Program-made: the position numbers and the translations under genes
Notes under the pieces: generated by a model
What the model saw: the letters and a program-made list of their open reading frames with translations, nothing else
Told to the model about the DNA's origin: nothing
Databases searched by the model: none
Shown here: piece by piece, positions 1 through 64,000 of the stretch
How positions within the stretch are numbered: the stretch's first letter is position 1
Layout of the letters: every line of letters begins with the position of its first letter
DNA from: a virus
Taxonomy: Duplodnaviria > Heunggongvirae > Uroviricota > Caudoviricetes
Strand: one strand, 5' to 3'
IMG/VR virus record: IMGVR_UViG_3300029516_000004
Coordinates: 1 to 64,000 of that record
Length of the DNA stretch: 64,000 nt

Positions 1-1
1 A

Positions 2-1525
2 AAACTACAGACGGCAAGAACTATCGGCGGAGTTAGCTTTGATGGTACTGCGAATATTAATTTACCTGGTGTTAACGTTGCGGGTAATCAGAATACATCC
101 GGTAACGCGGCTACAGCGACCAAGTTACAAACCGCTAGAACTATAAATGGGGTGTCGTTTGACGGTTCTAAAAACATTGAGCTAACTCCAAGGTCTATAG
201 GCACGATCAACTCAGCAACAATGTCTTTTAGTGGTGGTGCCGGATGGTTCAAGCTGGCAACTGTAACCATGCCACAGGCCAGTTCCGTGGTTTACATAAG
301 CCTGATTGGTGGTGCAGGGTATAACGTTGGCTCCCCGCGGCAAGCTGGCATATCTGAGCTGGTTCTGCGTGCAGGAAATGGGAATCCAAAAGGTATTACT
401 GGTGCATTATGGCGACGGACCTCGGTTGGATTTACTAATTTTGCATGGGTGAATACATCCGGTAATACCTATGACATTTATGTAGAAATAGGTAATTGCG
501 CCACAGGTGTTAATATCCAGTGGGATTATACAAAGAATGCAACTGTACAAATTCATACATCACCAACTTATACAGCGAATAAACCAACAGGCCTGACAGA
601 TGGAACTGTATATGTAATTTACAGTTCGCACATTAAACCGACCGCCACGGATGTCGGCGCATTACCAATAACCGGAGGGAATCTCAACGGCGGTTTAACG
701 GCTACTGGTGAGATCATTTCAAAATCGGCGAATGGTCTGCGCATTGCCTATGGCAACTATGGATTCTTTATCCGAAACGATGGTTCAAACACATACTTCA
801 TGTTGACCGATTCGGGTGACAGCCTGGGAACCTATAATAGTTTAAGACCGCTTACCATTAACAACGCCAATGGTGCTGTTTCAATCGGTAATGGTTTAAC
901 TGTTTATGGTTCTGTTGGTCTGGGTACTGCAAATGCTCTTGGTGGTAACTCTATCGTCCTTGGCGATAATGATACTGGTTTTAAACAGAATGGTGATGGC
1001 ATTCTTGATGTTTACGCTAATAGCAATAGAGTATTCCGCTTTAAGAATGATGCAGCTTTTTCTTTAAAAAAATTGCTGGTCGGAGATAGTAAAACTTTTT
1101 CATTATCAAGTGCAAACACATCCACTAAGAACGTAACCTTTAATCTATGGGGTGCCTCTACTCGTCCTGTTGTAGCTGAATTAGGTGATGATTCAGGATG
1201 GCATTTTTATAGTCAGAGAAATACTGATAACAGTATAACATTTGCTGTAAATGGTCAGGTGTCCCCCGCTAATTATGGTAATTTTGACTCGCGCTACACA
1301 TTAAAAACGGCTTGTGTGACAAGCGTAAGAATGGGATCTGCTGCCAGTTATAAACCATCAAGCAATGGTGTTTCTTGGACTCAGAATCTAGGAAGCGGAC
1401 TGGTTATGACAGGTATTATTGTTCAAGAAACAGGAAGTCATTCAGCTGACAATATCGGCGGGATTTATTATCGACCGGTTCAATATTGTATCAACGGAAC
1501 ATGGTACACAGCAGCATCAGTATAA
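2..1525 (+). CDS. Tail fibre protein (S-like), 5'-partial; frame is open to the window edge
   Basis: Frame open from nt 2 with no stop; repeated KLQTARTI(G/N)GVSFDG units; Gly/Asn/Ser/Thr-rich; followed by a tail-fibre assembly gene. Confidence 0.8.
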   Translation, partial: KLQTARTIGGVSFDGTANINLPGVNVAGNQNTSGNAATATKLQTARTINGVSFDGSKNIELTPRSIGTINSATMSFSGGAGWFKLATVTMPQASSVVYISLIGGAGYNVGSPRQAGISELVLRAGNGNPKGITGALWRRTSVGFTNFAWVNTSGNTYDIYVEIGNCATGVNIQWDYTKNATVQIHTSPTYTANKPTGLTDGTVYVIYSSHIKPTATDVGALPITGGNLNGGLTATGEIISKSANGLRIAYGNYGFFIRNDGSNTYFMLTDSGDSLGTYNSLRPLTINNANGAVSIGNGLTVYGSVGLGTANALGGNSIVLGDNDTGFKQNGDGILDVYANSNRVFRFKNDAAFSLKKLLVGDSKTFSLSSANTSTKNVTFNLWGASTRPVVAELGDDSGWHFYSQRNTDNSITFAVNGQVSPANYGNFDSRYTLKTACVTSVRMGSAASYKPSSNGVSWTQNLGSGLVMTGIIVQETGSHSADNIGGIYYRPVQYCINGTWYTAASV

Positions 1526-1535
1526 TGAGAGAGCA

Positions 1536-2055
1536 TATGAATAACTTTAAAAATTTCGCACCATATACGCCAGGCGAAGATAAAAGAGAGCTTGTTGATG
1601 CAGGAGTTTTATTCCTGTTGGATGAAAACGGTAACGACTGGTATGAATGTCAAAAGTTATTTTCGGAATGTACAAAAGTAATTGCGTATGATAGCAACAA
1701 TATCGTTGTCAGCATTACAGATGACGCCTCAACCCTTTGGCCCATAGGACTATCTGTAGCAGAAGTGGATAGTTTACCTGAAGATGTAGATATCGACGGT
1801 GGTTGGGTGTTTAGAGACAACTCTGTTGTTAAACGCATATATTCTGATACGGAGTTACAACAGCAAGCTGAATCAAAAAAGGCTGCCTTACTTTCACATG
1901 CCGAATCAGTAATTGTAACTCTTGAGCGGGCGGTTAAATTGAATATGGCAACAGATGAGGAACGAGCTAAACTGGAGGCATGGGAGCGTTATAGCGTGTT
2001 GGTTTATCGCGTAGATACAGCTAAACCAGAATGGCCAGAAGAACCGTTGTTGTGA
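1536..2055 (+). CDS. Tail fibre assembly protein (U/Tfa family)
   Basis: ATG 1536 after GAGAG; C-terminus AKLEAWERYSVLVYRVDTAKPEWPEEP is the typical Tfa signature. Confidence 0.8.
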
Positions 2056-2059
2056 AGTG

Positions 2060-2081
2060 AAGGCCCGATTTATCGGGCCTT
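2060..2081. terminator. Hairpin between convergent tfa genes
   Basis: aaggcccga-ttta-tcgggcctt inverted repeat. Confidence 0.4.
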
Positions 2082-2086
2082 AACTT

Positions 2087-2224
2087 TTAACCTAGCTCAG
2101 TAGGCCAGACGATCGCATTGAAACTGGCTTTATCTGTTATTGTGTTGAAATCTAATGCATTAACTGCATCAATATAGTCCAGCCAGGCGTCAAGAGAAGA
2201 CTGTTCATCTTCAGATAATATTCT
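2087..2224 (-). pseudogene. C-terminal remnant of alternative tail fibre assembly gene (U'-like)
   Basis: Minus-strand frame ends ...DEQSSLDAWLDYIDAVNALDFNTITDKASFNAIVWPTELG (Tfa C-terminal signature), but N-terminal part and partner fibre gene are absent. Confidence 0.5.
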
Positions 2225-2261
2225 GCCGCGTAGTAATTTTGTCTGGCTAATCACGAGCTGT

Positions 2262-2797
2262 TTAGGATTGAAAGGATGACGCCGGAAACTTCTTATAAAG
2301 CGTGGAAACAGCCACATCATAGATGATTGCAACCTGCTTACGGGGGATGCCCTTCTCCAGCAATCGCCGCATTTGCTGCCATGTTTCTTCTTGGTATTTA
2401 GGTCAACGTCCACCTATACGACCTTCTGCGCGAGCTGCATTAAGTCCAGCGCGTGTACGTTCAACGATAAGCTCACGTTCCATTTCTGCCAGCGCCCCAT
2501 TGGTGTACTGGTGTCGATGGAGTCAGTGAGACTCCGGAAGTTAATGCCTCTGTCACGCAGCTCTTCCACCAGCACAACTAAGTGACACATGCCGCGACCA
2601 AGACGGTCTAACTTCCATACGACCAGGGTATCACCTCTGGAAAGCATACGGAGTACCTTTTTTAATCCAGGGCGCTCAGCCTTTTTGCCGCTCGCCTTGT
2701 CCTCAAAAATTAGCTCACATCCTGCGCTTTCAAGAGCGTGTCGTTGTAAAGCAGTGTTTTGTTCATTTGTTGATACGCGTACATAGCCTTTTAACAT
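2262..2797 (-). pseudogene. cin: Cin/Pin/Gin-family serine DNA invertase, disrupted
   Basis: N-terminus MLKGYVRVSTNEQ...SLTDSIDTSTPMGR matches invertases; frame then shifts (expected RFFFHVMG segment missing, ALAEMERELIVERT continues in another frame) and a TGA sits in GRIGGR*PK before the C-terminal HTH QQMRRLLEKGIPRKQVAIIYDVAVSTLYKKF. Confidence 0.7.
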
Positions 2798-2922
2798 ATT
2801 TTCTGCTCACTATCGTTATTTATAGCAAGCTGCGGATTTTAATTAACAAAAACCTGTGTGTGGACATCACAAAGTGCATACCGTGCCCCAATGATGTTTT
2901 ATTGAAAAGCGGGGGTACTTTA

Positions 2923-3204
2923 ATGTTTGATTTAACAATATTTTTTATAACCATCCTTGGAGGCGTGCATTCGTTTCTGAATGGGATTCGTGAAAAACGT
3001 TACGAAGCGTCATGCAGGCAATTGATGGCCGAGTGTATTGCTGCCGTACTTGCAGGCTTTATAGGCATGTATTTCGCGGAATATAAGGGTATGGATGAAA
3101 GTCTTCAGAATTGCGTGACTATTATTTGCAGCATCAATAACAGGCTCATTCTTGAAAAGTCACAAAGGATTATCGATTCGTACCTCAATAGAAATGCCTC
3201 TTAA
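2923..3204 (+). CDS. Small hydrophobic protein, unknown function
   Basis: ORF with GGGGG RBS-like run upstream; predicted TM segment MFDLTIFFITILGG. Confidence 0.3.
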   Translation: MFDLTIFFITILGGVHSFLNGIREKRYEASCRQLMAECIAAVLAGFIGMYFAEYKGMDESLQNCVTIICSINNRLILEKSQRIIDSYLNRNAS

Positions 3205-3250
3205 GCAACAAATGACCGGTTGAGAAGTTACTTTGCATACCATTACCTCC
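3205..3250 (+). promoter_or_regulatory. Putative Lpa-dependent late promoter upstream of lydA
   Basis: AACAAATGAC ... AAGTTACTTTGCATACCAT resembles elements upstream of lyz, pacA, prt/darB and the 52522 operon. Confidence 0.35.
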
Positions 3251-3271
3251 TGACAACGTAGGAGGGAACTT

Positions 3272-3601
3272 GTGCTTGACACACAGGAATTAGCTCCAGT
3301 TGCTATTGCGTTCCTGCTTTCAGTAATTGGTGGGATAGGCACGTTCCTGATGGATGTCCGAGACGGTCGCCAGTCTGGCAATTTGTTGGGATTGGTTACG
3401 GAGATCTTTGTTGCAGTGACAGCTGGCGCGGTGGCGTACCTATTGGGGCAACACGAGGGCTGGGAGTTATCAATTACGTACTTAATGGTAACGATAGCCA
3501 GCAATAACGGTCATGAGGTGATTTCAGGGATGAAACGAGTGAATATCGATAGCATTCTGAATGTTCTTACAAGTTTGGTGAAAAAGGGAGGCGGGAAATG
3601 A
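3272..3601 (+). CDS. lydA: Holin (LydA-like)
   Basis: GTG start after GGAGGG; 109 aa with two hydrophobic segments; first gene of the dar operon as in P1. Confidence 0.55.
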   Translation: MLDTQELAPVAIAFLLSVIGGIGTFLMDVRDGRQSGNLLGLVTEIFVAVTAGAVAYLLGQHEGWELSITYLMVTIASNNGHEVISGMKRVNIDSILNVLTSLVKKGGGK

Positions 3602-4041
3602 TTGGCTGGGGTGTATGCGTTATTGCGTTAGCCTTAGCCGATCGCTATTTGCTAAAACGCAAGGACATCACGCATTTAGAACTTGGTGATGTGGAAATTA
3701 AACCGGGGTTCATCCGGGTGCCGTTCAAATACCGGTCTAAATACCCGTTTTTGCGCGGCGCAACGGTCAGATATTGGATCCGCGATGTTCAGAAGCCGAC
3801 GACAGTGATTGAAGGCGAACAACGTTGTCTGACGTCGGCTGAACAGGGCGAAAACAGTGAATGGTTGTACATACCCACTGAATATATGGGTAAAGGAGAG
3901 CGACTGTGGCATTTCAACGTCATGGTTACGCATGGCGACTCGTTCATTAACCCGTTGTATCGGATTTTCCCTGTTACTCAGCAAATCCGCAGAAGTTACG
4001 TAATAAATCTCGCACAGGATGTGTCAGATGACGAAAAATAA
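3598..4041 (+). CDS. lydB: Antiholin-like protein (LydB-like)
   Basis: 147 aa, overlaps lydA stop, GGGAGG RBS; position matches P1. Confidence 0.5.
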   Translation: MIGWGVCVIALALADRYLLKRKDITHLELGDVEIKPGFIRVPFKYRSKYPFLRGATVRYWIRDVQKPTTVIEGEQRCLTSAEQGENSEWLYIPTEYMGKGERLWHFNVMVTHGDSFINPLYRIFPVTQQIRRSYVINLAQDVSDDEK

Positions 4042-4630
4042 GTATGCAACGGTCGATTTTGACCAGGTTAATGAAAAGGGGCTGAAATCCCTTATCGCGG
4101 CGATCAATAAAACCGGTGTTACGGTAATTGAGGTTGACTCCAGCAACCGCGCAACAACGAAAGATGGCGTTAAAGTTAAAACCGCAAAGCTGGTTCTTAA
4201 CGACGGACAAATTCTTGCCATACAGGTAAACGATACTGGCGATATATCGTCTGTGAAACTGAATGGAAAAGCTATTCCTAACGCTCAGTCGCCGGATATC
4301 AAGACGCTTGGTACCGTCATGGGACAGGCGGCTCGCAAAAACTCCGCAAAATTCCAGAAATCACTGATCGCCAAAGCGAAGCGTGTTGCCAATCCGGTAG
4401 ACAAGAAACCGGCAGTTAAATCCAACTTTCAGCGCCTGCAAGAGGCAAAACAGCGGAATGCTCAGGTGGTTGCCGCTTATAAGTCCGCGCAGAATTCGGT
4501 GTCTTTCAATCAACAGCAGATCACTGATTTGCGGGCGAAGATGGATAAGGAGACGGGCCGACTCAATAACGAAAAGGCACGGAATGGCGAACTCAAACGT
4601 CGTCTTAAGCAACTGAAAGCAGGAAATTAA
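4028..4630 (+). CDS. hdf: Hdf-like protein of the darA operon
   Basis: About 200 aa, Lys-rich coiled-coil C-terminus; position immediately upstream of the 639-aa DarA candidate. Confidence 0.45.
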   Translation: MTKNKYATVDFDQVNEKGLKSLIAAINKTGVTVIEVDSSNRATTKDGVKVKTAKLVLNDGQILAIQVNDTGDISSVKLNGKAIPNAQSPDIKTLGTVMGQAARKNSAKFQKSLIAKAKRVANPVDKKPAVKSNFQRLQEAKQRNAQVVAAYKSAQNSVSFNQQQITDLRAKMDKETGRLNNEKARNGELKRRLKQLKAGN

Positions 4631-4631
4631 C

Positions 4632-6551
4632 ATGGAACAGTTCAATATCAATAAAGGGGTGACGATCAAGCCCGGGCTTGACGTGCTTCCCCCGCCAGTG
4701 ACTGATGATGAATATCGCGCATTAATGGCCGGTGAGGACCGCTATCTGATGACGGAATCCAACACCCTGGAGGAAATCGAGGCTACGTTCTTCTATGACA
4801 CGCCGATCCACTGGTGTGCTACGGATTTACTGGAGGCGATTAGTTCTACTCGTTTGCAGTTACACCGGACCATGCAGGCATTTGTCCGGGCATTGAACCA
4901 GAAGCTGAATGGTACCGGAATCTCTGCGGGGAGTGATAAAACGGGGGATGTGGCCCAGAACGGTGCACGCGCGATCGGCGGTGCTGAAATTGGCCGGGCA
5001 CGTAACGTTAACGGGCTGCCGGTCCTGCCAGCCATTATTCCGCTCAGTGATGGTCAGACTATCAGTATTCTGTTTCATAGCCCGACAGCGGAAAACCGGA
5101 TCACCAATAGTGATACGCTGGTTGCTTTCCAGTTCTTACTGAATAAAAAAGACGTTACTCATACCGTTGCTCCGATGAGTGGACGTGATATGACGCTGGC
5201 GCAGGTCACCATGAAACTTGCCAACCTTGCAGAGAAAAACTCGGCAAAATTCCAGCGTGCGCAGAAGAAGAAAAAAGCCCTGGTTGATGAAATAACCCAA
5301 CTACAGGCTGACAGTGACCAGAAAGAGGATGCCATGAGCGACCTCGCGGATCAGGTGGCAGCGGTAGAAGGGCAGAAGGCAGATCTGGAGCAGAAAATTA
5401 ACGCTGTTGCATCGGAAGCGGATTCTCTTTATGAAGAGAATGAGCGTTTGCAGGGGGAGATTGATCGGCTCAATCGCACTGGTGGGCGCGATACCATTGC
5501 CCCTGCGGGGATGACTGGTGGACACTCTCGCGCGCTGACGGATCGCCTTGCCAGTATCAAAAATCGTATGCATATGGACGGGGAAGCGACGCTCAGTAAT
5601 GGTGCATCAATGAAGCAATTCATTGGGGATGGCGAAGGGTATATCCAGTTAACCGATCCGGATGGCAGCGTATACATGATCAAGGCTAAATCCATACAGG
5701 GTGTGGACATGGCAGATGCGCTCGGCAAGCTGTTTAAAGCCTATAAAGCGGGTAATGTATCGGAATATATGGTCCAACCAGAAGAACATAAACCGGAAAA
5801 CGTCGAACCTGAACCAGCGGAAGATACCGGTAGCTCTTCGCCTGAACCAGAAGTCTCTGTAGGTGCATATCGATATGCCCTGCAAATGCGCCCGGCGGCC
5901 CCTGGCGCAATACCTGAAGGTAACAAAGCAATTCTGCCGCGCCCTGATGAGGGTGACCCGTATTATGAATATGCACGCTACGGCATTGCTACTTACGATA
6001 CCCCGCTTTCTGATCAGCAAATGAGTGCGTACGACCTGAAGTTATTGCCTCGCGAGGATTCTTTCGACTTCCTTGCGAAGACACTTACTAATGGTCCGTT
6101 TGGCAAATATGCACAAAAAGCTCTGGAGCTGGCCACCAGCTCACCAGACGAGTTCCGCGTAATGCTGAAAACTCAGTTTCAAAAAACTTTCCCCAATATT
6201 GCGTTTCCTGGTGGCGCTGGCACCGAGAAAATGGTGCAGAGCATGATCAATGCATTGCAGGCCGAAGTCGGTGAGATTACTCAGCCAGAACCGGCCCCGG
6301 CACAGCCTGATGAAACGGTTAGCGAAGCAGATGCAGAGGCTAATAAAGCCATTGAATATCTCAATAACGTGATGGATATGCAAAGCACTGACATGGCGGA
6401 GATCCGTAACGCCCGGGGCAATGTCCGGGAAGCGATTGCAGCCCTTCAGGCTGCCGGACGTTTTGAGGAAAACGAAGAGCTGGTTAATGGCGCTGCTCGC
6501 CACCTGGCTGATCTGCTGGTAGCAATCCAGAAAGCGGGGGTAGCGGCATGA
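4632..6551 (+). CDS. darA: DarA-like antirestriction capsid protein
   Basis: 639 aa, size and operon position as P1 DarA; AGGA RBS; internal coiled coil. Confidence 0.6.
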   Translation: MEQFNINKGVTIKPGLDVLPPPVTDDEYRALMAGEDRYLMTESNTLEEIEATFFYDTPIHWCATDLLEAISSTRLQLHRTMQAFVRALNQKLNGTGISAGSDKTGDVAQNGARAIGGAEIGRARNVNGLPVLPAIIPLSDGQTISILFHSPTAENRITNSDTLVAFQFLLNKKDVTHTVAPMSGRDMTLAQVTMKLANLAEKNSAKFQRAQKKKKALVDEITQLQADSDQKEDAMSDLADQVAAVEGQKADLEQKINAVASEADSLYEENERLQGEIDRLNRTGGRDTIAPAGMTGGHSRALTDRLASIKNRMHMDGEATLSNGASMKQFIGDGEGYIQLTDPDGSVYMIKAKSIQGVDMADALGKLFKAYKAGNVSEYMVQPEEHKPENVEPEPAEDTGSSSPEPEVSVGAYRYALQMRPAAPGAIPEGNKAILPRPDEGDPYYEYARYGIATYDTPLSDQQMSAYDLKLLPREDSFDFLAKTLTNGPFGKYAQKALELATSSPDEFRVMLKTQFQKTFPNIAFPGGAGTEKMVQSMINALQAEVGEITQPEPAPAQPDETVSEADAEANKAIEYLNNVMDMQSTDMAEIRNARGNVREAIAALQAAGRFEENEELVNGAARHLADLLVAIQKAGVAA

Positions 6552-6913
6552 CACTATCAGCTATTGAGTTAATGGATCTCAGCGATAAGTTGGATGCTCT
6601 GATGTCCAAAGCGGCTACCGCGAGTGGCATGGAGTTGCTGGATATCAGCGATGAAATTGACCAGATCATGCAACAGATGGGGTACGGCGCGTCCGGCGGC
6701 AGTAGTGGCGAGGAAAAACAACCTTCGGTACATGATGGTGTGCCAAAACTGGTTGCTGATTTCCTGGCTGATAAATTCGTCGATCAGAGCACTGATGCAT
6801 TTATCGGTACGTTACAGGACTTGAGTCAATATGTTGGTACATACATCGACCTGGACCAGGTTAAACAGCACACGGCGGCATGGATAGCCGCCAACATTAA
6901 AGAGGCAACATAA
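6548..6913 (+). CDS. ddrA: DdrA-like protein
   Basis: 121 aa, start overlaps darA stop (ATGA); position. Confidence 0.45.
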   Translation: MTLSAIELMDLSDKLDALMSKAATASGMELLDISDEIDQIMQQMGYGASGGSSGEEKQPSVHDGVPKLVADFLADKFVDQSTDAFIGTLQDLSQYVGTYIDLDQVKQHTAAWIAANIKEAT

Positions 6914-6925
6914 GGCGTAACAGGG

Positions 6926-9913
6926 ATGAGCTTAAGCGATCAGGTGGTAATGGCCACCAGCATAGAAACGCTGATCGAGCTGCTAAAAAACCTGCCCGAT
7001 TACGGGCGGGTTTCGTATGTGGTGACAGCGAAGGGAGACGAGGTAAAAACAGCGTTTGATATCGTCGATGCCTCAGCTCTTTTGGTATCCAATACTCTGG
7101 ACGGGAAAATTAACCCTGACTATCCCCAGGAACTTCAGCCGCGTGACCGGACCCGCGCATCCAGTCTTCTTCAGGTCAACCAGATATCCAAGGATTTGCG
7201 TCCTGCCCAGCTTACCGATTCCGGTTTATCCAGCCATGGCGCGCCGATAATTGGTGAGGACAATGCCGTTGAGTCAGGTAATGGACGGACCATGGGGATC
7301 ATCAAAGCCTATCAGGACGGCAATGCGGATCGGTATCGTGAGTACCTGATTGATCATGCGACAGAATTCGGCATACGACCTGAAAAGGTTGAATCAATGG
7401 CGGCTCCGGTACTGGTGCGCCGCCGGTTAACGAAGGTTGACCGTGTTCAGTTTGCCAAGGACTCAAATATTTCTGATCTCCAGGAAATGGCAGCCAGTGA
7501 AAAGGCTTTTGTTGATGCCGACAGCATAACACCGGCGATGATGGCGTTGTTTAACCCGTCAGAAAGCGGAGATCTGCTTAGCCGCAGTAATGACGCGTTT
7601 ATTCGCGGATTCATGACGCAAGTTGGTGCCACACAGGCTGCTGGCCTTGTAACGGAAGATGGGCGACCAACACGGCAACTTGTAGACCGTATACAAAACG
7701 CGATCTTTGCCAAGGCATATAAGGATGCGCGCCTGGTAAGGATGGTTGCAGAAGAACCTGATCCGGATATGCGTAATGTTCTGACGGCACTTAATGCGGC
7801 AGCCAATGATTTTGTCCAGATGCAGGCTTTATCAGGAGAAGCGCACAAGCAGGCTGTGACAACTATTGTTGATGGCATTGAGACAGCGGATAGCCTCGAT
7901 AAAAAGGCGCTGGCGGCATTGAAAGATGCGGTAGACCTGGTAAGGCAATCGAAGGAGTCAGGCCAGCATATTACCGATGTTATTGCTCAGGGGGATATGT
8001 TCAGCGAAACGGCCCCGGAAGTGAAAGCACTCGCGTTGTTCATCGTCGCGAATAACCGTAGTGCGAAGCGTATGGCCACCGCCTTTAAGTTGATGGCGCA
8101 ACGTATCAATGATGAGTTACAGCACCAGGGCCAGGCGCTCGGGGATATGTTTGGCGGCGGCGATGTGTCGTTACAGGATATCCTTCGCCAGGTGTCTCAG
8201 GAACTGGAAAACGAAGGTATGCAAGGGATATCCAGCGGTCTTTTCGAGTCAGCTTCCGGCGGTAGTTACAACGGTGTTGCTCCATATACCAGCTTGCTAT
8301 TACATCGGGCATCCGGCATCAAAGACATTATTCATCTGATCAGGCTGCTATCCCGCACCGATCGCCAGGATGAGCAGCTTGTACAAGTGCTTGCGCATTT
8401 TGTCCGAATGCCTGTTGCCGACGTGAAAAAATGGTGCCGATTATTCGGTATCAGCAATTCGTTACTTCGCGGATTGTTAAATCACGCATCCTCCCTTGGG
8501 CGCGATGGCTTTGATGAGATAGCGCAGGCGATACAAAACGGAGATATGCCACCAGCTATTGACTGGTTTTCCATTCGCCCAACCAGGGTGAAAGCATTCC
8601 TTAGCGCGGCGCAATCAGCATCACCATTGGCAGAAATGGTTCAGAGGTTGTCGCTCATATTCACAGATCATACCGCGTTGGGTGATCTGACTCTTGACGA
8701 GATGAAAGAAGCCTCCATTCAGTGGGCCGATCAACAAAATGAGGTTAACTCAGACTTCTTGCCAGCATTCAGGAAGGCCGTTAGTAAAGCGGATGATGCC
8801 CGTGGAATTCTGAAGGCATTTAAGGCATTGCAAAGTCGGGTTAATAAACATGTCGGTGATATCGATGGGGTAACGGCGGAAGGCAGGGATATCCTTAAAG
8901 AGCACGGCATAACGCCAGAGTTTATTGATGAGATCAGGACGGATATGCAGCGTGAGGTCGTATCGTCCCTGCAAATTGTAGCCAGAGCGTTGGCGGATGC
9001 TAATCCGAAGAGTGCGGCCATTGTTAACCGGGTTATTGGTGATATTGAAGCATCGGAGGGCATGGGGGCGCTGAAACTCTTCCTTTCGCGAGCGTTTAAT
9101 CCTAACGGCAATATTCTCCCTGGCATTATTGGTGAGGCTAAAAAGTATGTCAGTGAAGAAGAACTTGAGCAGCTTGACCAACTACTTAAGCGATTCTCAT
9201 ATAACCCGCAGACACGCTGGCAAATGAATCAGCGAAGTATGGGTTCGGTCCACGAGAAAGTGTTATCTGCCATGAACAGTGCGATCGCAAACTCATCCGT
9301 ATCTGAAGAAAAAGCTCTTGAGTGGGCCGACTCTTTTATCACGGAAGAAGTGGAAGAAGCCCGCGCTGGACAGAATGGTGGGATAGACCTGCGCAAGGAA
9401 CTTGCTGATATTTATCGCCTGACCGGCGGGAAAATATCGACCTTATCAAAGGTGGTTCACCACCAGGGAAGGGCATATGCAAATCTAAATGGTGTTGTTG
9501 CTGTCAATTTGAACGATAAAAATGCAAGTGCACTGTGGCACGAGCTGGGTCATCATCTTGAGTACAGTAACCCTGGTTTGTTAGAGAAAGCCCGGTCATT
9601 CCTGAAGGCCAATGTTGAAGGGGATAAGCCATCATTCGTCAATATCGGTGGGCGTGGCAAGCCTGAATGGTGCTTCAGATCTCGATTGAGTAATATTTAT
9701 ATGGCGAAGGTATACCCGCCAGCCTCAGTGAGTAATTCCGGGAAAATTCGGCAGAAATCACCGACTATTTCCAAAACGTCAGCAACGGAAGTATTCTCTA
9801 TGGCTCTTCAGTTGTATCATGACAAAGAGGCCGCTGCCGCATCACTGATGAATGGTGACGGATTGCTGGAACTGTTATTAGGTGTGGCAAAGGAGCTAAA
9901 TAATGCAGATTAA
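6926..9913 (+). CDS. ddrB: DdrB-like protein
   Basis: 995 aa ORF following ddrA; size and position as P1 DdrB. Confidence 0.55.
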   Translation: MSLSDQVVMATSIETLIELLKNLPDYGRVSYVVTAKGDEVKTAFDIVDASALLVSNTLDGKINPDYPQELQPRDRTRASSLLQVNQISKDLRPAQLTDSGLSSHGAPIIGEDNAVESGNGRTMGIIKAYQDGNADRYREYLIDHATEFGIRPEKVESMAAPVLVRRRLTKVDRVQFAKDSNISDLQEMAASEKAFVDADSITPAMMALFNPSESGDLLSRSNDAFIRGFMTQVGATQAAGLVTEDGRPTRQLVDRIQNAIFAKAYKDARLVRMVAEEPDPDMRNVLTALNAAANDFVQMQALSGEAHKQAVTTIVDGIETADSLDKKALAALKDAVDLVRQSKESGQHITDVIAQGDMFSETAPEVKALALFIVANNRSAKRMATAFKLMAQRINDELQHQGQALGDMFGGGDVSLQDILRQVSQELENEGMQGISSGLFESASGGSYNGVAPYTSLLLHRASGIKDIIHLIRLLSRTDRQDEQLVQVLAHFVRMPVADVKKWCRLFGISNSLLRGLLNHASSLGRDGFDEIAQAIQNGDMPPAIDWFSIRPTRVKAFLSAAQSASPLAEMVQRLSLIFTDHTALGDLTLDEMKEASIQWADQQNEVNSDFLPAFRKAVSKADDARGILKAFKALQSRVNKHVGDIDGVTAEGRDILKEHGITPEFIDEIRTDMQREVVSSLQIVARALADANPKSAAIVNRVIGDIEASEGMGALKLFLSRAFNPNGNILPGIIGEAKKYVSEEELEQLDQLLKRFSYNPQTRWQMNQRSMGSVHEKVLSAMNSAIANSSVSEEKALEWADSFITEEVEEARAGQNGGIDLRKELADIYRLTGGKISTLSKVVHHQGRAYANLNGVVAVNLNDKNASALWHELGHHLEYSNPGLLEKARSFLKANVEGDKPSFVNIGGRGKPEWCFRSRLSNIYMAKVYPPASVSNSGKIRQKSPTISKTSATEVFSMALQLYHDKEAAAASLMNGDGLLELLLGVAKELNNAD

Positions 9914-10211
9914 AATCGCAGCGCCATTAGGCGGAGATGCCATTATCGAATTTGATGATAATGAAGAAGTTTCCGGGCGTTTAAGCATTATCTCCGGTGA
10001 CATTACCGAGGACATGATCGCTGAAGCCATAGCTGGAGCAAATCCCAATAGCTATATGGGATTCGTTAACACCCTTGATGCCCCCGCAAGTGATGTTCTC
10101 CGAACGCTGCATCTTTACGCTGGCTGGTTTGTTGATTGGCCAGCAGTAGATGGTGGCGATGAGGACGACGACGATGATTTTGGTGATCATATAGACCAGA
10201 TCATATATTAA
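9903..10211 (+). CDS. Hypothetical acidic protein
   Basis: 102 aa, GGAG RBS, C-terminal DGGDEDDDDDFGD acidic tail. Confidence 0.4.
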   Translation: MQIKIAAPLGGDAIIEFDDNEEVSGRLSIISGDITEDMIAEAIAGANPNSYMGFVNTLDAPASDVLRTLHLYAGWFVDWPAVDGGDEDDDDDFGDHIDQIIY

Positions 10212-10213
10212 AG

Positions 10214-10239
10214 AAATCCCGCCAATCGGCGGGATTTTT
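10214..10239. terminator. Bidirectional rho-independent terminator
   Basis: aaatcccgcc-aatc-ggcgggattttt; GC stem flanked by A-run and T-run. Confidence 0.6.
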
Positions 10240-10242
10240 ACC

Positions 10243-11337
10243 TCACGAGAAGCTCTTTTCTGATGTCAGCCAACAGTGCTCGTGCAAATCTCTTGGTGGT
10301 TTTTCGACAAATGCCTCTTCAGCCACATCCTGCCAGGGGATTTGTTTAGCCCATTCAGCTATAGCGTTATGGTTTGCCGAGAATAACGGTATTGTATAGG
10401 CCTTCAGCCAGTCTAATGTGCTGGAGTTGTGTTTTTGAGCGTGATGTTTCGCATGGTGTTTGGCGATCACGATCGTAGGCACTACCCATTTACTACCGTC
10501 AGTCATTGTGAAGTGCATATTACGGGGAACAGATGACTTTTCCATCAACTCCCGAATCCCGGGAAATTTCCCCAAGATCAATCGGCGATATTCATCGCTA
10601 TTGCGCCCACCAAACTCTTTGGCTTTGAATTCAAGATATGCTTCAGAAACGAGAGGTGAATCCTCTGTGTTTAGAGTTATCGCCGTGAAAAAACCAGCAG
10701 GATTGTTTTTACTATGGGCCAACCGGTGATGCGAATCATAAAAGTACCCTTTCTCGCGTTCCGATGGTTTCGACAGCAACAGCAGGCGCGAGTCATAATT
10801 GGTTAAATTGCCAGTTATCACTGCATGAGCGCGATCGCTGATTTCCTCCGAGTTAATAACGATGAAAAGATCGTGCGGTCCAGTAAAACCAGCCAGAGAC
10901 ACTTCGTTATTCAGACAATAGGTTATATAGACGCATCCCCATATTTCACTGATATGCACCAACCCTTTGTCAGGGTGCATTCTGAAATGATTGCCAAGAA
11001 AAGGGTGTTTTTGGGTAACTCGCTCCCAATAACGGAACATATAGTCAATTATTGTTTTTCGACTATCGTTAATAGCAGGAGAAACAACCACTGTACGGGA
11101 ACACGAATACAGTATTGTTTGCAGGATGCTAATCACTGCCACAATAGAGGTTTCCCCAATACCATGTGGTGTGGTGGCAGTGACTTTGGCTCCGGTGTTC
11201 TTTATCGCGTTAATAATTTTTGCTTGATGAGGTGTTAACTCAATATCAAGCAACTCTTTCGCTGCCAGTTCCCAATTGTCTTTATACTGTTCTATCAGTG
11301 CTAACCAGGCAGGTTCATTCTGTATACGATTAGTCAC
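10243..11337 (-). CDS. Terminase large subunit (PacB) paralog with mutated Walker A and B motifs, no nuclease domain
   Basis: Aligns with PacB of this same window ([11 protein letters not shown] and FTAITLNTEDSPLV blocks conserved) but P-loop is TPHGIGET versus Pac[10 protein letters not shown] and Walker B is LFIVINSEEI versus [10 protein letters not shown]. Confidence 0.75.
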   Translation of the reverse strand: MTNRIQNEPAWLALIEQYKDNWELAAKELLDIELTPHQAKIINAIKNTGAKVTATTPHGIGETSIVAVISILQTILYSCSRTVVVSPAINDSRKTIIDYMFRYWERVTQKHPFLGNHFRMHPDKGLVHISEIWGCVYITYCLNNEVSLAGFTGPHDLFIVINSEEISDRAHAVITGNLTNYDSRLLLLSKPSEREKGYFYDSHHRLAHSKNNPAGFFTAITLNTEDSPLVSEAYLEFKAKEFGGRNSDEYRRLILGKFPGIRELMEKSSVPRNMHFTMTDGSKWVVPTIVIAKHHAKHHAQKHNSSTLDWLKAYTIPLFSANHNAIAEWAKQIPWQDVAEEAFVEKPPRDLHEHCWLTSEKSFS

Positions 11338-12124
11338 TTTCCACCTCTTCCGTGGTGTTTTCTTGCAGTTCTGTTAATGCAGCACGACACAGGTTCCGGG
11401 CCTTGGCTATAGCCACACTTTTGACTTCATCTGTCATCGTGCAGGTAATGTACTGATCGAGTTCTTCAGCGCGGATGATGCTTTTGCCAATCAGAAACTG
11501 TATTTGCCAGAGCAGATCGGCATCCATAATCAGAATTTCTGCCGGGCCTTCAGGGCCAGCCGGGAAGGAAACATAAGACTGTTTGCCAAGGCCGATAACT
11601 CGACAACTTGCTTCAAGAATTGCGCGCTTGAGGTCTGACTTTGTAACTGAAACAGGTTGATTTTCACCTGCGATTACGCCGTTGACATGGATGTGGAAGG
11701 GCATGTAGCTTGAAATTCGCTCTACTTTCCATACGCCAGCAAGCGATCCTTCATGCAGCACAATGGGGGTAACAGCGAGTTTCATCTCACCATATAACTG
11801 CTGGCAGATAGCTGGATTGCTGAATACATCCAAAGGTTCACACTCAAACAGCGGTGCAATCTGCATGAGGTCCATCATGGTCATACCTGGGGTACGAGCG
11901 GTAATGAATCTGCGCATGCCAGTATCCATTGTTCGCCAGATAGCTACACCATGCTTTTTGCTCACTTCTTCAGTAAAGCCAAGGTGGCACATGATGGTTT
12001 TTTCGATAGCCAGATCAGAGATAGAAACCTTTTCGCCTGGCACTCCATCATTATTGATGGTCACTTCGACACTCTGGCCATTACGTAGGCGGTATTGAAT
12101 GGTTTTAGTATTTTGTGCTGTCAT
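11330..12124 (-). CDS. Hypothetical protein, partner of the PacB paralog
   Basis: 264 aa ORF overlapping the downstream gene by 8 nt; no recognisable motif. Confidence 0.6.
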   Translation of the reverse strand: MTAQNTKTIQYRLRNGQSVEVTINNDGVPGEKVSISDLAIEKTIMCHLGFTEEVSKKHGVAIWRTMDTGMRRFITARTPGMTMMDLMQIAPLFECEPLDVFSNPAICQQLYGEMKLAVTPIVLHEGSLAGVWKVERISSYMPFHIHVNGVIAGENQPVSVTKSDLKRAILEASCRVIGLGKQSYVSFPAGPEGPAEILIMDADLLWQIQFLIGKSIIRAEELDQYITCTMTDEVKSVAIAKARNLCRAALTELQENTTEEVESD

Positions 12125-12321
12125 AGTCTTTTCTCTGCTTAAAAACTGATGTATTGCGCCTTCAGGTTGGTTAGGAATGTTTTCCCACCAGCGAAAGCAA
12201 TATCTCGGGGTGTTCTATTCGTTAAAAGCGCGTGCCATTGCCAACTTTGGCGTTTTTGAGCGAGTTCGTGCTTTTGTCGGCGTCTGGACCACCGCTTTTC
12301 TTTCAGTCGTTTTTTACACAT

Positions 12322-12810
12322 TCAAAACGGAATATCGTCGTCAAAGTCCATTGGAGGTTCGTTATTGGCGTTGCTCTGAGGTTTACCGCCACCACTGTAT
12401 TGCTGGTGGTTTTGAGGTTGGTTTGATTGCCCCCAGCCATTTGAGGACTGTGAATCGTCACGGCGAGCGCCGATCATTTGCATGGTGCCGCCCTGGCTGA
12501 CGATAATTTCCGTCGTGTAACGTTCTACACCGGCGTCATCTGTCCACTTACGGGTTTTAAGTTTCCCTTCGATGTAGACCTGAGAACCTTTTCGTAAATA
12601 TTCACTCGCAATTTCAGCAAGTTTTCCGAACAAAACGACTTTATGCCATTCTGTTTGCTCTTTCTGTTGGCCCGTTTGCTTGTCGCGCCATGATTCATTC
12701 GTTGCGATGCTGAGTCTTCCGACCGCGCCGCCATTTGGTATATACCTGATCTCCGGGTCTTGCCCCAGGGTACCAATCAGGATGACTTTGTTTACACCGC
12801 GTTGTGCCAC
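12322..12810 (-). CDS. ssb: Single-stranded DNA-binding protein
   Basis: OB-fold N-terminus ([15 protein letters not shown]...[12 protein letters not shown]), Gly/Gln-rich linker, C-terminal DFDDDIPF. Confidence 0.95.
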
Positions 12811-12830
12811 TTATCTTACCTAATAAAATA

Positions 12831-12847
12831 AATTAATTAGAGCAATA
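12831..12847 (-). promoter_or_regulatory. C1 repressor operator-like site upstream of ssb
   Basis: aaattaattagagcaat, 15/17 to reverse complement of ATTGCTCTAATAAATTT. Confidence 0.6.
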
Positions 12848-12867
12848 ATGTATATCTTTGAAACGTA

Positions 12868-12895
12868 GCTAACAAGTGATTTGCATTATCCTGTG
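12868..12895 (+). promoter_or_regulatory. Putative late promoter upstream of lyz
   Basis: AACAAGTGATTTGCATTATCCT shares the AACAAGTGAC-type element seen before other late operons. Confidence 0.35.
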
Positions 12896-12979
12896 TCTTC
12901 TAAAGGGATCGAGTCAGTCGGTATTGGCTGTGAATGGGTGTTTGTCCTGGAGCGTAAAAAATTCGCTTATGAGGTCTTT

Positions 12980-13537
12980 ATGAAGGGAAAAACAGCCGCA
13001 GGAGGCGGTGCAATTTGCGCTATCGCGGTGATGATTACCATCGTGATGGGTAATGGCAATGTGCGAACCAACCAGGCGGGGCTTGAGCTTATCGGAAACG
13101 CTGAAGGTTGCCGACGTGATCCATACAAGTGCCCGGCGGGTGTATGGACTGACGGGATTGGTAATACACACGGGGTAACGCCTGGCGTGCGAAAAACCGA
13201 CCAACAAATCGCCGCTGATTGGGAAAAGAATATCCTGATCGCTGAACGCTGTATTAACCAGCACTTCCGGGGCAAAGACATGCCCGATAATGCCTTCAGC
13301 GCAATGACAAGCGCGGCATTCAATATGGGATGCAATAGTTTACGGACCTACTACAGCAAAGCGCGAGGCATGCGAGTCGAAACGTCCATCCACAAGTGGG
13401 CGCAGAAAGGGGAATGGGTGAATATGTGTAACCATCTCCCTGATTTCGTGAACAGTAACGGCGTCCCCCTGCCCGGGTTAAAGATTCGCCGTGAAGAAGA
13501 ACGCCAGCTTTGCCTGACGGGGCTTGTCAATGAATAA
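12980..13537 (+). CDS. lyz: SAR endolysin (T4-lysozyme-like muramidase)
   Basis: 185 aa; N-terminal Gly/Ala-rich weakly hydrophobic signal-anchor; lysozyme-like core. Confidence 0.85.
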   Translation: MKGKTAAGGGAICAIAVMITIVMGNGNVRTNQAGLELIGNAEGCRRDPYKCPAGVWTDGIGNTHGVTPGVRKTDQQIAADWEKNILIAERCINQHFRGKDMPDNAFSAMTSAAFNMGCNSLRTYYSKARGMRVETSIHKWAQKGEWVNMCNHLPDFVNSNGVPLPGLKIRREEERQLCLTGLVNE

Positions 13538-13784
13538 ACTCCGGCAGCTCCGCCGACTTTCGACAATGAAGTTATCGCTGGCGGCGATAGTTTTCGACTC
13601 GATTTTCATGGCGGTATATGTGCTCAATGAGACGTGGCCACTGGAACCGCTATTATATGCCGGGCTTCGGCTGTGCCTGACATTTTTGAGCATGGCTGCA
13701 AGATTGATGCAGCAGAAAGAAACCGCTTCAGATTGCCCACGTCGCGCGGTGCGCAAATATATGGCACGCAGACGAAGGCGATAA
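13524..13784 (+). CDS. Small membrane protein downstream of lyz (lysis accessory candidate)
   Basis: 86 aa, central hydrophobic stretch, Arg-rich C-terminus; position. Confidence 0.4.
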   Translation: MSMNKLRQLRRLSTMKLSLAAIVFDSIFMAVYVLNETWPLEPLLYAGLRLCLTFLSMAARLMQQKETASDCPRRAVRKYMARRRRR

Positions 13785-13795
13785 TAGTTAACGAG

Positions 13796-13825
13796 AACCC
13801 CGGCAGCCGCCGGGGTTATTTTTGG
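13796..13825. terminator. Rho-independent terminator
   Basis: aaccccggc-agcc-gccggggtt followed by atttttgg. Confidence 0.6.
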
Positions 13826-13828
13826 TGG

Positions 13829-16559
<2,731 letters not shown>

Positions 16560-16585
16560 TTAATTAGAATAATTCGCATCGTGTT

Positions 16586-16610
16586 TTAACGGAATTTAAC
16601 ACTAGTCACT
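16586..16610. promoter_or_regulatory. Near-palindromic late-promoter element between divergent prt and darB
   Basis: aacactagtcacttgtt is almost self-complementary and contains the AACAAGTGAC element in both orientations. Confidence 0.35.
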
Positions 16611-16625
16611 TGTTAAGGATTACCA

Positions 16626-19600
16626 ATGAACAAGCTATCTATGGGGGTGTTTCGCTGTTCAAGTGTCAGCGAAATATTGAAATACATTAGGGCAATAACA
16701 TCTCACCGAGCGCCGATTAAATACGGCGTGGAAAAGGTGGAAGGCAAAAGCTATGACCGACTGCGCCGGGAGGCGAATCAGAAGGCGATAGATTTGCTTA
16801 ATTCGCTGGTGGACGGCGCGACACTGACAGATGAACAGCGCCAGATCCTGGCTGGGTACACCGGTGAAGGCGGCATTGGCGGGTCCGTCTCCGAATATTA
16901 CACACCAAAGCCGATCGCTGAAGGTGTCTGGGAGATCATGAAGCTCTACGGCGCGGACGTAGGTAACACTCTGGAACCATCGGCGGGCACCGGCGTTTTT
17001 AATGAGACAAAACCGGTTGGTACGGTGATGACCGCGACTGAGATCAGCAGTGTTTCCGGTCGTATAAACCAGCTGTTACATCCGGAAGACAGCGTACAGA
17101 TTTCCCCGTTCGAACAGCTGGCTGTAAGCACGTCTAACGATTCATTCGACCATGTTGTGGGTAACGTTCCGTTCGGCGGTCGTGATAACACACGCAACAT
17201 CGATAAGCCTTACGCAGAAGAAACGGACATGGGTTCTTACTTCATGCTCCGCATGCTGGACAAGATAAAGCCTGGCGGATTCATGTGTGTGATTGTGCCG
17301 CCGTCCATTGTTTCAGGTTCAAACATGAAGCGGTTACGCCTGCGCCTATCACGGAAAGCTGAATTTCTTGGCGCTCACCGCTTGCCTACCGGTACTTTTG
17401 ACGCAAACGGGACCAGTACGGTCGTAGATGTGGTGCTGATGCGCAAACATCCGGCAGAGATGGCTGAGAAAATCCCCCTGGTGGATGAAAGCACTCTTGA
17501 ATCGGCAAATGTGCTTTGGCCAACGTTTATTTCTGGCAAGTGGTTTGAAAAGGACGGCCGCCGGTTTGTTCATGGCACCCAGGAGAAGGGATTCCAGGGG
17601 CGTATTGAGGTTCGTGCCGACGGGCAGATTGATAACCAGGATCTTAAAGCGAAGCTGATTCATCGTTTCGAAAGTCGTATCGACTGGTCTTTGCTCGATA
17701 TGGCTGAACCGTCACCGACCGCAGATGTTGTTGATGAAGGGGAAATGCGCCTGATTAATGGCGTATGGCAAAAATATGCTGGTGGTCGCTGGATTGAAGC
17801 TGATGCTGGTAAGGAGCTTAAGATTGATGCTGCCAGTTATGGCGCGGATAGCTGGGAGGCTCTTCAGCGTAACCTGACTACAACAGAAGGCCGTCTCGGT
17901 ATGACATTTACCCAGATGGCAAATGTCCGCGATAAGTACACCACATCAATCAGCGACGATATGGTGCAGCTGGTGGACTGGATTAACAGCCAGCCTGAAA
18001 AATACCGTGAACGCTTGTATCGTGGGGCGATGATTGGCCGGATGTTAATTGAATATCAGGATATGAAGGCCGCCGGGCATAGTGCTGAACAAATCGAACA
18101 GCAGCGCCTTTCTCTGGTGTCCCGTTTGCAGGCAGAGATTGACCGTTTTGGTAACCCCGGTCGCGGTCCGATAGCTAAATTATCGGGAAGCGGTGCGCGC
18201 GCCTGGTTTGCTTTCCGTGGTGCAATTAAGCTGGATGGCACTATTTCTGACGAGCTAACAGGAAAGCTGGTTACGCATGATTCCAGCGCCAGTTATGACT
18301 CCACCAGCTATCAGGACACCCTGCGTTATCTCTATAGCGATCTTACCCGCGATCCAATCCAGCTCGATGATTTCCGCCTTGCGTTTACCGGCGAACTGCC
18401 AGCCAGTGATGAAGAGTTGCTTAATTTATTGGCCAGCACCCCTGGTATTGCGGTTTCACCGTATGGCGGGATTGTTCCGTTCGCCCGCGCCACCAGCGGC
18501 GACATTAACGAGATAGTGGCTCCAAAACAGGAATTCCTTGCCACACTCCCCGACGGTCCAGTAAAGAACAACGTCCTTAATCAGCTGGCAGCGATCGAAG
18601 AGAAGCGCATCAAGACGCCAGCAGAGAATATCCGCTTTAAGCTCAATAGCCGTTGGTTCGACCGCTCCGTCATTCTGGAGTTTTTGCAGGAAAACGGCTA
18701 TCCGGATCTGCGCTATGTGCAGTCAGTGCAGCTGGAAGGCGACGAAATGGTTTCTGACACCTATCACGGTGGTGATGGTCTGTTCGTCGGGCACCGATAC
18801 GGTGTCGTCCAGCGCAAGGATAAAGAAACAGGCGAGATCCGCTACGAGTGGGACCGTAAATCAGGTGAAAACGCGACCGGGTTCCCGGCACAGCTGGAAA
18901 AGTATCTCAATGGTGCGCGTATCGGTGGCAAAGATAGCGCGACGGCGAACGGCTACCGCGAGCAGATGGCACTGCTTGAGGACCAGTTCAATAAGTGGAT
19001 CAAGACGCACGATCGCTACGATGAGCTGGTTGCCAAATACAACGATGTGTTCAATAGCAATATCCCGTATGAACACTCTGGCGATCCGCTTGGGTTGAAG
19101 GGATTAAGCGGTAAGCGCCAGCCATTTGATTACCAGAATAGCGAGGTGCGCCGACTGTCCGAAGATGGGCGCGGCATCCTGGGCTTCGGCACCGGGCTGG
19201 GTAAAACCACGACCGCGCTGGCGCTTGAGGCGTTCAACTATGAGAACGGTCGCTCTACCCGTACTGCGTATGTAGTGCCTAAATCAGTGCTGGAAAATTG
19301 GTATTACGAAGCAAAAGAATTCCTGAGTGAAGAGGCATTCAGTAACTACTTGTTCGTCGGTCTTGATGTGCTGATGGATGGCGATCAGATTCGCCAGGTG
19401 CCGGTGCTCGATGAGAACGGTAAACCTGTTCTTGGTACTGATGGCACTCCAGTTATGCACGATGCTCTTAAGCTGGCAGATGAAGCCACTATCACGGCGC
19501 GGATGAACGCGATCCCGCACTCAAATTACCGTGCAGTCGTGTTTACCAAAGAACAATACGCCCGCATTCCGCTACGTGATGACACCGTAGATGAGCATGC

Positions 19601-22600
19601 ACAAGACATGCTTTATGACTTCGTTGCCGCCGGGCGCGTAGCCAGCGCAATGGACTCCGACTCCCACCGCAAAGAGGCGGCGCGTCGCCGGGTATTGTCG
19701 GAGTATTCAGATACCGGTACCGAAAAAGCAGAGAAGTATCCGTACTTTGAGGATATGGGCTTCGACAGCGTGATTGCTGACGAAGGCCACAACTACCGCA
19801 ATAGCTATAAAAATGGTCGCGAAGCGTCACAGCTGGCCTATCTGCCCACCAGCGCGGTGGCGCAATCGGCGCGAGATATGGCAATCAAAAACGCGTACTT
19901 GATGAAAAAGAATGGCGGGCGCGGACCGGTTCTCCTGACTGCAACACCAGTCGTTAACACCCCGATCGATGCATACAACATGCTTTCTCATGTTCTGCCG
20001 AAGGAATACTGGCAGAAGATGGGGATCTACAGTCCTGATGACTTCGTAAAATTCTTCGGCAAGACCAGGCTGGAAACGGTACAGAAAATCAGCGGCGAAG
20101 TTGAAGAAAAAATGGCGCTGGTGGGTTTTGAAAACCTTGATGCGCTGCGCGGCATATTCCATCGCTGGACAACGCTTAAAACGGCGGAAGACGTTAAGGA
20201 TACCGTGGAGATCCCGGAACTGGACGAACACCAGCAGGATGCACCACTTACTGAAGAACAACTGGCGGCGTATGAAGAATTGCGTCAGCAGGCGGAAGCG
20301 GCGGCCAAAGCCAACAATGGTGTAACGACCTCGGTCAATGAAGACGGCGTGATTGAGCACGAGAAAGCCCGTCCGATCTTCTCAATAATCAGGGATATGG
20401 ACCGCGTATGTACTGACATGGACCTGTACTATCGCCGGATCACCTATCGTTTCCTGCCGGAGTACGCCGATGCGGTGCAGCAGCTGGCGGACAGTTTGCC
20501 TAAACAAGCCACCAGCGAAGACGACGACAGTGATGATTCAATCACGCAGCAATCGCAATACTCCCTGATAGATAAGGGCGAGTTTATTCAGTTGCAGGTT
20601 CCGGAAGCGTTCGAGCAGGAAGTGAATAAGCGCCTGGCCAGGTTTGGCATTGACGAACAGACCGTAACTCACCCCGTTACACCCAAATACGCGAAGCTGA
20701 TCGCCACGCTGAAGGAGTTTTTCCCGGAAGGTAAGCAAATCATCTTCACGGACGAAAAAACGCAGCACCAGAAGCTCAAGCGCATTATCTGCAATGCTCT
20801 TAACCTTGAACCTTCAAAGGTGGGGATCCTGAATGCTCAGACGGTTGCCGAGGCAGGTAAAACCGGTAAGAAACTGAAAGCGGTTAAACCGCCGAAAGAG
20901 TTACCGGATGAACCAACAGATGCACAGATAGCGAAATACAACGAGCAAATGGCTCTGTATGACGCCTATATCGCGCAGCAAAATGAAATGTCGTTGGGCG
21001 GTCTGGAAAAGATTGCAGCCGACTTCCAGGAGGGCCGGACTCCTATCATCATCTGCAACAAAAAGGCAGAGGTGGGTATCAACCTGCATCGAGGAACAAC
21101 TGACATCCATCATCTGACGTTGCCATGGACACCAGCCAGTATCGCACAGCGTAACGGTCGCGGTGCCCGAGTTGGCTCCAACCGTGCAAGCGTTCGCGTT
21201 CATTACTACTGCGGCAAGGGTTCTTTCGATGAATACCGACTGAAGACGCTGAAGCGTAAAGCAGGCTGGATCTCCGATATCCTCCGTTCAGATAAGTCAG
21301 AAATGGAGAACGCCGACGCCAACGATATGATCGAAATGCAGATGTATACCGCTAAGGATGATGGCGAACGTCTGGCAATGATGCAGGTTCAAATGGATAA
21401 GGCGAAAGCCGCGCAACGCGCTCGCCAGAAAGAACAGGCTACTATCGACCTTCAGAACTACATCAAGGCGCAGCACGCAGCTGGCGAGGATGTGGAGGTA
21501 CTTACCGCTGAATTAGAGCGAAGCAAAGCGGAACTTGAAAAGACCACCGCCGAGGTAGCTAAATTCAAACAGGCGGTAATGGCCAAAGCAGCTGATAACG
21601 CAGACTGGAAGGCCCGCTGGGGTAGCGTCCATCACACAGACCGTACGTTGTTAGCACAGTATCGCGCGTCGTTGAAAAGCGCCATTCAACGCAAGGCTAA
21701 TATCTCTCAAGCCATCTCCCGCTATGAGAAATTATTGAACCGTACTCAGAAGGCCGCGACGGATATCAAACGCCTGCGCCCACTGGTGGAGGATGCAATA
21801 AATAAAGGCATTCTGGATGTTGATCCTGATCTGGTTAACCATGCGAATGAGTTCCTTGTTATCGGCGATCGCTCATGGCGTGTAGGCCAATACTACGATT
21901 GTGCCGGTGATATCGTTCGTATTAAGTCGCTGGACTTCGACAGCCAGCGCGCAGACGTGGAGATCATCTTTACCTTCAAAGGCACAAAATCTGGTAACTG
22001 GGATGTGAAGACGCTGGATAAACAGGTTGATGTAACTCCCGATGAAGATGCTGTTATGCAGAAAATCAGTGGTGGCGTCTCCATCGCCGGGATTAACGAC
22101 ATCATTTCCTGTGACGATTTCTACCGTTTCCAGCAGCGCGGCATGATCAAAATCACTGACTCATACGGCGTTCAGACTACAGAGTCAGGCTATAGCATTG
22201 ATTTTGTTGGTACCTATACGGACCCACTGAAGCATGCGGTTTACCCGGATCGCCGTGACGGCGCGCTGAAGTCGTCAATTGCAAAATGGGTGCTTGGTAT
22301 GATGTCGGAAGGGAATAACCGCCAGGTCCGTTTGGCAGAAGTATTCCTGACTGAACTGTTTGGCTCCAATTATGGCGATGTAATCGCGTCATACGGAGAT
22401 ACGCTATCTCCTGAAGCAATTCAGGAGAAAATAGCGGATGCGATCGCCAGAATGCCGGAGAAAACAAGCCAGGGGGCTACTCGTAACGGGGATTCTGAAC
22501 TTGAGGTCACCAATGCTATTTTCGGTACCCATGAGTTCCGGGCGTCAGATTATGAGATCACCACAGCACAGTTTGGCACCATTGGCATTTACAGCAATAA

Positions 22601-23393
22601 AGCCGAGATCAAGCAGGCAATGGACGCAGCAAGCGCGCGCATCGCAGCAGAACGGGAAGCCAATCTGAATCATGCAGTCGCCGCACTGACTCAATCGTGG
22701 GTAACAGCAATCAGGGAGGCCGCCACCACAGGGAAAATCACACCTGCAATTGCGGATGTCGTAAACGACGGCTCTAAATTTATGGATGCCTATCAAATGG
22801 ATGCGGTGAAGTTGCCATCAGCCTATGGTCAACTCAGCTATCGCATGACCTACAACCTGGTATCAATGTTTTCCGACCTTGCCATCCTCGGGCTGGTGTA
22901 TCTTAACGAGGTTACGCCGGAATTGCTCAGCATGCGCAAGAATCATGTGGAGATATTGCAGAGAATTAACACGGTTCTTGCCGGGCGCACCGATGAAGAG
23001 AAACAGGCCGACGCTGATCGGATAAACCTGGCCCTTGGCAACATCACGGAGGAAGAAATTGCCGCCAGAAACGAGAAACAAGAAGAGTTATCATCAATAC
23101 ATGGTGATGCCACCAGCATAGCTCAGTCTCTTGGTCTGAATTATCGCGTATCCACCGCCGACCTGAAGATGATGTACGCACCAAAATTCGCCGCTGGCGA
23201 GGTATTTGGGCTTCAGGAAGCCTCAGGCATGAAAGGCGTTCTTTTCCGTGCGAAAGACGCAATCAAGGCGAAATTCGGCGCTCGCTGGCTGCCAGCGAAG
23301 GCGAAGAACAGCGATTTCCCGGGTAACTGGTGGATTATCGAGACAAAAAACAACGTGGCGGACGTTCTGGCCGTCATCCAACAATACGCATAA
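16626..23393 (+). CDS. darB: DarB antirestriction protein (N6-adenine methyltransferase fused to SF2 helicase)
   Basis: 2255 aa; methyltransferase motif VGNVPFGG; helicase Walker A GFGTGLGKTT and DEGH box VIADEGHNYRN; length as P1 DarB. Confidence 0.85.
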   Translation: MNKLSMGVFRCSSVSEILKYIRAITSHRAPIKYGVEKVEGKSYDRLRREANQKAIDLLNSLVDGATLTDEQRQILAGYTGEGGIGGSVSEYYTPKPIAEGVWEIMKLYGADVGNTLEPSAGTGVFNETKPVGTVMTATEISSVSGRINQLLHPEDSVQISPFEQLAVSTSNDSFDHVVGNVPFGGRDNTRNIDKPYAEETDMGSYFMLRMLDKIKPGGFMCVIVPPSIVSGSNMKRLRLRLSRKAEFLGAHRLPTGTFDANGTSTVVDVVLMRKHPAEMAEKIPLVDESTLESANVLWPTFISGKWFEKDGRRFVHGTQEKGFQGRIEVRADGQIDNQDLKAKLIHRFESRIDWSLLDMAEPSPTADVVDEGEMRLINGVWQKYAGGRWIEADAGKELKIDAASYGADSWEALQRNLTTTEGRLGMTFTQMANVRDKYTTSISDDMVQLVDWINSQPEKYRERLYRGAMIGRMLIEYQDMKAAGHSAEQIEQQRLSLVSRLQAEIDRFGNPGRGPIAKLSGSGARAWFAFRGAIKLDGTISDELTGKLVTHDSSASYDSTSYQDTLRYLYSDLTRDPIQLDDFRLAFTGELPASDEELLNLLASTPGIAVSPYGGIVPFARATSGDINEIVAPKQEFLATLPDGPVKNNVLNQLAAIEEKRIKTPAENIRFKLNSRWFDRSVILEFLQENGYPDLRYVQSVQLEGDEMVSDTYHGGDGLFVGHRYGVVQRKDKETGEIRYEWDRKSGENATGFPAQLEKYLNGARIGGKDSATANGYREQMALLEDQFNKWIKTHDRYDELVAKYNDVFNSNIPYEHSGDPLGLKGLSGKRQPFDYQNSEVRRLSEDGRGILGFGTGLGKTTTALALEAFNYENGRSTRTAYVVPKSVLENWYYEAKEFLSEEAFSNYLFVGLDVLMDGDQIRQVPVLDENGKPVLGTDGTPVMHDALKLADEATITARMNAIPHSNYRAVVFTKEQYARIPLRDDTVDEHAQDMLYDFVAAGRVASAMDSDSHRKEAARRRVLSEYSDTGTEKAEKYPYFEDMGFDSVIADEGHNYRNSYKNGREASQLAYLPTSAVAQSARDMAIKNAYLMKKNGGRGPVLLTATPVVNTPIDAYNMLSHVLPKEYWQKMGIYSPDDFVKFFGKTRLETVQKISGEVEEKMALVGFENLDALRGIFHRWTTLKTAEDVKDTVEIPELDEHQQDAPLTEEQLAAYEELRQQAEAAAKANNGVTTSVNEDGVIEHEKARPIFSIIRDMDRVCTDMDLYYRRITYRFLPEYADAVQQLADSLPKQATSEDDDSDDSITQQSQYSLIDKGEFIQLQVPEAFEQEVNKRLARFGIDEQTVTHPVTPKYAKLIATLKEFFPEGKQIIFTDEKTQHQKLKRIICNALNLEPSKVGILNAQTVAEAGKTGKKLKAVKPPKELPDEPTDAQIAKYNEQMALYDAYIAQQNEMSLGGLEKIAADFQEGRTPIIICNKKAEVGINLHRGTTDIHHLTLPWTPASIAQRNGRGARVGSNRASVRVHYYCGKGSFDEYRLKTLKRKAGWISDILRSDKSEMENADANDMIEMQMYTAKDDGERLAMMQVQMDKAKAAQRARQKEQATIDLQNYIKAQHAAGEDVEVLTAELERSKAELEKTTAEVAKFKQAVMAKAADNADWKARWGSVHHTDRTLLAQYRASLKSAIQRKANISQAISRYEKLLNRTQKAATDIKRLRPLVEDAINKGILDVDPDLVNHANEFLVIGDRSWRVGQYYDCAGDIVRIKSLDFDSQRADVEIIFTFKGTKSGNWDVKTLDKQVDVTPDEDAVMQKISGGVSIAGINDIISCDDFYRFQQRGMIKITDSYGVQTTESGYSIDFVGTYTDPLKHAVYPDRRDGALKSSIAKWVLGMMSEGNNRQVRLAEVFLTELFGSNYGDVIASYGDTLSPEAIQEKIADAIARMPEKTSQGATRNGDSELEVTNAIFGTHEFRASDYEITTAQFGTIGIYSNKAEIKQAMDAASARIAAEREANLNHAVAALTQSWVTAIREAATTGKITPAIADVVNDGSKFMDAYQMDAVKLPSAYGQLSYRMTYNLVSMFSDLAILGLVYLNEVTPELLSMRKNHVEILQRINTVLAGRTDEEKQADADRINLALGNITEEEIAARNEKQEELSSIHGDATSIAQSLGLNYRVSTADLKMMYAPKFAAGEVFGLQEASGMKGVLFRAKDAIKAKFGARWLPAKAKNSDFPGNWWIIETKNNVADVLAVIQQYA

Positions 23394-23426
23394 CAGGAGC
23401 GCCCGGTTCGCCGGGCGTCGCATAAT

Positions 23427-23867
23427 ATGGCCACACTATCTGATACAATAAAACCGAATAAAACATATCTTGAGGCGGTACTCCGTACAGCGTTGTTAGG
23501 AAAGACAGAAGACGAATACGTTGATTTCTTCCTGTCAGGGCTACGCGGGCGATTAATGAAAAATCCCCGCCTGTACCGCAGCTATGGTCCATACTGGCCG
23601 GAAATTAAAAAATTATTACTGGAGCGCGGTTATGGTAATTTCGGTCGTCTCGTTGACCGTGACGTTCGCAAAATTTACCGTTATGACCGCCCGGCGCTAA
23701 CACTCATAGCCGCGACGCTCTACAGCCAGGAGCGTTTTGATAATGGTCAGATATACTCAGCCTGGCATTTACTTCCAGTGCCTGAAGAAGTTGACGACCA
23801 GGACTATGAGTTTGAGTCTTACGATTTGGAAGTTGAAGCCTTGGCACAGTCTGGAGAGAAAACTTGA
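23427..23867 (+). CDS. Ulx-like protein
   Basis: 146 aa ORF between darB and the lxc candidate. Confidence 0.4.
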   Translation: MATLSDTIKPNKTYLEAVLRTALLGKTEDEYVDFFLSGLRGRLMKNPRLYRSYGPYWPEIKKLLLERGYGNFGRLVDRDVRKIYRYDRPALTLIAATLYSQERFDNGQIYSAWHLLPVPEEVDDQDYEFESYDLEVEALAQSGEKT

Positions 23868-24112
23868 AAAAGCGATACTACACAGTAAAGCATGGGACGC
23901 TACGAGCATTACAAGAGTTTGCTGACAAGCATAACGTTGAGGTGCGCAGGGAAGGGGGAAGTAAAGCTCTGCGCATGTACCGTCCTGACGGAAAATGGCG
24001 GACGGTCGTCGATTTCAAAACAAACAGCGTTCCCCAGGGCGTCCGCGACCGGGCATTCGAAGAATGGGAGCAGATCATCATAGATAATGCTCTGCTACTA
24101 AATGCTGACTGA
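23864..24112 (+). CDS. lxc: Lxc/Bof-like C1 co-repressor
   Basis: 82 aa basic protein; size and position. Confidence 0.5.
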   Translation: MKKRYYTVKHGTLRALQEFADKHNVEVRREGGSKALRMYRPDGKWRTVVDFKTNSVPQGVRDRAFEEWEQIIIDNALLLNAD

Positions 24113-24130
24113 GTTTAATATTACAATATT

Positions 24131-24163
24131 ATCTGGGAGATAAATGCATCTTATTTCCCAGAT
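24131..24163. terminator. Hairpin at the convergent lxc / AraC-gene junction
   Basis: atctgggagataa-atgcatc-ttatttcccagat. Confidence 0.35.
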
Positions 24164-24885
24164 GATAACTGATGTTTTGCATATTCACATGGTGTACAAT
24201 TATAATACTGCCTAAATAGGTACACAAAGTACGATATACTACTAAAACCACAACTTTCTGATACTTGTTTGAGGGGGCAGTTTTGCTTTAGTAATTTAAT
24301 AGCAAAAGCCATCCGTGTATCAAGTAATAACTTACTGAAGGAGGTGTTTTCTAATAATAGTTTTTTCTTTATTAAACTCTCACTCATGTATAGATAATCA
24401 GTTAAATCTCTTAGTTTCCAATGTTTAGATACATCTGAAAGAAATATGCTGCGTACTTTCCCTGAGAAAGTAGGCATGCCAGACGTAAGAAAAGCTCTAA
24501 GGTTGTCAACATCACTAAAAATTGAAAGTAATGAAAAAGTTAAAGCATCCTTAAAATCAGGATGTATATGATTCTGGTCACTTATATTATCGATCATCCT
24601 GATTAATAAATCAGGATAAGCAAAAGACTTTTTTAGCAAATGTGGGCATTTATCTAGAAGTTGCTTCCCTTGGTGATTGTGACAAGATAAATAGTTTCTT
24701 ACAGCACTATCATTAAGTTCGAATTCGATATATTTATCTGAATAGGTTTGTAAGAATTCGCGTTCAGAATGTTTAAGCAACAGCACATCACCATAATTTA
24801 ATATTAAGAAATCCTTAAGAAATTGAAAATTTATCGGTTTCTTTATAAGGATGAAGTAACAGACTCCTGACATAGCTACCACCAT
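24151..24885 (-). CDS. AraC/XylS-family transcriptional regulator
   Basis: C-terminal double HTH (LRDLTDYLYMSESLIKKKLL...VSESCGFSSISYFVYLFRQYYNCTPCEY); markedly AT-rich. Confidence 0.8.
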   Translation of the reverse strand: MVVAMSGVCYFILIKKPINFQFLKDFLILNYGDVLLLKHSEREFLQTYSDKYIEFELNDSAVRNYLSCHNHQGKQLLDKCPHLLKKSFAYPDLLIRMIDNISDQNHIHPDFKDALTFSLLSIFSDVDNLRAFLTSGMPTFSGKVRSIFLSDVSKHWKLRDLTDYLYMSESLIKKKLLLENTSFSKLLLDTRMAFAIKLLKQNCPLKQVSESCGFSSISYFVYLFRQYYNCTPCEYAKHQLSSGK

Positions 24886-25107
24886 TCTAAAGAGGCTTTG
24901 AACAAGAATAGAGATACAGCAGCACTGAAATCAAGAAGTTGTGCAAAAAATAAAAATATTGATTTGTGTCACAGTTGCTGCTTTTTATTATTGAATTTTT
25001 ATCAATTTCACTACAGATAAATAAATTGACATAGTGTGTAACCCCTGTAAATATAAAGGGCACTTTATCTGCTAAAGCCAACCAATTTAAAAATAGAGGG
25101 TGGGAGC

Positions 25108-25797
25108 ATGGAAGTTATCTACATAGTAGAACCAATCATTTCCACAAGCACTAACAAGTTGATAGCAGTGGAAGTGTTGAGCAGATTTTATTCCAACGAG
25201 GGGGCTATTCTTTCTACTCAGAAAGTATTAGGTATGTTTACAAGCAAGATGAAGATTAACTTGCTAAAATCTCAACTTAACACAATAATCAAATATAAGT
25301 ATTTTTTTGAATGCCATAATATATTATGCTCTATCAATGTAGATTATGATACCTGTTTATATATATATGGCAATAAACAAATTCAAGAACTACTAATAAA
25401 CAATAAATTTATAGCGATTGAGATATCAGAAAACTATCCTGATTTTAGCGATGAGGATTACATCATATCCTTTCTACTGACTTTGACAGATAATGTTTGG
25501 CTTGATGATTTTGGAAGTGGTAACGCCACCATGAAAGCATTAATTAAAAATAAATATCATGCAATAAAACTTGATAAGTCATTTTTTCAAGAGCATATGA
25601 TTAAGCCTCATTTTGATGTCATTATTAGCAATTTAAAAAAGTTATGTCCGAATATCATCGCTGAAGGCGTCGAAAACATTGATTGTCATAAGTTATCAAA
25701 AGGGATAGGGCTATGGGGCGCTCAGGGATATTTTTTCCCATCAATTCCGCTGACGGAGATTGAGTCCATAGATAGTAAGTGGCTATCAGATTTATGA
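25108..25797 (+). CDS. Stand-alone EAL-domain protein (putative c-di-GMP phosphodiesterase)
   Basis: EVL motif (AVEVLSRF), DDFGSG, KLDK, EGVE and GAQGYFF motifs in order; GAGGGTGGG RBS; AT-rich. Confidence 0.8.
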   Translation: MEVIYIVEPIISTSTNKLIAVEVLSRFYSNEGAILSTQKVLGMFTSKMKINLLKSQLNTIIKYKYFFECHNILCSINVDYDTCLYIYGNKQIQELLINNKFIAIEISENYPDFSDEDYIISFLLTLTDNVWLDDFGSGNATMKALIKNKYHAIKLDKSFFQEHMIKPHFDVIISNLKKLCPNIIAEGVENIDCHKLSKGIGLWGAQGYFFPSIPLTEIESIDSKWLSDL

Positions 25798-25850
25798 GAT
25801 GCAGAGAGTTAGGATATTGATATGAACATCTAAGCACCTCATTACTGTGC

Positions 25851-26495
25851 TTAAAAGATGTTATCCTTACCTGTTAATTTACCTTGAGGAACTTTAGCGA
25901 GCTCCATACGATAAAATGCTTTTATCATATTTACAAATGGCTCATATGGTGAATATTCGTTGTCTTGTTTAGTAACGGTGTCTGTCATTGTCCTGATGTA
26001 GTCTGCGCTTACCACGTTGTTGTATTCTGTTGCGAAGCAGCATAACAACGTCAGAACATGCTCTGTCGTTATTTCGCTCCAGTTGATGTTGAAAAACTCA
26101 TCGCCTTTTTTATCGTGTTCGGAATCGAAGATGCTTTGGTGGAGGATGTATTTGCCGGATTCCTTGCGCGGTAACTTGATCGCTTTCTGGCGTTCCAACT
26201 CCTTGTAAATCTGCATTGCTTCAATTAGTACCGGCCTGCCGTTCATGAAGGGATCGCGCAACCTTACACGCTGGCCAACTCGACCGGTAATAAAGCTGTT
26301 TTCCTCTTCCACCAGCACGATAAAACCCTTTTCCTCTTTTTCTCGCAATTCGCGCAGCAGCTGGAGTTCCATATCGCGGCGGCGTTCAGGGTAGCTGGTC
26401 CGATCAGCCATTATCAGCTCGTTATTGATCCATGCAGCAGTCATTGACGCCGGTTTGCCGACGCTCATCGAAACAACGCATATTTTCTTATCCAT
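25851..26495 (-). CDS. Hypothetical protein (Mat position)
   Basis: 214 aa from ATG 26495 after GTAGGGGG; no recognised motif. Confidence 0.5.
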   Translation of the reverse strand: MDKKICVVSMSVGKPASMTAAWINNELIMADRTSYPERRRDMELQLLRELREKEEKGFIVLVEEENSFITGRVGQRVRLRDPFMNGRPVLIEAMQIYKELERQKAIKLPRKESGKYILHQSIFDSEHDKKGDEFFNINWSEITTEHVLTLLCCFATEYNNVVSADYIRTMTDTVTKQDNEYSPYEPFVNMIKAFYRMELAKVPQGKLTGKDNIF

Positions 26496-26684
26496 AGCGC
26501 CCCCTACAAAAAAGAAAAGCCACCAGCGGCGGCTTAGCAATACAACAGAAGGTAGCGCCCGGTACTCAGACTGTGCCGTCCATGGAATATTTGAAAAGGG
26601 ATCCATCCGTACCGGGCGTGTGATGATTCTGACTCAAGTCACTTGTCAGTTGTCAATCATTTAAGATTAAAAATAATATATTTA

Positions 26685-27074
26685 TTAGTGCATGATGTTT
26701 GCCATTTCATAGGCGTCAGCCAGCAACTCCATCTCTGACTTGTTCAGCAAGGTGAATTCTTTCTTGCTTCCAACCACACCATCTGCATGAACAGGGACCA
26801 GCCAGGGGTATTTTTCTCTTACTTCAGCCGGTGCTGCATGCTGGTGGTACCATCTACAAAGTGGCAATTGCTTTTTGTGACAACCCGGCGCGGTACGACC
26901 GGCGATATGGTGCAGAGACACCTCATTAGATATTACTCCAGGCATATAGCAGGCAATGCAGGGGAGAGCGCCAAGAGCATTGGCGATGCGCCGTTCCTCC
27001 GTCGTTGGTGGGCTCCGTTTGGGAAACGGAAGATATTGTACGTTAAGATGATTTTTTGTACTGGCTGACATCAA
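26685..27074 (-). CDS. HNH-family nuclease-like protein (possible Ref homologue)
   Basis: Cys/His pattern CIAC...SLHHIAG...CHKKQLPLC. Confidence 0.45.
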   Translation of the reverse strand: MMSASTKNHLNVQYLPFPKRSPPTTEERRIANALGALPCIACYMPGVISNEVSLHHIAGRTAPGCHKKQLPLCRWYHQHAAPAEVREKYPWLVPVHADGVVGSKKEFTLLNKSEMELLADAYEMANIMH

Positions 27075-27289
27075 TAAGCCTTAAAGGACGATACTTCCTT
27101 TCAATGCGTCAGATCTGTACCCGCTTTCAGCAGACATATTCCTGAAACCTGAGAGCCAGAAGAATGGCCTGATATCATCCAAATATGGCATTATTTCAGT
27201 GGCAGGCAGGCCTGATTTAATCATAATTATCACATTAGGCCATCATGATATGGCTCTGATGGTTATTAACCAATACAGGACTTGCTAAA

Positions 27290-28066
27290 ATGAAGATCAT
27301 CCAGGTACGTAACGCCACACAACTCATTTCTTACGCTGGTAAAAAATTTCTTGTCGATCCGATGCTTGCGAAAAAAGAAGCCTATCCGGGATTCGAAGGA
27401 ACGGCCCGGTCAGATATCCGCATCCCGATGACTGAGCTGCCTTTTGACCTTGATGTACTGCTGGATGTGGATGCCATTATTGTCACCCACACACACCCTG
27501 ACCACTGGGATGAAGCGGCTGTTGCGCACATCCCGAAAGATAAACTGATTTATGTTCAGAATGAACATGATGAAAAGATCCTGCGTTCCCAGGGCTTCAG
27601 CAACCTTGTTATTCTGTCTGACAAAAGCACATTTGGCGAAATTTCACTTATTAAAACCGTTTGTCAGCATGGTTCGGACGAAGCCTATGCTAACCCGCAA
27701 CTCGCAGCAATCCTTGGGGATGCCTGTGGGGTGGTCTTCCAGCATCCGTCCGAAAAAACGCTCTATCTGGTCGGGGATACCATCTGGATCAAGGCTGTAG
27801 AGGATAATTTACGTCGGTTCAATCCTGGCGTCGTTATTATGAATACGGGCTGGGCGCATGTTCTCGGATTCGGCCCCATTATTTTCGGCAGGGAAGATGT
27901 CCTGAAAGCCCATCGTATCGTACCAGAGGCACTGATTGTGGCAACGCACATGGAGGCCGTAAACCACTGTCTGCTGACCCGTCAGGAACTGCTGGAATAT
28001 GCCCGCGATAACCAGATCCAGGCGTCAGTTGCCGTTCCTGCTGATGGTGAATCAGTTACGATTTAA
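27290..28066 (+). CDS. MBL-fold metallo-hydrolase
   Basis: THTHPDHW metal-binding motif and downstream His/Asp residues. Confidence 0.8.
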   Translation: MKIIQVRNATQLISYAGKKFLVDPMLAKKEAYPGFEGTARSDIRIPMTELPFDLDVLLDVDAIIVTHTHPDHWDEAAVAHIPKDKLIYVQNEHDEKILRSQGFSNLVILSDKSTFGEISLIKTVCQHGSDEAYANPQLAAILGDACGVVFQHPSEKTLYLVGDTIWIKAVEDNLRRFNPGVVIMNTGWAHVLGFGPIIFGREDVLKAHRIVPEALIVATHMEAVNHCLLTRQELLEYARDNQIQASVAVPADGESVTI

Positions 28067-28081
28067 CCCGGAGGCCATGGC

Positions 28082-29071
28082 ATGTCCACCATCACTGTCG
28101 CTATAGTGATCACCGAAGGGTTCAGTACATTTCATGTCTCCGTTCCACTAATCCTGTTCGGGGAGATACTGGAAGGGAAGGCTCTCTTCAGCCGCCGGGT
28201 ATGTGCGGAAGAGCCCGGGCTTATCTGGTCTGCTGAAGGTACGGCGATGAGGGCAGAATACGGGCTTGATGCACTGGCAGAGGCCGATATCGTTATTATT
28301 CCTTTCTGGAAACACATCCATGAAAGGCCTTCTGAAACTCTGCTCAGTGCCCTGGTTGCAGCCTGGAAAAATGGAGCTCAGGTGGTGGGCCTGTGCCTGG
28401 GGAGTTTTGTTCTGGCTTACACCGGTCTGCTGGATGGTAAACGGGCGGCCACGCACTGGGAGGCTGAACGGGATTTCCAGATGCTTTTCCCGGCGGTTCA
28501 TCTGGACGTGAACGTGCTTTATGTTGAGGACGAGCGGATTATCACCTCAGCCGGTACAGCCGCAGCACTGGACTGTTGTCTCCATGTGATCCGGCAACGC
28601 CTGGGCAGATATACGGCTAATCAAATAGCCCGCCGGATGGTTGCTCCTCCTTACCGGGAAGGCGGACAGGCACAGTACCGGCAACTGCTTATTCCCAAAA
28701 GTACGTCCGATAACCGCATAAACCAGCTGCTGGAATACCTGTCCGCAAATCTGGGATTACCACATGATATTGACACTCTGGCCCATTTAGCCTCCATGAG
28801 CCGAAGAACGCTTACACGCCATTTTCATTCGGCCACAGGAATGACGGTCTGGGAGTGGATCACCACAGAGCGTCTCCGGCGGAGTCAGGAACTGCTGGAA
28901 AGTACAGATATTGCAGTGGAGCGGGTTGCCGAACTGGCAGGCTTTCAGTCCACCATTACTTTCCGGCAGATATTCCGGCAGCGGATGGGAGTCAGTCCCA
29001 GTGAATGGCGAAAAACATTTAACGGAACGCCGGAAGGCAATATTCCGGCAGGTAAAGAAACTGAAAAATGA
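28082..29071 (+). CDS. GlxA-family regulator (DJ-1/PfpI domain + AraC HTH)
   Basis: N-terminal DJ-1-like fold with GLCLGSF; C-terminal AraC HTH (MSRRTLTRHF...FQSTITFRQIFRQRMGVSPSEWRK). Confidence 0.85.
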   Translation: MSTITVAIVITEGFSTFHVSVPLILFGEILEGKALFSRRVCAEEPGLIWSAEGTAMRAEYGLDALAEADIVIIPFWKHIHERPSETLLSALVAAWKNGAQVVGLCLGSFVLAYTGLLDGKRAATHWEAERDFQMLFPAVHLDVNVLYVEDERIITSAGTAAALDCCLHVIRQRLGRYTANQIARRMVAPPYREGGQAQYRQLLIPKSTSDNRINQLLEYLSANLGLPHDIDTLAHLASMSRRTLTRHFHSATGMTVWEWITTERLRRSQELLESTDIAVERVAELAGFQSTITFRQIFRQRMGVSPSEWRKTFNGTPEGNIPAGKETEK

Positions 29072-29079
29072 GGTGCAAT

Positions 29080-29481
29080 ATGTCTGTTGAAGAAAATATC
29101 AAAACGGTTAAAAAGTTTTATCGTCTGATTGAAGAAAATAAATATGATGAGGTGAAAAACCTCTGCCATCCGGATTTTAAATTCTATTCTCAGGTGGATA
29201 CACCGCTGAACAGTGAGCAGTTTATCGTACAGGAAAAAGGCCATATGGATGCTTTTCCGGGATTTACAATGCGTATCCACGAAATCTTTGCCAGAGACGA
29301 TAAAGTCGCCTGCTATCTTATCTTTGAAGGCGTGCAGACCCGTGAATTCCTTGGGCATCCTGCCAGCGGCAGGAAAGTGCGCTTTTCTCTGATGTTTATG
29401 ATCACTCTGAAAGACGGGAAATATATAGAAAAACGGGCTCATTATAATACAGCGGATATCCTCCGGCAGTTGTCAGCCTGA
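29080..29481 (+). CDS. SnoaL-like / ester cyclase family protein
   Basis: 133 aa, NTF2-like pattern (VKKFYRLIEEN...DFKFYSQ...); translationally coupled to upstream regulator. Confidence 0.6.
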   Translation: MSVEENIKTVKKFYRLIEENKYDEVKNLCHPDFKFYSQVDTPLNSEQFIVQEKGHMDAFPGFTMRIHEIFARDDKVACYLIFEGVQTREFLGHPASGRKVRFSLMFMITLKDGKYIEKRAHYNTADILRQLSA

Positions 29482-29734
29482 GTGGCAACACATTGCCCAG
29501 TCTGTATTATTACAGGCAGGGCTGCGTATCTGACAGGAGCAATGAGCTTAGCCTGGAAAGGTAATCCATTAACGCCAGGGCTACTTTTTATTCCGATTCA
29601 GGCTCTCTATAAAGGGCTTGAATGCGGCATATCTGTGAAGGACTGTACCCTGTCGCATCTACCGTTTCATGGATACTTAGTTTCTTGACCTGCCGGTAGT
29701 ACAGGACTTTCTGATGCCGTTCCTGATCGGCCTG

Positions 29735-30228
29735 TTATCCCCGGTATTTACCCAGCGTATGAGCCCGTTCAATTCCCTGTTGTTGCCGTTGGCGACGGCT
29801 CAGCCAGTCCTTATGCGACATCGCGGCCATCAGGTCGATAAGCATGTTATTGATGGCGGTTATCACGGCGCGGGTGATTGGGTCAGCCTGCGAAGGGTCT
29901 TTATCTGACAGCGCCTGCCATGAGGTGGATACATCCAGGCGACAATCCGCAGTTCGTGTTGTTCTATCTGCTTTTTCAGCGTAATCCAGTCACTGTTACT
30001 CAGACGGGTCAGGCGGTCAATTTGCTCGACCAGTAAAATATCATTGCGGTGGCTGTCCATCAGTAAGCGTCCCAGTTCCGGGCGGTCGAGTTTTGTACCG
30101 CTTATGTTCTCCCGGTAGTAACTGGCTATTTTATGTCCCCGCTCCTGAACAAACTGCCCCAGCATCTCTTTTGCCCGATCGGCAAACTGATCTTCCGTTG
30201 ATGCCCTTAAATAAGCTCTGATGAACAT
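29735..30228 (-). pseudogene. Serine recombinase (resolvase family), frameshifted and lacking C-terminal HTH
   Basis: N-terminus MFIRAYLRASTEDQ...LLVEQIDRLTRL in one frame; continuation LDVSTSWQALS...GKYRG* in the +1 frame (one base missing in gtcgcctgg run near 29935) and stops before the DNA-binding domain. Confidence 0.6.
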
Positions 30229-30510
30229 TTTTCCACCACGTTATCGCTTTTAGGTTATTGCATTTAATCTATCGCAATGGCAGAGTCCTGTCCGGGAACC
30301 TCGCGGGCTTCTCTGGAAAACATGCAGGCATGGTACATCCGAGATGAAACCTACTCTGCTGCCCTGGCGGAACTGGTTAAGTAGGTAATGGCCACGTCTT
30401 CGTAGTTGACTAACGCCACGGCTCAATTATAACAATCAATTAGAGCAATGTTATATTGTTTATCTTCAGTCACATTTTTTCACTTTAGTATCTATGTGCT
30501 ATACTCCTTT

Positions 30511-30578
30511 CTGATTGATTGGATGCGGAACACAAACCCGCTCTTTAGTGCAGCCTGGCTCCTTGCCAGGCTTTTTTT
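30511..30578 (+). ncRNA. Candidate small antisense RNA carrying CUGAUUGAUUGG seed
   Basis: -10-like TATACT at 30500-30505, seed 30516-30527, small hairpin gcgg-N9-ccgc, then intrinsic terminator agcctggc-tcctt-gccaggct plus T7; no ORF on either strand. Confidence 0.3.
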
Positions 30579-30888
30579 ATTTCATCATGGAAGCTGTTAA
30601 CGCTTTGGACCTTGCTGAACTGATTGAAAGGACATTGTTAACCTTATCCAAGAGTTCGCCAAAGTCAGACACTACTTTAGCAAAACCGCGCCGTGCTTCT
30701 TCCTCGGTGGCATTCATCACGAAATGTTCAGCACTACGCATACTTCTGACAGGGAACGCAACGGATATTGAGTCAATATCAGGCATTCTATCGCTCAGCT
30801 TTACAGTGACAATGACGGCTGGCGACTGAATATTAGTGCTCACAGACAGCACTACATATTTTCCGTCGATGTTGAAATCCTTTCTCAT
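30577..30888 (-). CDS. Hypothetical protein downstream of cre (Cra position)
   Basis: 103 aa ORF co-directional with cre. Confidence 0.4.
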   Translation of the reverse strand: MRKDFNIDGKYVVLSVSTNIQSPAVIVTVKLSDRMPDIDSISVAFPVRSMRSAEHFVMNATEEEARRGFAKVVSDFGELLDKVNNVLSISSARSKALTASMMK

Positions 30889-30938
30889 ATGTCACCATAA
30901 ATATCAAAGAATTAGAGCAATCATTTACGCGTTAATGG

Positions 30939-31970
30939 CTAATCGCCATCTTCCAGCAGGCGCACCATTGCCCCTGTTTCACTATCCAGGTTACGGATAT
31001 AGTTCATGACAATATTTACGTTGGTCCAGCCACCAGCTTGCATGATCTCCGGTATTGAAACTCCGGCACGGGCCATATCTCGCGCGGCTCCGACACGGGC
31101 ACTGTGTCCAGACCAGGCCAGGTACCTCTGGCCAGAGTCATCCTTAGCCCCGTAAATCAATCGGTGAGTTGCTTCAAAAATCCCTTCCAGGGCGCGAGTT
31201 GATAGCTGGCTGGTGGCAGATGGCGCGGCAACACCATTTTTTCTGACACGGCAAAACAAGAAGTTATTCGGATCATCAGCCACACCAGAGACAGAAATCC
31301 ATCGCTCAACCAGTTTAGTTACCCCCAGACTAAGTGCCTTCTCTACACCAGCGGTGCTAACCAGCGTTTTCGTTCTGCCAATATGGATTAACATTCTCCC
31401 ACCGTCAGTACGTGAGATATCTTTAACTCTGATCCTAGAAATTTCGGCTATACGTAACAGGGTGTTATAAGCAATCCCCAGAAATGCCAGATTACGTATA
31501 TCCTGGCAGCGATCGCTATTTTCCATGAGTGAACGAACCTGGTCGAAATCAGTGCGTTCGAACGCCAGCGCCTGTTTTGCACGCTCACCGGCATCAACGT
31601 TTTCTTTTCGGATCCGTCGCATGACCAGTGAAACAGCATTGCTGTCACTTGGTCGTGGCAGCCCGGACCGACGATGAAGCATATTTAGCTGGCCCAAATG
31701 TTGCTGGATAGTTTTCACTGCCAGACCGCGCGCCTGAAGATATAGAAGATAATCGCGAACATCTTCAGGTTCTGCGGGAAACCACTTCCGGTTATTCAAC
31801 TTGCACCATGCCGCCCACGACCGGCAAACGGACAGAAGCATTTTCCAGGTATGCTCAGAAAACGCCTGGCGATCCCTGAACATGTCCATCAGGTTCTTGC
31901 GAACCTCATCACTCGTTGCATCGACCGGTAATGCAGGCAAATTTTGGTGTACGGTCAGTAAATTAGACAT
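30939..31970 (-). CDS. cre: Cre tyrosine site-specific recombinase
   Basis: 343 aa; sequence read as Cre throughout (MSNLLTVHQNLPALPVDATSDEVRKNLMDMFRDRQAFSEHTWKMLLSVCRSWAAWCKLNNRKWFPAEP...), loxP about 420 bp upstream. Confidence 0.98.
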   Translation of the reverse strand: MSNLLTVHQNLPALPVDATSDEVRKNLMDMFRDRQAFSEHTWKMLLSVCRSWAAWCKLNNRKWFPAEPEDVRDYLLYLQARGLAVKTIQQHLGQLNMLHRRSGLPRPSDSNAVSLVMRRIRKENVDAGERAKQALAFERTDFDQVRSLMENSDRCQDIRNLAFLGIAYNTLLRIAEISRIRVKDISRTDGGRMLIHIGRTKTLVSTAGVEKALSLGVTKLVERWISVSGVADDPNNFLFCRVRKNGVAAPSATSQLSTRALEGIFEATHRLIYGAKDDSGQRYLAWSGHSARVGAARDMARAGVSIPEIMQAGGWTNVNIVMNYIRNLDSETGAMVRLLEDGD

Positions 31971-32296
31971 TTAACACTCAGATAATGGTTTTAAGTAAAG
32001 TGTACAGGATCGGCTCTGCCTTTACCTGTTTATGGTTCTCGTCATAGAAACGCCAGCGACCGCGCGTGCGTTCTATTTTCTCTTCACCGCGCGATAATGA
32101 CAGTTGGCAACTATCACGCTCAAACCCTTTTGCCCGCCAGTAACCACGGTTTTTCTCAAGCTCAAGATGAGTGGACACTTTAGCAGCTGAATATCCCATT
32201 TTTCACCTCTGATTGATTGGTGGTGCTAAGTGCGCTACGCGAAATCTGGAGCACTAACACTGCCAACATTTCGCAGATTTTACGTAGCGCAACCTT

Positions 32297-32369
32297 GATC
32301 AAATGATCAAGTGATCACTATTTGACCTGATAAGGTATTGAACTGTATGGATTTACAGGTAAATTGATC
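32297..32369. promoter_or_regulatory. GATC cluster in the cre promoter region
   Basis: Four GATC sites within 73 bp between loxP and cre. Confidence 0.5.
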
Positions 32370-32388
32370 ATATTCAATAACCCTTAAG

Positions 32389-32422
32389 ATAACTTCGTAT
32401 AATGTATGCTATACGAAGTTAT
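32389..32422. other. loxP recombination site
   Basis: Exact ATAACTTCGTATA-ATGTATGC-TATACGAAGTTAT. Confidence 0.98.
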
Positions 32423-32465
32423 TAGGTCTGAAGAGGGGTTTACTTCCAGCTGCGCATAAAAATCA

Positions 32466-32482
32466 AGAATTATTAGAGCAAT
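32466..32482 (-). promoter_or_regulatory. C1 operator-like site
   Basis: agaattattagagcaat, 15/17 to operator consensus. Confidence 0.6.
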
Positions 32483-32537
32483 AAATTTTGAGAGAAAAAT
32501 CCCACTCCACCAGCCAAAAACTGGATTGCTTTTCATA

Positions 32538-32554
32538 GTTGTTTGACAATTGCT
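32538..32554 (+). promoter_or_regulatory. C1 operator-like site
   Basis: attgctctaataaatta, 16/17 to ATTGCTCTAATAAATTT. Confidence 0.7.
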
Positions 32555-32803
32555 CTAATAAATTATAGTTTTGCCGCCGTTTCGTAATACGACTTTGGAT
32601 TCACTATTTAATGTGTCTTCAGCGTTGTAGAGCGGCTCAGAAGGAAATGAGCAAACAGGGAAACCTTATACAACGGCATTACAGCTATGCATTGCTCATC
32701 TTACACACAGCGCAATGTTGTTAGATTACCCCAGCATGGATCATGGGTGAAACAGTAGGTCAGAGCTTCAGGCTCTGTGTTGTCAATACAGTGAGGCATA
32801 ATT

Positions 32804-33013
32804 ATGGCTTTCATTCCACCAACCATCGACGACGTTAGACATTGCTCTAACGCTTTATCTGTAGACCCTGCCGAAACCGACGCTGCCCGCGCCATTGCTG
32901 AACACTACTCAAAGATATCCAATCAGGAGTACCGCATCACCCAAGACGACCTGGATGATCTCACTGACACAATCGAATATCTCATGGCCACTAACCAGCC
33001 AGACTCACAATAA
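32804..33013 (+). CDS. coi: Coi (C1 inactivator)
   Basis: 69 aa ORF immediately upstream of c1, between loxP and c1. Confidence 0.75.
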   Translation: MAFIPPTIDDVRHCSNALSVDPAETDAARAIAEHYSKISNQEYRITQDDLDDLTDTIEYLMATNQPDSQ

Positions 33014-33123
33014 ATGCACTAATAAATCTATTATTTTCGTTGGATCCTTCTATAATGGTGGCCAACAACTCCCAGTGTAATCCGCTGTGAGTTGTTGGCC
33101 ATGTCAATTCTGGAGGAGGATCA

Positions 33124-33975
33124 ATGATAAATTATGTCTACGGCGAACAACTGTACCAGGAGTTCGTCAGCTTCAGGGATCTCTTTCTAAAAAAAGCTGT
33201 TGCACGCGCCCAACACGTTGATGCCGCCAGCGACGGTCGTCCTGTACGCCCGGTTGTCGTTCTGCCGTTCAAAGAAACGGACAGCATTCAGGCTGAAATT
33301 GATAAATGGACTTTAATGGCGCGGGAACTGGAACAGTACCCAGATCTCAATATCCCAAAGACTATTTTATATCCTGTGCCTAACATCCTTCGCGGTGTGC
33401 GTAAGGTTACGACTTATCAGACAGAAGCTGTGAACAGCGTCAATATGACCGCTGGCCGCATTATTCATCTGATTGATAAGGACATTCGCATCCAAAAAAG
33501 CGCGGGGGTCAATGAGCACAGTGCGAAATACATAGAGAACCTGGAAGCAACAAAAGAGCTAATGAAGCAGTACCCGGAGGATGAAAAATTCCGTATGCGC
33601 GTACACGGCTTTAGCGAAACAATGCTGCGCGTCCATTACATTTCCAGTAGCCCTAACTACAATGATGGTAAATCAGTTAGTTACCATGTGCCGCTATGTG
33701 GCGTGTTTATCTGCGATGAAACTCTCCGAGATGGAATCATCATCAACGGTGAATTTGAGAAAGCAAAATTTAGCCTTTATGACTCTATAGAACCGATCAT
33801 CTGCGACCGCTGGCCGCAGGCAAAAATATATCGCCTGGCAGATATTGAAAATGTAAAAAAACAAATTGCCATCACTCGCGAAGAGAAAAAGGTCAAATCA
33901 GCCGCATCAGTTACGCGCAGCCGTAAAACTAAGAAGGGGCAGCCAGTAAACAGCAACCCCGAAAGCGCGCAATAG
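33124..33975 (+). CDS. c1: C1 repressor of lysis
   Basis: 283 aa, GGAGGAGG RBS; position between loxP/coi and pacB; multiple cognate operators in window. Confidence 0.9.
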   Translation: MINYVYGEQLYQEFVSFRDLFLKKAVARAQHVDAASDGRPVRPVVVLPFKETDSIQAEIDKWTLMARELEQYPDLNIPKTILYPVPNILRGVRKVTTYQTEAVNSVNMTAGRIIHLIDKDIRIQKSAGVNEHSAKYIENLEATKELMKQYPEDEKFRMRVHGFSETMLRVHYISSSPNYNDGKSVSYHVPLCGVFICDETLRDGIIINGEFEKAKFSLYDSIEPIICDRWPQAKIYRLADIENVKKQIAITREEKKVKSAASVTRSRKTKKGQPVNSNPESAQ

Positions 33976-34000
33976 TTTTCCATCCGGCATGGTCAAATTG

Positions 34001-35485
34001 TTATTCATTAAGCCATGCCAGAGCTTCATCAACCTGCGCTTCGTCTTCGACGCTAAGCACTTCATCTTGGGGAACATAGTTCGCCAACATAGCGAAACAA
34101 TATGTATCCCAATGGTCCGGTGAGTGCAGGTTGAGTTTTTTCTTCATATCTTCCTTTGACATCACCTTCCATTGACCTGCGGAATTTATCCCTACCGGTA
34201 TCTTTGATGCTTCCTCTATAGTCGCAGCCCCCTTATCAAGCCGCATACGCCCTGATTTTACAGCTTCTGCCGCCTGAATATTCGCGAAAGCGCGCATATC
34301 GAAATAAAGGCTTTTATCTTCACGGCTGTGCATCTTTTTACCCCAGCGGATACGCTGGACGGTAATACCATAGCGTTCGTACATCAGATCAGCCGTCGAT
34401 TTCCCCAAGCCATCGCCATCAATAGCTATGGTTATGTTCGGGAACCGTTCTGGGTTACATTCTGCGAAAATCTTGGCGGCTAACTGCGTTTCTGTAACGT
34501 CTGTGTATTCCAGCATACGATAGTTGATTACACGGCGTTTATTTCGCTGGCCGGACACCATCATGATATTAATAACGGACTTATCTCGTCCTGCGCCACC
34601 AGCAACGTCAACACATGCAACCCAGCCCCATCCTTTGGCAATCTTGACCTTTCGCCGCGTCGCCCGCTCAACCTCATCACGACCAAGAAGAAAGCCATCT
34701 TGAGATTTGGGAAATTCACCACGTACTTTAATCATATACATGGGGTTATCACGACCGCCATACTCCGCAAGTTTTGCTCGTATAAATTTTGCATCTACAA
34801 GCGGAGATTCTTCACTATTCAGTATTATCGCAGTAAACAATCCATCAGGATTTCCCGGGCGAATAGCTAGTCTGTGGTGTGAATCGTAGAAATAGCCTGA
34901 AGGTCGCGTAGGCTGGGAAAGAAGCAGAATACGGTTATCCTTACCGGTCAGCGCACCTGTTATCACACTGAATGCTTTATCACTCACACCCGACGCTTCG
35001 TCGATGATATACAAGAGATGATCGGCGTGTTCACCAGCCAACGCCTCCTCATTTCCGGGGCGACAGGACTTTATCAATATTGTCCAAACACCCTTGCCAG
35101 TCACCTCAAAAAAAGACGTTTCTGTAAGAATGAAATACTTCGACAACCACGGGAATCTGCTAACAGCAGTAGCCCAATTGCTCTTTATGTATTTGAAAAT
35201 ACCATCAAGGACTTGCTGTCTTTTGTTAGCGACCAGAATAACGCGAGCGCCGGGGAAAAACATGATGAAGAGTATTGCAATGATACTCGTCATATCCGAC
35301 TTACCAGTACCATGGCCGGAGGTCACACTTGTCCAACTGCCGTCCTGCTGCGTGGACTCAATGATCTCATCCTGCTGCCAGGTTGGTGTCTTCCCAAACA
35401 ACACATCAGCGGCCGCAATCCAGTCATAACGATATAGCGCCACCAGCTCGCGCCAACGTGGGTCCGTTACGCAACTTCTGGCCAT
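34001..35485 (-). CDS. pacB: Terminase large subunit PacB
   Basis: 494 aa; Walker [10 protein letters not shown], Walker [12 protein letters not shown]-terminal nuclease-like region; overlaps pacA stop. Confidence 0.85.
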
Positions 35486-36678
35486 TAATCATCATCCCCG
35501 TACAGTTTGCGGGTAACTTCTTCGTCTTCCTCCTCGTCTTCGTCCAGATCCTGTTCAAGCCATGCTTCGTTTGATATGCCTTCCGCATCGACATCACCAT
35601 AACCACCTGTATCGACGATATCGGCAATTTCTTCTCTACGATGCTCAATCCACAATGCGGCATCAGCGCGGCGGCTGGCGGCCCGTTCTCGCGCGATTTT
35701 ATCCAGATCTTCAAGTGATGGAGCGCCAGATGCTGTTTGGTTTTCCTCGTCATCGGTATTGGTCTTAGGAGCACGCAGATCGGCTTTGATTTGCTCCAGC
35801 ATCAGGGGCGGCACTTTCCCTCCATGCGCCTCGATGAATTCAGCTGCTTCCAGCACTGACCAGTTATTTTCACGCTTTCGTTCGTATGCCAGCTTAACAA
35901 TGCCAGCTTGCCCCATAGATAAAGCGTGCTTTTCCGCCTCCCGGCTTTCTTTTCGATAGTTATTCCGGATGCTGTAAATGGTGTTGATCAGGCTGCTTAT
36001 CTGCGCGGAACAGCTGTTTAGCATGCTCGCGATACGGTATTCAGGCGGAGTACCTTCATCATCGTCTTTTTGCTGATCGCGCATTTCCTGCACCAGGCGA
36101 ATACACGTATCCCTGGCGTTCTCCAGCATAAGGAGATGAGAAAGAGACTTTTCAAGAAGAGTGGTTTCCAGAACATCGGCCCCGGACCGACGCAACATAG
36201 CGCGCGCGGCCTTCCGTGCTTCAACGTTATCTATCAGGTAATCGCCAGCTTCGAATTCAAAGCGTTCACCATCATCATCCAGGGTGTCGCGTTCCAGGCG
36301 ATCACGTAAGGTACGGTGGGCGCGAGTGATCACGTCATGATCATCAGAACGATCATTTATGCGCTTATTTTGGCGCTTAGCGTTCTCGACTGCGGCACTG
36401 ACAACAGCATTAACTCTTTGTTTTTCAGCCATTTCAGCCACAATGTGATCACCTGCACGTTGATCATTAGCGTGATCAATGATCATGCTTTTTAGTGGTT
36501 TCCTGACAGGCTTATTTGGCTTACGACTGTCCGCTGTTCCGGTGTCTTCTTTGAATGCACGGAGATAACGACGTGCGGTGTTTGGGTTGAGATTAAACTC
36601 GGCGGCATATTGTGCGATGGTGTAACCACCATCTCGCGCCAGGCGAGCAAAATTCTTCTTGTGATCGTCCCAGGTCAC
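35485..36678 (-). CDS. pacA: Terminase small subunit PacA (contains pac site)
   Basis: 397 aa, GTG start after AGGAAG, acidic C-terminus; GATC clusters inside 5' part. Confidence 0.8.
36300..36484. other. pac packaging site (two GATC clusters)
   Basis: Four GATC at 36300-36354 and four at 36447-36484 inside pacA 5' region. Confidence 0.7.
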
Positions 36679-36721
36679 TTATGCTTCCTTTCGTATAAAA
36701 CTCTTTTTGACGCGAGGGTAA

Positions 36722-36742
36722 CGAAAGTCACATGTCAAAAGG
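36722..36742 (-). promoter_or_regulatory. Putative late promoter for pacA
   Basis: Minus-strand TTTTGACATGTGACTTTCG resembles the late element; about 45 nt upstream of pacA start. Confidence 0.35.
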
Positions 36743-36764
36743 CCCGGAACGGGCAAGCAATCAA

Positions 36765-37217
36765 TCAGATACGTGCGGATGTAGCATTACCGTAATGACG
36801 GTGCTGACGGGCCACCTTATTGAAAAGTTGACGCGCCATTACCCAAGGCTGGTGCTCCCGGCGTTCCTTTTCGTCCTGCGTCATATAGAGTTCGTTCTGG
36901 AGTTTTTCATCAAACCGGCGCGGAGCGCGGCTACGGCGAAAGAATTCAGGATTCAGAGAGTGGATCTGAAATCTACGTGGGCGTGTACTGTCATCAATCA
37001 AAACAGACGAATACTTAGACACAGCGATAGCCTTTAAGCGCAGATAAACATCGCGCTTATCGACATCCAGATGCGGGTATTCCTTTTCAAGAATTGCTGC
37101 GAGTTCTTTCGCTGATAGAAGAGATTTAGTGCGGATCATGTAATCCGCAATCTCGTACGATGTTATTCGTGAGTGATTTATTTCCATGAAGTGGCGTCCC
37201 TGCCAGTTAAGTAACAT
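36765..37217 (-). CDS. lpa: Lpa late promoter activator
   Basis: 150 aa; position between pdcB and pacA; C1 operator-like site upstream. Confidence 0.7.
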   Translation of the reverse strand: MLLNWQGRHFMEINHSRITSYEIADYMIRTKSLLSAKELAAILEKEYPHLDVDKRDVYLRLKAIAVSKYSSVLIDDSTRPRRFQIHSLNPEFFRRSRAPRRFDEKLQNELYMTQDEKERREHQPWVMARQLFNKVARQHRHYGNATSARI

Positions 37218-37287
37218 CCTGTCACCTACTGATTAGCCCATGTCAACTAATCAACGTGGAATATAATACCCTCGATTAAAGAAATAG

Positions 37288-37304
37288 CAATACATTAGAG
37301 CAAT
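37288..37304 (-). promoter_or_regulatory. C1 operator-like site upstream of lpa
   Basis: caatacattagagcaat, 13/17; same strand as lpa. Confidence 0.5.
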
Positions 37305-37305
37305 T

Positions 37306-38349
37306 TTATCTAACGCTCAACGAGTGACTTGTGATAGCGCCGACTCCAAGCGCGTAATCAAAGAACAATCGTTGATGCATCGCCAGCCTACCGTGCGTCT
37401 TCTCCCAATTATCGCGGTCACGCTCAATATCACGCTGGCATGACTGGCACAGAGGAATTGCGTAAATGTCATGCGCGCATAATCGACTATGACGAACAAT
37501 ATAAGGCGTAATGTGAGCGCCAGCTCCCGCCGCTCCACACCCACAGCATGGACGGGAAGCAACAAAGTCCATGTACTCAGGTAATTTTAGCGATTGCAGT
37601 TTTGGTATTTTGAAATGCGCCATGCCAGGGTCGGAGTCAACATCCACAGGGCATACTTTTGCACGCATCGGCGCGGCGCGTTCTTCCATCATCTGAACAT
37701 ATGCTGTAGCGCGATCGTCATACGGGCGAATATCCGCCTCTTTCAGAGGTCCGCTATCCTGCGTTGCGGCTTTCATCTTATTTATTGATATACGGCAAAC
37801 TTCTTCCGGCATCAGGTGCATCATGTTGCGCATGAAAGCCCACCAGCACAGTTCCTGAATACTTAAATCATGGCCATCTGAAAGCCCCATTTCCTGACGG
37901 GCGACATCCAGTATCCAGTTAACGCGATTATTATGCAGCGTTTCTTTCAGCTCATTAAAACCACGCATCCGGTAATGGTTATCGTGATGCCAGCACAGCA
38001 ACACCGCGCTATTGTCTCGTTCAGCGTGGACAATATGGTTGTCACACCAACTATGATCTGCGGCCTGGCATCGCCCCTCTTTCCTGCGCAACCACGCCAC
38101 CAGCGCGTCAATTCCACCAATACGACGAAACAGCTCATCGCTGTTAAAAAACGGCTGCAACGCCTCATTTGTTGCCATGGTTTGCTCGGAAACAACGAGG
38201 CCGTCGTCCATGTGCTCGATTAACTCACGCGGCACCGGCTCCATAATAAATTTACGGCCAGCCTCCACCAGCTTTCTGACCTCCTGATCCACTTTGAACG
38301 TGGCGAGGCCAAGCTCTTTCTGTACAAAGGGAGTAATTACGGCTTTCAC
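37306..38349 (-). CDS. PdcB-like protein (post-doc)
   Basis: 347 aa Cys/His-rich ORF downstream of doc; position. Confidence 0.5.
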
Positions 38350-38376
38350 ATCACACCTTTAATCACTGATTGGGCT

Positions 38377-38556
38377 TTATCTGCTGCCCGGCATTCTCTG
38401 TTTAAGCACAACCATTTCCTGACGGCATAACACAGCAATAGCGGTCCTGGCACCAATTTGCTTACCAACCAGGTATTGCTTTACCTTGCGGCGACTCACG
38501 CCATCAAGAAGCATCTTTAACGCTTCACGGGACAATTTGTTGTATTTGCGTGCCAT
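38377..38556 (-). CDS. Small basic protein between doc and pdcB (PdcA position)
   Basis: Short ORF, basic; weak. Confidence 0.3.
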   Translation of the reverse strand: MARKYNKLSREALKMLLDGVSRRKVKQYLVGKQIGARTAIAVLCRQEMVVLKQRMPGSR

Positions 38557-38560
38557 TAAT

Positions 38561-38941
38561 CTACTCCGCAGAACCATACAATCTACGTAACGTGTCGGCG
38601 ACAGAAGATACAGATATCTCGCCAGTCGCAGCGCCTACGGTAAGGTCTGCCAGTTCAGGTGAATCAAATACCTGCACCCCGTTACGGCGTAGAAATAGCA
38701 GCGCACTGTTTAGCGCGGTACGCTTATTGGCATCATTGAATATATGCCCTCTCGCTGTAGCCACCAGGTAGGTGGCGGAGACTTCGAAAAGGTCGGTGAT
38801 CTCTTCGTAGGCAACTCTGGCCTGAACTCTCCCGATAATGGCCTCTGCCCTACCCGGATCTGACATTCCCGGCAGGCCGCCGTAGCGGTTTATATTCGCA
38901 TCATGAAGCGCAATAAGTTCTTCCGGTGATATATGCCTCAT
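38561..38941 (-). CDS. doc: Doc toxin (Fic-fold)
   Basis: 126 aa with Fic-like motif ([19 protein letters not shown]); start overlaps phd stop. Confidence 0.9.
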
Positions 38942-39162
38942 TATCGGTTAACCAGTTCCTTGTTGGTGGAGTCCAGGGTGTCAAACAGGGATGCAAATTC
39001 AGCATCCAGCGCCGCTTTTTTGTAGGCTTCGAAAGTAGCCTTGCTGACAATTACTGCTGGCTCACGGCCTCTGCGGGTGATTTCAACCTCTTCCCCGGCC
39101 TCAACATTGTTGAGCACTTCAGAAAGGTTGCCGCGCGCGGTACGGAAGTTAATGGATTGCAT
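38941..39162 (-). CDS. phd: Phd antitoxin
   Basis: 73 aa, [39 protein letters not shown]. Confidence 0.9.
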
Positions 39163-39170
39163 AAATACCT

Positions 39171-39193
39171 CGTGTACTCGTTATGTGTACACA
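39171..39193. promoter_or_regulatory. phd-doc operator/promoter palindromes
   Basis: gtgtac and tgtgtacaca palindromic units directly upstream of phd. Confidence 0.4.
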
Positions 39194-39338
39194 ATTATAA
39201 ACTTCACAGGCATAAAGCACCAGCACTTTGCGGCTTAACAAACCTCTAGGCAGGTCATTCGTAGCCTAATGTCCGAACTGCTAAAGCATCCAAGTTGCTG
39301 TAGAATCACCGCCAATTACATAAGCCTGAAATAAGTGG

Positions 39339-40901
39339 ATGAAAATGACAAGTATTCAACAACGTGCAGAGCTTCATCGTCAAATCTGGCAAATTGCTAA
39401 CGATGTCAGGGGTTCGGTCGATGGATGGGATTTTAAGCAATACGTTCTGGGCGCACTTTTCTACCGTTTTATCAGCGAAAATTTTTCCAGCTATATTGAA
39501 GCCGGGGATGACAGTATCTGTTATGCGAAACTGGATGACAGCGTAATTACTGATGACATTAAAGACGATGCTATCAAAACTAAAGGCTACTTCATCTACC
39601 CCAGTCAGCTTTTCTGCAACGTAGCGGCGAAAGCAAATACCAATGACAGACTGAATGCAGATTTAAACAGCATCTTCGTTGCTATCGAAAGTTCTGCTTA
39701 CGGTTATCCTTCAGAAGCTGACATCAAAGGTTTGTTTGCTGATTTCGATACCACCAGTAACCGCCTGGGTAACACCGTTAAAGATAAAAATGCCCGCCTG
39801 GCTGCGGTTCTGAAAGGGGTTGAAGGGTTAAAACTTGGTGACTTCAACGAACATCAGATTGACCTGTTCGGTGATGCCTATGAGTTCCTGATCTCTAACT
39901 ATGCGGCAAATGCCGGTAAGTCAGGCGGCGAGTTCTTTACACCGCAGCACGTCTCTAAGCTGATTGCACAACTGGCTATGCACGGGCAGACCCACGTTAA
40001 CAAAATCTACGACCCGGCAGCAGGCTCCGGTTCGCTGTTGTTGCAGGCTAAAAAACAGTTTGATGACCATATCATCGAAGAAGGTTTTTTTGGTCAGGAA
40101 ATCAACCATACGACCTATAACCTGGCGCGTATGAACATGTTTTTGCACAACATCAACTACGACAAGTTTGATATCAAGCTGGGCAATACGCTGACTGAAC
40201 CGCACTTCAGAGATGAAAAACCGTTTGATGCCATCGTTTCTAACCCGCCGTATTCGGTGAAATGGATTGGCAGCGATGACCCGACGCTGATTAACGATGA
40301 ACGTTTTGCCCCGGCTGGCGTTCTGGCCCCCAAATCCAAAGCTGACTTTGCGTTTGTATTACATGCGCTGAACTATCTTTCTGCCAAAGGTCGTGCTGCG
40401 ATTGTTTGCTTCCCGGGTATTTTTTACCGTGGCGGTGCGGAGCAGAAAATCCGTCAGTATCTGGTCGACAATAACTATGTCGAAACCGTGATTTCACTGG
40501 CACCGAATCTGTTCTTTGGCACCACCATTGCCGTCAATATTCTGGTGCTGTCTAAACATAAAACCGATACCAAAGTTCAGTTTATTGACGCCAGCGAACT
40601 ATTCAAAAAAGAGACCAACAACAATATCCTGACCGATGCCCATATCGAACAGATTATGCAGGTATTTGCCAGCAAGGAAGATGTTGCTCATCTGGCGAAA
40701 TCAGTCGCGTTTGAGACCGTTGTTGCTAATGACTATAACCTGTCGGTGAGCAGCTATGTTGAAGCGAAAGATACTCGCGAAATTATCGATATCGCTGAGT
40801 TGAATGCAGAGCTGAAAACCACGGTCAGCAAAATCGACCAGTTGCGTAAAGATATTGATGCAATTGTGGCTGAAATTGAAGGCTGCGAGGTGCAGAAATG
40901 A
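39339..40901 (+). CDS. hsdM: Type I restriction-modification methyltransferase HsdM
   Basis: 520 aa; AdoMet motif [11 protein letters not shown], catalytic SNPPYSVKW. Confidence 0.9.
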
Positions 40902-42115
40902 GCGAGTTGAGTTATCTGGAAAAATTGATGGATGGGGTTGAAGTTGAGTGGTTGCCACTCTCAAAAGTATTCAACTTAAGGAATGGTTATACACCGTCTA
41001 AAACTAAAAAAGAATTTTGGGCGAATGGTGATATACCTTGGTTCAGAATGGATGACATACGTGAAAATGGTAGAATTCTAGGGAGTTCACTTCAAAAAAT
41101 TTCATCCTGCGCCGTAAAAGGGGGGAAACTATTTCCTGAAAATTCAATATTAATATCAACGTCGGCAACAATTGGTGAGCATGCTTTAATCACTGTACCT
41201 CATCTAGCCAATCAAAGGTTTACATGTTTGGCTTTAAAAGAGTCTTATGCTGATTGCTTTGATATTAAATTTTTATTTTACTACTGTTTTTCTTTAGCTG
41301 AGTGGTGCCGAAAAAACACAACGATGTCCAGTTTTGCGTCTGTTGATATGGATGGATTCAAAAAATTTTTAATCCCTCGCCCCTGCCCGGATAATCCGGA
41401 AAAATCCCTTGCCATCCAGTCTGAAATCGTGCGAATTCTGGACAAATTCAGCGCCCTTACTGCAGAGCTTACTGCAGAGCTTACTGCAGAGCTTAGCATG
41501 CGTAAAAAACAATACAACTACTATCGCGACCAGTTGTTGAGTTTTAAAGAGGATGAGGTTGAGGGTAAGAGGAAAACCTTAGGGGAAATTATGAAGATGC
41601 GTGCCGGACAACATATTTCGGCTCATAATATAATTGAAAGAAAAGAAGAGAGTTATATATATCCTTGTTTTGGAGGAAATGGCATACGGGGTTACGTCAA
41701 AGAAAAAAGTCATGATGGAGAACATCTATTAATAGGGCGACAAGGAGCATTGTGTGGTAATGTTCAAAGAATGAAAGGCCAGTTCTATGCTACAGAACAT
41801 GCTGTTGTAGTTTCAGTCATGCCCGGGATTAACATTGACTGGGCATTTCATATGTTAACGGCAATGAATCTAAACCAATATGCTTCAAAATCGGCACAAC
41901 CGGGACTTGCTGTAGGGAAATTACAGGAATTGAAATTATTTGTCCCTTCAATAGAGAGACAAATATATATTGCCGCAATACTCGATAAATTCGACACTCT
42001 GACCAACTCCATCACCGAAGGTCTCCCGCGTGAAATCGAGTTACGCCAGAAACAGTACGAATATTATCGAGATATGCTATTTAGTTTCCTGAAGCCGGAA
42101 GTAGCAGAGGCATGA
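40898..42115 (+). CDS. hsdS: Type IC specificity subunit HsdS
   Basis: Two AT-rich variable domains separated by conserved central region with three TAEL repeats; conserved C-terminal [20 protein letters not shown]. Confidence 0.85.
41456..41491 (+). repeat. 3 x 12-bp in-frame tandem repeat (cttactgcagag) in hsdS central region
   Basis: Encodes [13 protein letters not shown]. Confidence 0.8.
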
Positions 42116-42116
42116 C

Positions 42117-43307
42117 ATGGGCAAGACACTCTCGGAAATAGCTCAACAGCTTAGTACGCCTCAGAAAGTCAAGAAGACTGTCCATAAAGAAGTTGAAGCG
42201 ACCAGGGCCGTGCCAAAGGTGCAGTTAATCTACGCTTTCAATGGCACGGGGAAAACGCGTCTTTCCCGGGATTTCAAGCAACTGCTTGAGTCCAAAGTTC
42301 ATGACGGAGAAGGTGAAGACGAAGCTGAACAGTCCGCGTTGTCGCGCAAAAAAATCCTCTATTATAATGCCTTCACCGAGGACTTGTTCTATTGGGATAA
42401 CGATCTGCAAGAAGACGCAGAACCGAAGCTGAAGGTGCAGCCTAACTCCTATACAAACTGGTTGCTGACCTTGCTAAAAGATTTGGGACAGGATAGCAAT
42501 ATCGTCCGTTATTTCCAGCGCTATGCGAACGACAAGCTAACGCCACACTTCAATCCAGATTTTACCGAAATCACTTTTTCCATGGAGCGCGGTAACGATG
42601 AGCGTTCCGCCCACATCAAGTTATCCAAAGGTGAAGAGAGCAACTTCATCTGGAGTGTGTTTTACACCCTACTGGATCAAGTGGTAACAATTCTCAATGT
42701 CGCTGACCCGGATGCGCGCGAGACCCACGCATTTGATCAACTGAAATATGTATTCATTGATGATCCCGTTAGCTCCCTTGATGATAACCACTTGATTGAA
42801 CTGGCGGTTGATCTTGCAGGGCTGATCAAATCCAGCGAATCCGATTTGAAGTTCATTATCACGACACATAGTCCAATATTTTATAATGTACTTTTCAATG
42901 AGTTGAACGGTAAAGTTTGCTACATGTTGGAAAGTTTTGAGGATGGTACATTTGCCCTCACAGAAAAATATGGCGACTCTAACAAGAGTTTTTCCTACCA
43001 TCTCCACCTAAAGCAAACAATCGAACAGGCAATTGCTGACAACAACGTTGAAAGATATCATTTCACGTTACTGCGCAATCTTTATGAGAAAACGGCCAGC
43101 TTTCTGGGCTACCCTAAATGGTCTGAACTCTTGCCTGACGACAAGCAGCTTTATCTGAGCAGAATCATCAATTTCACAAGCCACAGCACGCTATCGAATG
43201 AGGCCGTTGCAGAGCCAACGCCAGCGGAGAAAGCGACTGTCAAACTGTTGCTCGATCACTTGAAGAACAACTGTGGCTTCTGGCAGCAGGAACAAAAAAA
43301 TGGTTGA
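42117..43307 (+). CDS. prrC: PrrC anticodon nuclease
   Basis: 396 aa; N-terminal P-loop FNGTGKT; C-terminal R320-x3-E324 ... H356 spacing (LLRNLYEKT...NFTSHSTLS); embedded between hsdS and hsdR as in the prr locus. Confidence 0.9.
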
Positions 43308-52908: not shown

Positions 52909-54126
52909 ATGCCAACTGAATATGCTCGCGACAACCTTGGTCGCTATCAGACTGATGGATTAAGTGCAAAAGACTTTAACAAGGTCTTCGATCTTATCCG
53001 TAAACAGCAGCGTCAGAATCGGCGAAACGCGCGACGTACACTCACCCCAAGGATTATGGGGATGCGTAACCGCGAACTTGAGGCATTCCTCAGCCTTGGG
53101 AAAAAGAAAGATGGCACCTACTTTACGCCCGAAGATATACGCAGCTTCGACACCTCAAGGCAGGCTCATAAAACAAAATTCAAGAGCACGGTACCCGGCA
53201 TTACCTATGCTCAGCTGGTGGCGCAGTCCACCAGCATTGATATAAAACGCGCTAACAACAAGGTTTCTGATGGCACAGGGATCAAAGCCGCGACATTCCT
53301 CGGGCTAAAACATAACCTTGCATTGATATCTGTTAATGCCTCGGATGAGTCTGTCCACCAGCATCACCGTGTCAGAATTCGATTTGAGGAATGGGATAAA
53401 GCCGTTGAGGAAATTGCTGAAGACGGTGCGAAAAAAGCCCGAATCGCTGCCGATCTCTGCAAGGGCCGGGTATCTTTCGACTGTGATTGTGGACGCCATC
53501 AATACTGGTATCGTTATATGGCCACGGCTGGTAACTATGCTGTCGCGCCGCCAAAAGAGTATGCATTCCCCAAGATCCGCAACCCTGATCTGACTGGTGT
53601 AGCCTGCAAACATGTATTGCACGCTATGACGCGTTTTCAGTCTCCCACATGGCACAAGGCCATCATTATTGCCCTGGAAAAAGCAGCTGAACAGGTGGCC
53701 TTCGGCGATGACAAGCGGAAGACAACAACCTATTTCAAAGGCGAACTGGCTAAATCACTCGCGCGCAACCGGACAACAACGACGGATCAGGCTAAAGCGG
53801 CGCGTGAGTATGAGTTATATCTGAAATCTCAGGATGCATTAGGCAAAAAACTACGCGCCAAAGATAGCGCCACGGACAACGTTCGCCGGTTGTTAAAAAA
53901 AGCTCGCACCACGGCAAACAGGAAGAATGCCGAACTAAAAGCATCGCGGGTGAGGGAAGCCCAAGCTCGCGCTGAAGCCGACGCTCTCAAAAAAGCCCTG
54001 CAAACGCAGGCGAACAACCTCATAAAGTTTTTCATGAGTCAGGGAATGGACAAGGCCGCTGCCACCGCGCAGGCGCGAAGCATTCTTGAGACACAAATTA
54101 ACGAAGCCCGTAAACGGAAAGGATAA
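52909..54126 (+). CDS. Virion structural/morphogenesis protein
   Basis: 405 aa, basic coiled-coil C-terminus; operon context. Confidence 0.55.
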   Translation: MPTEYARDNLGRYQTDGLSAKDFNKVFDLIRKQQRQNRRNARRTLTPRIMGMRNRELEAFLSLGKKKDGTYFTPEDIRSFDTSRQAHKTKFKSTVPGITYAQLVAQSTSIDIKRANNKVSDGTGIKAATFLGLKHNLALISVNASDESVHQHHRVRIRFEEWDKAVEEIAEDGAKKARIAADLCKGRVSFDCDCGRHQYWYRYMATAGNYAVAPPKEYAFPKIRNPDLTGVACKHVLHAMTRFQSPTWHKAIIIALEKAAEQVAFGDDKRKTTTYFKGELAKSLARNRTTTTDQAKAAREYELYLKSQDALGKKLRAKDSATDNVRRLLKKARTTANRKNAELKASRVREAQARAEADALKKALQTQANNLIKFFMSQGMDKAAATAQARSILETQINEARKRKG

Positions 54127-57273
<3,147 letters not shown>

Positions 57274-57274
57274 G

Positions 57275-57302
57275 AAAAGCCCGGCGATTGGGCTTTTCTT
57301 TT
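57275..57302. terminator. Bidirectional rho-independent terminator
   Basis: aaaagcccggcg-att-gggcttttctttt. Confidence 0.6.
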
Positions 57303-57318
57303 ATAATGGGTTCAATTT

Positions 57319-58317
57319 TTATCCGTTACCGCACGACGGTTTCTGCGTGATAAACGTTTCAAGCATCTTTTCCGCGATTGCCGACCAGGTGTGACACTGG
57401 ACCTTTTCAGCATTTTTCAGGCGATCAACGCGAGCAATCACCTCATCCCAATCAATCCGCGACTTGATAACCATATGGTTCACCAAAGCCAGGCGATCTG
57501 GCGGAAGGCAATCGGACGGCGTTAATATCAACGCCCCACACATTGCCGCCTCAAGAACAGTTAATCCAAGGCTTTCGGGATGCGTAACGATAAAAACGTC
57601 ACTCTTACGCAATTCAGCTGCAAATTCGGTTGCTGGCACCGGCGTCCGCCTGTATGGAGTTACCGAAATATTCCCCGGATCAATGGTAACCAATCCGTCA
57701 TCAGTCAACGTTCTGGCCTCATACGGAACGGTCAGACGCTGAAGGTTCATAAGGATACTTAAGGAGTGATCAAAACCACTAACATCAAATGCAGCGTGGT
57801 CTACAAAAATACGCAGAACATCGTCCGTTTTGGTTTCCAGATGGAACAGCTCCTGATTCGCTGCCCATCCAACATGTTTGTTAAAGCGATTATGACGTTC
57901 TAACCGACCGGGATTATCCAGGTACCGCCAGGTATCATCGCGGACAGTAAAAGTAATATCGACTGGTGCCGAATCCAGCATAGAACCGTCATATACCTGG
58001 GCTACCCATCCAGAGAATCGGCGACACAGTTGCATGCCTATTTCCCTGGGTACCGTAGTAAAATACCTCAATCCTGGTGCCAAAATGGCCTTCGCAGAAC
58101 ATGCTGTCGCAGCAGTCAACACAGCTTCAACATAATCCTCGGGGCTTTCGACGCCAGGGGAATATGGACGATGGTATTGCAATGTTACCCCTGCCTCACT
58201 AAAGGCGCAGGCCAGGTTATAAGACCACATTTCCGTATATGTTTTCACATCACTGATGGCTGCAAATTTTCGCCCAATGATCAGGATGTTCATCGGCTTT
58301 TCCTCATTCCATTGCAT
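57319..58317 (-). CDS. Glycosyltransferase-like protein downstream of ban (Dbn position)
   Basis: 332 aa; GT-B-like C-terminal block (FIVTHPESLGLTVLEAAMCGALIL); start overlaps ban stop. Confidence 0.55.
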   Translation of the reverse strand: MQWNEEKPMNILIIGRKFAAISDVKTYTEMWSYNLACAFSEAGVTLQYHRPYSPGVESPEDYVEAVLTAATACSAKAILAPGLRYFTTVPREIGMQLCRRFSGWVAQVYDGSMLDSAPVDITFTVRDDTWRYLDNPGRLERHNRFNKHVGWAANQELFHLETKTDDVLRIFVDHAAFDVSGFDHSLSILMNLQRLTVPYEARTLTDDGLVTIDPGNISVTPYRRTPVPATEFAAELRKSDVFIVTHPESLGLTVLEAAMCGALILTPSDCLPPDRLALVNHMVIKSRIDWDEVIARVDRLKNAEKVQCHTWSAIAEKMLETFITQKPSCGNG

Positions 58318-59687
58318 TAATAATCCTCTTGCCAGTCAGCACCGGCATAGTTATCAAACCGTGAGTATTGGCCGTTAAAAGCCAATCTCACCGTGCCAAT
58401 TGGGCCATTTCGTTGCTTTCCGATAATTACCTCGGCAATGCCCTTCATTTCGCTATCCGGGTGATAAACTTCGTCGCGATACAGAAACATAATCAGGTCT
58501 GCGTCCTGCTCAATTGCTCCTGATTCACGTAAATCTGAATTTACCGGTCGTTTGTCCGCACGCTGTTCAAGCGATCGATTAAGTTGTGACAATGCCACCA
58601 CCGGTACTTGTAATTCCTTCGCCAACGCCTTCAGTGAGCGAGAAATCTCGGCAATTTCCAGCGTTCGGTTATCTTGCAGCTCGGGGACGCGCATAAGTTG
58701 CAGGTAGTCGATCATAATCATGCTCAAACCACCATTTTCTTTATAAACACGACGAGCGCGGGAACGTAGCTCTGTCGGCGTCAGGGCGCTTGAGTCATCA
58801 ATAAAAATATTCTGCTTGTCCAACAGAATACCCATTGCGCCAGAAACCCGCGCCCAATCCTCGTCGTTAAGTTGCCCTGTCCGAATACGAGTCTGATCAA
58901 CGCGTGCAAGAGAAGCCAGTGAGCGCATCATCAGCTGGTGGCTCGGCATCTCAAGGCTAAAAACCAATACGGGCTTATCGTTACGAACTGCGGCATTTTC
59001 GACGAGATTCATCGCAAACGTGGTCTTCCCCATAGATGGGCGGGCGGCGACAATGATGAGATCGGACGGCTGAAGCCCTGCCGTCTTCTTATTGAGATCG
59101 GTAAATCCCGTATCAAGCCCCGTTACACCATCATGTGGTCGCTGAAACAACTCTTCTATGCGAGATACCGTTGCATCGAGAATGCTGGCGATATCTTTTG
59201 GACCACTACCGCTCTTTTGTCGTTTTTCAGCTATTTCAAAAACGCGGCGCTCGGCCATATCCAGCAATTCATTGCTGCCCCTGCCATCCTGCGCATATCC
59301 AGCTTCGGCTATTTCATTTGCGACGGAAATCATTTCACGAACAACCGCGCGTTCACGAACGATATCCGCATAAGCACAAATATTTGCCGCGCTGGGCGTG
59401 TTCTTTGACATCTCCGCAAGGTACGCAAAACCACCGGCGCGTTCTAATTTACCGTTCTGTTCAAGTGCTTCAGCAAGTGTTATCAAATCAATCGGTTTGC
59501 CATGACTTAATAACCTCTCCATCTCACTGAAAATTTCACGATGAGCACTGGTATAAAAATCATCAGCAACTATACGATCTGCAACTTCATCCCAGCGGCA
59601 GTTATCAAGCATTAAGCCACCAAGTACAGCTTGTTCTGCACTAAGGGAATTTGGCATGGATTCAAGAGGGGATGCAGACATTAGCAC
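58317..59687 (-). CDS. ban: Ban replicative DNA helicase (DnaB family)
   Basis: 456 aa; Walker A ARPSMGKTTFAMN, DnaB motifs through C-terminus. Confidence 0.92.
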   Translation of the reverse strand: MLMSASPLESMPNSLSAEQAVLGGLMLDNCRWDEVADRIVADDFYTSAHREIFSEMERLLSHGKPIDLITLAEALEQNGKLERAGGFAYLAEMSKNTPSAANICAYADIVRERAVVREMISVANEIAEAGYAQDGRGSNELLDMAERRVFEIAEKRQKSGSGPKDIASILDATVSRIEELFQRPHDGVTGLDTGFTDLNKKTAGLQPSDLIIVAARPSMGKTTFAMNLVENAAVRNDKPVLVFSLEMPSHQLMMRSLASLARVDQTRIRTGQLNDEDWARVSGAMGILLDKQNIFIDDSSALTPTELRSRARRVYKENGGLSMIMIDYLQLMRVPELQDNRTLEIAEISRSLKALAKELQVPVVALSQLNRSLEQRADKRPVNSDLRESGAIEQDADLIMFLYRDEVYHPDSEMKGIAEVIIGKQRNGPIGTVRLAFNGQYSRFDNYAGADWQEDY

Positions 59688-59967
59688 TCCACCCAGGCGT
59701 GCTGAATGTCAGATATAATCGGCATACTCAAATCACTCCTAACGATATGAGTCATCACCAGAAAATCAGGATTAATGCGCCGGACTCTTCCCGGCTGTCA
59801 CACCGAATCGCCAGGATGGTGAATCCCTTTACCCGAGAAACAACAAACGGTGGCTTGCACATTCCGGCTACCTGGTTCGTTGCCTGAGCTAGGGGCAAGG
59901 TTCCCCCCTTTTAACGTCACCAGACCGCTAACGACGCATGTGCTAGACGCCGTGTTACAACCAAATA

Positions 59968-60043
59968 TGGTGGCCCCTACCGGACTTGAACCGGTGACCG
60001 TGCGATTATGAGTCGCCAGCTCTAACCACTGAGCTAAAGGGCC
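59968..60043 (-). tRNA. tRNA-Ile (anticodon CAU, ileX-like)
   Basis: Cloverleaf GGCCCTT...AGGGGCCACCA, anticodon loop CUCAUAA; resembles E. coli ileX as recalled. Confidence 0.85.
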
Positions 60044-60046
60044 GGA

Positions 60047-60154
60047 TTACTGTTTCCTGAGTGCTTCTATGACGCCAGCAATACCGCCTACAACTATGCC
60101 AGCAATGACAACGAGAACAATTGGATGCTTGTCAGCAAAATCCCAGAAGCCCAT
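60047..60154 (-). CDS. 35-aa membrane peptide
   Basis: MGFWDFADKHPIVLVVIAGIVVGGIAGVIEALRKQ; start overlaps upstream stop; ends 3 nt before tRNA-Ile. Confidence 0.35.
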   Translation of the reverse strand: MGFWDFADKHPIVLVVIAGIVVGGIAGVIEALRKQ

Positions 60155-60318
60155 CACTGATCCTTAGAAGCTGTTTTTAATATCGGCCATACCAATGTTA
60201 CAGCTACTGCTACCAACGCCCCGTCGGATAAAACCGACAGGATTGTGCTGGTGAAATCCACCAGCACAGATAGCACGAGAAAAACCAAAGCCAGAATTAG
60301 ACGTGCTTTTATAACCAT
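60154..60318 (-). CDS. 54-aa membrane protein
   Basis: MVIKARLILALVFLVLSVLVDFTSTILSVLSDGALVAVAVTLVWPILKTASKDQ; start overlaps TerB-like stop. Confidence 0.4.
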   Translation of the reverse strand: MVIKARLILALVFLVLSVLVDFTSTILSVLSDGALVAVAVTLVWPILKTASKDQ

Positions 60319-60743
60319 CAGATATACTGTTCCAGTGGCAATTGAAGAGCCTGGGCAATTTTCTTCAATTGCTCCTGCTCTTCTGCCCCAATGCCATCCT
60401 GGTCAGCAATATCAATGCATAGGCACAGAACATCTACCGCATCATTAGTTCCAGACACGTCAGCCAGTTCACGTAAAGCCTGGGCATTCGCTCGGCGCGG
60501 CGAGGCTTCATATTGAGCGCGAATATTGGCACTCATCTGGGCAATTTCACCGGAGAACGGCGCAAAGGCAGGAAGTGCTGCAATGGTTTTTTCCAATACT
60601 GCAATTTCTTTCGCATCGCAGGTGCCGTCAGAGTATGCAATGGAATATGCGCCCCAGACAGTCGCTTCCACCGCATCACGGTTTTCCATCTTCTTGACTC
60701 CGCCAGCCGCTTTGCGGAATTTCTTTTTGAGAATGCCGAGCAT
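60318..60743 (-). CDS. TerB-like protein (Tci family)
   Basis: 141 aa; TerB-type pattern (DGTCDAKEIAVLEKTIAAL...GAEEQEQLKKIAQAL); GAGG RBS. Confidence 0.7.
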   Translation of the reverse strand: MLGILKKKFRKAAGGVKKMENRDAVEATVWGAYSIAYSDGTCDAKEIAVLEKTIAALPAFAPFSGEIAQMSANIRAQYEASPRRANAQALRELADVSGTNDAVDVLCLCIDIADQDGIGAEEQEQLKKIAQALQLPLEQYI

Positions 60744-60922
60744 TTATTAACCTCATTACTGGTTGGGAAATAAGGTTGCGGTGCCGGGTGCCTCCCGGTG
60801 TCCTTTAGCTGGTTATCCACCGTGGACGGGGAAATAAGGAGAAATAATGGACAGATATAACCATTTCCCCGCGTGCGCTTAGCCGCATTCACCGCAACGG
60901 AAAGAGCATTCCTGGTGGACCT

Positions 60923-60947
60923 GTAGATTGGGATATGAACCCGTTAC
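60923..60947. repeat. 25-bp direct repeat copy A (loop of a 10-bp-stem hairpin)
   Basis: gtagattgggatatgaacccgttac flanked by aagagcattc / gaatgctctt. Confidence 0.7.
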
Positions 60948-61201
60948 AGGAGAATGCTCTTACCTGTTACGTGCTCCGTTTCGTGGAGCTAACGGCGGGT
61001 GATCGGGCCGCACCAGACTGGACTTATTTCAGCGTTATGCTCATGCCAGAGAATCAAACTGTGATGGTCGGTGCTGAACTCCGACACAGGGTTGTAGCAA
61101 GCCCCGCAAAGCGCGCACTACTGTAGTTGCGGCACATCAGCCTGTGCATTCACCACAATGTTGAGAACACTGGTTGTCACGCTGCAACGCAACATTTATT
61201 C

Positions 61202-61226
61202 GTAGATTGGGATATGACCCCGTTAC
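61202..61226. repeat. 25-bp direct repeat copy B (loop of a 19-bp-stem hairpin)
   Basis: gtagattgggatatgaccccgttac (24/25) flanked by acaatgttgagaacactgg / ccagtgttctcaacgttgt. Confidence 0.7.
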
Positions 61227-61392
61227 GCCAGTGTTCTCAACGTTGTTGTGCCGGTTACGGTTCCGGCCAGGCCTCTTCCTCAACGGGGTGTTCTCCATAC
61301 GGACTACCGTTTATTGGTCGTTCCTGCGGTTTATGTTGTGAAGCCAGATGCTTATCTTCTGGTTGCTTCAAAGAGCTGCACTTCATCACAAC

Positions 61393-61470
61393 GGTAAGGG
61401 TACTTCGTAGGGATTCGAACCCTCTGCCAAGCTCGGCGATCTCCGACGTCGCAAAATACCCTTACCTGTT
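61393..61470 (-). other. tRNA-like fragment closed by a perfect 10-bp stem
   Basis: GGTAAGGGTA...TACCCTTACC encloses a T-arm-like AGGGTTCGAATCCCT; no full cloverleaf. Confidence 0.25.
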
Positions 61471-61474
61471 GTGC

Positions 61475-61550
61475 TGGTGCCGATTAACGGACTCGAACCG
61501 CTGACATCCTGCTTACAAGGCAGGCGCTCTACCAACTGAGCTAAACCGGC
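61475..61550 (-). tRNA. tRNA-Thr (anticodon UGU)
   Basis: GCCGGTTTAGCTCAGTTGGTAGAGC...CTTGTAA...GGTTCGAGTCC...ACCA. Confidence 0.9.
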
Positions 61551-61552
61551 AT

Positions 61553-61628
61553 TGGCGATGGTGGATGGATTTGAACCATCGACCCGTTGATTAACAGTCA
61601 ACCGCTCTAACCGCTGAGCTACACCATC
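61553..61628 (-). tRNA. tRNA-Asn (anticodon GUU)
   Basis: GATGGTGTAGCTCAGCGGTTAGAGC...CTGTTAA...GGTTCAAATCC...GCCA; 2 nt from tRNA-Thr. Confidence 0.9.
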
Positions 61629-62294
61629 ACTTGCCGGGTACGTCTCCGGCGAGGGCTTCCACCTCCGTATGCTTTTCGGCGCACCGCGCCCTGGCTGCAA
61701 TTCGGTAACAGGGGATGCACAACCCTGGCTTCCAGCGTGATTAGCGCCTTCAGCATGACGGGATATACCCGTAAATTCGTGGAACTGTACCCAAAGTGCT
61801 GTTAAGCACCGCTGTTACGCTGAAAAGAAAACGCAACAGGAAAGGACGCTGACCAACAGATGGCCCCTTCTCGTTCATCTGGTTAATCACACCAGCGCCC
61901 TTACCTGTTGTGCCTCCCCGTTCCCTAATACACAGACGGGGACACTCTGCGGTCGATTTTTTTGACGGGGGACGACTCATACCCCGTGGCATCTGGTTTC
62001 TTAGGCCGCTACCATCATCAGATCATCGTTTGCATTTACTTTAATGGTCAGTTTCTAAACCGCCGCAAAGTCGCTAACCATGACGAAAACCCTGAAAAAA
62101 ACGCCCACCCGAAGATGGGCAAACTGGAAGCTCGTAACGCACTTCGGCGTTGCCACTTAGGCGCATGGTCAACCTGGCAACTCGGTGGTTTGTCTGGGAG
62201 GACTAGGCCCAGCCATGCTTACCGCCGCGCCTGTCGCGGCTAACAGCTAAATCGCTCTATAAATCACGATTCATTGAGGCGATATTACACTAAT

Positions 62295-62311
62295 AAATTT
62301 ATTAGAGCAAT
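62295..62311 (-). promoter_or_regulatory. C1 operator, perfect consensus, heading the tRNA-tci-ban transcription unit
   Basis: Minus strand reads ATTGCTCTAATAAATTT 17/17; overlaps dmt stop codon. Confidence 0.8.
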
Positions 62312-64000
62312 ATACCCAAAACATCATGAGCTACACCTCGAGTGTCCCCCTTACAAGACACAGAACGTCTGGCAAAAAGATGTTCCACTCTGAAACCACT
62401 GTCATGATAAAGCTCTCTGATGTTTGGCGCGCCACTGTTAGTAATGAGAACCTTTGCACCTCGACGATGAGCATCCGTCAACAGAGACACCAGGCGTTTT
62501 TGCTCTTCAAACTTAAAGTCATGACCGGAATAGTTCGTGAATCCCTCTGTATTTGGAAGCGGTTCATACGGCGGATCGCAAAAGATGACATCTCCTTCTC
62601 CGGCAGCTTCAATCACCGCTGCAAAATCACCGCATACAAACTCAGACCGCCCTTCCGCACCGAGGAAGGCTTCCATCTCCTGTAATGGGAAATACGGAGT
62701 TTTATACTTCCCATAACCGACATTGAACTCACCGGCCTGGTTGTAACGCGTCAATCCGTTAAAACAATGTCGGTTCAGGAACAAAAACGCCGCTGCGCGA
62801 TGTAAATCATCATAGACTTGTTTGTTAAACGCATTCCGTACTGCCAGGAATCCCTCCTGGGTGTTGTAGTCCAAGAAGAAACGATGTGCCAGAGTGATAA
62901 GTGAATGCGCCTCGCGTTGCAGAATCTTGTAAAAGTTAATCAGGTCAGCATTCACATCATTTAGCAGATTTTCCTGGTATCCGGCATTCATGAAGACAGC
63001 TCCACCACCGACGAAAGGTTCAATCAGGCGCTTCCCTTCTGGCAAATAGCGAAAGATTTGTTCCAGAACACCAAATTTTCCACCAGCCCATTTGAATATG
63101 GACCGTTCGAATTCTGCCGCTGGTTTAACTTTTCGCTCTTTTGTTTCACGCCCTTCATTCTGCCGACATGCAGCCTTGGTTATCCGCTCGCCAATCCAGC
63201 GCATTACTGGTATCGCCATACTATTGCCGATCGCTTTGTAACGCGGTCCGTCAGCTGCAAGCATTGCGGCCTCTTCTTCGTTCAAATCAGGAGAGTTTTT
63301 GCGAAGGTATGCCAGTTCATCTGAAGAAACTTTTTTACGCTTTTCCGTAGGGATCAATGTATGTCCATCAGGAAAACCTTGCAGCCTTTCACATTCGACA
63401 GGGGTAAGACGGCGCATTCTACCGTCGCCGAGCAATACAATTGGTGCTTCATGGTTACATGTCAAAGTTGGTGCCGAATTATCGGTTTTTATCTCAGCCC
63501 CTCCTTGCCCATGTGCCATGGCAACTATGTTTGTATCATCGCAAGATCTGATAGCGATGTCTGAAGTATATCTGGTAGTTTCCTTCCCCTCGCCTCTGCT
63601 CGGCGCAATATTCCGGCGCACGCCTTCGAACTCAAAAAGTACCGTTGCGGGATCGAGGTCTGTTCGAGCACTTGCGACAACAAACACGCGTCGGCGTCGT
63701 TGTGCCACTCCGAAGTATTGGGCATCAAGGATTCTCCAGGCCACCTTTCGCTGCGGTCCATAAATACAACCACACTGCGGCCACTTTGGAACATGGCAAC
63801 CGGTTTTGCCATCCCACCGCCAGAACGCGTTGCTTTTTCCTGATTCAGGTCGATCACCTGGTTCAAATGGCACATCTTCTCCAGCCAATCCAGCAAGGAA
63901 ACATCCGAAGGCGTTATCTGCCGATGACAAGACTCCTGGGACATTTTCCCAGACGATAACGGCTGGTTTGAGAAATGACTCAGCCCGTTTGTCGTCAATT
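62302..64000 (-). CDS. dmt: Dmt DNA methyltransferase (C5-cytosine MTase fused to Dam-like N6-adenine MTase), 5'-partial
   Basis: Frame open to window end; C5 motifs ENV (IVWENVPGV), QRRRRVF, RLTPVECERLQGFPD, GNSMAIPV, then Dam-like domain with FVGGGAVF and DPPY. Confidence 0.8.
   Translation of the reverse strand, partial: IDDKRAESFLKPAVIVWENVPGVLSSADNAFGCFLAGLAGEDVPFEPGDRPESGKSNAFWRWDGKTGCHVPKWPQCGCIYGPQRKVAWRILDAQYFGVAQRRRRVFVVASARTDLDPATVLFEFEGVRRNIAPSRGEGKETTRYTSDIAIRSCDDTNIVAMAHGQGGAEIKTDNSAPTLTCNHEAPIVLLGDGRMRRLTPVECERLQGFPDGHTLIPTEKRKKVSSDELAYLRKNSPDLNEEEAAMLAADGPRYKAIGNSMAIPVMRWIGERITKAACRQNEGRETKERKVKPAAEFERSIFKWAGGKFGVLEQIFRYLPEGKRLIEPFVGGGAVFMNAGYQENLLNDVNADLINFYKILQREAHSLITLAHRFFLDYNTQEGFLAVRNAFNKQVYDDLHRAAAFLFLNRHCFNGLTRYNQAGEFNVGYGKYKTPYFPLQEMEAFLGAEGRSEFVCGDFAAVIEAAGEGDVIFCDPPYEPLPNTEGFTNYSGHDFKFEEQKRLVSLLTDAHRRGAKVLITNSGAPNIRELYHDSGFRVEHLFARRSVSCKGDTRGVAHDVLGILL

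Follow-up and report, generated by a model that had tools for sequence, protein, structure and literature searches.

A three-unit TAEL array in a type IC HsdS subunit of a P1-like phage-plasmid and its natural two-unit counterparts

Introduction

The closest described relatives of the restriction-modification (R-M) locus reported here are the type IC enzymes of the EcoR124 family. The central conserved helix D1 of their specificity subunit HsdS is encoded by DNA that contains a 12-bp sequence twice in EcoR124I, which recognizes GAA N6 RTCG, and three times in EcoR124II, which recognizes GAA N7 RTCG (PMC3874165). An additional copy of the encoded peptide, TAEL, shifts the two target-recognition domains away from each other by 0.34 nm and turns them through 36 degrees (PMC3874165). 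Three TAEL units and an N7 gap are likewise found together in EcoDXXI (TCA N7 RTTC) and EcoprrI (CCA N7 RTGC), and in four engineered EcoR124/EcoDXXI hybrids with either two or three repeats the gap changed exactly as predicted (PMC3874165). Between the methylated positions, the interval amounts to 7 in EcoR124I and to 8 in both EcoDXXI and EcoprrI (PMC3874165). In the published systems the two-unit and three-unit enzymes are both fully active and have different specificities, three units being the apparent optimum, and the change in copy number has been ascribed to unequal crossing-over at the repeat (PMC3874165).

A similar behavior has been described for NgoAV, in which one LEAT repeat corresponds to GAC N6 TGC and two repeats correspond to GAC N7 TGC in SMRT methylomes (PMC6789123). 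As for the carriers of such systems, PrrC/type I R-M already figures in a recent preprint as part of the defence cargo carried by P1-like phage-plasmids.

Here, we describe an hsdS gene with a TAEL array that is located in a 64,000-nucleotide stretch of a Caudoviricetes virus record (IMG/VR IMGVR_UViG_3300029516_000004). The whole of this stretch is called the window throughout the text.

Results

The operon and its genomic setting

The hsdS gene belongs to an operon of four genes, hsdM-hsdS-prrC-hsdR, in which the stop codon of hsdM overlaps the start of hsdS (Table 1). All four genes are full-length and their domain coverage is complete. HsdM matches N6_Mtase (2.5e-121), HsdM_N and the TIGR00497 hsdM family (1.8e-195). 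HsdS matches the Pfam family Methylase_S in two stretches (1.8e-43) and the PADLOC profile Specificity_I (6.3e-159). HsdR, the longest open reading frame of which begins with a GTG codon at position 43273, contains HSDR_N (1e-50), SWI2_SNF2, T1R_D3-like (4.7e-59) and the family-specific C-terminal domain EcoR124_C (1.1e-71), and it matches TIGR00348 with an E-value of 5.5e-223.

The product of the third gene is identified by the PADLOC profile PrrC (6.1e-148), and its counterpart in CP057689 is annotated as 'anticodon nuclease'. In a more careful comparison with the E. coli protein, the 49 residues that a mutagenesis study of EcoPrrC names (PMC3025547) were all found at identical numbered positions in the window PrrC. 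It has the NTPase motifs, the triad Arg320/Glu324/His356 and a LARP motif, and the motif numbered 225, KFIITTH(251), LSKGE(173) and the LARP peptide(294) are identical to those of E. coli PrrC. A single residue of the 'PrrC box' differs, as the window protein has T87 where the text of PMC3025547 has Y. Since prrC lies between hsdS and hsdR, PrrC matches its E. coli counterpart at these residues and HsdR carries the EcoR124_C domain, the locus is of the prr type, in which the gene for an anticodon nuclease is embedded in a type IC R-M operon.

The genes phd/doc, pdcA, lpa and pacA/B are located upstream of the operon, and pap, pmgS, pmgR and pmgQ downstream of it, all of them being about 98% identical to those of phage P1. 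Judging by this neighbourhood, the window derives from a P1-like phage-plasmid, in which the operon sits between phd/doc and pap. We also considered whether pap, the product of which is a phosphatase of the PNKP type, might form a tRNA-repair module linked to prrC together with the downstream gene of 420 aa. This candidate was rejected because the two genes, pap and pmgS, belong to the ordinary core of P1.

Table 1. Positions of the four genes, the HsdS domains and helices, and the repeat array in the window.
Feature	Coordinates	Strand	Evidence
hsdM (prrA-like), methyltransferase subunit; relatives annotated from 39345 (518 aa)	39339..40901	+	N6_Mtase, HsdM_N, TIGR00497, annotation of relatives
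hsdS, type IC specificity subunit, 405 aa, two target-recognition domains	40898..42115	+	Pfam, PADLOC, PDB match, AF2/Foldseek
N-terminal target-recognition domain, ~residues 16-162	40943..41383	+	beta-rich globular in AF2 model; variable vs EcoR124 HsdS
Central conserved helix D1, residues 167-214, holds the TAEL array	41396..41539	+	AF2 helix; ~90% identical to EcoR124 HsdS central region
TAEL array, L187-(TAEL)3	41456..41495	+	raw sequence, Tandem Repeats Finder, ORF translation
C-terminal target-recognition domain, ~residues 228-343	41579..41926	+	AF2 secondary structure; variable vs EcoR124 HsdS
C-terminal conserved helix D2, residues 352-395, without repeat, predicted antiparallel partner of D1	41951..42082	+	AF2 helix; near-identical to EcoR124 HsdS C-terminus
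prrC, tRNA-Lys anticodon nuclease gene, 396 aa, between hsdS and hsdR	42117..43307	+	PADLOC PrrC; residue match; annotation
hsdR (prrD-like), type IC restriction/translocase subunit, 1039 aa as annotated in relatives	43300..46419	+	Pfam, TIGR00348, annotation of relatives

Architecture of HsdS and position of the repeat

The closest solved relative of the window HsdS is the specificity subunit of EcoR124 (PDB code 7bst_A; 2.3e-72 in a phmmer search against the PDB). The N-terminal 26 residues and the central and C-terminal conserved regions of the two proteins are near-identical (the conserved stretches are 119-236 and 310-402), whereas both target-recognition domains are divergent. The alignment of the central conserved region contains a single gap of four residues, which falls exactly at the TAEL array. 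Most of the E. coli relatives share only one half with the window HsdS, either the N-terminal or the C-terminal recognition domain.

In the AlphaFold2 (AF2) model of HsdS, which was calculated with 30 homologues in the input and has a mean pLDDT of 83.9, residues 188-199 lie within one unbroken helix that spans residues 167-214. A second long helix is formed by residues 352-395, and the model contains two beta-rich domains in addition to these helices. The top Foldseek matches of the model are all HsdS structures (1yf2, 1ydx, 7bst_A, 2y7c and 5ybb). As modelled, the window HsdS is built like other type I S subunits, with D1 and D2 forming an antiparallel coiled coil.

The array itself was reported by Tandem Repeats Finder as 3.3 copies of the 12-bp unit CTTACTGCAGAG with a period of 12, 100% matches and a score of 80, and each of the six other arrays in the window has a score of at most 40. 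In the raw sequence, three copies of CTTACTGCAGAG are followed by CTTA, and a PstI site (CTGCAG) is present in every unit. Its units are read in frame as part of hsdS, which has 405 codons. In the TAEL phase, the three units are residues 188-199 (nucleotides 41459-41494), with the DNA periodicity extending to position 41495, and the interval 41456-41491, by which the repeat had originally been located, represents three units in the LTAE phase. We calculate that about 64000 x 4^-24, or some 2e-10, perfect tandems of 3 x 12 nt are to be expected in a stretch of 64 kb, and the TAEL array is therefore no chance match.

These findings are in agreement with most of what had been proposed in a preliminary description of this DNA. 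It had claimed a perfect in-frame 3 x 12-bp TAEL repeat in the spacer region of HsdS, and the raw sequence, Tandem Repeats Finder and the translation of the reading frame all bear this out. Its assignment of the enzyme to the EcoR124 family (type IC) is upheld by the EcoR124_C domain of HsdR and by the match of HsdS to 7bst_A. The locus contains hsdM, hsdS and hsdR; the two recognition domains of HsdS are variable, its central and C-terminal conserved regions are homologous to those of EcoR124 HsdS, and the repeat that encodes TAEL lies within D1. The further statement that the copy number sets the spacer length in this family corresponds to the published rule, in which two TAEL units specify N6 and three specify N7 (PMC3874165).

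Predicted target spacing

With three units, the window enzyme should methylate adenines that are 8 nt apart, and its target should contain an N7 gap if the half-sites are 3 and 4 nt long. The N7 gap is a sound prediction from the family rule, and the effect of the copy number on the gap in this particular allele would follow from the literature on its relatives. The written gap depends also on the half-site lengths of both recognition domains.

The mechanism that we propose is as follows. The three TAEL units lie within D1, which would pair with D2 in an antiparallel fashion and thus keep the two target-recognition domains apart. Each added unit of four residues, or about one helical turn, would move the domains about 1 bp further apart and rotate them by about 36 degrees. 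A two-unit form would then have the same half-sites and an N6 gap. Furthermore, the 40-nt perfect DNA repeat would sometimes lose or gain a unit, via either replication slippage or unequal crossing-over, and the phage-plasmid would thereby split into sister lineages that differ heritably in their specificity of restriction and modification. With only three units, this would be a rare heritable change and not fast phase variation. Taken as a whole, and including the change of specificity upon loss or gain of a unit, this ruler model is in our opinion likely to be correct for the window HsdS.

Natural three-copy and two-copy forms of the window allele

Related hsdS genes are present in 1,272 of the 5,426 complete E. 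coli genomes, and a full-length match was found in only one of them, that of strain NCCP 15734. Its hsdS is 1,206 nt long as compared to 1,218 nt in the window, with exactly one 12-bp unit missing and no other difference in the aligned stretch. Plasmid pRHB17-C14_2 (CP057689) carries a three-copy hsdS with 99.7% identity. In a large protein collection, we found two proteins of the two-copy type, one of which (P0001) is the window protein minus one TAEL and the other (P0002) is P0001 with the additional substitution L394P. The three-copy protein is encoded by contigs, mostly P1-like ones of 50-200 kb, in 79 blocks of the assembly index. For P0001 the number of blocks is 28, and P0002 is encoded by 10 contigs. 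The context phd/doc-hsdM-hsdS-prrC-hsdR is common to all three-copy, P0001 and P0002 loci.

Many of the two-copy contigs are short and come from automated short-read assemblies (the contigs are 5-10 kb long in 16 of the 28 blocks), such that the two-copy variants could in principle represent a sequencing or assembly artefact, in which a short tandem repeat has been collapsed. However, a finished chromosome (NZ_CP097001.1) has the two-copy form, as does an independent assembly from NCBI (GCA_053667825.1, locus L013), and P0002 carries a linked second change. Also, by our own inference, at k = 31 the 40-nt array is shorter than the sum of k and the period, and hence no k-mer recurs in it that could be collapsed by a de Bruijn assembler. 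We consider an artefact to be scarcely credible.

An alignment of 5.8 kb of the operon covered 18 loci and the window. Three haplotypes contain both forms. In haplotype A, the window and loci L003 and L011 have three copies and L013 has two, with no SNPs between them. In haplotype B, three copies (L007, L009 and L010) and two copies (L001, L012 and L015) are again separated by no SNPs, and in haplotype C the three-copy locus L002 and the two-copy locus L017 differ by two SNPs. The haplotypes mutually differ by 13-30 SNPs, and the more distant three-copy locus L005 differs from them by 52-70 SNPs. The presence of three copies on all these backgrounds, L005 included, makes three copies the likely ancestral state of the window allele and the two-copy forms the derived one.

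Our first reading of these data was that at least three independent slippage events had taken place. It had to be downgraded upon inspection of the markers that flank the repeat. The marker-free interval extends over positions 40439-42791 in haplotypes A and B and over positions 39719-42043 in haplotype C. As about 2.3 kb around the repeat is thus devoid of markers, one contraction followed by gene conversion with a tract of up to 2.3 kb could mimic three independent events, which leaves room for short-tract recombination. The proposal of the preliminary description that the array is switchable is supported by the three-copy and two-copy forms of otherwise identical operons, while independent slippage as their cause is indistinguishable from short-tract recombination, and the literature names unequal crossing-over.

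The exact 405-aa three-copy protein has been kept across operons that differ by 22-70 SNPs, or up to about 1%, and it is present in 79 blocks, so the array is stable over long periods. Other copy numbers of this allele were looked for and none was found. Constructed HsdS proteins with one, four or five copies had no exact match in the protein collection, in a look-up that also missed the real three-copy protein in spite of its presence in 79 blocks. Neither pattern scans of the viral contigs in IMG/VR for one to four copies between the flanks of the allele nor those of the JGI metagenomes for a gap of 36-60 nt (three to five copies) gave any match, the allele itself being absent from each of these two collections. 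A 43-nt match in an Enterococcus plasmid was rejected as a four-copy variant because it belongs to a different S gene, which has three TAEL units in its C-terminal helix.

Behavior of the array across the family

Copy-number twins are not limited to the window allele. Among the 120 best homologue representatives, six other alleles comprise proteins that are identical or one residue apart except for the number of units, which is one, two or three. Four of these pairs have two units versus one (P0005/P0008, P0020/P0028, P0068/P0110 and P0043/P0064), and the other two have three versus two (P0059/P0093 and P0070/P0102). At the DNA level, the units are all identical within each array and the spelling differs between alleles: CTTACTGCAGAG in the window and L020, CTGACAGCAGAG in L021, CTTACCGCTGAG in L022, and CTTACAGCAGAG in L023 and L024. 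Such a combination of identity within arrays and differences between alleles is what continual loss and re-duplication of units should produce, and not what should result from selection on the peptide alone.

The window spelling is rare: with three or more copies, it was found in a single record among the complete E. coli genomes and in two plasmids of PLSDB. For three other spellings, 444, 122 and 39 complete E. coli genomes have arrays with three or more perfect units, and three copies are thus an ordinary state, which is consistent with the 'apparent optimum' of the literature (PMC3874165). The opposite conclusion, that three copies are rare, could be drawn from the 120 best homologue representatives (109 with two units, five with one and four with three), but we rejected it as biased in view of these DNA counts.

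A four-unit probe detected eight loci with longer arrays, which have five units (L025, L028, L029, L030, L032 and L033) or eight units (L026 and L031). Decay of the R-M locus is seen in every one of them: either hsdM is truncated beside IS2/IS3, or hsdS is split by IS1. This is a small sample, which probably represents two or three lineages. The occurrence of long arrays in decayed loci fits an intrinsically unstable array that would be kept at two or three units, and occasionally one, by selection for as long as the enzyme is used.

The same long arrays could be taken as a sign that the repeat is a relic of a type IC ancestor in a system that is inactive, or in which the copy number has no effect on specificity, as it is in decayed loci that five and eight units do accumulate. 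The window locus itself does not have this appearance. Each of its four genes has its full length and is completely covered by the expected domains, the catalytic and NTPase residues of PrrC are all intact, and HsdS is exactly conserved across diverged operons. Furthermore, the rule of two units for N6 and three for N7 is obeyed by every type IC combination of recognition domains that has been tested (PMC3874165). An inactive system or an inconsequential repeat is therefore very unlikely.

An explanation that deserves more weight is that the array is a fixed structural element, in which three TAEL units are the selected helix length of this allele. The two-copy forms would then be rare mutants, either neutral or slightly harmful, which have been spread by clonal growth or recombination, and no meaningful switching would take place. 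The identity of the 405-aa protein on operons 22-70 SNPs apart, the wider distribution of the three-copy form (79 blocks as compared to 28 blocks and 10 contigs), the abundance of arrays with at least three perfect units in E. coli, the apparent optimum of three units (PMC3874165) and the conversion tracts of up to 2.3 kb permitted by the flanking markers all point in this direction. On the other hand, the two-copy forms occur on three SNP backgrounds at a distance of zero to two SNPs from their three-copy counterparts, the published two-unit and three-unit enzymes are fully active with different specificities (PMC3874165), twins recur in six other alleles, and the units are homogenised within arrays. 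We find a fixed element doubtful as a full account and possible as a matter of degree, the recurrent copy-number twins arguing that the change is not negligible. The preferred reading remains that of a ruler whose length changes rarely and heritably.

Discussion

The mechanism discussed here is textbook knowledge, and in principle little is added to it. The novelty may be limited to the pair of recognition domains, if the enzyme is not EcoprrI, and to the coexistence of three and two copies on identical P1-like phage-plasmid backgrounds. The arrays of five to eight units in E. coli are beyond anything that has been characterised.

What makes the locus useful is that public assemblies hold natural pairs of P1-like phage-plasmids with three and two copies and zero SNPs across the operon, which amounts to a ready isogenic experiment. 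Such pairs could confirm the ruler of one helical turn per base pair for an uncharacterised pair of recognition domains. They could also show how often a phage-borne R-M system changes its specificity, and whether sibling phage-plasmids restrict one another. For annotation, the consequence is that HsdS proteins that are 99% identical can differ in their target.

A more speculative extension, which we put forward tentatively, is that the TAEL number in this P1-like phage-plasmid lineage toggles repeatedly in nature. Siblings would then keep yielding mutually restricting N7 and N6 variants of a module that combines restriction with abortive infection (PrrC), and the array would act as a slow bet-hedging switch on a temperate phage. 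The arrays of five to eight units might reflect a strong expansion bias, which selection normally holds at two to three units.

Comparison with known systems

A comparison can be made with phasevarion hsdS genes that contain simple-sequence repeats (PMC7383803). In these genes, a change in repeat number likewise alters the behavior of the methyltransferase, but the repeats are long tracts of 1-7-nt units, which shift the frame at high frequency. In the window, the unit is 12 nt long, there are 3.3 copies of it (three complete ones), and every copy number is in frame, for which reasons we rejected classic phase variation by simple-sequence repeats for this array. A change of its length is expected to be rare and to affect specificity, as opposed to switching the enzyme on or off.

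In NgoAV of Neisseria gonorrhoeae (PMC6789123), the HsdS subunit, also of type IC, has a repeat of four residues in its central helix, and natural differences in this repeat between strains change the methylated motif from N6 to N7, as is predicted for the window allele. The repeat sequence, the range of copies (0-3) and the organism are different, and NgoAV also has a homopolymer frameshift switch. EcoDXXI and its hybrids with EcoR124 (Gubler et al. 1992, via PMC3874165) have in common with the window the three TAEL units, associated there with N7, and they show that the gap follows the copy number independently of the recognition domains. Their recognition domains differ from those of the window, and their copy number was altered by engineering and not in nature.

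EcoR124I and EcoR124II of plasmid R124 (Price et al. 1987, 1989, via PMC3874165) match the window in the type of operon, the C-terminal domain of HsdR and the conserved regions of HsdS. The TAEL unit, its place in D1 and the natural alternatives of two and three copies are all as in the window allele. However, both recognition domains of the window HsdS differ from those of EcoR124, so its half-sites are not GAA and RTCG. The DNA spelling of the unit is specific to the allele, the carrier is a P1-like phage-plasmid, and prrC is inserted between hsdS and hsdR.

In this last respect, the window operon is the same as that of EcoprrI (prrA-prrB-prrC-prrD; CCA N7 RTGC; Tyndall et al. 1994, via PMC3874165), which is likewise of type IC and has its prrC between hsdS and hsdR. 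The 396-aa PrrC of EcoprrI is matched by the window protein in its 49 functional residues and LARP motif, and the published HsdS likewise has three TAEL units and N7. In a P1-like sister plasmid (NZ_CP061756), PrrC is 399 aa long and a recognition domain differs. In summary, the window enzyme, which is matched to prr through its PrrC and not through its recognition domains, may be EcoprrI itself or a sister allele of it.

Expanded TAEL arrays and decay of the restriction-modification system

The enzymes covered by a review of type I systems have 2-3 TAEL units (PMC3874165), and a number of E. coli hsdS genes carry arrays well above this range. Five perfect units are present at six loci from other genomes (L025, L028, L029, L030, L032 and L033) and eight at two more (L026 and L031). 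In all eight of these retrieved loci, the restriction-modification (R-M) system has decayed: either hsdM is truncated beside IS2/IS3, or hsdS is split by IS1. This suggests that the TAEL array expands under relaxed selection.

The search for relatives is subject to one caveat. The exact 405-aa HsdS was absent according to the exact collection look-up, yet it is encoded on contigs in 79 blocks. Hence, negative exact look-ups cannot be trusted for this locus.

At the DNA level, a PstI site (CTGCAG) lies in every 12-bp unit of the window's array, so that three such sites follow one another at 12-bp intervals, and the copy number should therefore be readable by a PstI digest or by simple amplicon sizing. 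On the opposite strand, the repeat is overlapped by a bare reading frame with a TTG start. Six further short tandem repeats also occur in the window (table).

Further features of the window around the repeat and the R-M/prrC cassette
Feature	Position	Strand
Six further short tandem repeats, score 40 or less (Tandem Repeats Finder)	30240-30449, 32296-32317, 35519-35544, 36355-36440	
phd/doc, P1 addiction module, one flank of the cassette	38561-39162	-
78-codon reading frame	41281-41517	-
Three PstI sites	41460-41489	
prrC, anticodon-nuclease gene, 396 aa	42117-43307	+
pap (HAD_PNKP phosphatase domain) and pmgS, P1 core genes, other flank	46684-48525	-

Class and surroundings of the locus

The window's PrrC is co-linear with E. 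coli PrrC, with which it shares 49/49 published functional residues and an identical LARP motif; in the quoted PrrC box the two proteins differ at a single residue (T87 versus Y). Together with the embedding of prrC between hsdS and hsdR, this match identifies the locus as a classical prr (EcoprrI-type) module, which would combine restriction with abortive infection. The cassette seems to stand in place of genes that P1 carries at this position. A functional tRNA-repair pairing of pap with prrC was considered and rejected; their adjacency looks instead like a result of the cassette's insertion site.

Comparison with related systems

An unannotated S-subunit ORF of Enterococcus faecalis 'plasmid 2' (LR961926.1; about 1917-1959 of the retrieved locus L019) also has three TAEL units with an almost identical DNA unit, but they are located in the C-terminal (D2) helix and not in the central one. 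The IncY P1-like plasmid of E. coli O18ac:H14 (NZ_CP061756.1) is a sister phage-plasmid of the window. It has the same operon and a three-unit array of identical DNA spelling, and one recognition domain is common to both, whereas its second recognition domain is different (HsdS of 407 aa) and its PrrC is 399 aa long. This pair is a case of domain shuffling, which operates alongside copy-number change.

Follow-up and report, generated by a model that had tools for sequence, protein, structure and literature searches.

A tRNA–tci–ban operon in a phage-plasmid of the P1/P7 type

The minus-strand segment described here, part of a 64,000-nucleotide stretch of virus DNA (the window, to whose first letter all positions refer), carries the ban operon of a phage-plasmid of the P1/P7 type, for which we propose, as very probable, a mechanism of C1-controlled read-through and in which we see the tRNA and tci genes as a portable cassette. 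The layout of this tRNA–tci–ban operon is already known, and the GenBank records of P1 and P7 carry the same annotation. In BLAST, the segment is colinear with P1 (AF234172 / NC_005856) at 98.97% identity, and the stretch from the operator to ban shows about 10 point differences. Both records give the order Oban (Op72ab), dicF-like leader, tRNA-Asn, tRNA-Thr, tciA, tciB, tciC, tRNA-Ile, ban and dbn. The tRNA genes, the tci genes, ban and dbn all lie on the minus strand, with gaps of 2–3 nt or overlapping stop and start codons.

An earlier note, made from the letters of the window alone, had proposed a comparison with the P1 tRNA-tci-ban operon, which returned a colinear match of about 99% and the same annotated gene order behind the C1-controlled Oban. 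The bivalent operator, the sequences of the three tRNAs, the tciABC allele, the gene junctions and the leader terminator are all shared with P1, where the genes are named trnA, trnT, tciA, tciB, tciC, trnI, ban and dbn. The differences include one extra T in the T-run of the terminator, and the dmt gene upstream is of the P7-type allele in the window, whereas P1's own differs. The P1/P7 annotation is two decades old, and its rediscovery from raw sequence validates the first-stage reading.

The C1 operator, the promoter and the leader

The features at the upstream end of the operon are the following.

62302 to 64000, minus strand: 3' part of dmt, a bifunctional Dam/Dcm-type DNA methyltransferase gene, P7-type allele (Pfam MethyltransfD12, 193 bits, and DNA_methylase)
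62295 to 62311, minus strand: C1 operator half-site Oban-a (Op72a), ATTGCTCTAATAAATTT, 17/17 to the consensus
62284 to 62300, plus strand: C1 operator half-site Oban-b (Op72b), 15/17, overlapping Oban-a as an inverted repeat
62282 to 62310, minus strand: promoter P1ban, -35 at 62305–62310 and -10 at 62282–62287, coordinates transferred from the P1 annotation
62095 to 62275, minus strand: leader RNA of about 180 nt with an inferred 5' end, the 'dicF-like region' of the P1 annotation
62095 to 62121, minus strand: intrinsic terminator GCCCAUCUUCGGGUGGGC, then G and U7, with a UUCG loop and its stem at 62102–62121

The perfect C1 operator that had been placed at 62295 does match the consensus at all 17 positions (62295–62311, minus strand). 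As Oban-a is overlapped by the 15/17 site Oban-b, the two make up the bivalent P1 operator Oban/Op72ab, and both sites match the P1 features Obana and Obanb. The overlapping partner at 62284–62300 was absent from the earlier note. The spacing between operator and leader is constant in about 40 P1-like loci, and Oban-a occurs at that spacing in nearly all P1/P7-like loci. The P1ban stretch differs from that of P1 by one substitution and no indels, and the P1 annotation has a second promoter, P2ban, 17 nt upstream. The P7 record says of its operator that it 'controls expression of trnRNA, ...'.

The last codons of dmt overlap the C1 operator. Two overlapping open reading frames had raised the suspicion of a frameshift in this gene; it was ruled out, as the alignment to P7 dam (95.9% nucleotide identity) is gapless and the P7-type allele runs in one stop-free frame past the end of the window.

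Positions 62145–62245 of the leader match the ydfC-dicB intergenic region of some 4,100 E. coli genomes at about 78% and are homologous to the segment of the Qin prophage DicF precursor that lies just upstream of mature DicF. The homology to Qin ends at the 5' edge of mature DicF, and the last ~50 nt of the leader are unrelated to it. Rfam RF00039 (DicF) gives no match at E<=1. The leader was thus rejected as a DicF homologue, being homologous to the precursor segment only, and an ftsZ-targeting function should not be assumed. The Qin dicB operon (ydfABC-dicF-dicB) has in common with the window a terminator-ended small RNA embedded upstream of protein genes, but the sequence at the ~50-nt DicF position is unrelated.

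The leader terminator, which lies between the operator and the first tRNA gene, had been overlooked earlier. Its stem has 8 bp with 5 G-C pairs in our terminator scan and 7 pairs (-11.3 kcal/mol) in RNAfold. Every P1-like and D6-like locus examined has kept it, the T-run being 5–8 long.

The tRNA and protein genes

The genes downstream of the leader are the following.

61553 to 61628, minus strand: tRNA-Asn (GUU), CCA encoded, identical to the P1 copy (ARAGORN, Rfam)
61475 to 61550, minus strand: tRNA-Thr (UGU), CCA encoded, 2 nt after tRNA-Asn (ARAGORN, Rfam)
60318 to 60743, minus strand: tciA, TerB-family protein of 141 aa, P1-type allele (Pfam TerB, PF05099, 28.4 bits, cut-off 24.4)
60154 to 60318, minus strand: tciB, 54-aa peptide with two hydrophobic segments (DUF3927, 106 bits), start overlapping the tciA stop (TGATG)
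60047 to 60154, minus strand: tciC, 35-aa peptide with one hydrophobic segment (PHROG 23152, P1 annotation), start overlapping the tciB stop (TGATG)
59968 to 60043, minus strand: tRNA-Ile2 (CAU; P1 trnI), CCA encoded, 3 nt past the tciC stop (ARAGORN, Rfam)
59682 to 59967, minus strand: spacer of 286 nt between tRNA-Ile and ban, no significant fold (MFE z = 0.0)
58317 to 59681, minus strand: ban, DnaB-type replicative helicase, 454 aa from P1's ATG (Pfam DnaB_C 361 bits, DnaB 121 bits)
57319 to 58317, minus strand: dbn, possible glycosyltransferase (P1 annotation), start overlapping the ban stop (TAATG)

The 64-kb window yields exactly three tRNAs in ARAGORN at default settings. All three passed the cloverleaf check at the positions first proposed for them, with Rfam RF00005 scores of 74.5, 72.9 and 64.7 bits (gathering 29), and the spacings first read, 2 nt from tRNA-Asn to tRNA-Thr and 3 nt from the tciC stop to tRNA-Ile, proved correct. 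On its sequence, the tRNA with the CAU anticodon is an ileX/ileY-type tRNA-Ile2, not tRNA-Met or tRNA-fMet. As a member of this class it would have its C34 modified to lysidine, accept Ile and decode AUA. It aligns over its full length at 89.5% identity with chromosomal genes annotated as tRNA-Ile in all 5,426 E. coli genomes, in agreement with its original description as ileX-like, and PGAP annotates identical plasmid copies as tRNA-Ile. Its acceptor stem, read from GGCCCTT...AGGGGCCACCA, has the pairs C4-G69 and C5-G68, which Ikeuchi and co-workers reportedly described in 2005 as TilS determinants. The best chromosomal matches of tRNA-Asn and tRNA-Thr are below 80% identity.

The protein genes read earlier as TerB-like, as two membrane peptides of 54 and 35 aa and as ban all stood up to the family searches. 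TciA exceeds the Pfam cut-off for TerB, the match covering residues 11–57 only (profile positions 60–106 of 118), and matches PHROG 632 'tellurite resistance' over its full length with 209 bits. No relative with the gene has a broken copy, and it exists as two alleles that share only 30% identity. TciB and TciC are strongly hydrophobic, their stop and start codons overlapping in the ATGA manner, and Ban matches DnaB_C with 361 bits. The glycosyltransferase-like gene is present as dbn, although its Glycos_transf_1 match is weak (24.5 bits, below the cut-off of 26.4), and PHROG 2518, to which Dbn belongs, has no assigned function. In the spacer upstream of ban, positions 59785–59953 are about 81% similar to Stx2c-type phages, and the homology to D6 ends near 59776.

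Codon usage offers a simple reason for the tRNA genes. With the same ORF method applied to the window and to a 50-kb stretch of E. coli K-12, the frequencies per 1000 codons were 11.5 and 2.2 for ATA (about 5-fold), 12.2 and 4.4 for ACA (about 3-fold), 24.6 and 14.7 for AAT, 12.2 and 5.1 for TCA, and 3.9 and 0.7 for AGA. The enrichment of ATA and ACA supports codon supplementation: the tRNAs would supply the decoding of AUA, ACA and AAY codons, which are far commoner in the phage than in the host. Relatives add tRNA-Ser(UGA), tRNA-Arg(UCU) and tRNA-Tyr, and the enriched TCA and AGA are the codons that correspond to the first two.

Alternatively, the tRNAs could serve mainly in counter-defence, replacing host tRNAs cut by anticodon nucleases or colicins, with the tci genes in the same protective module. 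Colicins E5 and D target tRNAs for Asn, Tyr and Arg, and the tRNAs of T5 rescue it from the PARIS and retron defences, which speaks for such a role. The tci genes were named for colicin resistance on the basis of homology only. The tRNA set varies among relatives like an accessory arsenal (Asn, Thr and Ile2, with or without Ser, Tyr and Arg), and tRNA-Asn and tRNA-Thr, at less than 80% identity, are not close copies of host genes. However, each of the tRNA specificities seen in the family corresponds to a codon used more often by the phage than by E. coli, which is a sufficient explanation. Furthermore, tRNA-Ile2, 89.5% identical to host ileX/ileY, would probably share any sensitivity of the host tRNA, its anticodon stem-loop being essentially unchanged from that of ileX. 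PADLOC has no family for TciA, TciB, TciC or Dbn at E<=0.01, and no nuclease or toxin gene is linked. A mainly counter-defensive role is hence improbable. The suggestion that tRNA-Ile might matter when host tRNAs are attacked finds no support here, and codon usage is the simpler reason for its presence.

Hairpins and other RNA modules

The RNA upstream of tciA contains, apart from the tRNAs, the following structures.

61822 to 61923, minus strand: hairpin H-A, core CAACAGGUAAGGGCGCUG...CAGCGUCCUUUCCUGUUG, then a U-rich tract (MFE -47.7 kcal/mol, z = -4.55)
61384 to 61476, minus strand: hairpin H-B, basal stem of about 22 bp with an internal T-arm-like AGGGUUCGAAUCCCU (MFE z = -5.85)
61151 to 61250, minus strand: hairpin H-C, 23-bp stem with an internal GGGGUCAUAUCCC (inverted repeat; MFE z = -3.9)
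60891 to 60974, minus strand: hairpin H-D, ACAGGUAAGAGCAUUC...GAAUGCUCUUUCCGUUG with an internal GGGUUCAUAUCCC (repeat search, MFE folding)
60777 to 60896, minus strand: STnc100/PasD-like RNA module, directly upstream of tciA (Rfam RF02076)

H-A to H-D are four paralogous long hairpins of one family. H-C and H-D have direct repeats in common, H-A has the ACAGGTAAGGG motif in common with the other hairpins, and a perfect T-arm, AGGGTTCGAATCCCT, lies within H-B. As H-A, H-C and H-D have z-scores of -3.9 to -4.6, and with the STnc100-like module beside them, the 'structured region' of the earlier note is borne out. The STnc100-like module scores 34.8 bits (gathering 47; E = 7.6e-5) over model positions 31–147 of 206, the 3' terminator part being absent, and its opening motif GGTGAATGCGGCTRAGCGCACGC also follows dicF in the Qin dicB operon. 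Other Rfam matches (tmRNA_permuted, beta_tmRNA, YrlA, miRNAs and Plastid-ycf2) were far below gathering and were judged to be noise.

The element once read as a tRNA-like fragment is a real structure (61384–61476, z = -5.85), but it does not score as a tRNA: ARAGORN makes no call over H-B at default or -ps settings, Rfam has no tRNA match there at E<=1, and lowering the ARAGORN threshold to 80% gives only an overlapping low-score 'tRNA-Tyr'. A decayed tRNA was rejected as the sole explanation, since the same hairpin with its T-arm occurs in a tRNA-free lambdoid contig and the hairpin family is also found in tRNA-free lambdoid late leaders. In P7-type relatives the H-B stem is retained with compensatory changes, whereas its loop is different; in P7 and D6 a tRNA-Ser(UGA) cassette takes the place of the left arm of H-D.

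The H-type hairpin also occurs in phage lambda, directly after tR', as well as in many prophages of enterobacteria. Its stem shows covariation. The conserved base is CACAAC-A-GGUAAGRG / CYCUUWCC-GUUGYG, with a bulged A and, in most members, a U.U mismatch. A first pattern scan of viral contigs was too permissive and mixed in chance matches, and the true relatives were sorted out by BLAST. The comparative paper on the pR' region does not mention the hairpin, and the preprint on the Pas sRNAs (PasA/C/D) gives no sequences. The conserved hairpins shared with lambda seem to be undescribed.

CACAACA is a GcvB-target motif (PMC4104026). The hairpins begin with it and were considered as anti-sRNAs of the AgvB/AsxR kind, which was rejected because they have no Rfam AgvB or AsxR match and the motif is paired in the stem. 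Integron attC-like sites were rejected as well: judged by eye, the hairpins have the wrong core motifs, and the stretch examined, 57000–64000, showed no integrase.

In P1, the 730 nt between tRNA-Thr and tciA are annotated with two genes on the opposite strand, which leads to another explanation of this region: that it encodes the 'lipoprotein' Plp and Upl and is not a structured part of the ban RNA. Both frames (plp, 61127–61504; upl, 60935–61126; plus strand) are open in the window and have predicted promoters in P1, and Upl, intact in 24 of 38 loci, matches two PHROG families, which were built from such annotations. Plp, on the other hand, belongs to no Pfam or PHROG family and is full-length and stop-free in just 9 of 48 relatives: P7 has a 19-nt indel that shifts its frame, and in at least 20 loci an extra hairpin unit of ~175 nt does so. 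At its 3' end plp runs into tRNA-Thr, and the two 'DSN' motifs of Plp are antisense readings of T-arm sequences. On the operon strand the same DNA folds into four hairpins (z-scores from -3.9 to -5.9) that show compensatory changes, and the P7 curators annotated neither gene. We consider it quite unlikely that the region is there for these proteins; the annotation of plp, and perhaps that of upl, looks like an artefact over structured RNA.

One possibility, less likely than not, is that the leader RNA, C1-repressed and ended by its terminator, and the four H-type hairpins are functional RNA modules, not spacers or plp/upl. The hairpin would then be an undescribed element, widely conserved among temperate phages of enterobacteria and present in lambda, in lambdoid late leaders and in P1-type early operons. 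It could be a recognition site for processing or stabilizing leader, tRNA and moron transcripts (e.g. by RNase III or another protein), or it could be a boundary for the exchange of cassettes such as tRNAs.

One transcript or several

From the annotation and the logic of the sequence, we infer that a single early transcript would run through the tRNAs and ban. In a lysogen, C1 bound to the bivalent Oban would shut off P1ban and P2ban, the overlapping promoters at the 3' end of dmt. Upon infection or induction, RNA synthesis would begin near 62275, and some transcripts would end ~180 nt further on at the intrinsic terminator as a short DicF-precursor-like leader RNA. The read-through transcript would carry H-A, tRNA-Asn, tRNA-Thr, H-B, H-C, H-D, the STnc100-like module, tciABC, tRNA-Ile2, ban and dbn. 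Host RNase P and 3'-processing enzymes would excise the CCA-encoding tRNAs, and excision of tRNA-Ile, 3 nt past the tciC stop, would split the tci message from that of ban-dbn. Translation of tciA, tciB and tciC would be coupled via their ATGA overlaps.

tRNAs are released from polycistronic transcripts by RNase P/E in E. coli thrU-tyrU-glyT-thrT-tufB and in the T4 tRNA cluster with its stable RNAs. As in the window, these tRNAs lie beside stable structured RNAs without an assigned function, but the window has a tRNA between two coding segments, 3 nt past a stop codon.

As a conserved terminator stands ~180 nt past the promoter and before the first tRNA gene, a single transcript requires read-through. 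In the homologous dicF-dicB operon of Qin, as reportedly described by Faubladier and co-workers in 1990, transcription likewise passes the terminator of an internal sRNA, which makes it a precedent. No antiterminator is known for P1. Most Pban transcripts might instead stop at the leader terminator and yield a small C1-repressed RNA, with the downstream genes expressed from unrecognized internal promoters or by read-through from elsewhere. The strength of the terminator and its retention in all P1-like and D6-like loci examined favor such separate units. So does D6, where the block of terminator, tRNAs and tci genes does without a P1-type operator and without ban, and the lambdoid equivalents sit behind terminators that need Q antitermination. 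In addition, an RNA-seq preprint reports that in an hfq mutant tciA and tciB/C, as well as trnA and trnI, change in opposite directions, which is compatible with processing and equally with separate transcripts.

Against separate units, a sigma-70 consensus scan of the minus strand from the leader to ban (62095 to 59682) found no promoter-like site. This was a crude consensus match, so strict that it misses even the annotated Pban, and internal promoters are therefore still conceivable. The curators of P1 and P7, however, list no promoter there and give control to Oban. In classical genetics, ban is silent in lysogens and constitutive in bac mutants that map near Op72, which indicates Pban as the promoter of ban. 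Hence, division into separate units is rather unlikely, and the single transcript is the reading that we retain; it does need read-through of a conserved and rarely mentioned terminator.

Cassette-like behavior and modules shared with lambdoid prophage leaders

The stretch from 62123 to ~59776, i.e. from the terminator to ~190 nt past tRNA-Ile, behaves as a portable cassette. D6 shares this stretch without an adjacent P1-type operator or ban, and its homology with the window starts exactly at the terminator. The blocks of P7 and D6 contain a terminator, tRNA-Asn, tRNA-Thr, hairpin modules, a TerB gene, a DUF3927 peptide and tRNA-Ile2 as in the window, but differ in having tRNA-Ser(UGA) as a fourth tRNA and a TerB allele of only 30% identity. 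Other relatives have an extra tRNA-Tyr or tRNA-Arg, or have replaced tciABC by another cassette while keeping tRNA-Ile.

The cassette resembles the 'moron' region of the lambdoid late leader, which in lambda, Stx phages and EPEC/EHEC prophages has the order Q - PR' - tR' - [tRNAs, stx, sRNAs, TerB] - lysis genes. Lambdoid late leaders share with it the H-type hairpin, STnc100/PasD-like modules, TerB genes and embedded tRNAs, and a promoter-proximal terminator likewise gives rise to a short RNA, as for StxS (PMC4104026; PMC7547250; bioRxiv 10.64898/2026.05.13.724894). In contrast, the block in the window is attached to a repressor-controlled early promoter, not to a constitutive PR' with Q antitermination, and it is followed by the gene of a replication helicase instead of lysis genes; we identified no homologue of Q. 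The cassette is built of modules that lambdoid prophage leaders have as well, and in the P1/P7 lineage it sits between a C1-controlled promoter and ban.

In summary, the tRNA/tci block can be seen as a portable cassette with the same non-coding modules as the leaders of lambdoid prophages. Should the conserved hairpin, which in lambda too follows tR', prove functional, a new element would be added to phages that are among the best studied.

An operon of the P1 ban type

The earlier note had described, on the minus strand, tRNA genes, a TerB-like gene and small membrane-peptide genes lying between a perfect C1 operator and ban, the gene of a DnaB-like helicase. The operator was confirmed at full match, the protein-gene layout was reproduced by Pfam, PHROG and the gene junctions, and the three tRNAs were found where they had been placed, with Rfam scores to be read against a gathering score of 29 bits for the tRNA model.

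62295-62311, minus: C1 operator consensus ATTGCTCTAATAAATTT, 17/17 match
62284-62300, plus: overlapping C1 operator partner, 15/17 match
61553-61628, minus: tRNA-Asn(GUU), ARAGORN and Rfam, 74.5 bits
61475-61550, minus: tRNA-Thr(UGU), ARAGORN and Rfam, 72.9 bits
between operator and helicase: tciA, TerB-family protein, 141 aa (Pfam 28.4 bits vs 24.4; PHROG 632, 209 bits)
following: tciB, strongly hydrophobic DUF3927 peptide, 54 aa
following: tciC, strongly hydrophobic peptide, 35 aa
59968-60043, minus: CAU-anticodon tRNA, ARAGORN and Rfam, 64.7 bits
next after the peptide genes and tRNA: DnaB-type helicase (ban)
after the helicase: 332-aa protein, weakly matching a glycosyltransferase

ARAGORN calls exactly three tRNA genes in the whole 64-kb window; each is on the minus strand and encodes its CCA end. 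Only 2 nt separate tRNA-Asn from tRNA-Thr, the two peptide genes are linked by TGATG stop/start overlaps, and the CAU tRNA begins 3 nt past the stop codon of the 35-aa peptide gene. This tRNA is of the Ile2 type. P1-like plasmids carry copies identical to it that are annotated as tRNA-Ile, and so are the 89.5%-identical genes on the chromosome of every one of 5,426 complete E. coli genomes. Its acceptor stem has both C4-G69 and C5-G68, pairs that serve as TilS determinants.

A megablast search of 57300-64000 against phage genomes returned P1, P7 and their relatives. Colinearity with P1 (AF234172) runs from 63414 down to 57301 in the window, at 98.97% identity; from the operator to ban about ten positions differ, and the tRNAs are identical. 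The P1 record lists dmt, P2ban, P1ban, Obanab (formerly Op72ab), a 'dicF-like region', tRNA-Asn and tRNA-Thr, followed by plp and upl on the opposite strand, tciA, tciB, tciC, trnI (labelled tRNA-Ile2, 'ileX'-like), ban and dbn, so that the suggested comparison with the P1 tRNA-tci-ban operon yields the same layout. The P7 record assigns control of the tRNAs and the downstream genes to the operator. Given this colinearity, the P1 and P7 annotations and the Ile2 identity, the unit is the already known P1 ban operon.

The neighboring dmt gene (62302-64000, minus), which continues past the window end, is an allele of the P7 type: it aligns to P7 dam in frame and without gaps at 95.9% identity, and its internal segment 63414-63599 cannot be aligned to P1. 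In the operon beside it, tciA is the P1-type allele and the tRNA-Ser of P7 is absent. The element is a P1/P7 mosaic, and the P7-type dmt is the only mosaic twist on the known operon.

A conserved terminator in the leader

That the tRNAs and protein genes derive from a single transcript is supported, with one caveat. All parts of the operon lie on one strand with minimal spacing, and the curated P1 and P7 records list no internal promoter on that strand. A consensus scan likewise found no promoter-like site from the leader to ban, which is weak evidence because the scan is too strict to detect even the annotated Pban promoters. The caveat, which counts against the claim, is a strong intrinsic terminator in what had been named simply a leader:

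62095-62121, minus: GCCCAUCUUCGGGUGGGC followed by U7, -11.3 kcal/mol

It follows the promoter by about 180 nt and precedes tRNA-Asn by about 470 nt. All P1-like and D6-like loci examined retain it, including those of D6-type phages, in which the upstream sequence is entirely different and has no P1-type operator. Upstream of it, segment 62145-62245 is about 78% identical to the sequence directly 5' of mature DicF in the Qin prophage of E. coli, which vindicates the 'dicF-like' label in P1. The roughly 50 nt at the position of DicF itself are unrelated to it, and Rfam does not find DicF.

The likely explanation is that this promoter-proximal terminator is partly leaky, which would give a short C1-repressed RNA as well as read-through into the tRNAs and genes. 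The dicF-dicB arrangement, which behaves as an operon, offers one analogy. Another is found in Stx phages, where the short RNA StxS arises from PR'-tR' (PMC7547250). As a C1-repressed promoter is followed some 180 nt on by a conserved strong terminator, a short leader RNA (62095-62275, minus) is predicted, a candidate phage sRNA or attenuator.

A family of hairpins

Between the terminator and tciA lie structures that the earlier note had called a 'tRNA-like fragment' and a 'structured region'. The structure proved real, in the form of long hairpins with MFE z-scores from -3.9 to -5.85; the tRNA reading did not hold, and H-B, the fragment in question, was rejected as a tRNA since neither ARAGORN nor Rfam reports one.

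61822-61923, minus: hairpin H-A, z-score -4.55
61384-61476, minus: hairpin H-B, z-score -5.85
61151-61250, minus: hairpin H-C, z-score -3.9
60891-60974, minus: hairpin H-D, z-score -4.4
60777-60896, minus: STnc100/PasD-like module adjoining tciA upstream, Rfam 34.8 bits (sub-threshold), E = 7.6e-5
61127-61504, plus: plp ORF
60935-61126, plus: upl ORF

The four hairpins are paralogous. Three open with ACAGGTAAGRG, which occurs exactly at just these three sites in the window, and three close with CCGTTGYG(R)TGAA; H-B, H-C and H-D contain the T-arm-like GGGTTCRWATCCC. The base is conserved (CACAAC-A-GGUAAGRG ... CYCUUWCC-GUUGYG, with a bulged A and usually a U.U mismatch, both kept among stem variants), the distal stem covaries, and the loops are interchangeable. 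In P7-type relatives, H-B has an unrelated loop but retains its stem through compensatory changes, and in many P1-like elements the two versions stand in tandem. Across 42 distinct variants of the stem, pairing holds in 93.5% of cells as compared to 37-63% in slid controls; although the search pattern constrained part of the stem, compensatory changes are also seen in columns 16-20/33-37, which it left free. Six pairs changed on both sides, and none of 500 shuffles reached the observed covariation. The hairpin matches no Rfam family, and no description of the hairpin or leader modules turned up in the literature searched; these conserved modules merit modest follow-up.

The ORFs plp and upl, annotated in P1, overlie H-B to H-D on the opposite strand. 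Only 9 of 48 relatives have a full-length, stop-free Plp; in the other 39 it is broken, with frame-shifting indels that respect the hairpins. No protein family matches it. It also overlaps tRNA-Thr, and its two 'DSN' motifs are antisense T-arms. Upl fares better (intact in 24/38 loci), yet is conserved just as far as the DNA, whereas every relative with tciA has an intact copy, and its two alleles share only 30% identity. For plp at least, these patterns fit a structured RNA better than a protein-coding gene; plp is probably an annotation artefact over structured RNA, and upl is perhaps one too.

The hairpin also occurs outside P1. Phage lambda has one copy directly past tR' (L127:4724-4812, corresponding to ~44.78-44.87 kb of J02459), and a further locus is L013:5100-5600. 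A lambdoid contig with no tRNA at all carries the hairpin between a NinG gene plus a 240-aa ORF with a terminator, and holin-endolysin-spanin genes; the 240-aa ORF, which has no Pfam match, occupies the place where lambdoid phages have Q. 'Moron' genes and sRNAs are known to be located 3' of PR' (PMC4104026). Copies occur in genomes of about 25 Enterobacterales species, and because a tRNA lies within 200 nt of only 5 of 25 genomic copies, tRNAs are optional neighbors of the module and not its source.

An identical 72-nt match was also seen on ~48.4-48.5-kb or tiny low-coverage contigs from unrelated taxa (Pseudomonas, Bacillaceae, Bacteroidota, Actinomycetota and others; L127, L128, L134, L136, L139, L143-L146, L150, L151, L155, L158, L159, L162-L164, L167, L171-L173). 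L127 is 100% identical to lambda, and these contigs would seem to be lambda control DNA that contaminates public assemblies.

The STnc100/PasD-like module is devoid of that family's terminator. Its opening motif, GGTGAATGCGGCTRAGCGCACGC, is also found 3' of dicF in Qin (L175:~2680-2720), so that non-coding modules of this kind are shuffled among lambdoid early/late leaders and P1. In lambdoid prophages, STnc100/PasD sRNAs are reported to adjoin TerB genes, tRNAs and lysis cassettes (bioRxiv 10.64898/2026.05.13.724894).

Role of the tRNAs and a portable cassette

Codons were counted by an identical ORF procedure in the window and in a 50-kb E. coli K-12 stretch.

Codon usage per 1000, window / E. 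coli K-12 stretch
ATA: 11.5 / 2.2
ACA: 12.2 / 4.4
AAT: 24.6 / 14.7
TCA: 12.2 / 5.1
AGA: 3.9 / 0.7

TCA and AGA are the codons of additional tRNAs in relatives. Because the matching codons are commoner in the window, codon supplementation is the best-supported role. The earlier suggestion that tRNA-Ile could matter when host tRNAs are attacked found no support: tRNA-Ile2 closely copies the host gene, the neighboring proteins match no defence-related family, and codon usage accounts for the tRNA specificities.

In phage D6 the shared sequence begins at the terminator (62123) and ends about 190 nt beyond tRNA-Ile (59776). The D6 block follows morphogenesis genes, and neither a P1-type operator nor ban accompanies it. 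The cargo varies among relatives. P7 and D6 have an extra tRNA-Ser(UGA), Ro157c2YLVW a tRNA-Tyr, and two viral contigs (L009, L010) tRNA-Arg(UCU) and tRNA-Tyr in place of tRNA-Asn; some relatives carry another protein cassette instead of tciABC and retain tRNA-Ile2. Across P1-like elements the added tRNAs are Ser(UGA), Tyr(GUA) or Arg(UCU) (L002:3475-3561, L003:4107-4193, L004:2998-3084, L009:3993-4161, L010:5600-5768). Just 3' of tRNA-Ile2, spacer 59785-59953 (minus), for which no stable fold is predicted, is about 81% similar to unannotated sequence of Stx2c-converting and related lambdoid phages and marks the right border of the cassette. Since D6 shares the block in another setting and its cargo varies, the block is a portable accessory cassette, which the P1/P7 lineage carries between Pban and ban.

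Follow-up and report, generated by a model that had tools for sequence, protein, structure and literature searches.

In the T7 early region (R1-R5) and at the stems of the rRNA operons, host RNase III separates the units of a transcript and leaves stabilising stem ends. The E. coli enzyme acts on an intramolecular stem of roughly two helical turns (~20 bp), and its cleavage, which is rnc-dependent and staggered, generates 2-nt 3' overhangs. Around the cleavage site the enzyme has base-pair preferences and antideterminants, set out as proximal, middle and distal boxes. Maturation of the DicF sRNA in the Qin prophage, by processing of the dicB operon transcript, depends on both RNase III and RNase E, and in phage P1 the C4 antisense RNA of immI, whose complementary targets a2 and b2 are known, is matured by RNase P from a tRNA-like precursor. 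For phage lambda, Daniels et al. (1988, Virology 167:568; PMID 2849240) reported RNase III processing sites in the Q-dependent late transcript. Here we compare with these systems two long hairpins in the leader of the P1 ban operon, and propose, with a probability of roughly 60%, that they are RNase III-type processing hairpins of the ban transcript which frame small structured RNAs, and that the 25-nt sequence repeated in them is a recognition motif.

The window (the whole 64-kb stretch of DNA that was analysed) is 99.8% identical to phage P1. Its ban operon is read from the minus strand in the order Pban, dicF-like RNA, tRNA-Asn, tRNA-Thr, 725 nt, tciABC, tRNA-Ile and ban. An earlier note, made from the letters alone, had pointed out in the tRNA/tci leader a 25-mer, GTAGATTGGGATATGA(A/C)CCCGTTAC on the plus strand, that occurs twice within inverted repeats, and both observations were confirmed. 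The two copies match at 24/25 positions and lie 279 bp from each other, and no further copy with up to 3 mismatches was found in the 64 kb (0 expected from 100 shuffles). The arms around copy 1 (60899-60911 and 60952-60964, 13 nt) pair at 12/13 positions with a perfect 10-bp core, and those around copy 2 (61151-61173 and 61228-61250, 23 nt) at 21/23. Both hairpins lie downstream of the C1-controlled Pban, on the strand shared by the tRNAs, tciABC and ban. A noncoding, structured-RNA leader from the tRNAs to tciA, the setting which the note had given them, is supported. ARAGORN called only the tRNAs for Asn, Thr and Ile(CAU), and an Rfam scan of 59500-62500 at E <= 10 returned three tRNAs plus a sub-threshold STnc100 match adjoining the first hairpin, its microRNA and YrlA matches being artefacts of long hairpins or tRNAs. 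The only intrinsic terminator of the leader is the end of the dicF-like RNA; none was found at or after either hairpin, nor was an internal sigma-70 consensus promoter found in the leader.

Table 1. Features of the ban operon leader, in window coordinates.
Feature	Position	Strand	Basis or remark
STnc100-like leader of tciA	60777..60896	-	RF02076, 34.8 bits, below gathering score 47
Module E1 (copy 1)	60893..60971	-	19-bp frame, R1 match, fold, inverted repeat I4
25-mer copy 1	60923..60947	-	RNA GUAACGGGUUCAUAUCCCAAUCUAC, loop-A motif
upl	60935-61126	+	GenBank P1 ORF, antisense to modules
plp	61127-61504	+	GenBank P1 ORF, antisense to modules
Trailer GUGAAUGC + hairpin GCACA-GGCUGA-UGUGC	61131..61153	-	3' of E2
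Module E2 (copy 2)	61154..61250	-	diverged 23-bp frame, R1 match, fold, inverted repeat I1
Hairpin B of E2, GUUGCG-UUGCAG-CGUGAC	61174..61195	-	MFE fold
25-mer copy 2	61202..61226	-	RNA GUAACGGGGUCAUAUCCCAAUCUAC
Small hairpin CCGG-AACCGUAA-CCGG	61251..61266	-	immediately 5' of E2
Module E3	61387..61473	-	R1 52.7 bits, E 5e-12; fold z -5.4
tRNA-Thr	61475-61550	-	co-transcribed with modules
tRNA-Asn	61553-61628	-	co-transcribed with modules
Module E0	61832..61912	-	upstream of tRNA pair; R1 38.1 bits, E 4e-8; fold z -4.9

The two hairpins, named E1 and E2, belong to a local set of four long hairpins, E0-E3, which are homologous and all lie in the ban leader. A covariance model, R1, which excludes the P1 sequences of E1, E2 and E0 and the P1 form of E3, matched only E3, E1, E0 and E2 in the 64-kb window (next best, 11.6 bits), and scored all four higher on the minus than on the plus strand. 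All four copies lie in the untranslated leader, on the ban-operon strand. E1 scored 52.4 bits (E 7e-12) on the minus and 29.1 bits on the plus strand, and its minus-strand RNA folds at -35.4 kcal/mol (z -5.2 against shuffled sequence). With a bulge and a U.U mismatch its stem extends to 19 bp over 60893-60971, in the canonical frame (CGUAAC-A-GGUAAGAGCAUUC ... GAAUGCUCUUUCC-GUUGCG), and encloses an interior made of hairpin A and a 7-nt 3' bulge. The match of E2 is modest (28.5 bits, E 1.6e-5, on the minus strand and 22.7 bits on the plus strand). Its 23-bp stem (21/23 paired) has diverged and lacks the canonical GGUAAG; its minus-strand RNA folds at -44.9 kcal/mol (z -4.6 against shuffled sequence), and in the fold the outer stem meets hairpin A (61201-61227) and hairpin B of the 54-nt interior at a three-way junction. 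E3 starts 1 nt past the CCA end of tRNA-Thr and holds a canonical T-arm, GGGUUCGAAUCCC, in its interior; at the same position P7 has a different interior and compensated stems. The neighbouring elements recur as well. The STnc100-like leader of tciA abuts the 3' leg of E1, and in the Qin prophage of K-12 the same element separates dicF from dicB; the small hairpin that precedes E2 also precedes the module in the Yersinia phage PY54 and in L140, and the trailer with its hairpin has a homologue in a lambdoid contig (L020), PY54 and P7.

The hairpins belong to a family of long leader hairpins in P1, lambda and their relatives that is widespread, unannotated and absent from Rfam. Its members share a 19-bp frame, CACAAC-A-GGUAAGAGCAUUG ... 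CAGUGCUCUUWCC-GUUGUG. Its marks are a bulged A after bp 6, U.U or U-A as the tenth position and, close to the top, a U.G wobble; E1 shows the bulge and the U.U mismatch, while an A-U takes the place of the wobble. The exact frame pattern occurs in >120 viral contigs among the matches listed; a first set held 76 distinct modules and a later one 92, and the frame is common to at least 34 unrelated interiors. It also turned up in a plasmid tRNA array and, in a lambdoid prophage, in the interval from Q to the holin gene; the K-12 prophages DLP12 and Qin lack a module, and a literature search with the frame sequence found no match. In phage lambda the frame lies at 44787-44862, 6 nt after the tR' terminator and before gene S, and no other composite stem from PR' to S is as long; the mapped late-leader RNase III sites may lie in this hairpin. 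Most members are found in lambdoid late leaders with no tRNA nearby. Across module contexts, 24% begin right after the CCA end of a tRNA, 29% come after a terminator T-run, and some modules abut a tRNA 5' end; a RUGAAK trailer follows 72% of 140 distinct contexts. The modules always point the same way as the transcript around them. Canonical T-arms occur in several interiors, the same interior can be found in different compensated frames (loop A, and CCCUUAUGGGGCUUGGCUUAAAUGCA), and interiors have been swapped among otherwise near-identical phages, with breakpoints inside the conserved stems.

The stems covary and are kept in relatives, which is what the earlier note had proposed to check, and its suggestion of a structured RNA is supported. 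In the frame cells 95.1% are paired and 6 pairs have changed on both sides; 0/500 shuffles matched the observed pairing values, and slid controls pair at 34-65%. In modules ascertained by their upper stem, the lower stem covaries too (for example ACUAUC/GAUAGU). G.U pairs outnumber A.C pairs in the stems by 118 to 9, which together with the covariation indicates that the element acts as RNA. The U.G wobble is kept in 70/92 modules and the E1 fold energy is better on the minus than on the plus strand; the functional strand is the minus strand.

Each 25-mer sits in a stable hairpin, as the earlier note had it, though not in a simple open 25-nt loop, since both its ends and its centre pair: GUA and UAC close the element around a sub-hairpin, giving the fold GUA-AC-GGG-NUCAUAK-CCC-AAUC-UAC (loop A; the inner part of copy 1 is GGG-UUCAUAU-CCC). 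GGG-NUCAUAK-CCC also forms the tip of modules with another frame in Yersinia phages such as PY54, in which the core AACGGGKUCAUAUCCCAAUCUA is kept. In each of P1 E1, P1 E2 and the Yersinia type the apical motif is carried by a different, compensated stem. The E2 architecture recurs with compensated stems in the PY54-type modules; hairpin B is likewise compensated in the Yersinia type, and in relatives a U->C change turns its U.G pair into C-G. These architectures were compared from single folds, because MAFFT misaligned the outer stems of P1-type and Yersinia-type modules and RNAalifold recovered only hairpin A from the alignment. Among 22 Yersinia-type modules, ascertained by their 3' leg, 4/19 positions of the motif vary as against 17/23 columns of hairpin B. 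The loop-A motif is conserved and, judging from its place on top of differently framed modules, is under selection. Two intact hairpins are not essential, as in SJ46-type relatives the 279 bp between the 25-mers have been deleted, leaving a chimera that cannot form the long stem. The resemblance to a 12-nt seed that had been suggested for the loop core is put down to chance, since GATTGGAT occurs only 4 times on both window strands against ~2 expected. Elsewhere in the window there is no complement to the loop core and none of at least 13 nt to either hairpin interior, and with the complement absent and GATTGGAT at chance frequency an antisense or seed function was rejected. A pseudoknot between loop A and the GUGAAU trailer fails, by inspection, for the G variant of the loop.

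Among the roles that the earlier note had listed, processing signals are the best supported, the modules sitting at tRNA and terminator boundaries. The four paralogous modules, in the order E0, E3, E2, E1, punctuate the leader as it runs from the dicF-like RNA past both tRNAs to tciA, and each of them is a double-stranded stem of ~19-23 bp framing an interior of 30-70 nt. In length and form such a stem matches the substrates of E. coli RNase III (E1 has 19 bp plus an inner 6 bp, and E2 23 bp), and in the mechanism that we propose we infer that RNase III is the nuclease which would cut it. After the cut, the tRNA precursors and the tciABC-trnI-ban mRNA would be separate molecules with defined, stem-protected ends, and the upper stem with the interior might be released as a small structured RNA. 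The 25-mer would form the apex of the part so released or presented, and could serve a putative partner as a sequence-specific recognition motif. With a bulged A and a U.U mismatch in the stem, cleavage could be weaker or confined to one strand. Cleavage alone is not a full account of the modules, because the enzyme can do without the conserved apical motif and without the majority sequence of the lower stem.

Possible as well, although less probable, is that the modules serve chiefly as scaffolds for display or as small-RNA genes and not as cleavage sites, the long stem doing no more than present or excise an interior that would bind a particular protein or RNA; for E1 and E2 this would be the loop-A motif, possibly as a mimic of a CAU anticodon stem-loop. 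The recurrence of the same interior in different compensated frames indicates selected sequences, and no other unascertained part of the Yersinia-type modules is as well conserved as loop A. Its 7-nt loop N-U-C-A-U-A-K is closed by three G-C pairs and varies at its first and last positions, as anticodon loops do at positions 32 and 38, and the T-arms of several interiors would also suit a scaffold. Against this, neither the window nor 2.2 Mb of related phage DNA holds a complementary partner site, the resemblance to an anticodon arm is post hoc with only 3 bp of stem matching, and neither the Rfam tRNA model nor ARAGORN makes a call on the modules. The interiors of most members are unrelated, so that what the family has in common is the stem. 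A more elaborate version, which we regard as unlikely, is a phage-wide cassette system resembling microRNA precursors, in which one conserved frame cut by RNase III would excise many interchangeable small RNAs from leader transcripts and the loop-A RNA would titrate or decoy a host factor as a mimic of the CAU arm. The anticodon arm of tRNAfMet is GGG-CUCAUAA-CCC. The likeness drawn is that of loop A, GGG-NUCAUAK-CCC, with its CAU anticodon and its three closing G-C pairs, to that arm, and MetRS, TilS, a VapC-type tRNAfMet nuclease and the 30S P site with IF3 would be the candidates for the decoyed factor.

It is quite improbable that the modules are decayed tRNA genes, processed by RNase P or RNase E or without function. 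They do adjoin tRNA genes, E3 and other modules have canonical T-arms, the equivalent segment of P7 and D6 holds a real tRNA-Ser(UGA), and the arms of E2 follow the order stem, CAU-loop arm, second arm. However, the Rfam tRNA model did not match E0-E3 at E <= 10, the module stems measure 19-23 bp instead of 7 bp, the majority of members occupy lambdoid late leaders away from any tRNA, and the strong covariation and conserved frame speak against decay.

The earlier note saw no credible ORF in the region. GenBank does annotate upl and plp here in P1, although the evidence speaks against both, and we hold it very improbable that the region encodes Upl and Plp on the plus strand, with the repeat as a shared peptide VDWDM(N/T)PL. 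Both 25-mer copies are in frame with these ORFs, which are intact in the 14 collinear variants examined. However, neither has a credible Pfam family; no RefSeq/PGAP feature lies under the match in P1-like E. coli plasmid records with full coverage among those listed; the variable sites of plp fall 6, 3 and 2 on codon positions 1, 2 and 3, with no third-position excess; and plp overlaps tRNA-Thr. P7 has neither ORF annotated, and both P7 and D6 carry non-homologous RNA modules in place of the upl/plp region. In the Yersinia-type modules similarity ends with the motif, and therefore nothing past MNPL is conserved. Covariation and G.U bias fit an RNA on the opposite strand; upl and plp look spurious, and we judge that they are not real genes.

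A DNA-level role, as miniature inverted-repeat mobile elements, recombination linkers or sites for dimeric proteins, is hardly tenable: interiors are exchanged at breakpoints in conserved stems and recombination between the two 25-mers has yielded deletions, but the excess of G.U over A.C pairs and the conserved U.G wobble would be meaningless in duplex DNA, orientation follows the transcript, inspection of a few flanks by eye showed no target-site duplications, and copies are confined to leaders (in the window, none outside 60893-61912). The same G.U/A.C asymmetry disfavours the paired protein-binding sites of the earlier note as DNA sites; at the RNA level the apical motif may bind a protein. 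Several other candidates were rejected. A spacer-like origin of the interiors found no support, as blastn-short of 73 of them against 2.2 Mb of phage DNA gave only chance 15-16-mers outside modules, and integron attC-like sites were set aside on inspection, the RYYYAAC/GTTRRRY cores fitting imperfectly, without integrase or cassette ORFs. A boxA (NusB/E) in the 3' leg, UGCUCUUU, was rejected because its GCUC part covaries freely, and a put-type antitermination RNA because the modules come after terminators, not before them. The prophage sRNAs Pas and HnrS have their own terminators and different loci, and an Hfq-type trans-acting sRNA (Pas, HnrS or StxS type) is at odds with a lack of terminators at E1 and E2 and of a complementary site in the window.

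In one of the best-studied phages, then, two doubtful genes give way to conserved structured RNAs, and the P1 ban leader is tied to the lambda late leader by an RNA module that is missing from both Rfam and genome annotation. Should RNase III prove to cut these stems, phages would have in the frame a general and portable device for parting the tRNAs, small RNAs and mRNAs of one transcript, and with at least 34 interiors in one frame phages might express a diverse repertoire of small RNAs in this way. The invariant apical motif of E. coli P1 and the Yersinia phages offers a handle for finding its binding partner.

As for the known systems, the T7 R1-R5 and rRNA stems are, like the P1 modules, long stems between functional units of a polycistronic transcript, and rRNA intervening sequences likewise combine a conserved stem with a variable interior, which in their case is excised. 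There is no sequence relationship between these stems and the P1/lambda family, which differs from them in the use of one frame for at least 34 unrelated interiors, some of them conserved across frames. In its upstream part the P1 ban leader shows homology with the dicF region of Qin, and in both cases small RNAs would be cut from a prophage operon leader (in P1, excision is proposed); however, Qin has no hairpin modules, and DicF ends at an intrinsic terminator, which the P1 modules lack. Only one Rfam family, STnc100 (RF02076)/PasD, partially matches the leader. It is prophage-associated and tied to TerB-like genes such as tciA, but the match covers the segment 3' of E1 and neither hairpin, and Pas sRNAs end at intrinsic terminators while the P1 modules do not. 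Like the proposed product of a P1 module, C4 is a small structured RNA cut out of a longer transcript of this phage, and its loops serve as the functional recognition elements, as is proposed for loop A; it differs in locus and sequence, the leader has no Rfam C4 match, and loop A has no complementary target in the window. The lambda late (PR') leader shares with P1 a long stem of the same family, in an untranslated leader and in operon sense. The lambda hairpin is without the apical motif that E1 and E2 carry, and where lambda has one copy, in a Q-dependent late leader, P1 has four, in an early, C1-controlled tRNA/mRNA operon.

The window represents phage P1: its 1001 nt around the two hairpins are 99.8% identical to the P1 record AF234173.1, where they form part of the ban operon, transcribed from the minus strand of the window in the order Pban, dicF-like region, tRNA-Asn, tRNA-Thr, about 725 nt, tciA, tciB, tciC, tRNA-Ile(CAU) and ban. 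The 25-mer described in the earlier note, present twice and 279 bp apart, each copy inside its own inverted repeat, was confirmed: the copies agree at 24 of 25 positions, and their arms pair at 12 of 13 (copy 1) and 21 of 23 positions (copy 2). No third copy with three or fewer mismatches was detected in the window, nor in 100 shuffles. As minus-strand RNA the two copies fold into stable hairpins, E1 (-35.4 kcal/mol, z -5.2) and E2 (-44.9 kcal/mol, z -4.6). However, the 25-mer is not the open loop that had been proposed, since its ends pair (GUA/UAC) and its centre folds (GGG-7 nt-CCC); in E2 a second hairpin, B (61174-61195), creates a three-way junction. The supposed resemblance to the 12-nt seed did not hold, as GATTGGAT occurs at chance frequency in the window, where we found no complement to the 25-mer beyond chance 10-12-mers.

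Features of the ban leader and related loci (window positions except where another locus is named; R1, covariance model of the common stem)
Feature	Position	Strand	R1 bits (minus / plus strand)	Remark
Pban, C1-controlled operator/promoter	about 62280-62325	minus-strand operon		AF234173.1
dicF-like part	62095-62240	minus		homologous to Qin dicF region
Intrinsic terminator	62121-62095			end of dicF-like part
E0	61912-61832	minus	38.1 / 34.9	upstream of tRNAs
E0/tRNA-Asn interval	61629-61831	minus		about 200 nt
Hairpin ACGGG-UAUAU-CCCGU	about 61768-61782			within E0/tRNA-Asn interval
tRNA-Asn	61628-61553	minus
tRNA-Thr	61550-61475	minus
E3	61473-61387	minus	52.7 / 30.2	first base 1 nt past tRNA-Thr CCA
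E2 arms	61151-61173, 61228-61250	minus	28.5 / 22.7	around 25-mer copy 2 (61202-61226)
E1 arms	60899-60911, 60952-60964	minus	52.4 / 29.1	around 25-mer copy 1 (60923-60947)
STnc100-like element	60777-60896	minus		tciA leader, 3' of E1
tciA	start 60743	minus
upl + plp	60935-61504	plus		GenBank; plp 'putative lipoprotein'
tRNA-Ser(UGA) + other-interior module	L002 (D6) 1638-1724; L003 (P7) 1638-1724			in place of P1 61145-60972
Lambda module	44787-44862 (L127 988-1063)			6 nt past tR' (6S RNA) terminator
STnc100-like element, K-12 Qin prophage	L235 about 19458-19590			between dicF and dicB

The base of the stem is common to E1, E2 and two more minus-strand hairpins, E3 and E0, with the frame CACAAC-A-GGUAAG... 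/ ...CUUWCC-GUUGUG around a variable interior; elsewhere in the window the frame is matched only at background level, with 2-3 mismatches. R1, for which 32 non-redundant modules were used and E1, E2, E0 and the P1 form of E3 left out, was applied unfiltered to the entire window. There it returned exactly these four elements, the next match scoring 11.6 bits (E 0.5). The interior of E3 contains a canonical T-arm, GGGUUCGAAUCCC, that stacks on its long stem, and GAGUUCGACUCUC T-arms occur in other family members; the loci concerned include L006 2027-2113 and L137. These are tRNA-like minihelices not called by ARAGORN and Rfam.

Outside the window, the exact pattern CACAACAGGTAAG-N35-65-YCGTTGTG matched at least 120 viral contigs, and the fetched loci yielded 76, later 92, distinct modules, with at least 34 classes of interior, between which similarity is 85% or less. 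The family is absent from Rfam, and a literature search with the frame sequence gave no match. Among 140 distinct contexts, 29% of modules follow a T-run and 24% a tRNA CCA end, while 72% are followed by RUGAAK; some directly adjoin the 5' end of a tRNA-Arg. One module lies between the Q antiterminator and holin genes of a lambdoid E. coli prophage, and another among the arrayed tRNA genes of a 111-kb plasmid. The lambda module is a canonical one and reaches into the 3' end of orf-64 (44621-44815). As this annotated ORF covers the 6S RNA and its terminator, its status as a gene also looks doubtful.

The earlier note had proposed covariation in related phages as a check, and it was found: in an alignment of 32 sequences 95.1% of the cells are paired and 6 of 19 pairs have changed on both sides, values reached by none of 500 shuffles, while slid controls pair at 34-65%. 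Across the 92 distinct modules, G·U exceeds A·C in the 19-bp stem by 118 to 9, and one U·G wobble is kept in 70. In duplex DNA or in RNA of the other strand these would be mismatches. Lower-stem invariance in this set is partly an artefact of collection by the lower stem; in modules collected by the upper stem, the lower stem varies through wobble pairs and full compensation, as in ACUAUC/GAUAGU (also in L076). These results show that a stem of 19-23 bp, conserved and covarying, functions at the RNA level and in the operon's orientation, where a terminator or tRNA borders on the RNA downstream of it. Loci such as L269 and L279 carry the upper stem AAGAGCAUUG...CAGUGCUCUU with non-complementary sequences in the place of the lower stem (UUCUUAUCUU / GCUUACACG), and may represent a truncated or differently built variant.

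A coding role was also considered. Contrary to the earlier statement that no credible ORF covers the hairpins, GenBank annotates upl and plp, ORFs of unknown function, antisense to the operon across the 725 nt. Several lines nevertheless speak against them as genes: Upl and Plp have no credible match in Pfam; RefSeq/PGAP places no feature under the match in those P1-like E. coli plasmid records that were listed at full coverage; of the variable sites in plp, 6 are at codon position 1, 3 at position 2 and 2 at position 3; plp overlaps tRNA-Thr; the segment is replaced in P7 and D6; and Yersinia-type similarity to it ends at the 25-mer motif, within which the upl start codon lies. Both are probably annotation artefacts antisense to a structured RNA.

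Comparison of P1, P7, D6 and SJ46 indicates that the ban leader is mosaic, made up of RNA cassettes that can be exchanged. In P7, E3 keeps its stem, with compensating changes in the upper part, around an unrelated interior; in P7 and D6 the segment with E1 is replaced by tRNA-Ser(UGA) and a module of different interior, so that only one 25-mer is left. Parts of the leader are 80-87% identical to sequences of Klebsiella, Citrobacter, Salmonella and Enterobacter phages. SJ46 (L004, 1749 region) and some IMG/VR contigs (L032, L165, L207) lack precisely the 279 bp that separate the 25-mers. These deletions do not all carry the same base at the variable position of the repeat, implying that recombination took place independently at least twice. 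The chimera left behind (E2 5' leg, E1 3' leg) is unable to form the long stem. These natural deletions indicate that two intact hairpins are not essential and that the repeat is a recombination substrate.

The leader's only intrinsic terminator ends the dicF-like part, so the tRNAs, the tci genes and ban appear to rely on its read-through, or on a promoter undetected by a consensus scan. The E0/tRNA-Asn interval is almost invariant in the four phages, while neighbouring segments vary; it contains a hairpin similar to the loop-A core (that of the 25-mer) and may be a further structured RNA. The STnc100-like element scores 34.8 bits and so stays under the gathering score of 47; P7 and D6 also have it ahead of tciA. 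Its inner hairpin shows covariation, from CCGGG/CCCGG to CCUGG/CCAGG, and the element may be a cis-regulatory leader common to tciA (TerB-like) and dicB genes.

The 25-mer is itself a selected motif. In Yersinia prophages and phage PY54 its core, AACGGGKUCAUAUCCCAAUCUA, tops modules whose outer stem is wholly different (ACAUUCGCCUGAGCAUCA / UGGUGCUCAGCCGAAUGU) and which are located just past a terminator or upstream of a holin gene; among species-representative genomes the motif is limited to Escherichia (P1-like) and Yersinia. The Yersinia-type architecture is that of E2 (outer stem, motif-bearing hairpin A, hairpin B), and both share the flanking CCGG-AACCGUAA-CCGG hairpin and a trailer of GGUGAAUGC plus hairpin. 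The motif is closed by CCUGUA/UACAGG in E1, CGUA/UACG in E2 and CUGAAUA/UAUUCAG in the Yersinia type. In 22 Yersinia-type modules, collected by the 3' leg, it varies at only 4 of 19 positions, while hairpin B has 17 variable columns out of 23, with compensating changes. Another interior, CCCUUAUGGGGCUUGGCUUAAAUGCA, is also kept in different frames; interiors are therefore not mere filler. In 2.2 Mb of related phage DNA, nothing outside the modules matched them beyond chance 15-16-mers. The one lead to a function of the motif is a likeness noticed post hoc: its 7-nt loop, N-UCAUA-K, with three closing G-C pairs, resembles a CAU-anticodon arm, and 13 of 17 positions agree with the anticodon arm of tRNAfMet.

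The hairpins are real and conserved, and are probably processing hairpins of the RNase III type. We infer that the module stem is a site for the host enzyme from its substrate-like length and form, from the RNase III processing of the lambda Q-dependent late transcript that Daniels et al. reported in 1988, and from the fact that no composite stem between PR' and S of lambda is longer than that of the module. Cleavage would separate the tRNA precursors from the tciABC-trnI-ban mRNA and free a small RNA consisting of the upper stem and interior. Since loop A is conserved, the released or presented part that carries it probably has a function in its own right. The lambda late-leader RNase III site, presumably just past the 6S terminator, is the closest known system. 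Comparable in mode of action are the RNase III sites of the T7 early region, the processing stems of rRNA, intervening sequences, and the maturation of DicF; what is unusual beside them is one frame common to many interiors, together with a conserved apical motif.

Follow-up and report, generated by a model that had tools for sequence, protein, structure and literature searches.

A widespread, unannotated phage RNA hairpin family with four copies in the ban-operon leader of bacteriophage P1

RESULTS

A hairpin abutting tRNA-Thr belongs to a phage RNA family

We analyzed a 64,000-nt stretch of phage DNA (the window, throughout) that is 99.6-99.7% identical to phage P1, whose records give Pban/Op72 and the operon layout. 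A minus-strand hairpin next to the tRNA-Thr gene, which we call element C or copy C, is a member of a widespread phage RNA hairpin family in which a basal stem of 19-23 bp is conserved and the interior is hypervariable. The family is absent from Rfam and unannotated in every feature-annotated GenBank/RefSeq record that we examined.

The complete hairpin, delimited from outer helix to outer helix by its fold and by the score of covariance model R1, spans 61387..61473 on the minus strand, and its 5' start lies 1 nt past the CCA of tRNA-Thr (tRNA end 61475). The initial annotation had placed a perfect 10-bp stem, enclosing about 56 nt, at 61393-61470. The stem is real and is formed by the inverted repeat GGTAAGGGTA / TACCCTTACC; the start of that interval holds, whereas its end was set 4 nt too far (an extra TGTT), the arms lying at 61393-61402 and 61457-61466 (not 61461-61470) around a loop of 54 nt. 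By itself a perfect 10-bp stem is within chance, the window holding 25 such 10-mers (about 13 places) versus 4 +/- 2 in Markov simulations. On the minus strand the pairing extends well past these 10 bp: 61466..61452 pair with 61407..61393 over 15 bp, 61467 is a bulged A, and beyond it lies an outer helix of 6 bp. All 15 positions of the inner 5' arm, GGUAAGGGUAUUUUG (61452..61466), pair with the 3' arm, CGAAGUACCCUUACC (61393..61407, from fold and R1), two of them as G.U. The outer helix joins CACAAC (61468..61473) to GUUGUG (61392..61387); the latter strand doubles as the 5' strand of the next hairpin (61392..61335) and could alternatively pair with a downstream CUUCACAAC.

Folding and scoring both favor the minus strand. 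The 78-nt minus-strand RNA of element C folds at -32.4 kcal/mol (z = -3.9 versus shuffles), the plus strand being weaker (z = -2.9), and R1 gives 61.3 bits (E=5e-16) on the minus versus 29.4 bits on the plus strand, a score that is high by construction because the identical sequence is in the training alignment. Compared with the homolog in Enterobacter phage BUCT554, the inner stem of element C shows three compensatory double changes; a homolog of 85% identity with compensatory stem changes is found in an unrelated Uetakevirus. Element C is also nearly invariant among 488 P1-like plasmids (at least 95% identity in 487), which weighs little since such identity is typical of P1-like genomes.

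The stem is conserved as a strand-specific RNA structure

Family members are built from a 6-bp outer helix CACAAC/GUUGUG, a bulged A, an inner stem of 13-17 bp with the consensus GGUAAGAGCAUUG/CAGUGCUCUUUCC, and an interior of 29-90 nt that differs freely. Element C has the CACAAC-A-GGUAAG frame by which R1 defines the family, together with compensatory pairing. Most members are arranged as 6 + 2 + 10 bp with a U.U mismatch, while copy C has 6 + 15 bp and one bulged A. Of 68 distinct stems, 60 carry the bulged A and 45 a U.G wobble, and scores are about twofold higher on one strand than on the other. Across the 18 modelled pairs, in an alignment fitted to the R1 model, 96.4% of cells are paired and 11 pairs show double changes, compared with 34-57% paired in slid controls; the covariation score in the same alignment is 0.257 versus 0.140 in shuffles, with 0 of 500 shuffles reaching 0.257. 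Diverged members keep the pairing with other sequences, for example GAUAAUGGC/GCCAUUAUC. Covariation and the conserved U.G wobble reveal a strand-specific RNA structure.

Support for the family beyond the R1 score comes from a scan of viral contigs with a pattern derived from the P1 and BUCT554 copies, which returned at least 120 loci and 73 distinct sequences, whose arms are nearly identical and whose interiors are unrelated. In all, we detected the hairpin in over 120 viral contigs, in about 300 phage isolates that include temperate and lytic ones, and in no fewer than 1039 of 5426 E. coli genomes. It is missing between quuD and essD in DLP12, a cryptic prophage of E. coli K-12. The thought that relatives might show the element to be random spacer is not borne out, as they carry conserved structure instead. 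No Rfam family matched the hairpin at gathering score or at E<=10, microRNA-precursor and plastid matches being generic hairpin or T-arm noise. We found no feature annotated on it in NC_001416, J02459, the P1 records or RefSeq E. coli, and no description of the arm sequences in the literature.

Four copies lie in the leader of the ban operon

In the window R1 detects four copies and no more, clustered within 1.1 kb of the minus strand (next best hit, 11.9 bits). Element A (60891..60973, 59.7 bits) corresponds to inverted repeat I4 and contains GGG-UUCAUAU-CCC in its interior. Elements B (61152..61252, 47.7 bits) and D (61830..61914, 44.8 bits) are diverged paralogs that both belonged to the R1 training set; B, with the stem GUUGAGAACACUGG, corresponds to inverted repeat I1 (23 nt, 91% complementary), and D lies upstream of tRNA-Asn, directly after a module described below that carries a peptide-tag frame. 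The counterpart of D in phage D6 has compensatory changes in both helices, and the outer helix covaries, for example as CAUAAC/GUUACG in D6. Elements D and C bracket the pair of minus-strand genes for tRNA-Asn (61553-61628) and tRNA-Thr (61475-61550), each identified by ARAGORN, Rfam and the P1 annotation (61475..61628 together). The minus-strand order is Pban, a dicF-like terminator, the tag module, hairpin D, tRNA-Asn, tRNA-Thr, hairpin C, hairpins B and A, an STnc100-like RNA, tciABC, trnI and ban. The four hairpins fall within the untranslated leader of ban, an operon under C1 control, and transcription of this leader has to cross the dicF-like terminator at 62121..62095.

On the opposite strand, P1 GenBank records list two proteins here, Plp ('putative lipoprotein') and Upl, and element C could in principle be a piece of the protein gene plp (61127-61504, plus strand) whose stem is coincidental. 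We find this hardly credible. The plp frame would overlap tRNA-Thr in antisense; it is interrupted by a stop in Ro157c2YLVW, carries a stop and a frameshift in contig L009, and is split in P7; no gene is annotated there in the P7 and D6 records; and conserved RNA structures of the minus strand follow one another through the region.

Comparison of P1, P7, D6 and Ro157c2YLVW shows that module content changes precisely at the hairpins. At the element C site, P7 and Ro157c2YLVW have the stem unchanged around a different interior in which the T-arm-like hairpin of P1 is absent, and copy A of Ro157c2YLVW lacks exactly the 13-nt T-arm-like insert, being otherwise as in P1. The tRNA array gains and loses members in relatives, with tRNA-Tyr in Ro157c2YLVW, tRNA-Ser in P7 and D6 and tRNA-Arg in further ones. 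Contigs such as L026 hold both C-type and P7-type hairpins, 134 nt apart, as if P1 and P7 had arisen by alternative deletions through recombination between common arms.

This pattern, along with the presence of the hairpin in unrelated phage families, raises the question of a DNA-level element without RNA function, a recombination linker or small mobile palindrome (REP-, MITE- or attC-like) that shuffles modules. The outline of an AAC...GUU base, an extrahelical base and a variable top recalls the integron attC site. We nevertheless judge such an element improbable. Pairing persists while the sequence changes, a pattern not called for in a terminal repeat bound by protein; read on the opposite strand, the conserved U.G wobble becomes a C.A mismatch; and orientation strictly follows transcription and that of all 107 tRNA genes among the at least 120 loci listed. 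We saw no target-site duplications and no associated recombinase, and noticed no integrase or RAYT near the hairpin when ten flanking ORF clusters were inspected by eye. The cores RYRYAAC / GTTRYRY do not fit RYYYAAC / GTTRRRY, and recombination between arms may follow from the repeats without being their function. A relic attachment site, another suggestion of the initial annotation, finds no support in view of the four tandem-oriented copies in P1, the occurrence in leaders of lytic as well as temperate phages, and the strand-specific U.G wobble. A retron, a CRISPR-repeat mimic and a ToxI-like repeat were also rejected, as there is no reverse transcriptase or repeat similarity.

Hairpins lie between tRNA, small-RNA and mRNA segments in many phages, including lambda

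In lambda, R1 scores 65.7 bits (contig L126, 986-1065), the hairpin proper being at lambda 44,787-44,862. It directly follows the 6S RNA terminator tR', 8 nt past the tR' T-run. In lambdoid contigs the hairpin has the Q gene to one side and the holin, endolysin and Rz genes to the other (identified by eye). Four lytic phages (IME11, Magnus, KP591P1 and Sasha) have it in co-oriented non-coding gaps together with tRNAs or sRNA-like RNAs. Among the at least 120 loci listed, 14 tRNAs end within 8 nt upstream of the hairpin and 4 begin within 8 nt downstream. A GGUGAAU... module that is STnc100-like follows 51 of 107 hairpins; the STnc100 model (Rfam RF02076, gathering score 47) gives 34.8 bits at P1 60777-60896 and 52.9 bits in Magnus. 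Family hairpins thus sit where tRNA, small-RNA and mRNA segments adjoin within long leader transcripts that are not translated.

Long untranslated, tRNA-bearing leaders resemble the setting of boxA in rrn operons, and the 3' arm of most members, GUGCUCUU(U/A)CC, may resemble boxA (rrn UGCUCUUUA, lambda CGCUCUUA). The hairpin might accordingly act in antitermination or against Rho, with the boxA-like arm loading NusB/NusE or the dense structure denying Rho a loading site over more than 1 kb of untranslated leader. Conservation of the 3'-arm sequence past the needs of pairing would suit this role, as would the dicF-like terminator that polymerase must also cross in P1. We consider it a low-probability explanation, however, as the boxA-like stretch is base-paired whereas boxA acts single-stranded, the motif is lost while the stem is kept in diverged members and in copy C (UACCCUUACC), and lambdoid Q already renders RNA polymerase termination-resistant at this position.

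The interior of element C resembles parts of a tRNA

The interior of element C contains, on its 3' side, a T-arm-like minus-strand hairpin AGGG-UUCGAAU-CCCU (61409..61423, from sequence and fold), as the initial annotation had recognized; AGGGTTCGAATCCCT is the minus-strand reading of 61409-61423. Its loop conforms to the 7-nt UUCRANY of a T-arm, and its stem has 4 bp rather than 5, the fifth pair being a would-be G.A. An anticodon-arm-like hairpin, GCGAC-GUCGGAG-AUCGC (61436..61451, minus strand), is tentatively drawn from the sequence and C-type variants, and forms a 5-bp stem with a 7-nt loop in the L061 variant only. Of 73 distinct interiors, 14 have a T-arm-like hairpin, where shuffles predict 0.46, and these belong to about five independent interior types; the T-arm-like hairpin is one among several alternative interiors.

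One of the original suggestions was a decayed fourth tRNA; on this reading element C would be a pseudogene of the Asn-Thr array whose D-arm and anticodon function are gone. The canonical T-loop UUCGAAU on a 4-bp stem, the U33-like and purine-37-like positions of the GUCGGAG-loop hairpin, and a site at the end of an array whose tRNAs come and go in relatives speak for it. We nonetheless think it very unlikely. ARAGORN and Rfam at gathering score find no tRNA at 61387-61473, in line with the earlier remark that there is no full cloverleaf, and a relaxed search at E<=10 on 1.7 kb returns none either. The closing stem, 15 bp plus 6 bp with no unpaired NCCA and no D-arm, is common to more than 70 elements with interiors unrelated to tRNA, and P7 and Ro157c2YLVW have it around a T-arm-less interior. 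The compensatory changes in the 85%-identical Uetakevirus homolog are not a pattern of decay, a stronger argument than plasmid invariance. At most, the interior may include a captured tRNA fragment.

A tmRNA-like tag module adjoins copy D

Next to copy D we observed a module like the mRNA-like domain of tmRNA, encoding a conserved 10-codon SsrA-like tag (ANDDLMMVAA in P1). The tag frame has 17 variants, each of exactly 10 codons; in P1 it has no in-frame start codon back to a stop 8 codons upstream. A covarying pseudoknot follows it, and GUUGUG...CACAAC helices bracket it. The module is widespread in phages (125 instances), and we found no description of the tag peptides or of a tmRNA-like tag module in the literature. 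ARAGORN found no tRNA-like domain or tmRNA in the 125 tag loci with -600/+900 nt of flank, nor in the window, and Rfam tmRNA_permuted matches rest on the single-stranded tag segment only, the tRNA domain being deleted in the alignment.

The neighborhood invites the view that the hairpin is a functional tRNA mimic or part of a tmRNA-related module, either a non-canonical tRNA-like domain beside the tag module or a decoy for tRNA-handling proteins. T-arms are about 30-fold enriched across the roughly five types, with T-stem covariation (GUAGAG/CUCUAC, GCAGAG/CUCUGC); the Magnus and KP591P1 interiors fold into several arms with the T-arm on the 3' side; a hairpin lies 70-89 nt past the stop of the tag frame in 87 of 125 instances; and in contig L021 a C-type hairpin directly precedes the tag module. 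We regard a mimic as unlikely, given that 59 of 73 interiors, including that of lambda, have no T-arm, the 19-23-bp basal stem far exceeds a 7-bp acceptor stem, and there is no free CCA end and no G3.U70. In addition, ARAGORN scores a tmRNA in 0 of 125 tag loci, the Rfam tRNA, tmRNA and YrlA models are silent on element C, and copy C adjoins a tRNA rather than the tag module. At the third pair of the inner stem, copy C has U-A, and U.U is found in 46 of 68 members. Work by McClain and colleagues in 1988 is said to have found that U.U at 3:70 retains alanine identity in vivo. A chargeable alanine minihelix, an idea that arose from the third-pair mismatch, was rejected: copy C has U-A and no CCA, and the stem is too long. 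The sole YrlA (RF02553) match in the region (25.6 bits, gathering score 69) covers the two true tRNAs, not the hairpin, and E. coli K-12 is not known to have a Ro/Rsr partner. With similarly low probability, hairpins and tag module may be two parts of one tmRNA-derived system carried by phages, in which processed T-arm hairpins serve as the non-canonical tRNA-like partner, or the RNA may act as a decoy. Either role would mean that ribosome rescue is hijacked or jammed by many phages of enterobacteria (P1, lambdoid, T1-like, N4-like, Vi1-like).

DISCUSSION

The structure, strand, conservation, covariation, family membership and contexts of the hairpin are direct observations. As to role, we favor, at about even odds, the proposal that the family hairpin is a double-stranded "punctuation" cut by host RNase III, separating tRNA and sRNA modules from mRNA. 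The stem has the length of RNase III substrates, in which an internal mismatch or bulge is common, and element C offers about two helical turns of dsRNA with one bulged A. The stem of about 20 bp would be a host RNase III site punctuating the polycistronic ban-leader RNA. A cut within it would free the tRNA pair from the downstream RNA, leaving tRNA-Thr with a short 3' trailer for exonucleolytic trimming and the downstream RNA with a base-paired end. Because all hairpins carry one stem sequence, a module excised between two of them would have complementary half-stems at its ends, which could form a protective terminal duplex. The interior, T-arm-like hairpin included, would be cargo, dispensable or accessory.

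RNase III has been reported to process lambda late RNA in vivo, in work cited as reference 49 of PMC7547250 (Daniels, Subbarao, Blattner and Lozeron 1988, Virology 167:568). The start of this late RNA carries a homologous hairpin, in which the reported sites may lie. Together with the long dsRNA stem, its place on the transcribed strand and its abutting tRNA-Thr, this makes a "processing element", where RNase III would presumably cut, the best fit among the possibilities first raised for this site, and the interpretation in the initial annotation is partly supported overall. Several observations count against punctuation. The stem sequence is conserved beyond pairing, which RNase III does not require and which may reflect a further partner that reads the sequence, or concerted evolution through recombination. 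The T-arm enrichment and some T-stem covariation would be unexpected for discarded cargo, and four hairpins and other stems in 1.1 kb exceed what simple punctuation needs.

These results recast the P1 Pban-tciA interval (about 1.5 kb), now annotated with the doubtful ORFs upl and plp, as a chain of conserved structured RNAs, and identify one leader building block common to P1, lambda and hundreds of temperate and lytic enterobacterial phages. The lambdoid 'moron' site carries tRNAs and toxin genes in Stx phages. RNase III punctuation with interchangeable half-stems, if confirmed, would explain both how tRNA, sRNA and mRNA can be expressed from one promoter and why the lambdoid 'moron' site is so easily reshuffled. 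Covariance model R1, which led to the tag module, provides a handle for annotating leader regions.

Several known RNAs share features with the hairpin. Like tRNAs (RF00005) and their pseudogenes, element C has a UUCGAAU-loop T-arm near its closing stem and a place in a tRNA array, but it is without a D-arm or a 7-bp acceptor stem with NCCA, and its 15+6 bp stem is found in non-tRNA-like elements as well. The long stem from 5' and 3' ends bearing a T-arm domain, in a family that often adjoins the tag module, is reminiscent of tmRNA (SsrA) and YrlA, from which the hairpin differs in its unconserved interior and in having no acceptor end and no Rfam match. The proposed punctuation recalls the RNase III stems of T7 early RNA and of rrn operons, where leader-trailer helices release rRNA and spacer tRNAs via RNase III; these too are about 20 bp of dsRNA with a bulge or mismatch, lying between RNAs and by tRNAs. 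They have no sequence relationship to the P1 hairpin, which, unlike them, is local, has a variable top and is repeated with the same sequence along the transcript, and for which we infer the cleavage. The prophage sRNAs STnc100/PasD (Zhu, Shabalina and Storz, bioRxiv 10.64898/2026.05.13.724894) share with the hairpin a niche in the phage late/leader 'moron' region, but STnc100 is a neighboring module rather than the hairpin, the Rfam match on P1 beginning at model position 31, just past the hairpin's 3' flank. Finally, the lambda hairpin and P1 copy C have in common the CACAAC-A-GGUAAG...CUUUCC-GUUGUG frame and a position at the start of a long leader, while the lambda interior is unrelated to that of copy C and has no T-arm; lambda has a single copy after a Q-controlled terminator, whereas P1 has four in the C1-controlled ban leader, one of them abutting tRNA-Thr.

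An extended hairpin adjoins tRNA-Thr in the ban leader

The dmt-to-ban stretch is assigned in the P1 record to the C1-controlled ban operon, on the minus strand of the window, and the window itself is P1 DNA: over the region compared (60700-62000) it is 99.6-99.7% identical to AF234172 and NC_005856. In the P1 record the operon begins, near 62282 on the minus strand, at Pban and its operator Op72. tRNA-Asn (61628..61553) and tRNA-Thr (61550..61475), both on the minus strand and both supported by ARAGORN and the P1 record, are followed by approximately 730 nt without a minus-strand gene, and then by tciA-tciB-tciC, trnI and ban. trnI (59968-60043, minus strand) is called tRNA-Met (CAU) by ARAGORN and tRNA-Ile2 in the P1 record, an ileX homolog with its CAU anticodon presumably lysidine-modified.

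Element C (61473..61387, minus strand) starts 1 nt past the CCA of tRNA-Thr. The initial annotation described a perfect 10-bp stem at 61393-61470 enclosing about 56 nt. The inverted repeat was confirmed, with arms at 61393-61402 and 61457-61466; its right end is thus 61466, 4 nt short of that proposed, and the enclosed stretch measures 54 nt. The T-arm-like AGGGTTCGAATCCCT corresponds to 61409-61423 read on the minus strand. By itself the 10-bp stem is unremarkable, with about 13 such places in the window vs about four ten-mer matches expected. The structure on the transcribed strand is much larger than that description: a 15-bp inner stem is separated by a bulged A from an outer helix of 6 bp, in the frame 5'-CACAAC-A-GGUAAGGGUAUUUUG-interior-CGAAGUACCCUUACC-GUUGUG-3'. 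Folding of the minus-strand RNA yields -32.4 kcal/mol (z = -3.9), a stronger fold than that of the plus strand. A further minus-strand hairpin at 61335-61392, GUUGUGAUGAAG...CUUCACAAC, uses the GUUGUG of the outer helix of C as its 5' strand, so the two are mutually exclusive at those 6 nt; this segment matches Klebsiella phage CP058330 (vB_Kpn_1825-KPC53) and PQ492289 at 95.5% identity.

On the plus strand, P1 carries the annotated ORFs upl (60935-61126) and plp (61127-61504), on the strand opposite a series of conserved RNA structures; plp covers element C and runs antisense into tRNA-Thr. The plp frame is interrupted by a stop codon in Ro157c2YLVW and, in relative L009, by a frameshift as well as a stop; in P7 it is split, and nothing is annotated at its position in the P7 and D6 records. 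Because of these interruptions plp is probably not a gene. upl is intact in two relatives.

Four P1 copies belong to a widespread family with a covarying stem

Repeat analysis, together with reading of the minus strand, revealed three further hairpins of the same frame in the ban leader. A covariance model of the family (R1), trained on 45 scan sequences and three P1/P7 copies, found only four copies in the 64-kb window, all on the minus strand: A (60973..60891, 59.7 bits), B (61252..61152, 47.7 bits), C (61.3 bits) and D (61914..61830, 44.8 bits). The next-best hit scored 11.9 bits, and the same four copies scored 22-29 bits on the plus strand vs 44.8-61.3 on the minus strand. In copy A (60899-60911), as in most family members, the 3' arm CAGUGCUCUUUCC is similar to boxA, the antitermination motif of lambda nut sites and rrn operons (rrnB: CACUGCUCUUUAACAA); this boxA-like arm is absent from copy C and from diverged members.

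A pattern derived from the shared frame matched at least 120 loci, with at least 73 distinct sequences, in a scan of viral contigs. Among the matches listed the arms are near-identical (consensus AACAGGUAAGAGCAUUG ... CAGUGCUCUUUCCGUUG) and the interiors, of 29-58 nt, are unrelated; the interior is about 90 nt in Magnus and KP591P1. Applied to these loci, R1 detected many diverged members that keep the helices with changed sequence (GAUAAUGGCAUUG/CAGUGCCAUUAUC, GUUGAGACCACUG/AAGUGGUCUCAAC). Copy D of D6 has compensatory changes in both helices (CACAAC/GUUGCG to CAUAAC/GUUACG), and a homolog of C that is 85% identical, with three compensatory double changes in the stem, is found in the unrelated Uetakevirus BUCT554 of Enterobacter. 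In a model-based alignment, which is fitted to the model and has part of the arms fixed by the seed pattern, 96.4% of cells are paired, both sides have changed in 11 of 18 pairs, and the covariation score is 0.257 vs 0.140 after shuffling (0.257 was reached in 0 of 500 shuffles); with slid partners pairing falls to 34-57%. Once reverse-strand duplicates were removed, 68 distinct stems were left, with pairing of at least 91% at each position. A U.G wobble, equivalent to a C.A mismatch if the opposite strand is read, occurs in 45 of these, the bulged A is kept in 60, and the third pair of the inner stem is a U.U mismatch in 46 and U-A in 18, copy C among them.

The T-arm of element C had suggested a decayed fourth tRNA. 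That reading fails on three findings: no tRNA was called on C by ARAGORN or by Rfam, at gathering thresholds or even at E<=10 (the absence of a full cloverleaf had been recognized from the start), most members have no T-arm, and at the C position of P7 and Ro157c2YLVW the stem is retained but encloses a different interior of 29 nt that has none. Copy A of Ro157c2YLVW likewise differs by the absence of only the 13-nt T-arm-like insert. The tRNA-like impression does recur across the family, since T-arm-like hairpins occupy 14 of 73 interiors vs 0.46 expected among the matches listed, in about five unrelated interior types and at the 5' or 3' side; the interiors of Magnus and KP591P1 have several arms, the T-arm lying beside the 3' arm. 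This recurrence would favor a tRNA-mimic function, but the majority of members, lambda included, lack the T-arm and the P1 relatives manage without it at the C site, and we rank mimicry as a rival to the main reading. The recurrent T-arm may reflect selection or the capture of fragments from neighbouring tRNA genes.

Some contigs, among them L026, L070 and L109, hold C-type and P7-type hairpins in tandem, 134 nt apart, and P1 and P7 therefore look like the two possible deletion products; the repeated arms also serve as substrates for recombination. Comparison of Ro157c2YLVW, D6, P7, L009, L051 and L104 with window 61475-61628 indicates that tRNA genes have been gained and lost between the hairpins among close relatives, with the hairpins as constant landmarks. 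Variants have a Tyr gene between those for Asn and Thr, a Ser(UGA) gene downstream, and Arg(UCU), Gly or Phe genes elsewhere. A relic attachment site, also raised initially, was not upheld.

Family members lie among co-oriented RNA genes

Within the loci of the pattern scan, all 107 of 107 predicted tRNA genes are co-oriented with the element. Among the matches listed, a tRNA ends at most 8 nt upstream of the element in 14 cases and starts at most 8 nt downstream in four, and 24 of 107 contexts have a T-run no more than 30 nt upstream of it; in L012, L073 and L081 tRNA-Arg starts at the final G of GUUG. The flank GGUGAAU, the start of an STnc100-like module, comes after the hairpin in 51 of 107 contexts among the matches listed. 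In P1 an STnc100/PasD-like RNA lies at 60777-60896 (minus strand), directly 5' of tciA, with an RF02076 score of 34.8 bits vs a gathering score of 47; Klebsiella phage Magnus has a full match (52.9 bits, L130 3676-3890).

On contigs of 30-55 kb, the element is preceded by NinG, RusA and Q antiterminators and followed by holin, endolysin and Rz, all in the same orientation, as identified by eye from the sequences of flanking ORF clusters. Lambda itself has a copy at 44,787-44,862, 8 nt past the T-run of tR', where 6S RNA ends; no annotation covers it in NC_001416 or J02459. This lambdoid location is the sRNA-rich region downstream of PR' described as the 'moron' insertion site by Tree et al. 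(PMC4104026). Of 5426 complete E. coli genomes, at least 1039 carry the 3' arm with the common GGUGAAU flank, and none of the matches listed overlaps an annotated feature. Among isolated phages, 298 have the arms, their hosts being Salmonella, Klebsiella, Escherichia, Enterobacter, Pantoea and others; among the matches listed, annotated records have only 'hypothetical protein' ORFs and similar under the match. As far as we checked, the family is undescribed and unannotated.

Lytic carriers include the N4-like IME11, the Ackermannviridae phage Magnus, KP591P1 (taken to be T1-like) and Sashavirus, in which the element lies within co-oriented non-coding gaps beside tRNAs or sRNA-like RNAs. Stretches with few or no credible ORFs in BUCT554 (L004 2100-2900, ~0.7 kb) and IME11 (L129 1053-3139, ~2.1 kb) contain the hairpin, tRNAs and sRNA-like modules, and adjoin a gene of the N4 gp49 / Sf6 gene 66 family.

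A tmRNA-like tag module precedes copy D

Weak Rfam tmRNA hits were obtained upstream of copy D and, in IME11 and Magnus, likewise 5' of the hairpin. The segment on which they are based reads ...UAAAGUAAAU followed by GCA AAC GAU GAU CUG AUG AUG GUA GCG GCC UAA, which by sequence reading encodes ANDDLMMVAA (62033..62001, minus strand) and resembles the mRNA-like domain of tmRNA with an SsrA-like 10-codon frame. In P1 no start codon lies in frame, and eight codons upstream the frame is closed by a UAG. The module (62001-62092, minus strand; also L129 1830-1925, L130, L131, L051, L021 and L084) was found in at least 119 viral loci, and its carriers comprise P1-like and lambdoid phages, IME11, Magnus and KP591P1. 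The 17 tag variants among the matches listed have exactly 10 codons each and follow the pattern AN(D/E/N)..., final A, with one AP variant occurring once. On the 3' side of the tag, a hairpin forms a covarying pseudoknot through pairing of its loop with a segment farther 3' (CCGA/UCGG, CCAG/CUGG, GUCG/CGAC), followed by a conserved hairpin, GCCCGG-UGUGAUUAAUAAU-GGGC; the long hairpin then begins 70-89 nt past the tag stop in 87 of 125 instances among the matches listed. ARAGORN found no tmRNA in the tag loci, a tRNA-like domain was not detectable in the module and is deleted in the Rfam alignments, and we found no description of these tags or of the module in the literature.

Upstream of the module, the P1-annotated 'dicF-like region' (62084-62185, downstream of Pban) contains a strong hairpin resembling an intrinsic terminator, GCCCAUCUUCGGGUGGGC plus a U7 run (62121..62095, minus strand), ~160 nt 3' of Pban. 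Because this hairpin comes before the tRNAs as well as ban, the operon can be expressed only by read-through or antitermination; a simple scan predicted no promoter between it and tciA.

Hairpin C as a candidate RNase III site

The strand-specific structure, covariation, strict co-orientation with transcription and position between RNA modules point to a role at the RNA level that depends on host machinery common to all carrier phages. A helix of ~20 bp with a bulge or mismatch is a classical RNase III substrate, and RNase III frees RNAs from polycistronic precursors, as in T7 early RNA and the rrn operons. The lambda RNase III sites presumably lie just beyond the 6S terminator. RNase III processing of lambda late RNA is reported in a 1988 paper (Daniels et al.) cited in PMC7547250. 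We therefore put forward hairpin C as a site of RNase III punctuation. The processing element suggested by the initial annotation is thus the best supported of its readings, and we infer the cleavage step.

After a cut in the C stem, tRNA-Thr would end in a trailer of about a dozen nt for exonucleases to trim, and the downstream RNA would retain a paired 5' end. Cuts in two successive hairpins would excise a module whose 5' end is the 3' half-stem of the first hairpin and whose 3' end is the 5' half-stem of the second. Because the hairpins have one stem sequence in common, these half-stems would be complementary, as seen in the D and C halves CCUUUCC-U-GUUGCG and CACAAC-A-GGUAAGG. The module ends could close into a protective duplex, which would explain the conservation of sequence beyond pairing alone. 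Overall, element C is a P1 member of the kind exemplified by the lambda late-leader hairpin, and it resembles the RNase III sites of T7 early RNA and the rrn operons in having a ~20-bp helix with a bulge or mismatch placed between RNA modules.
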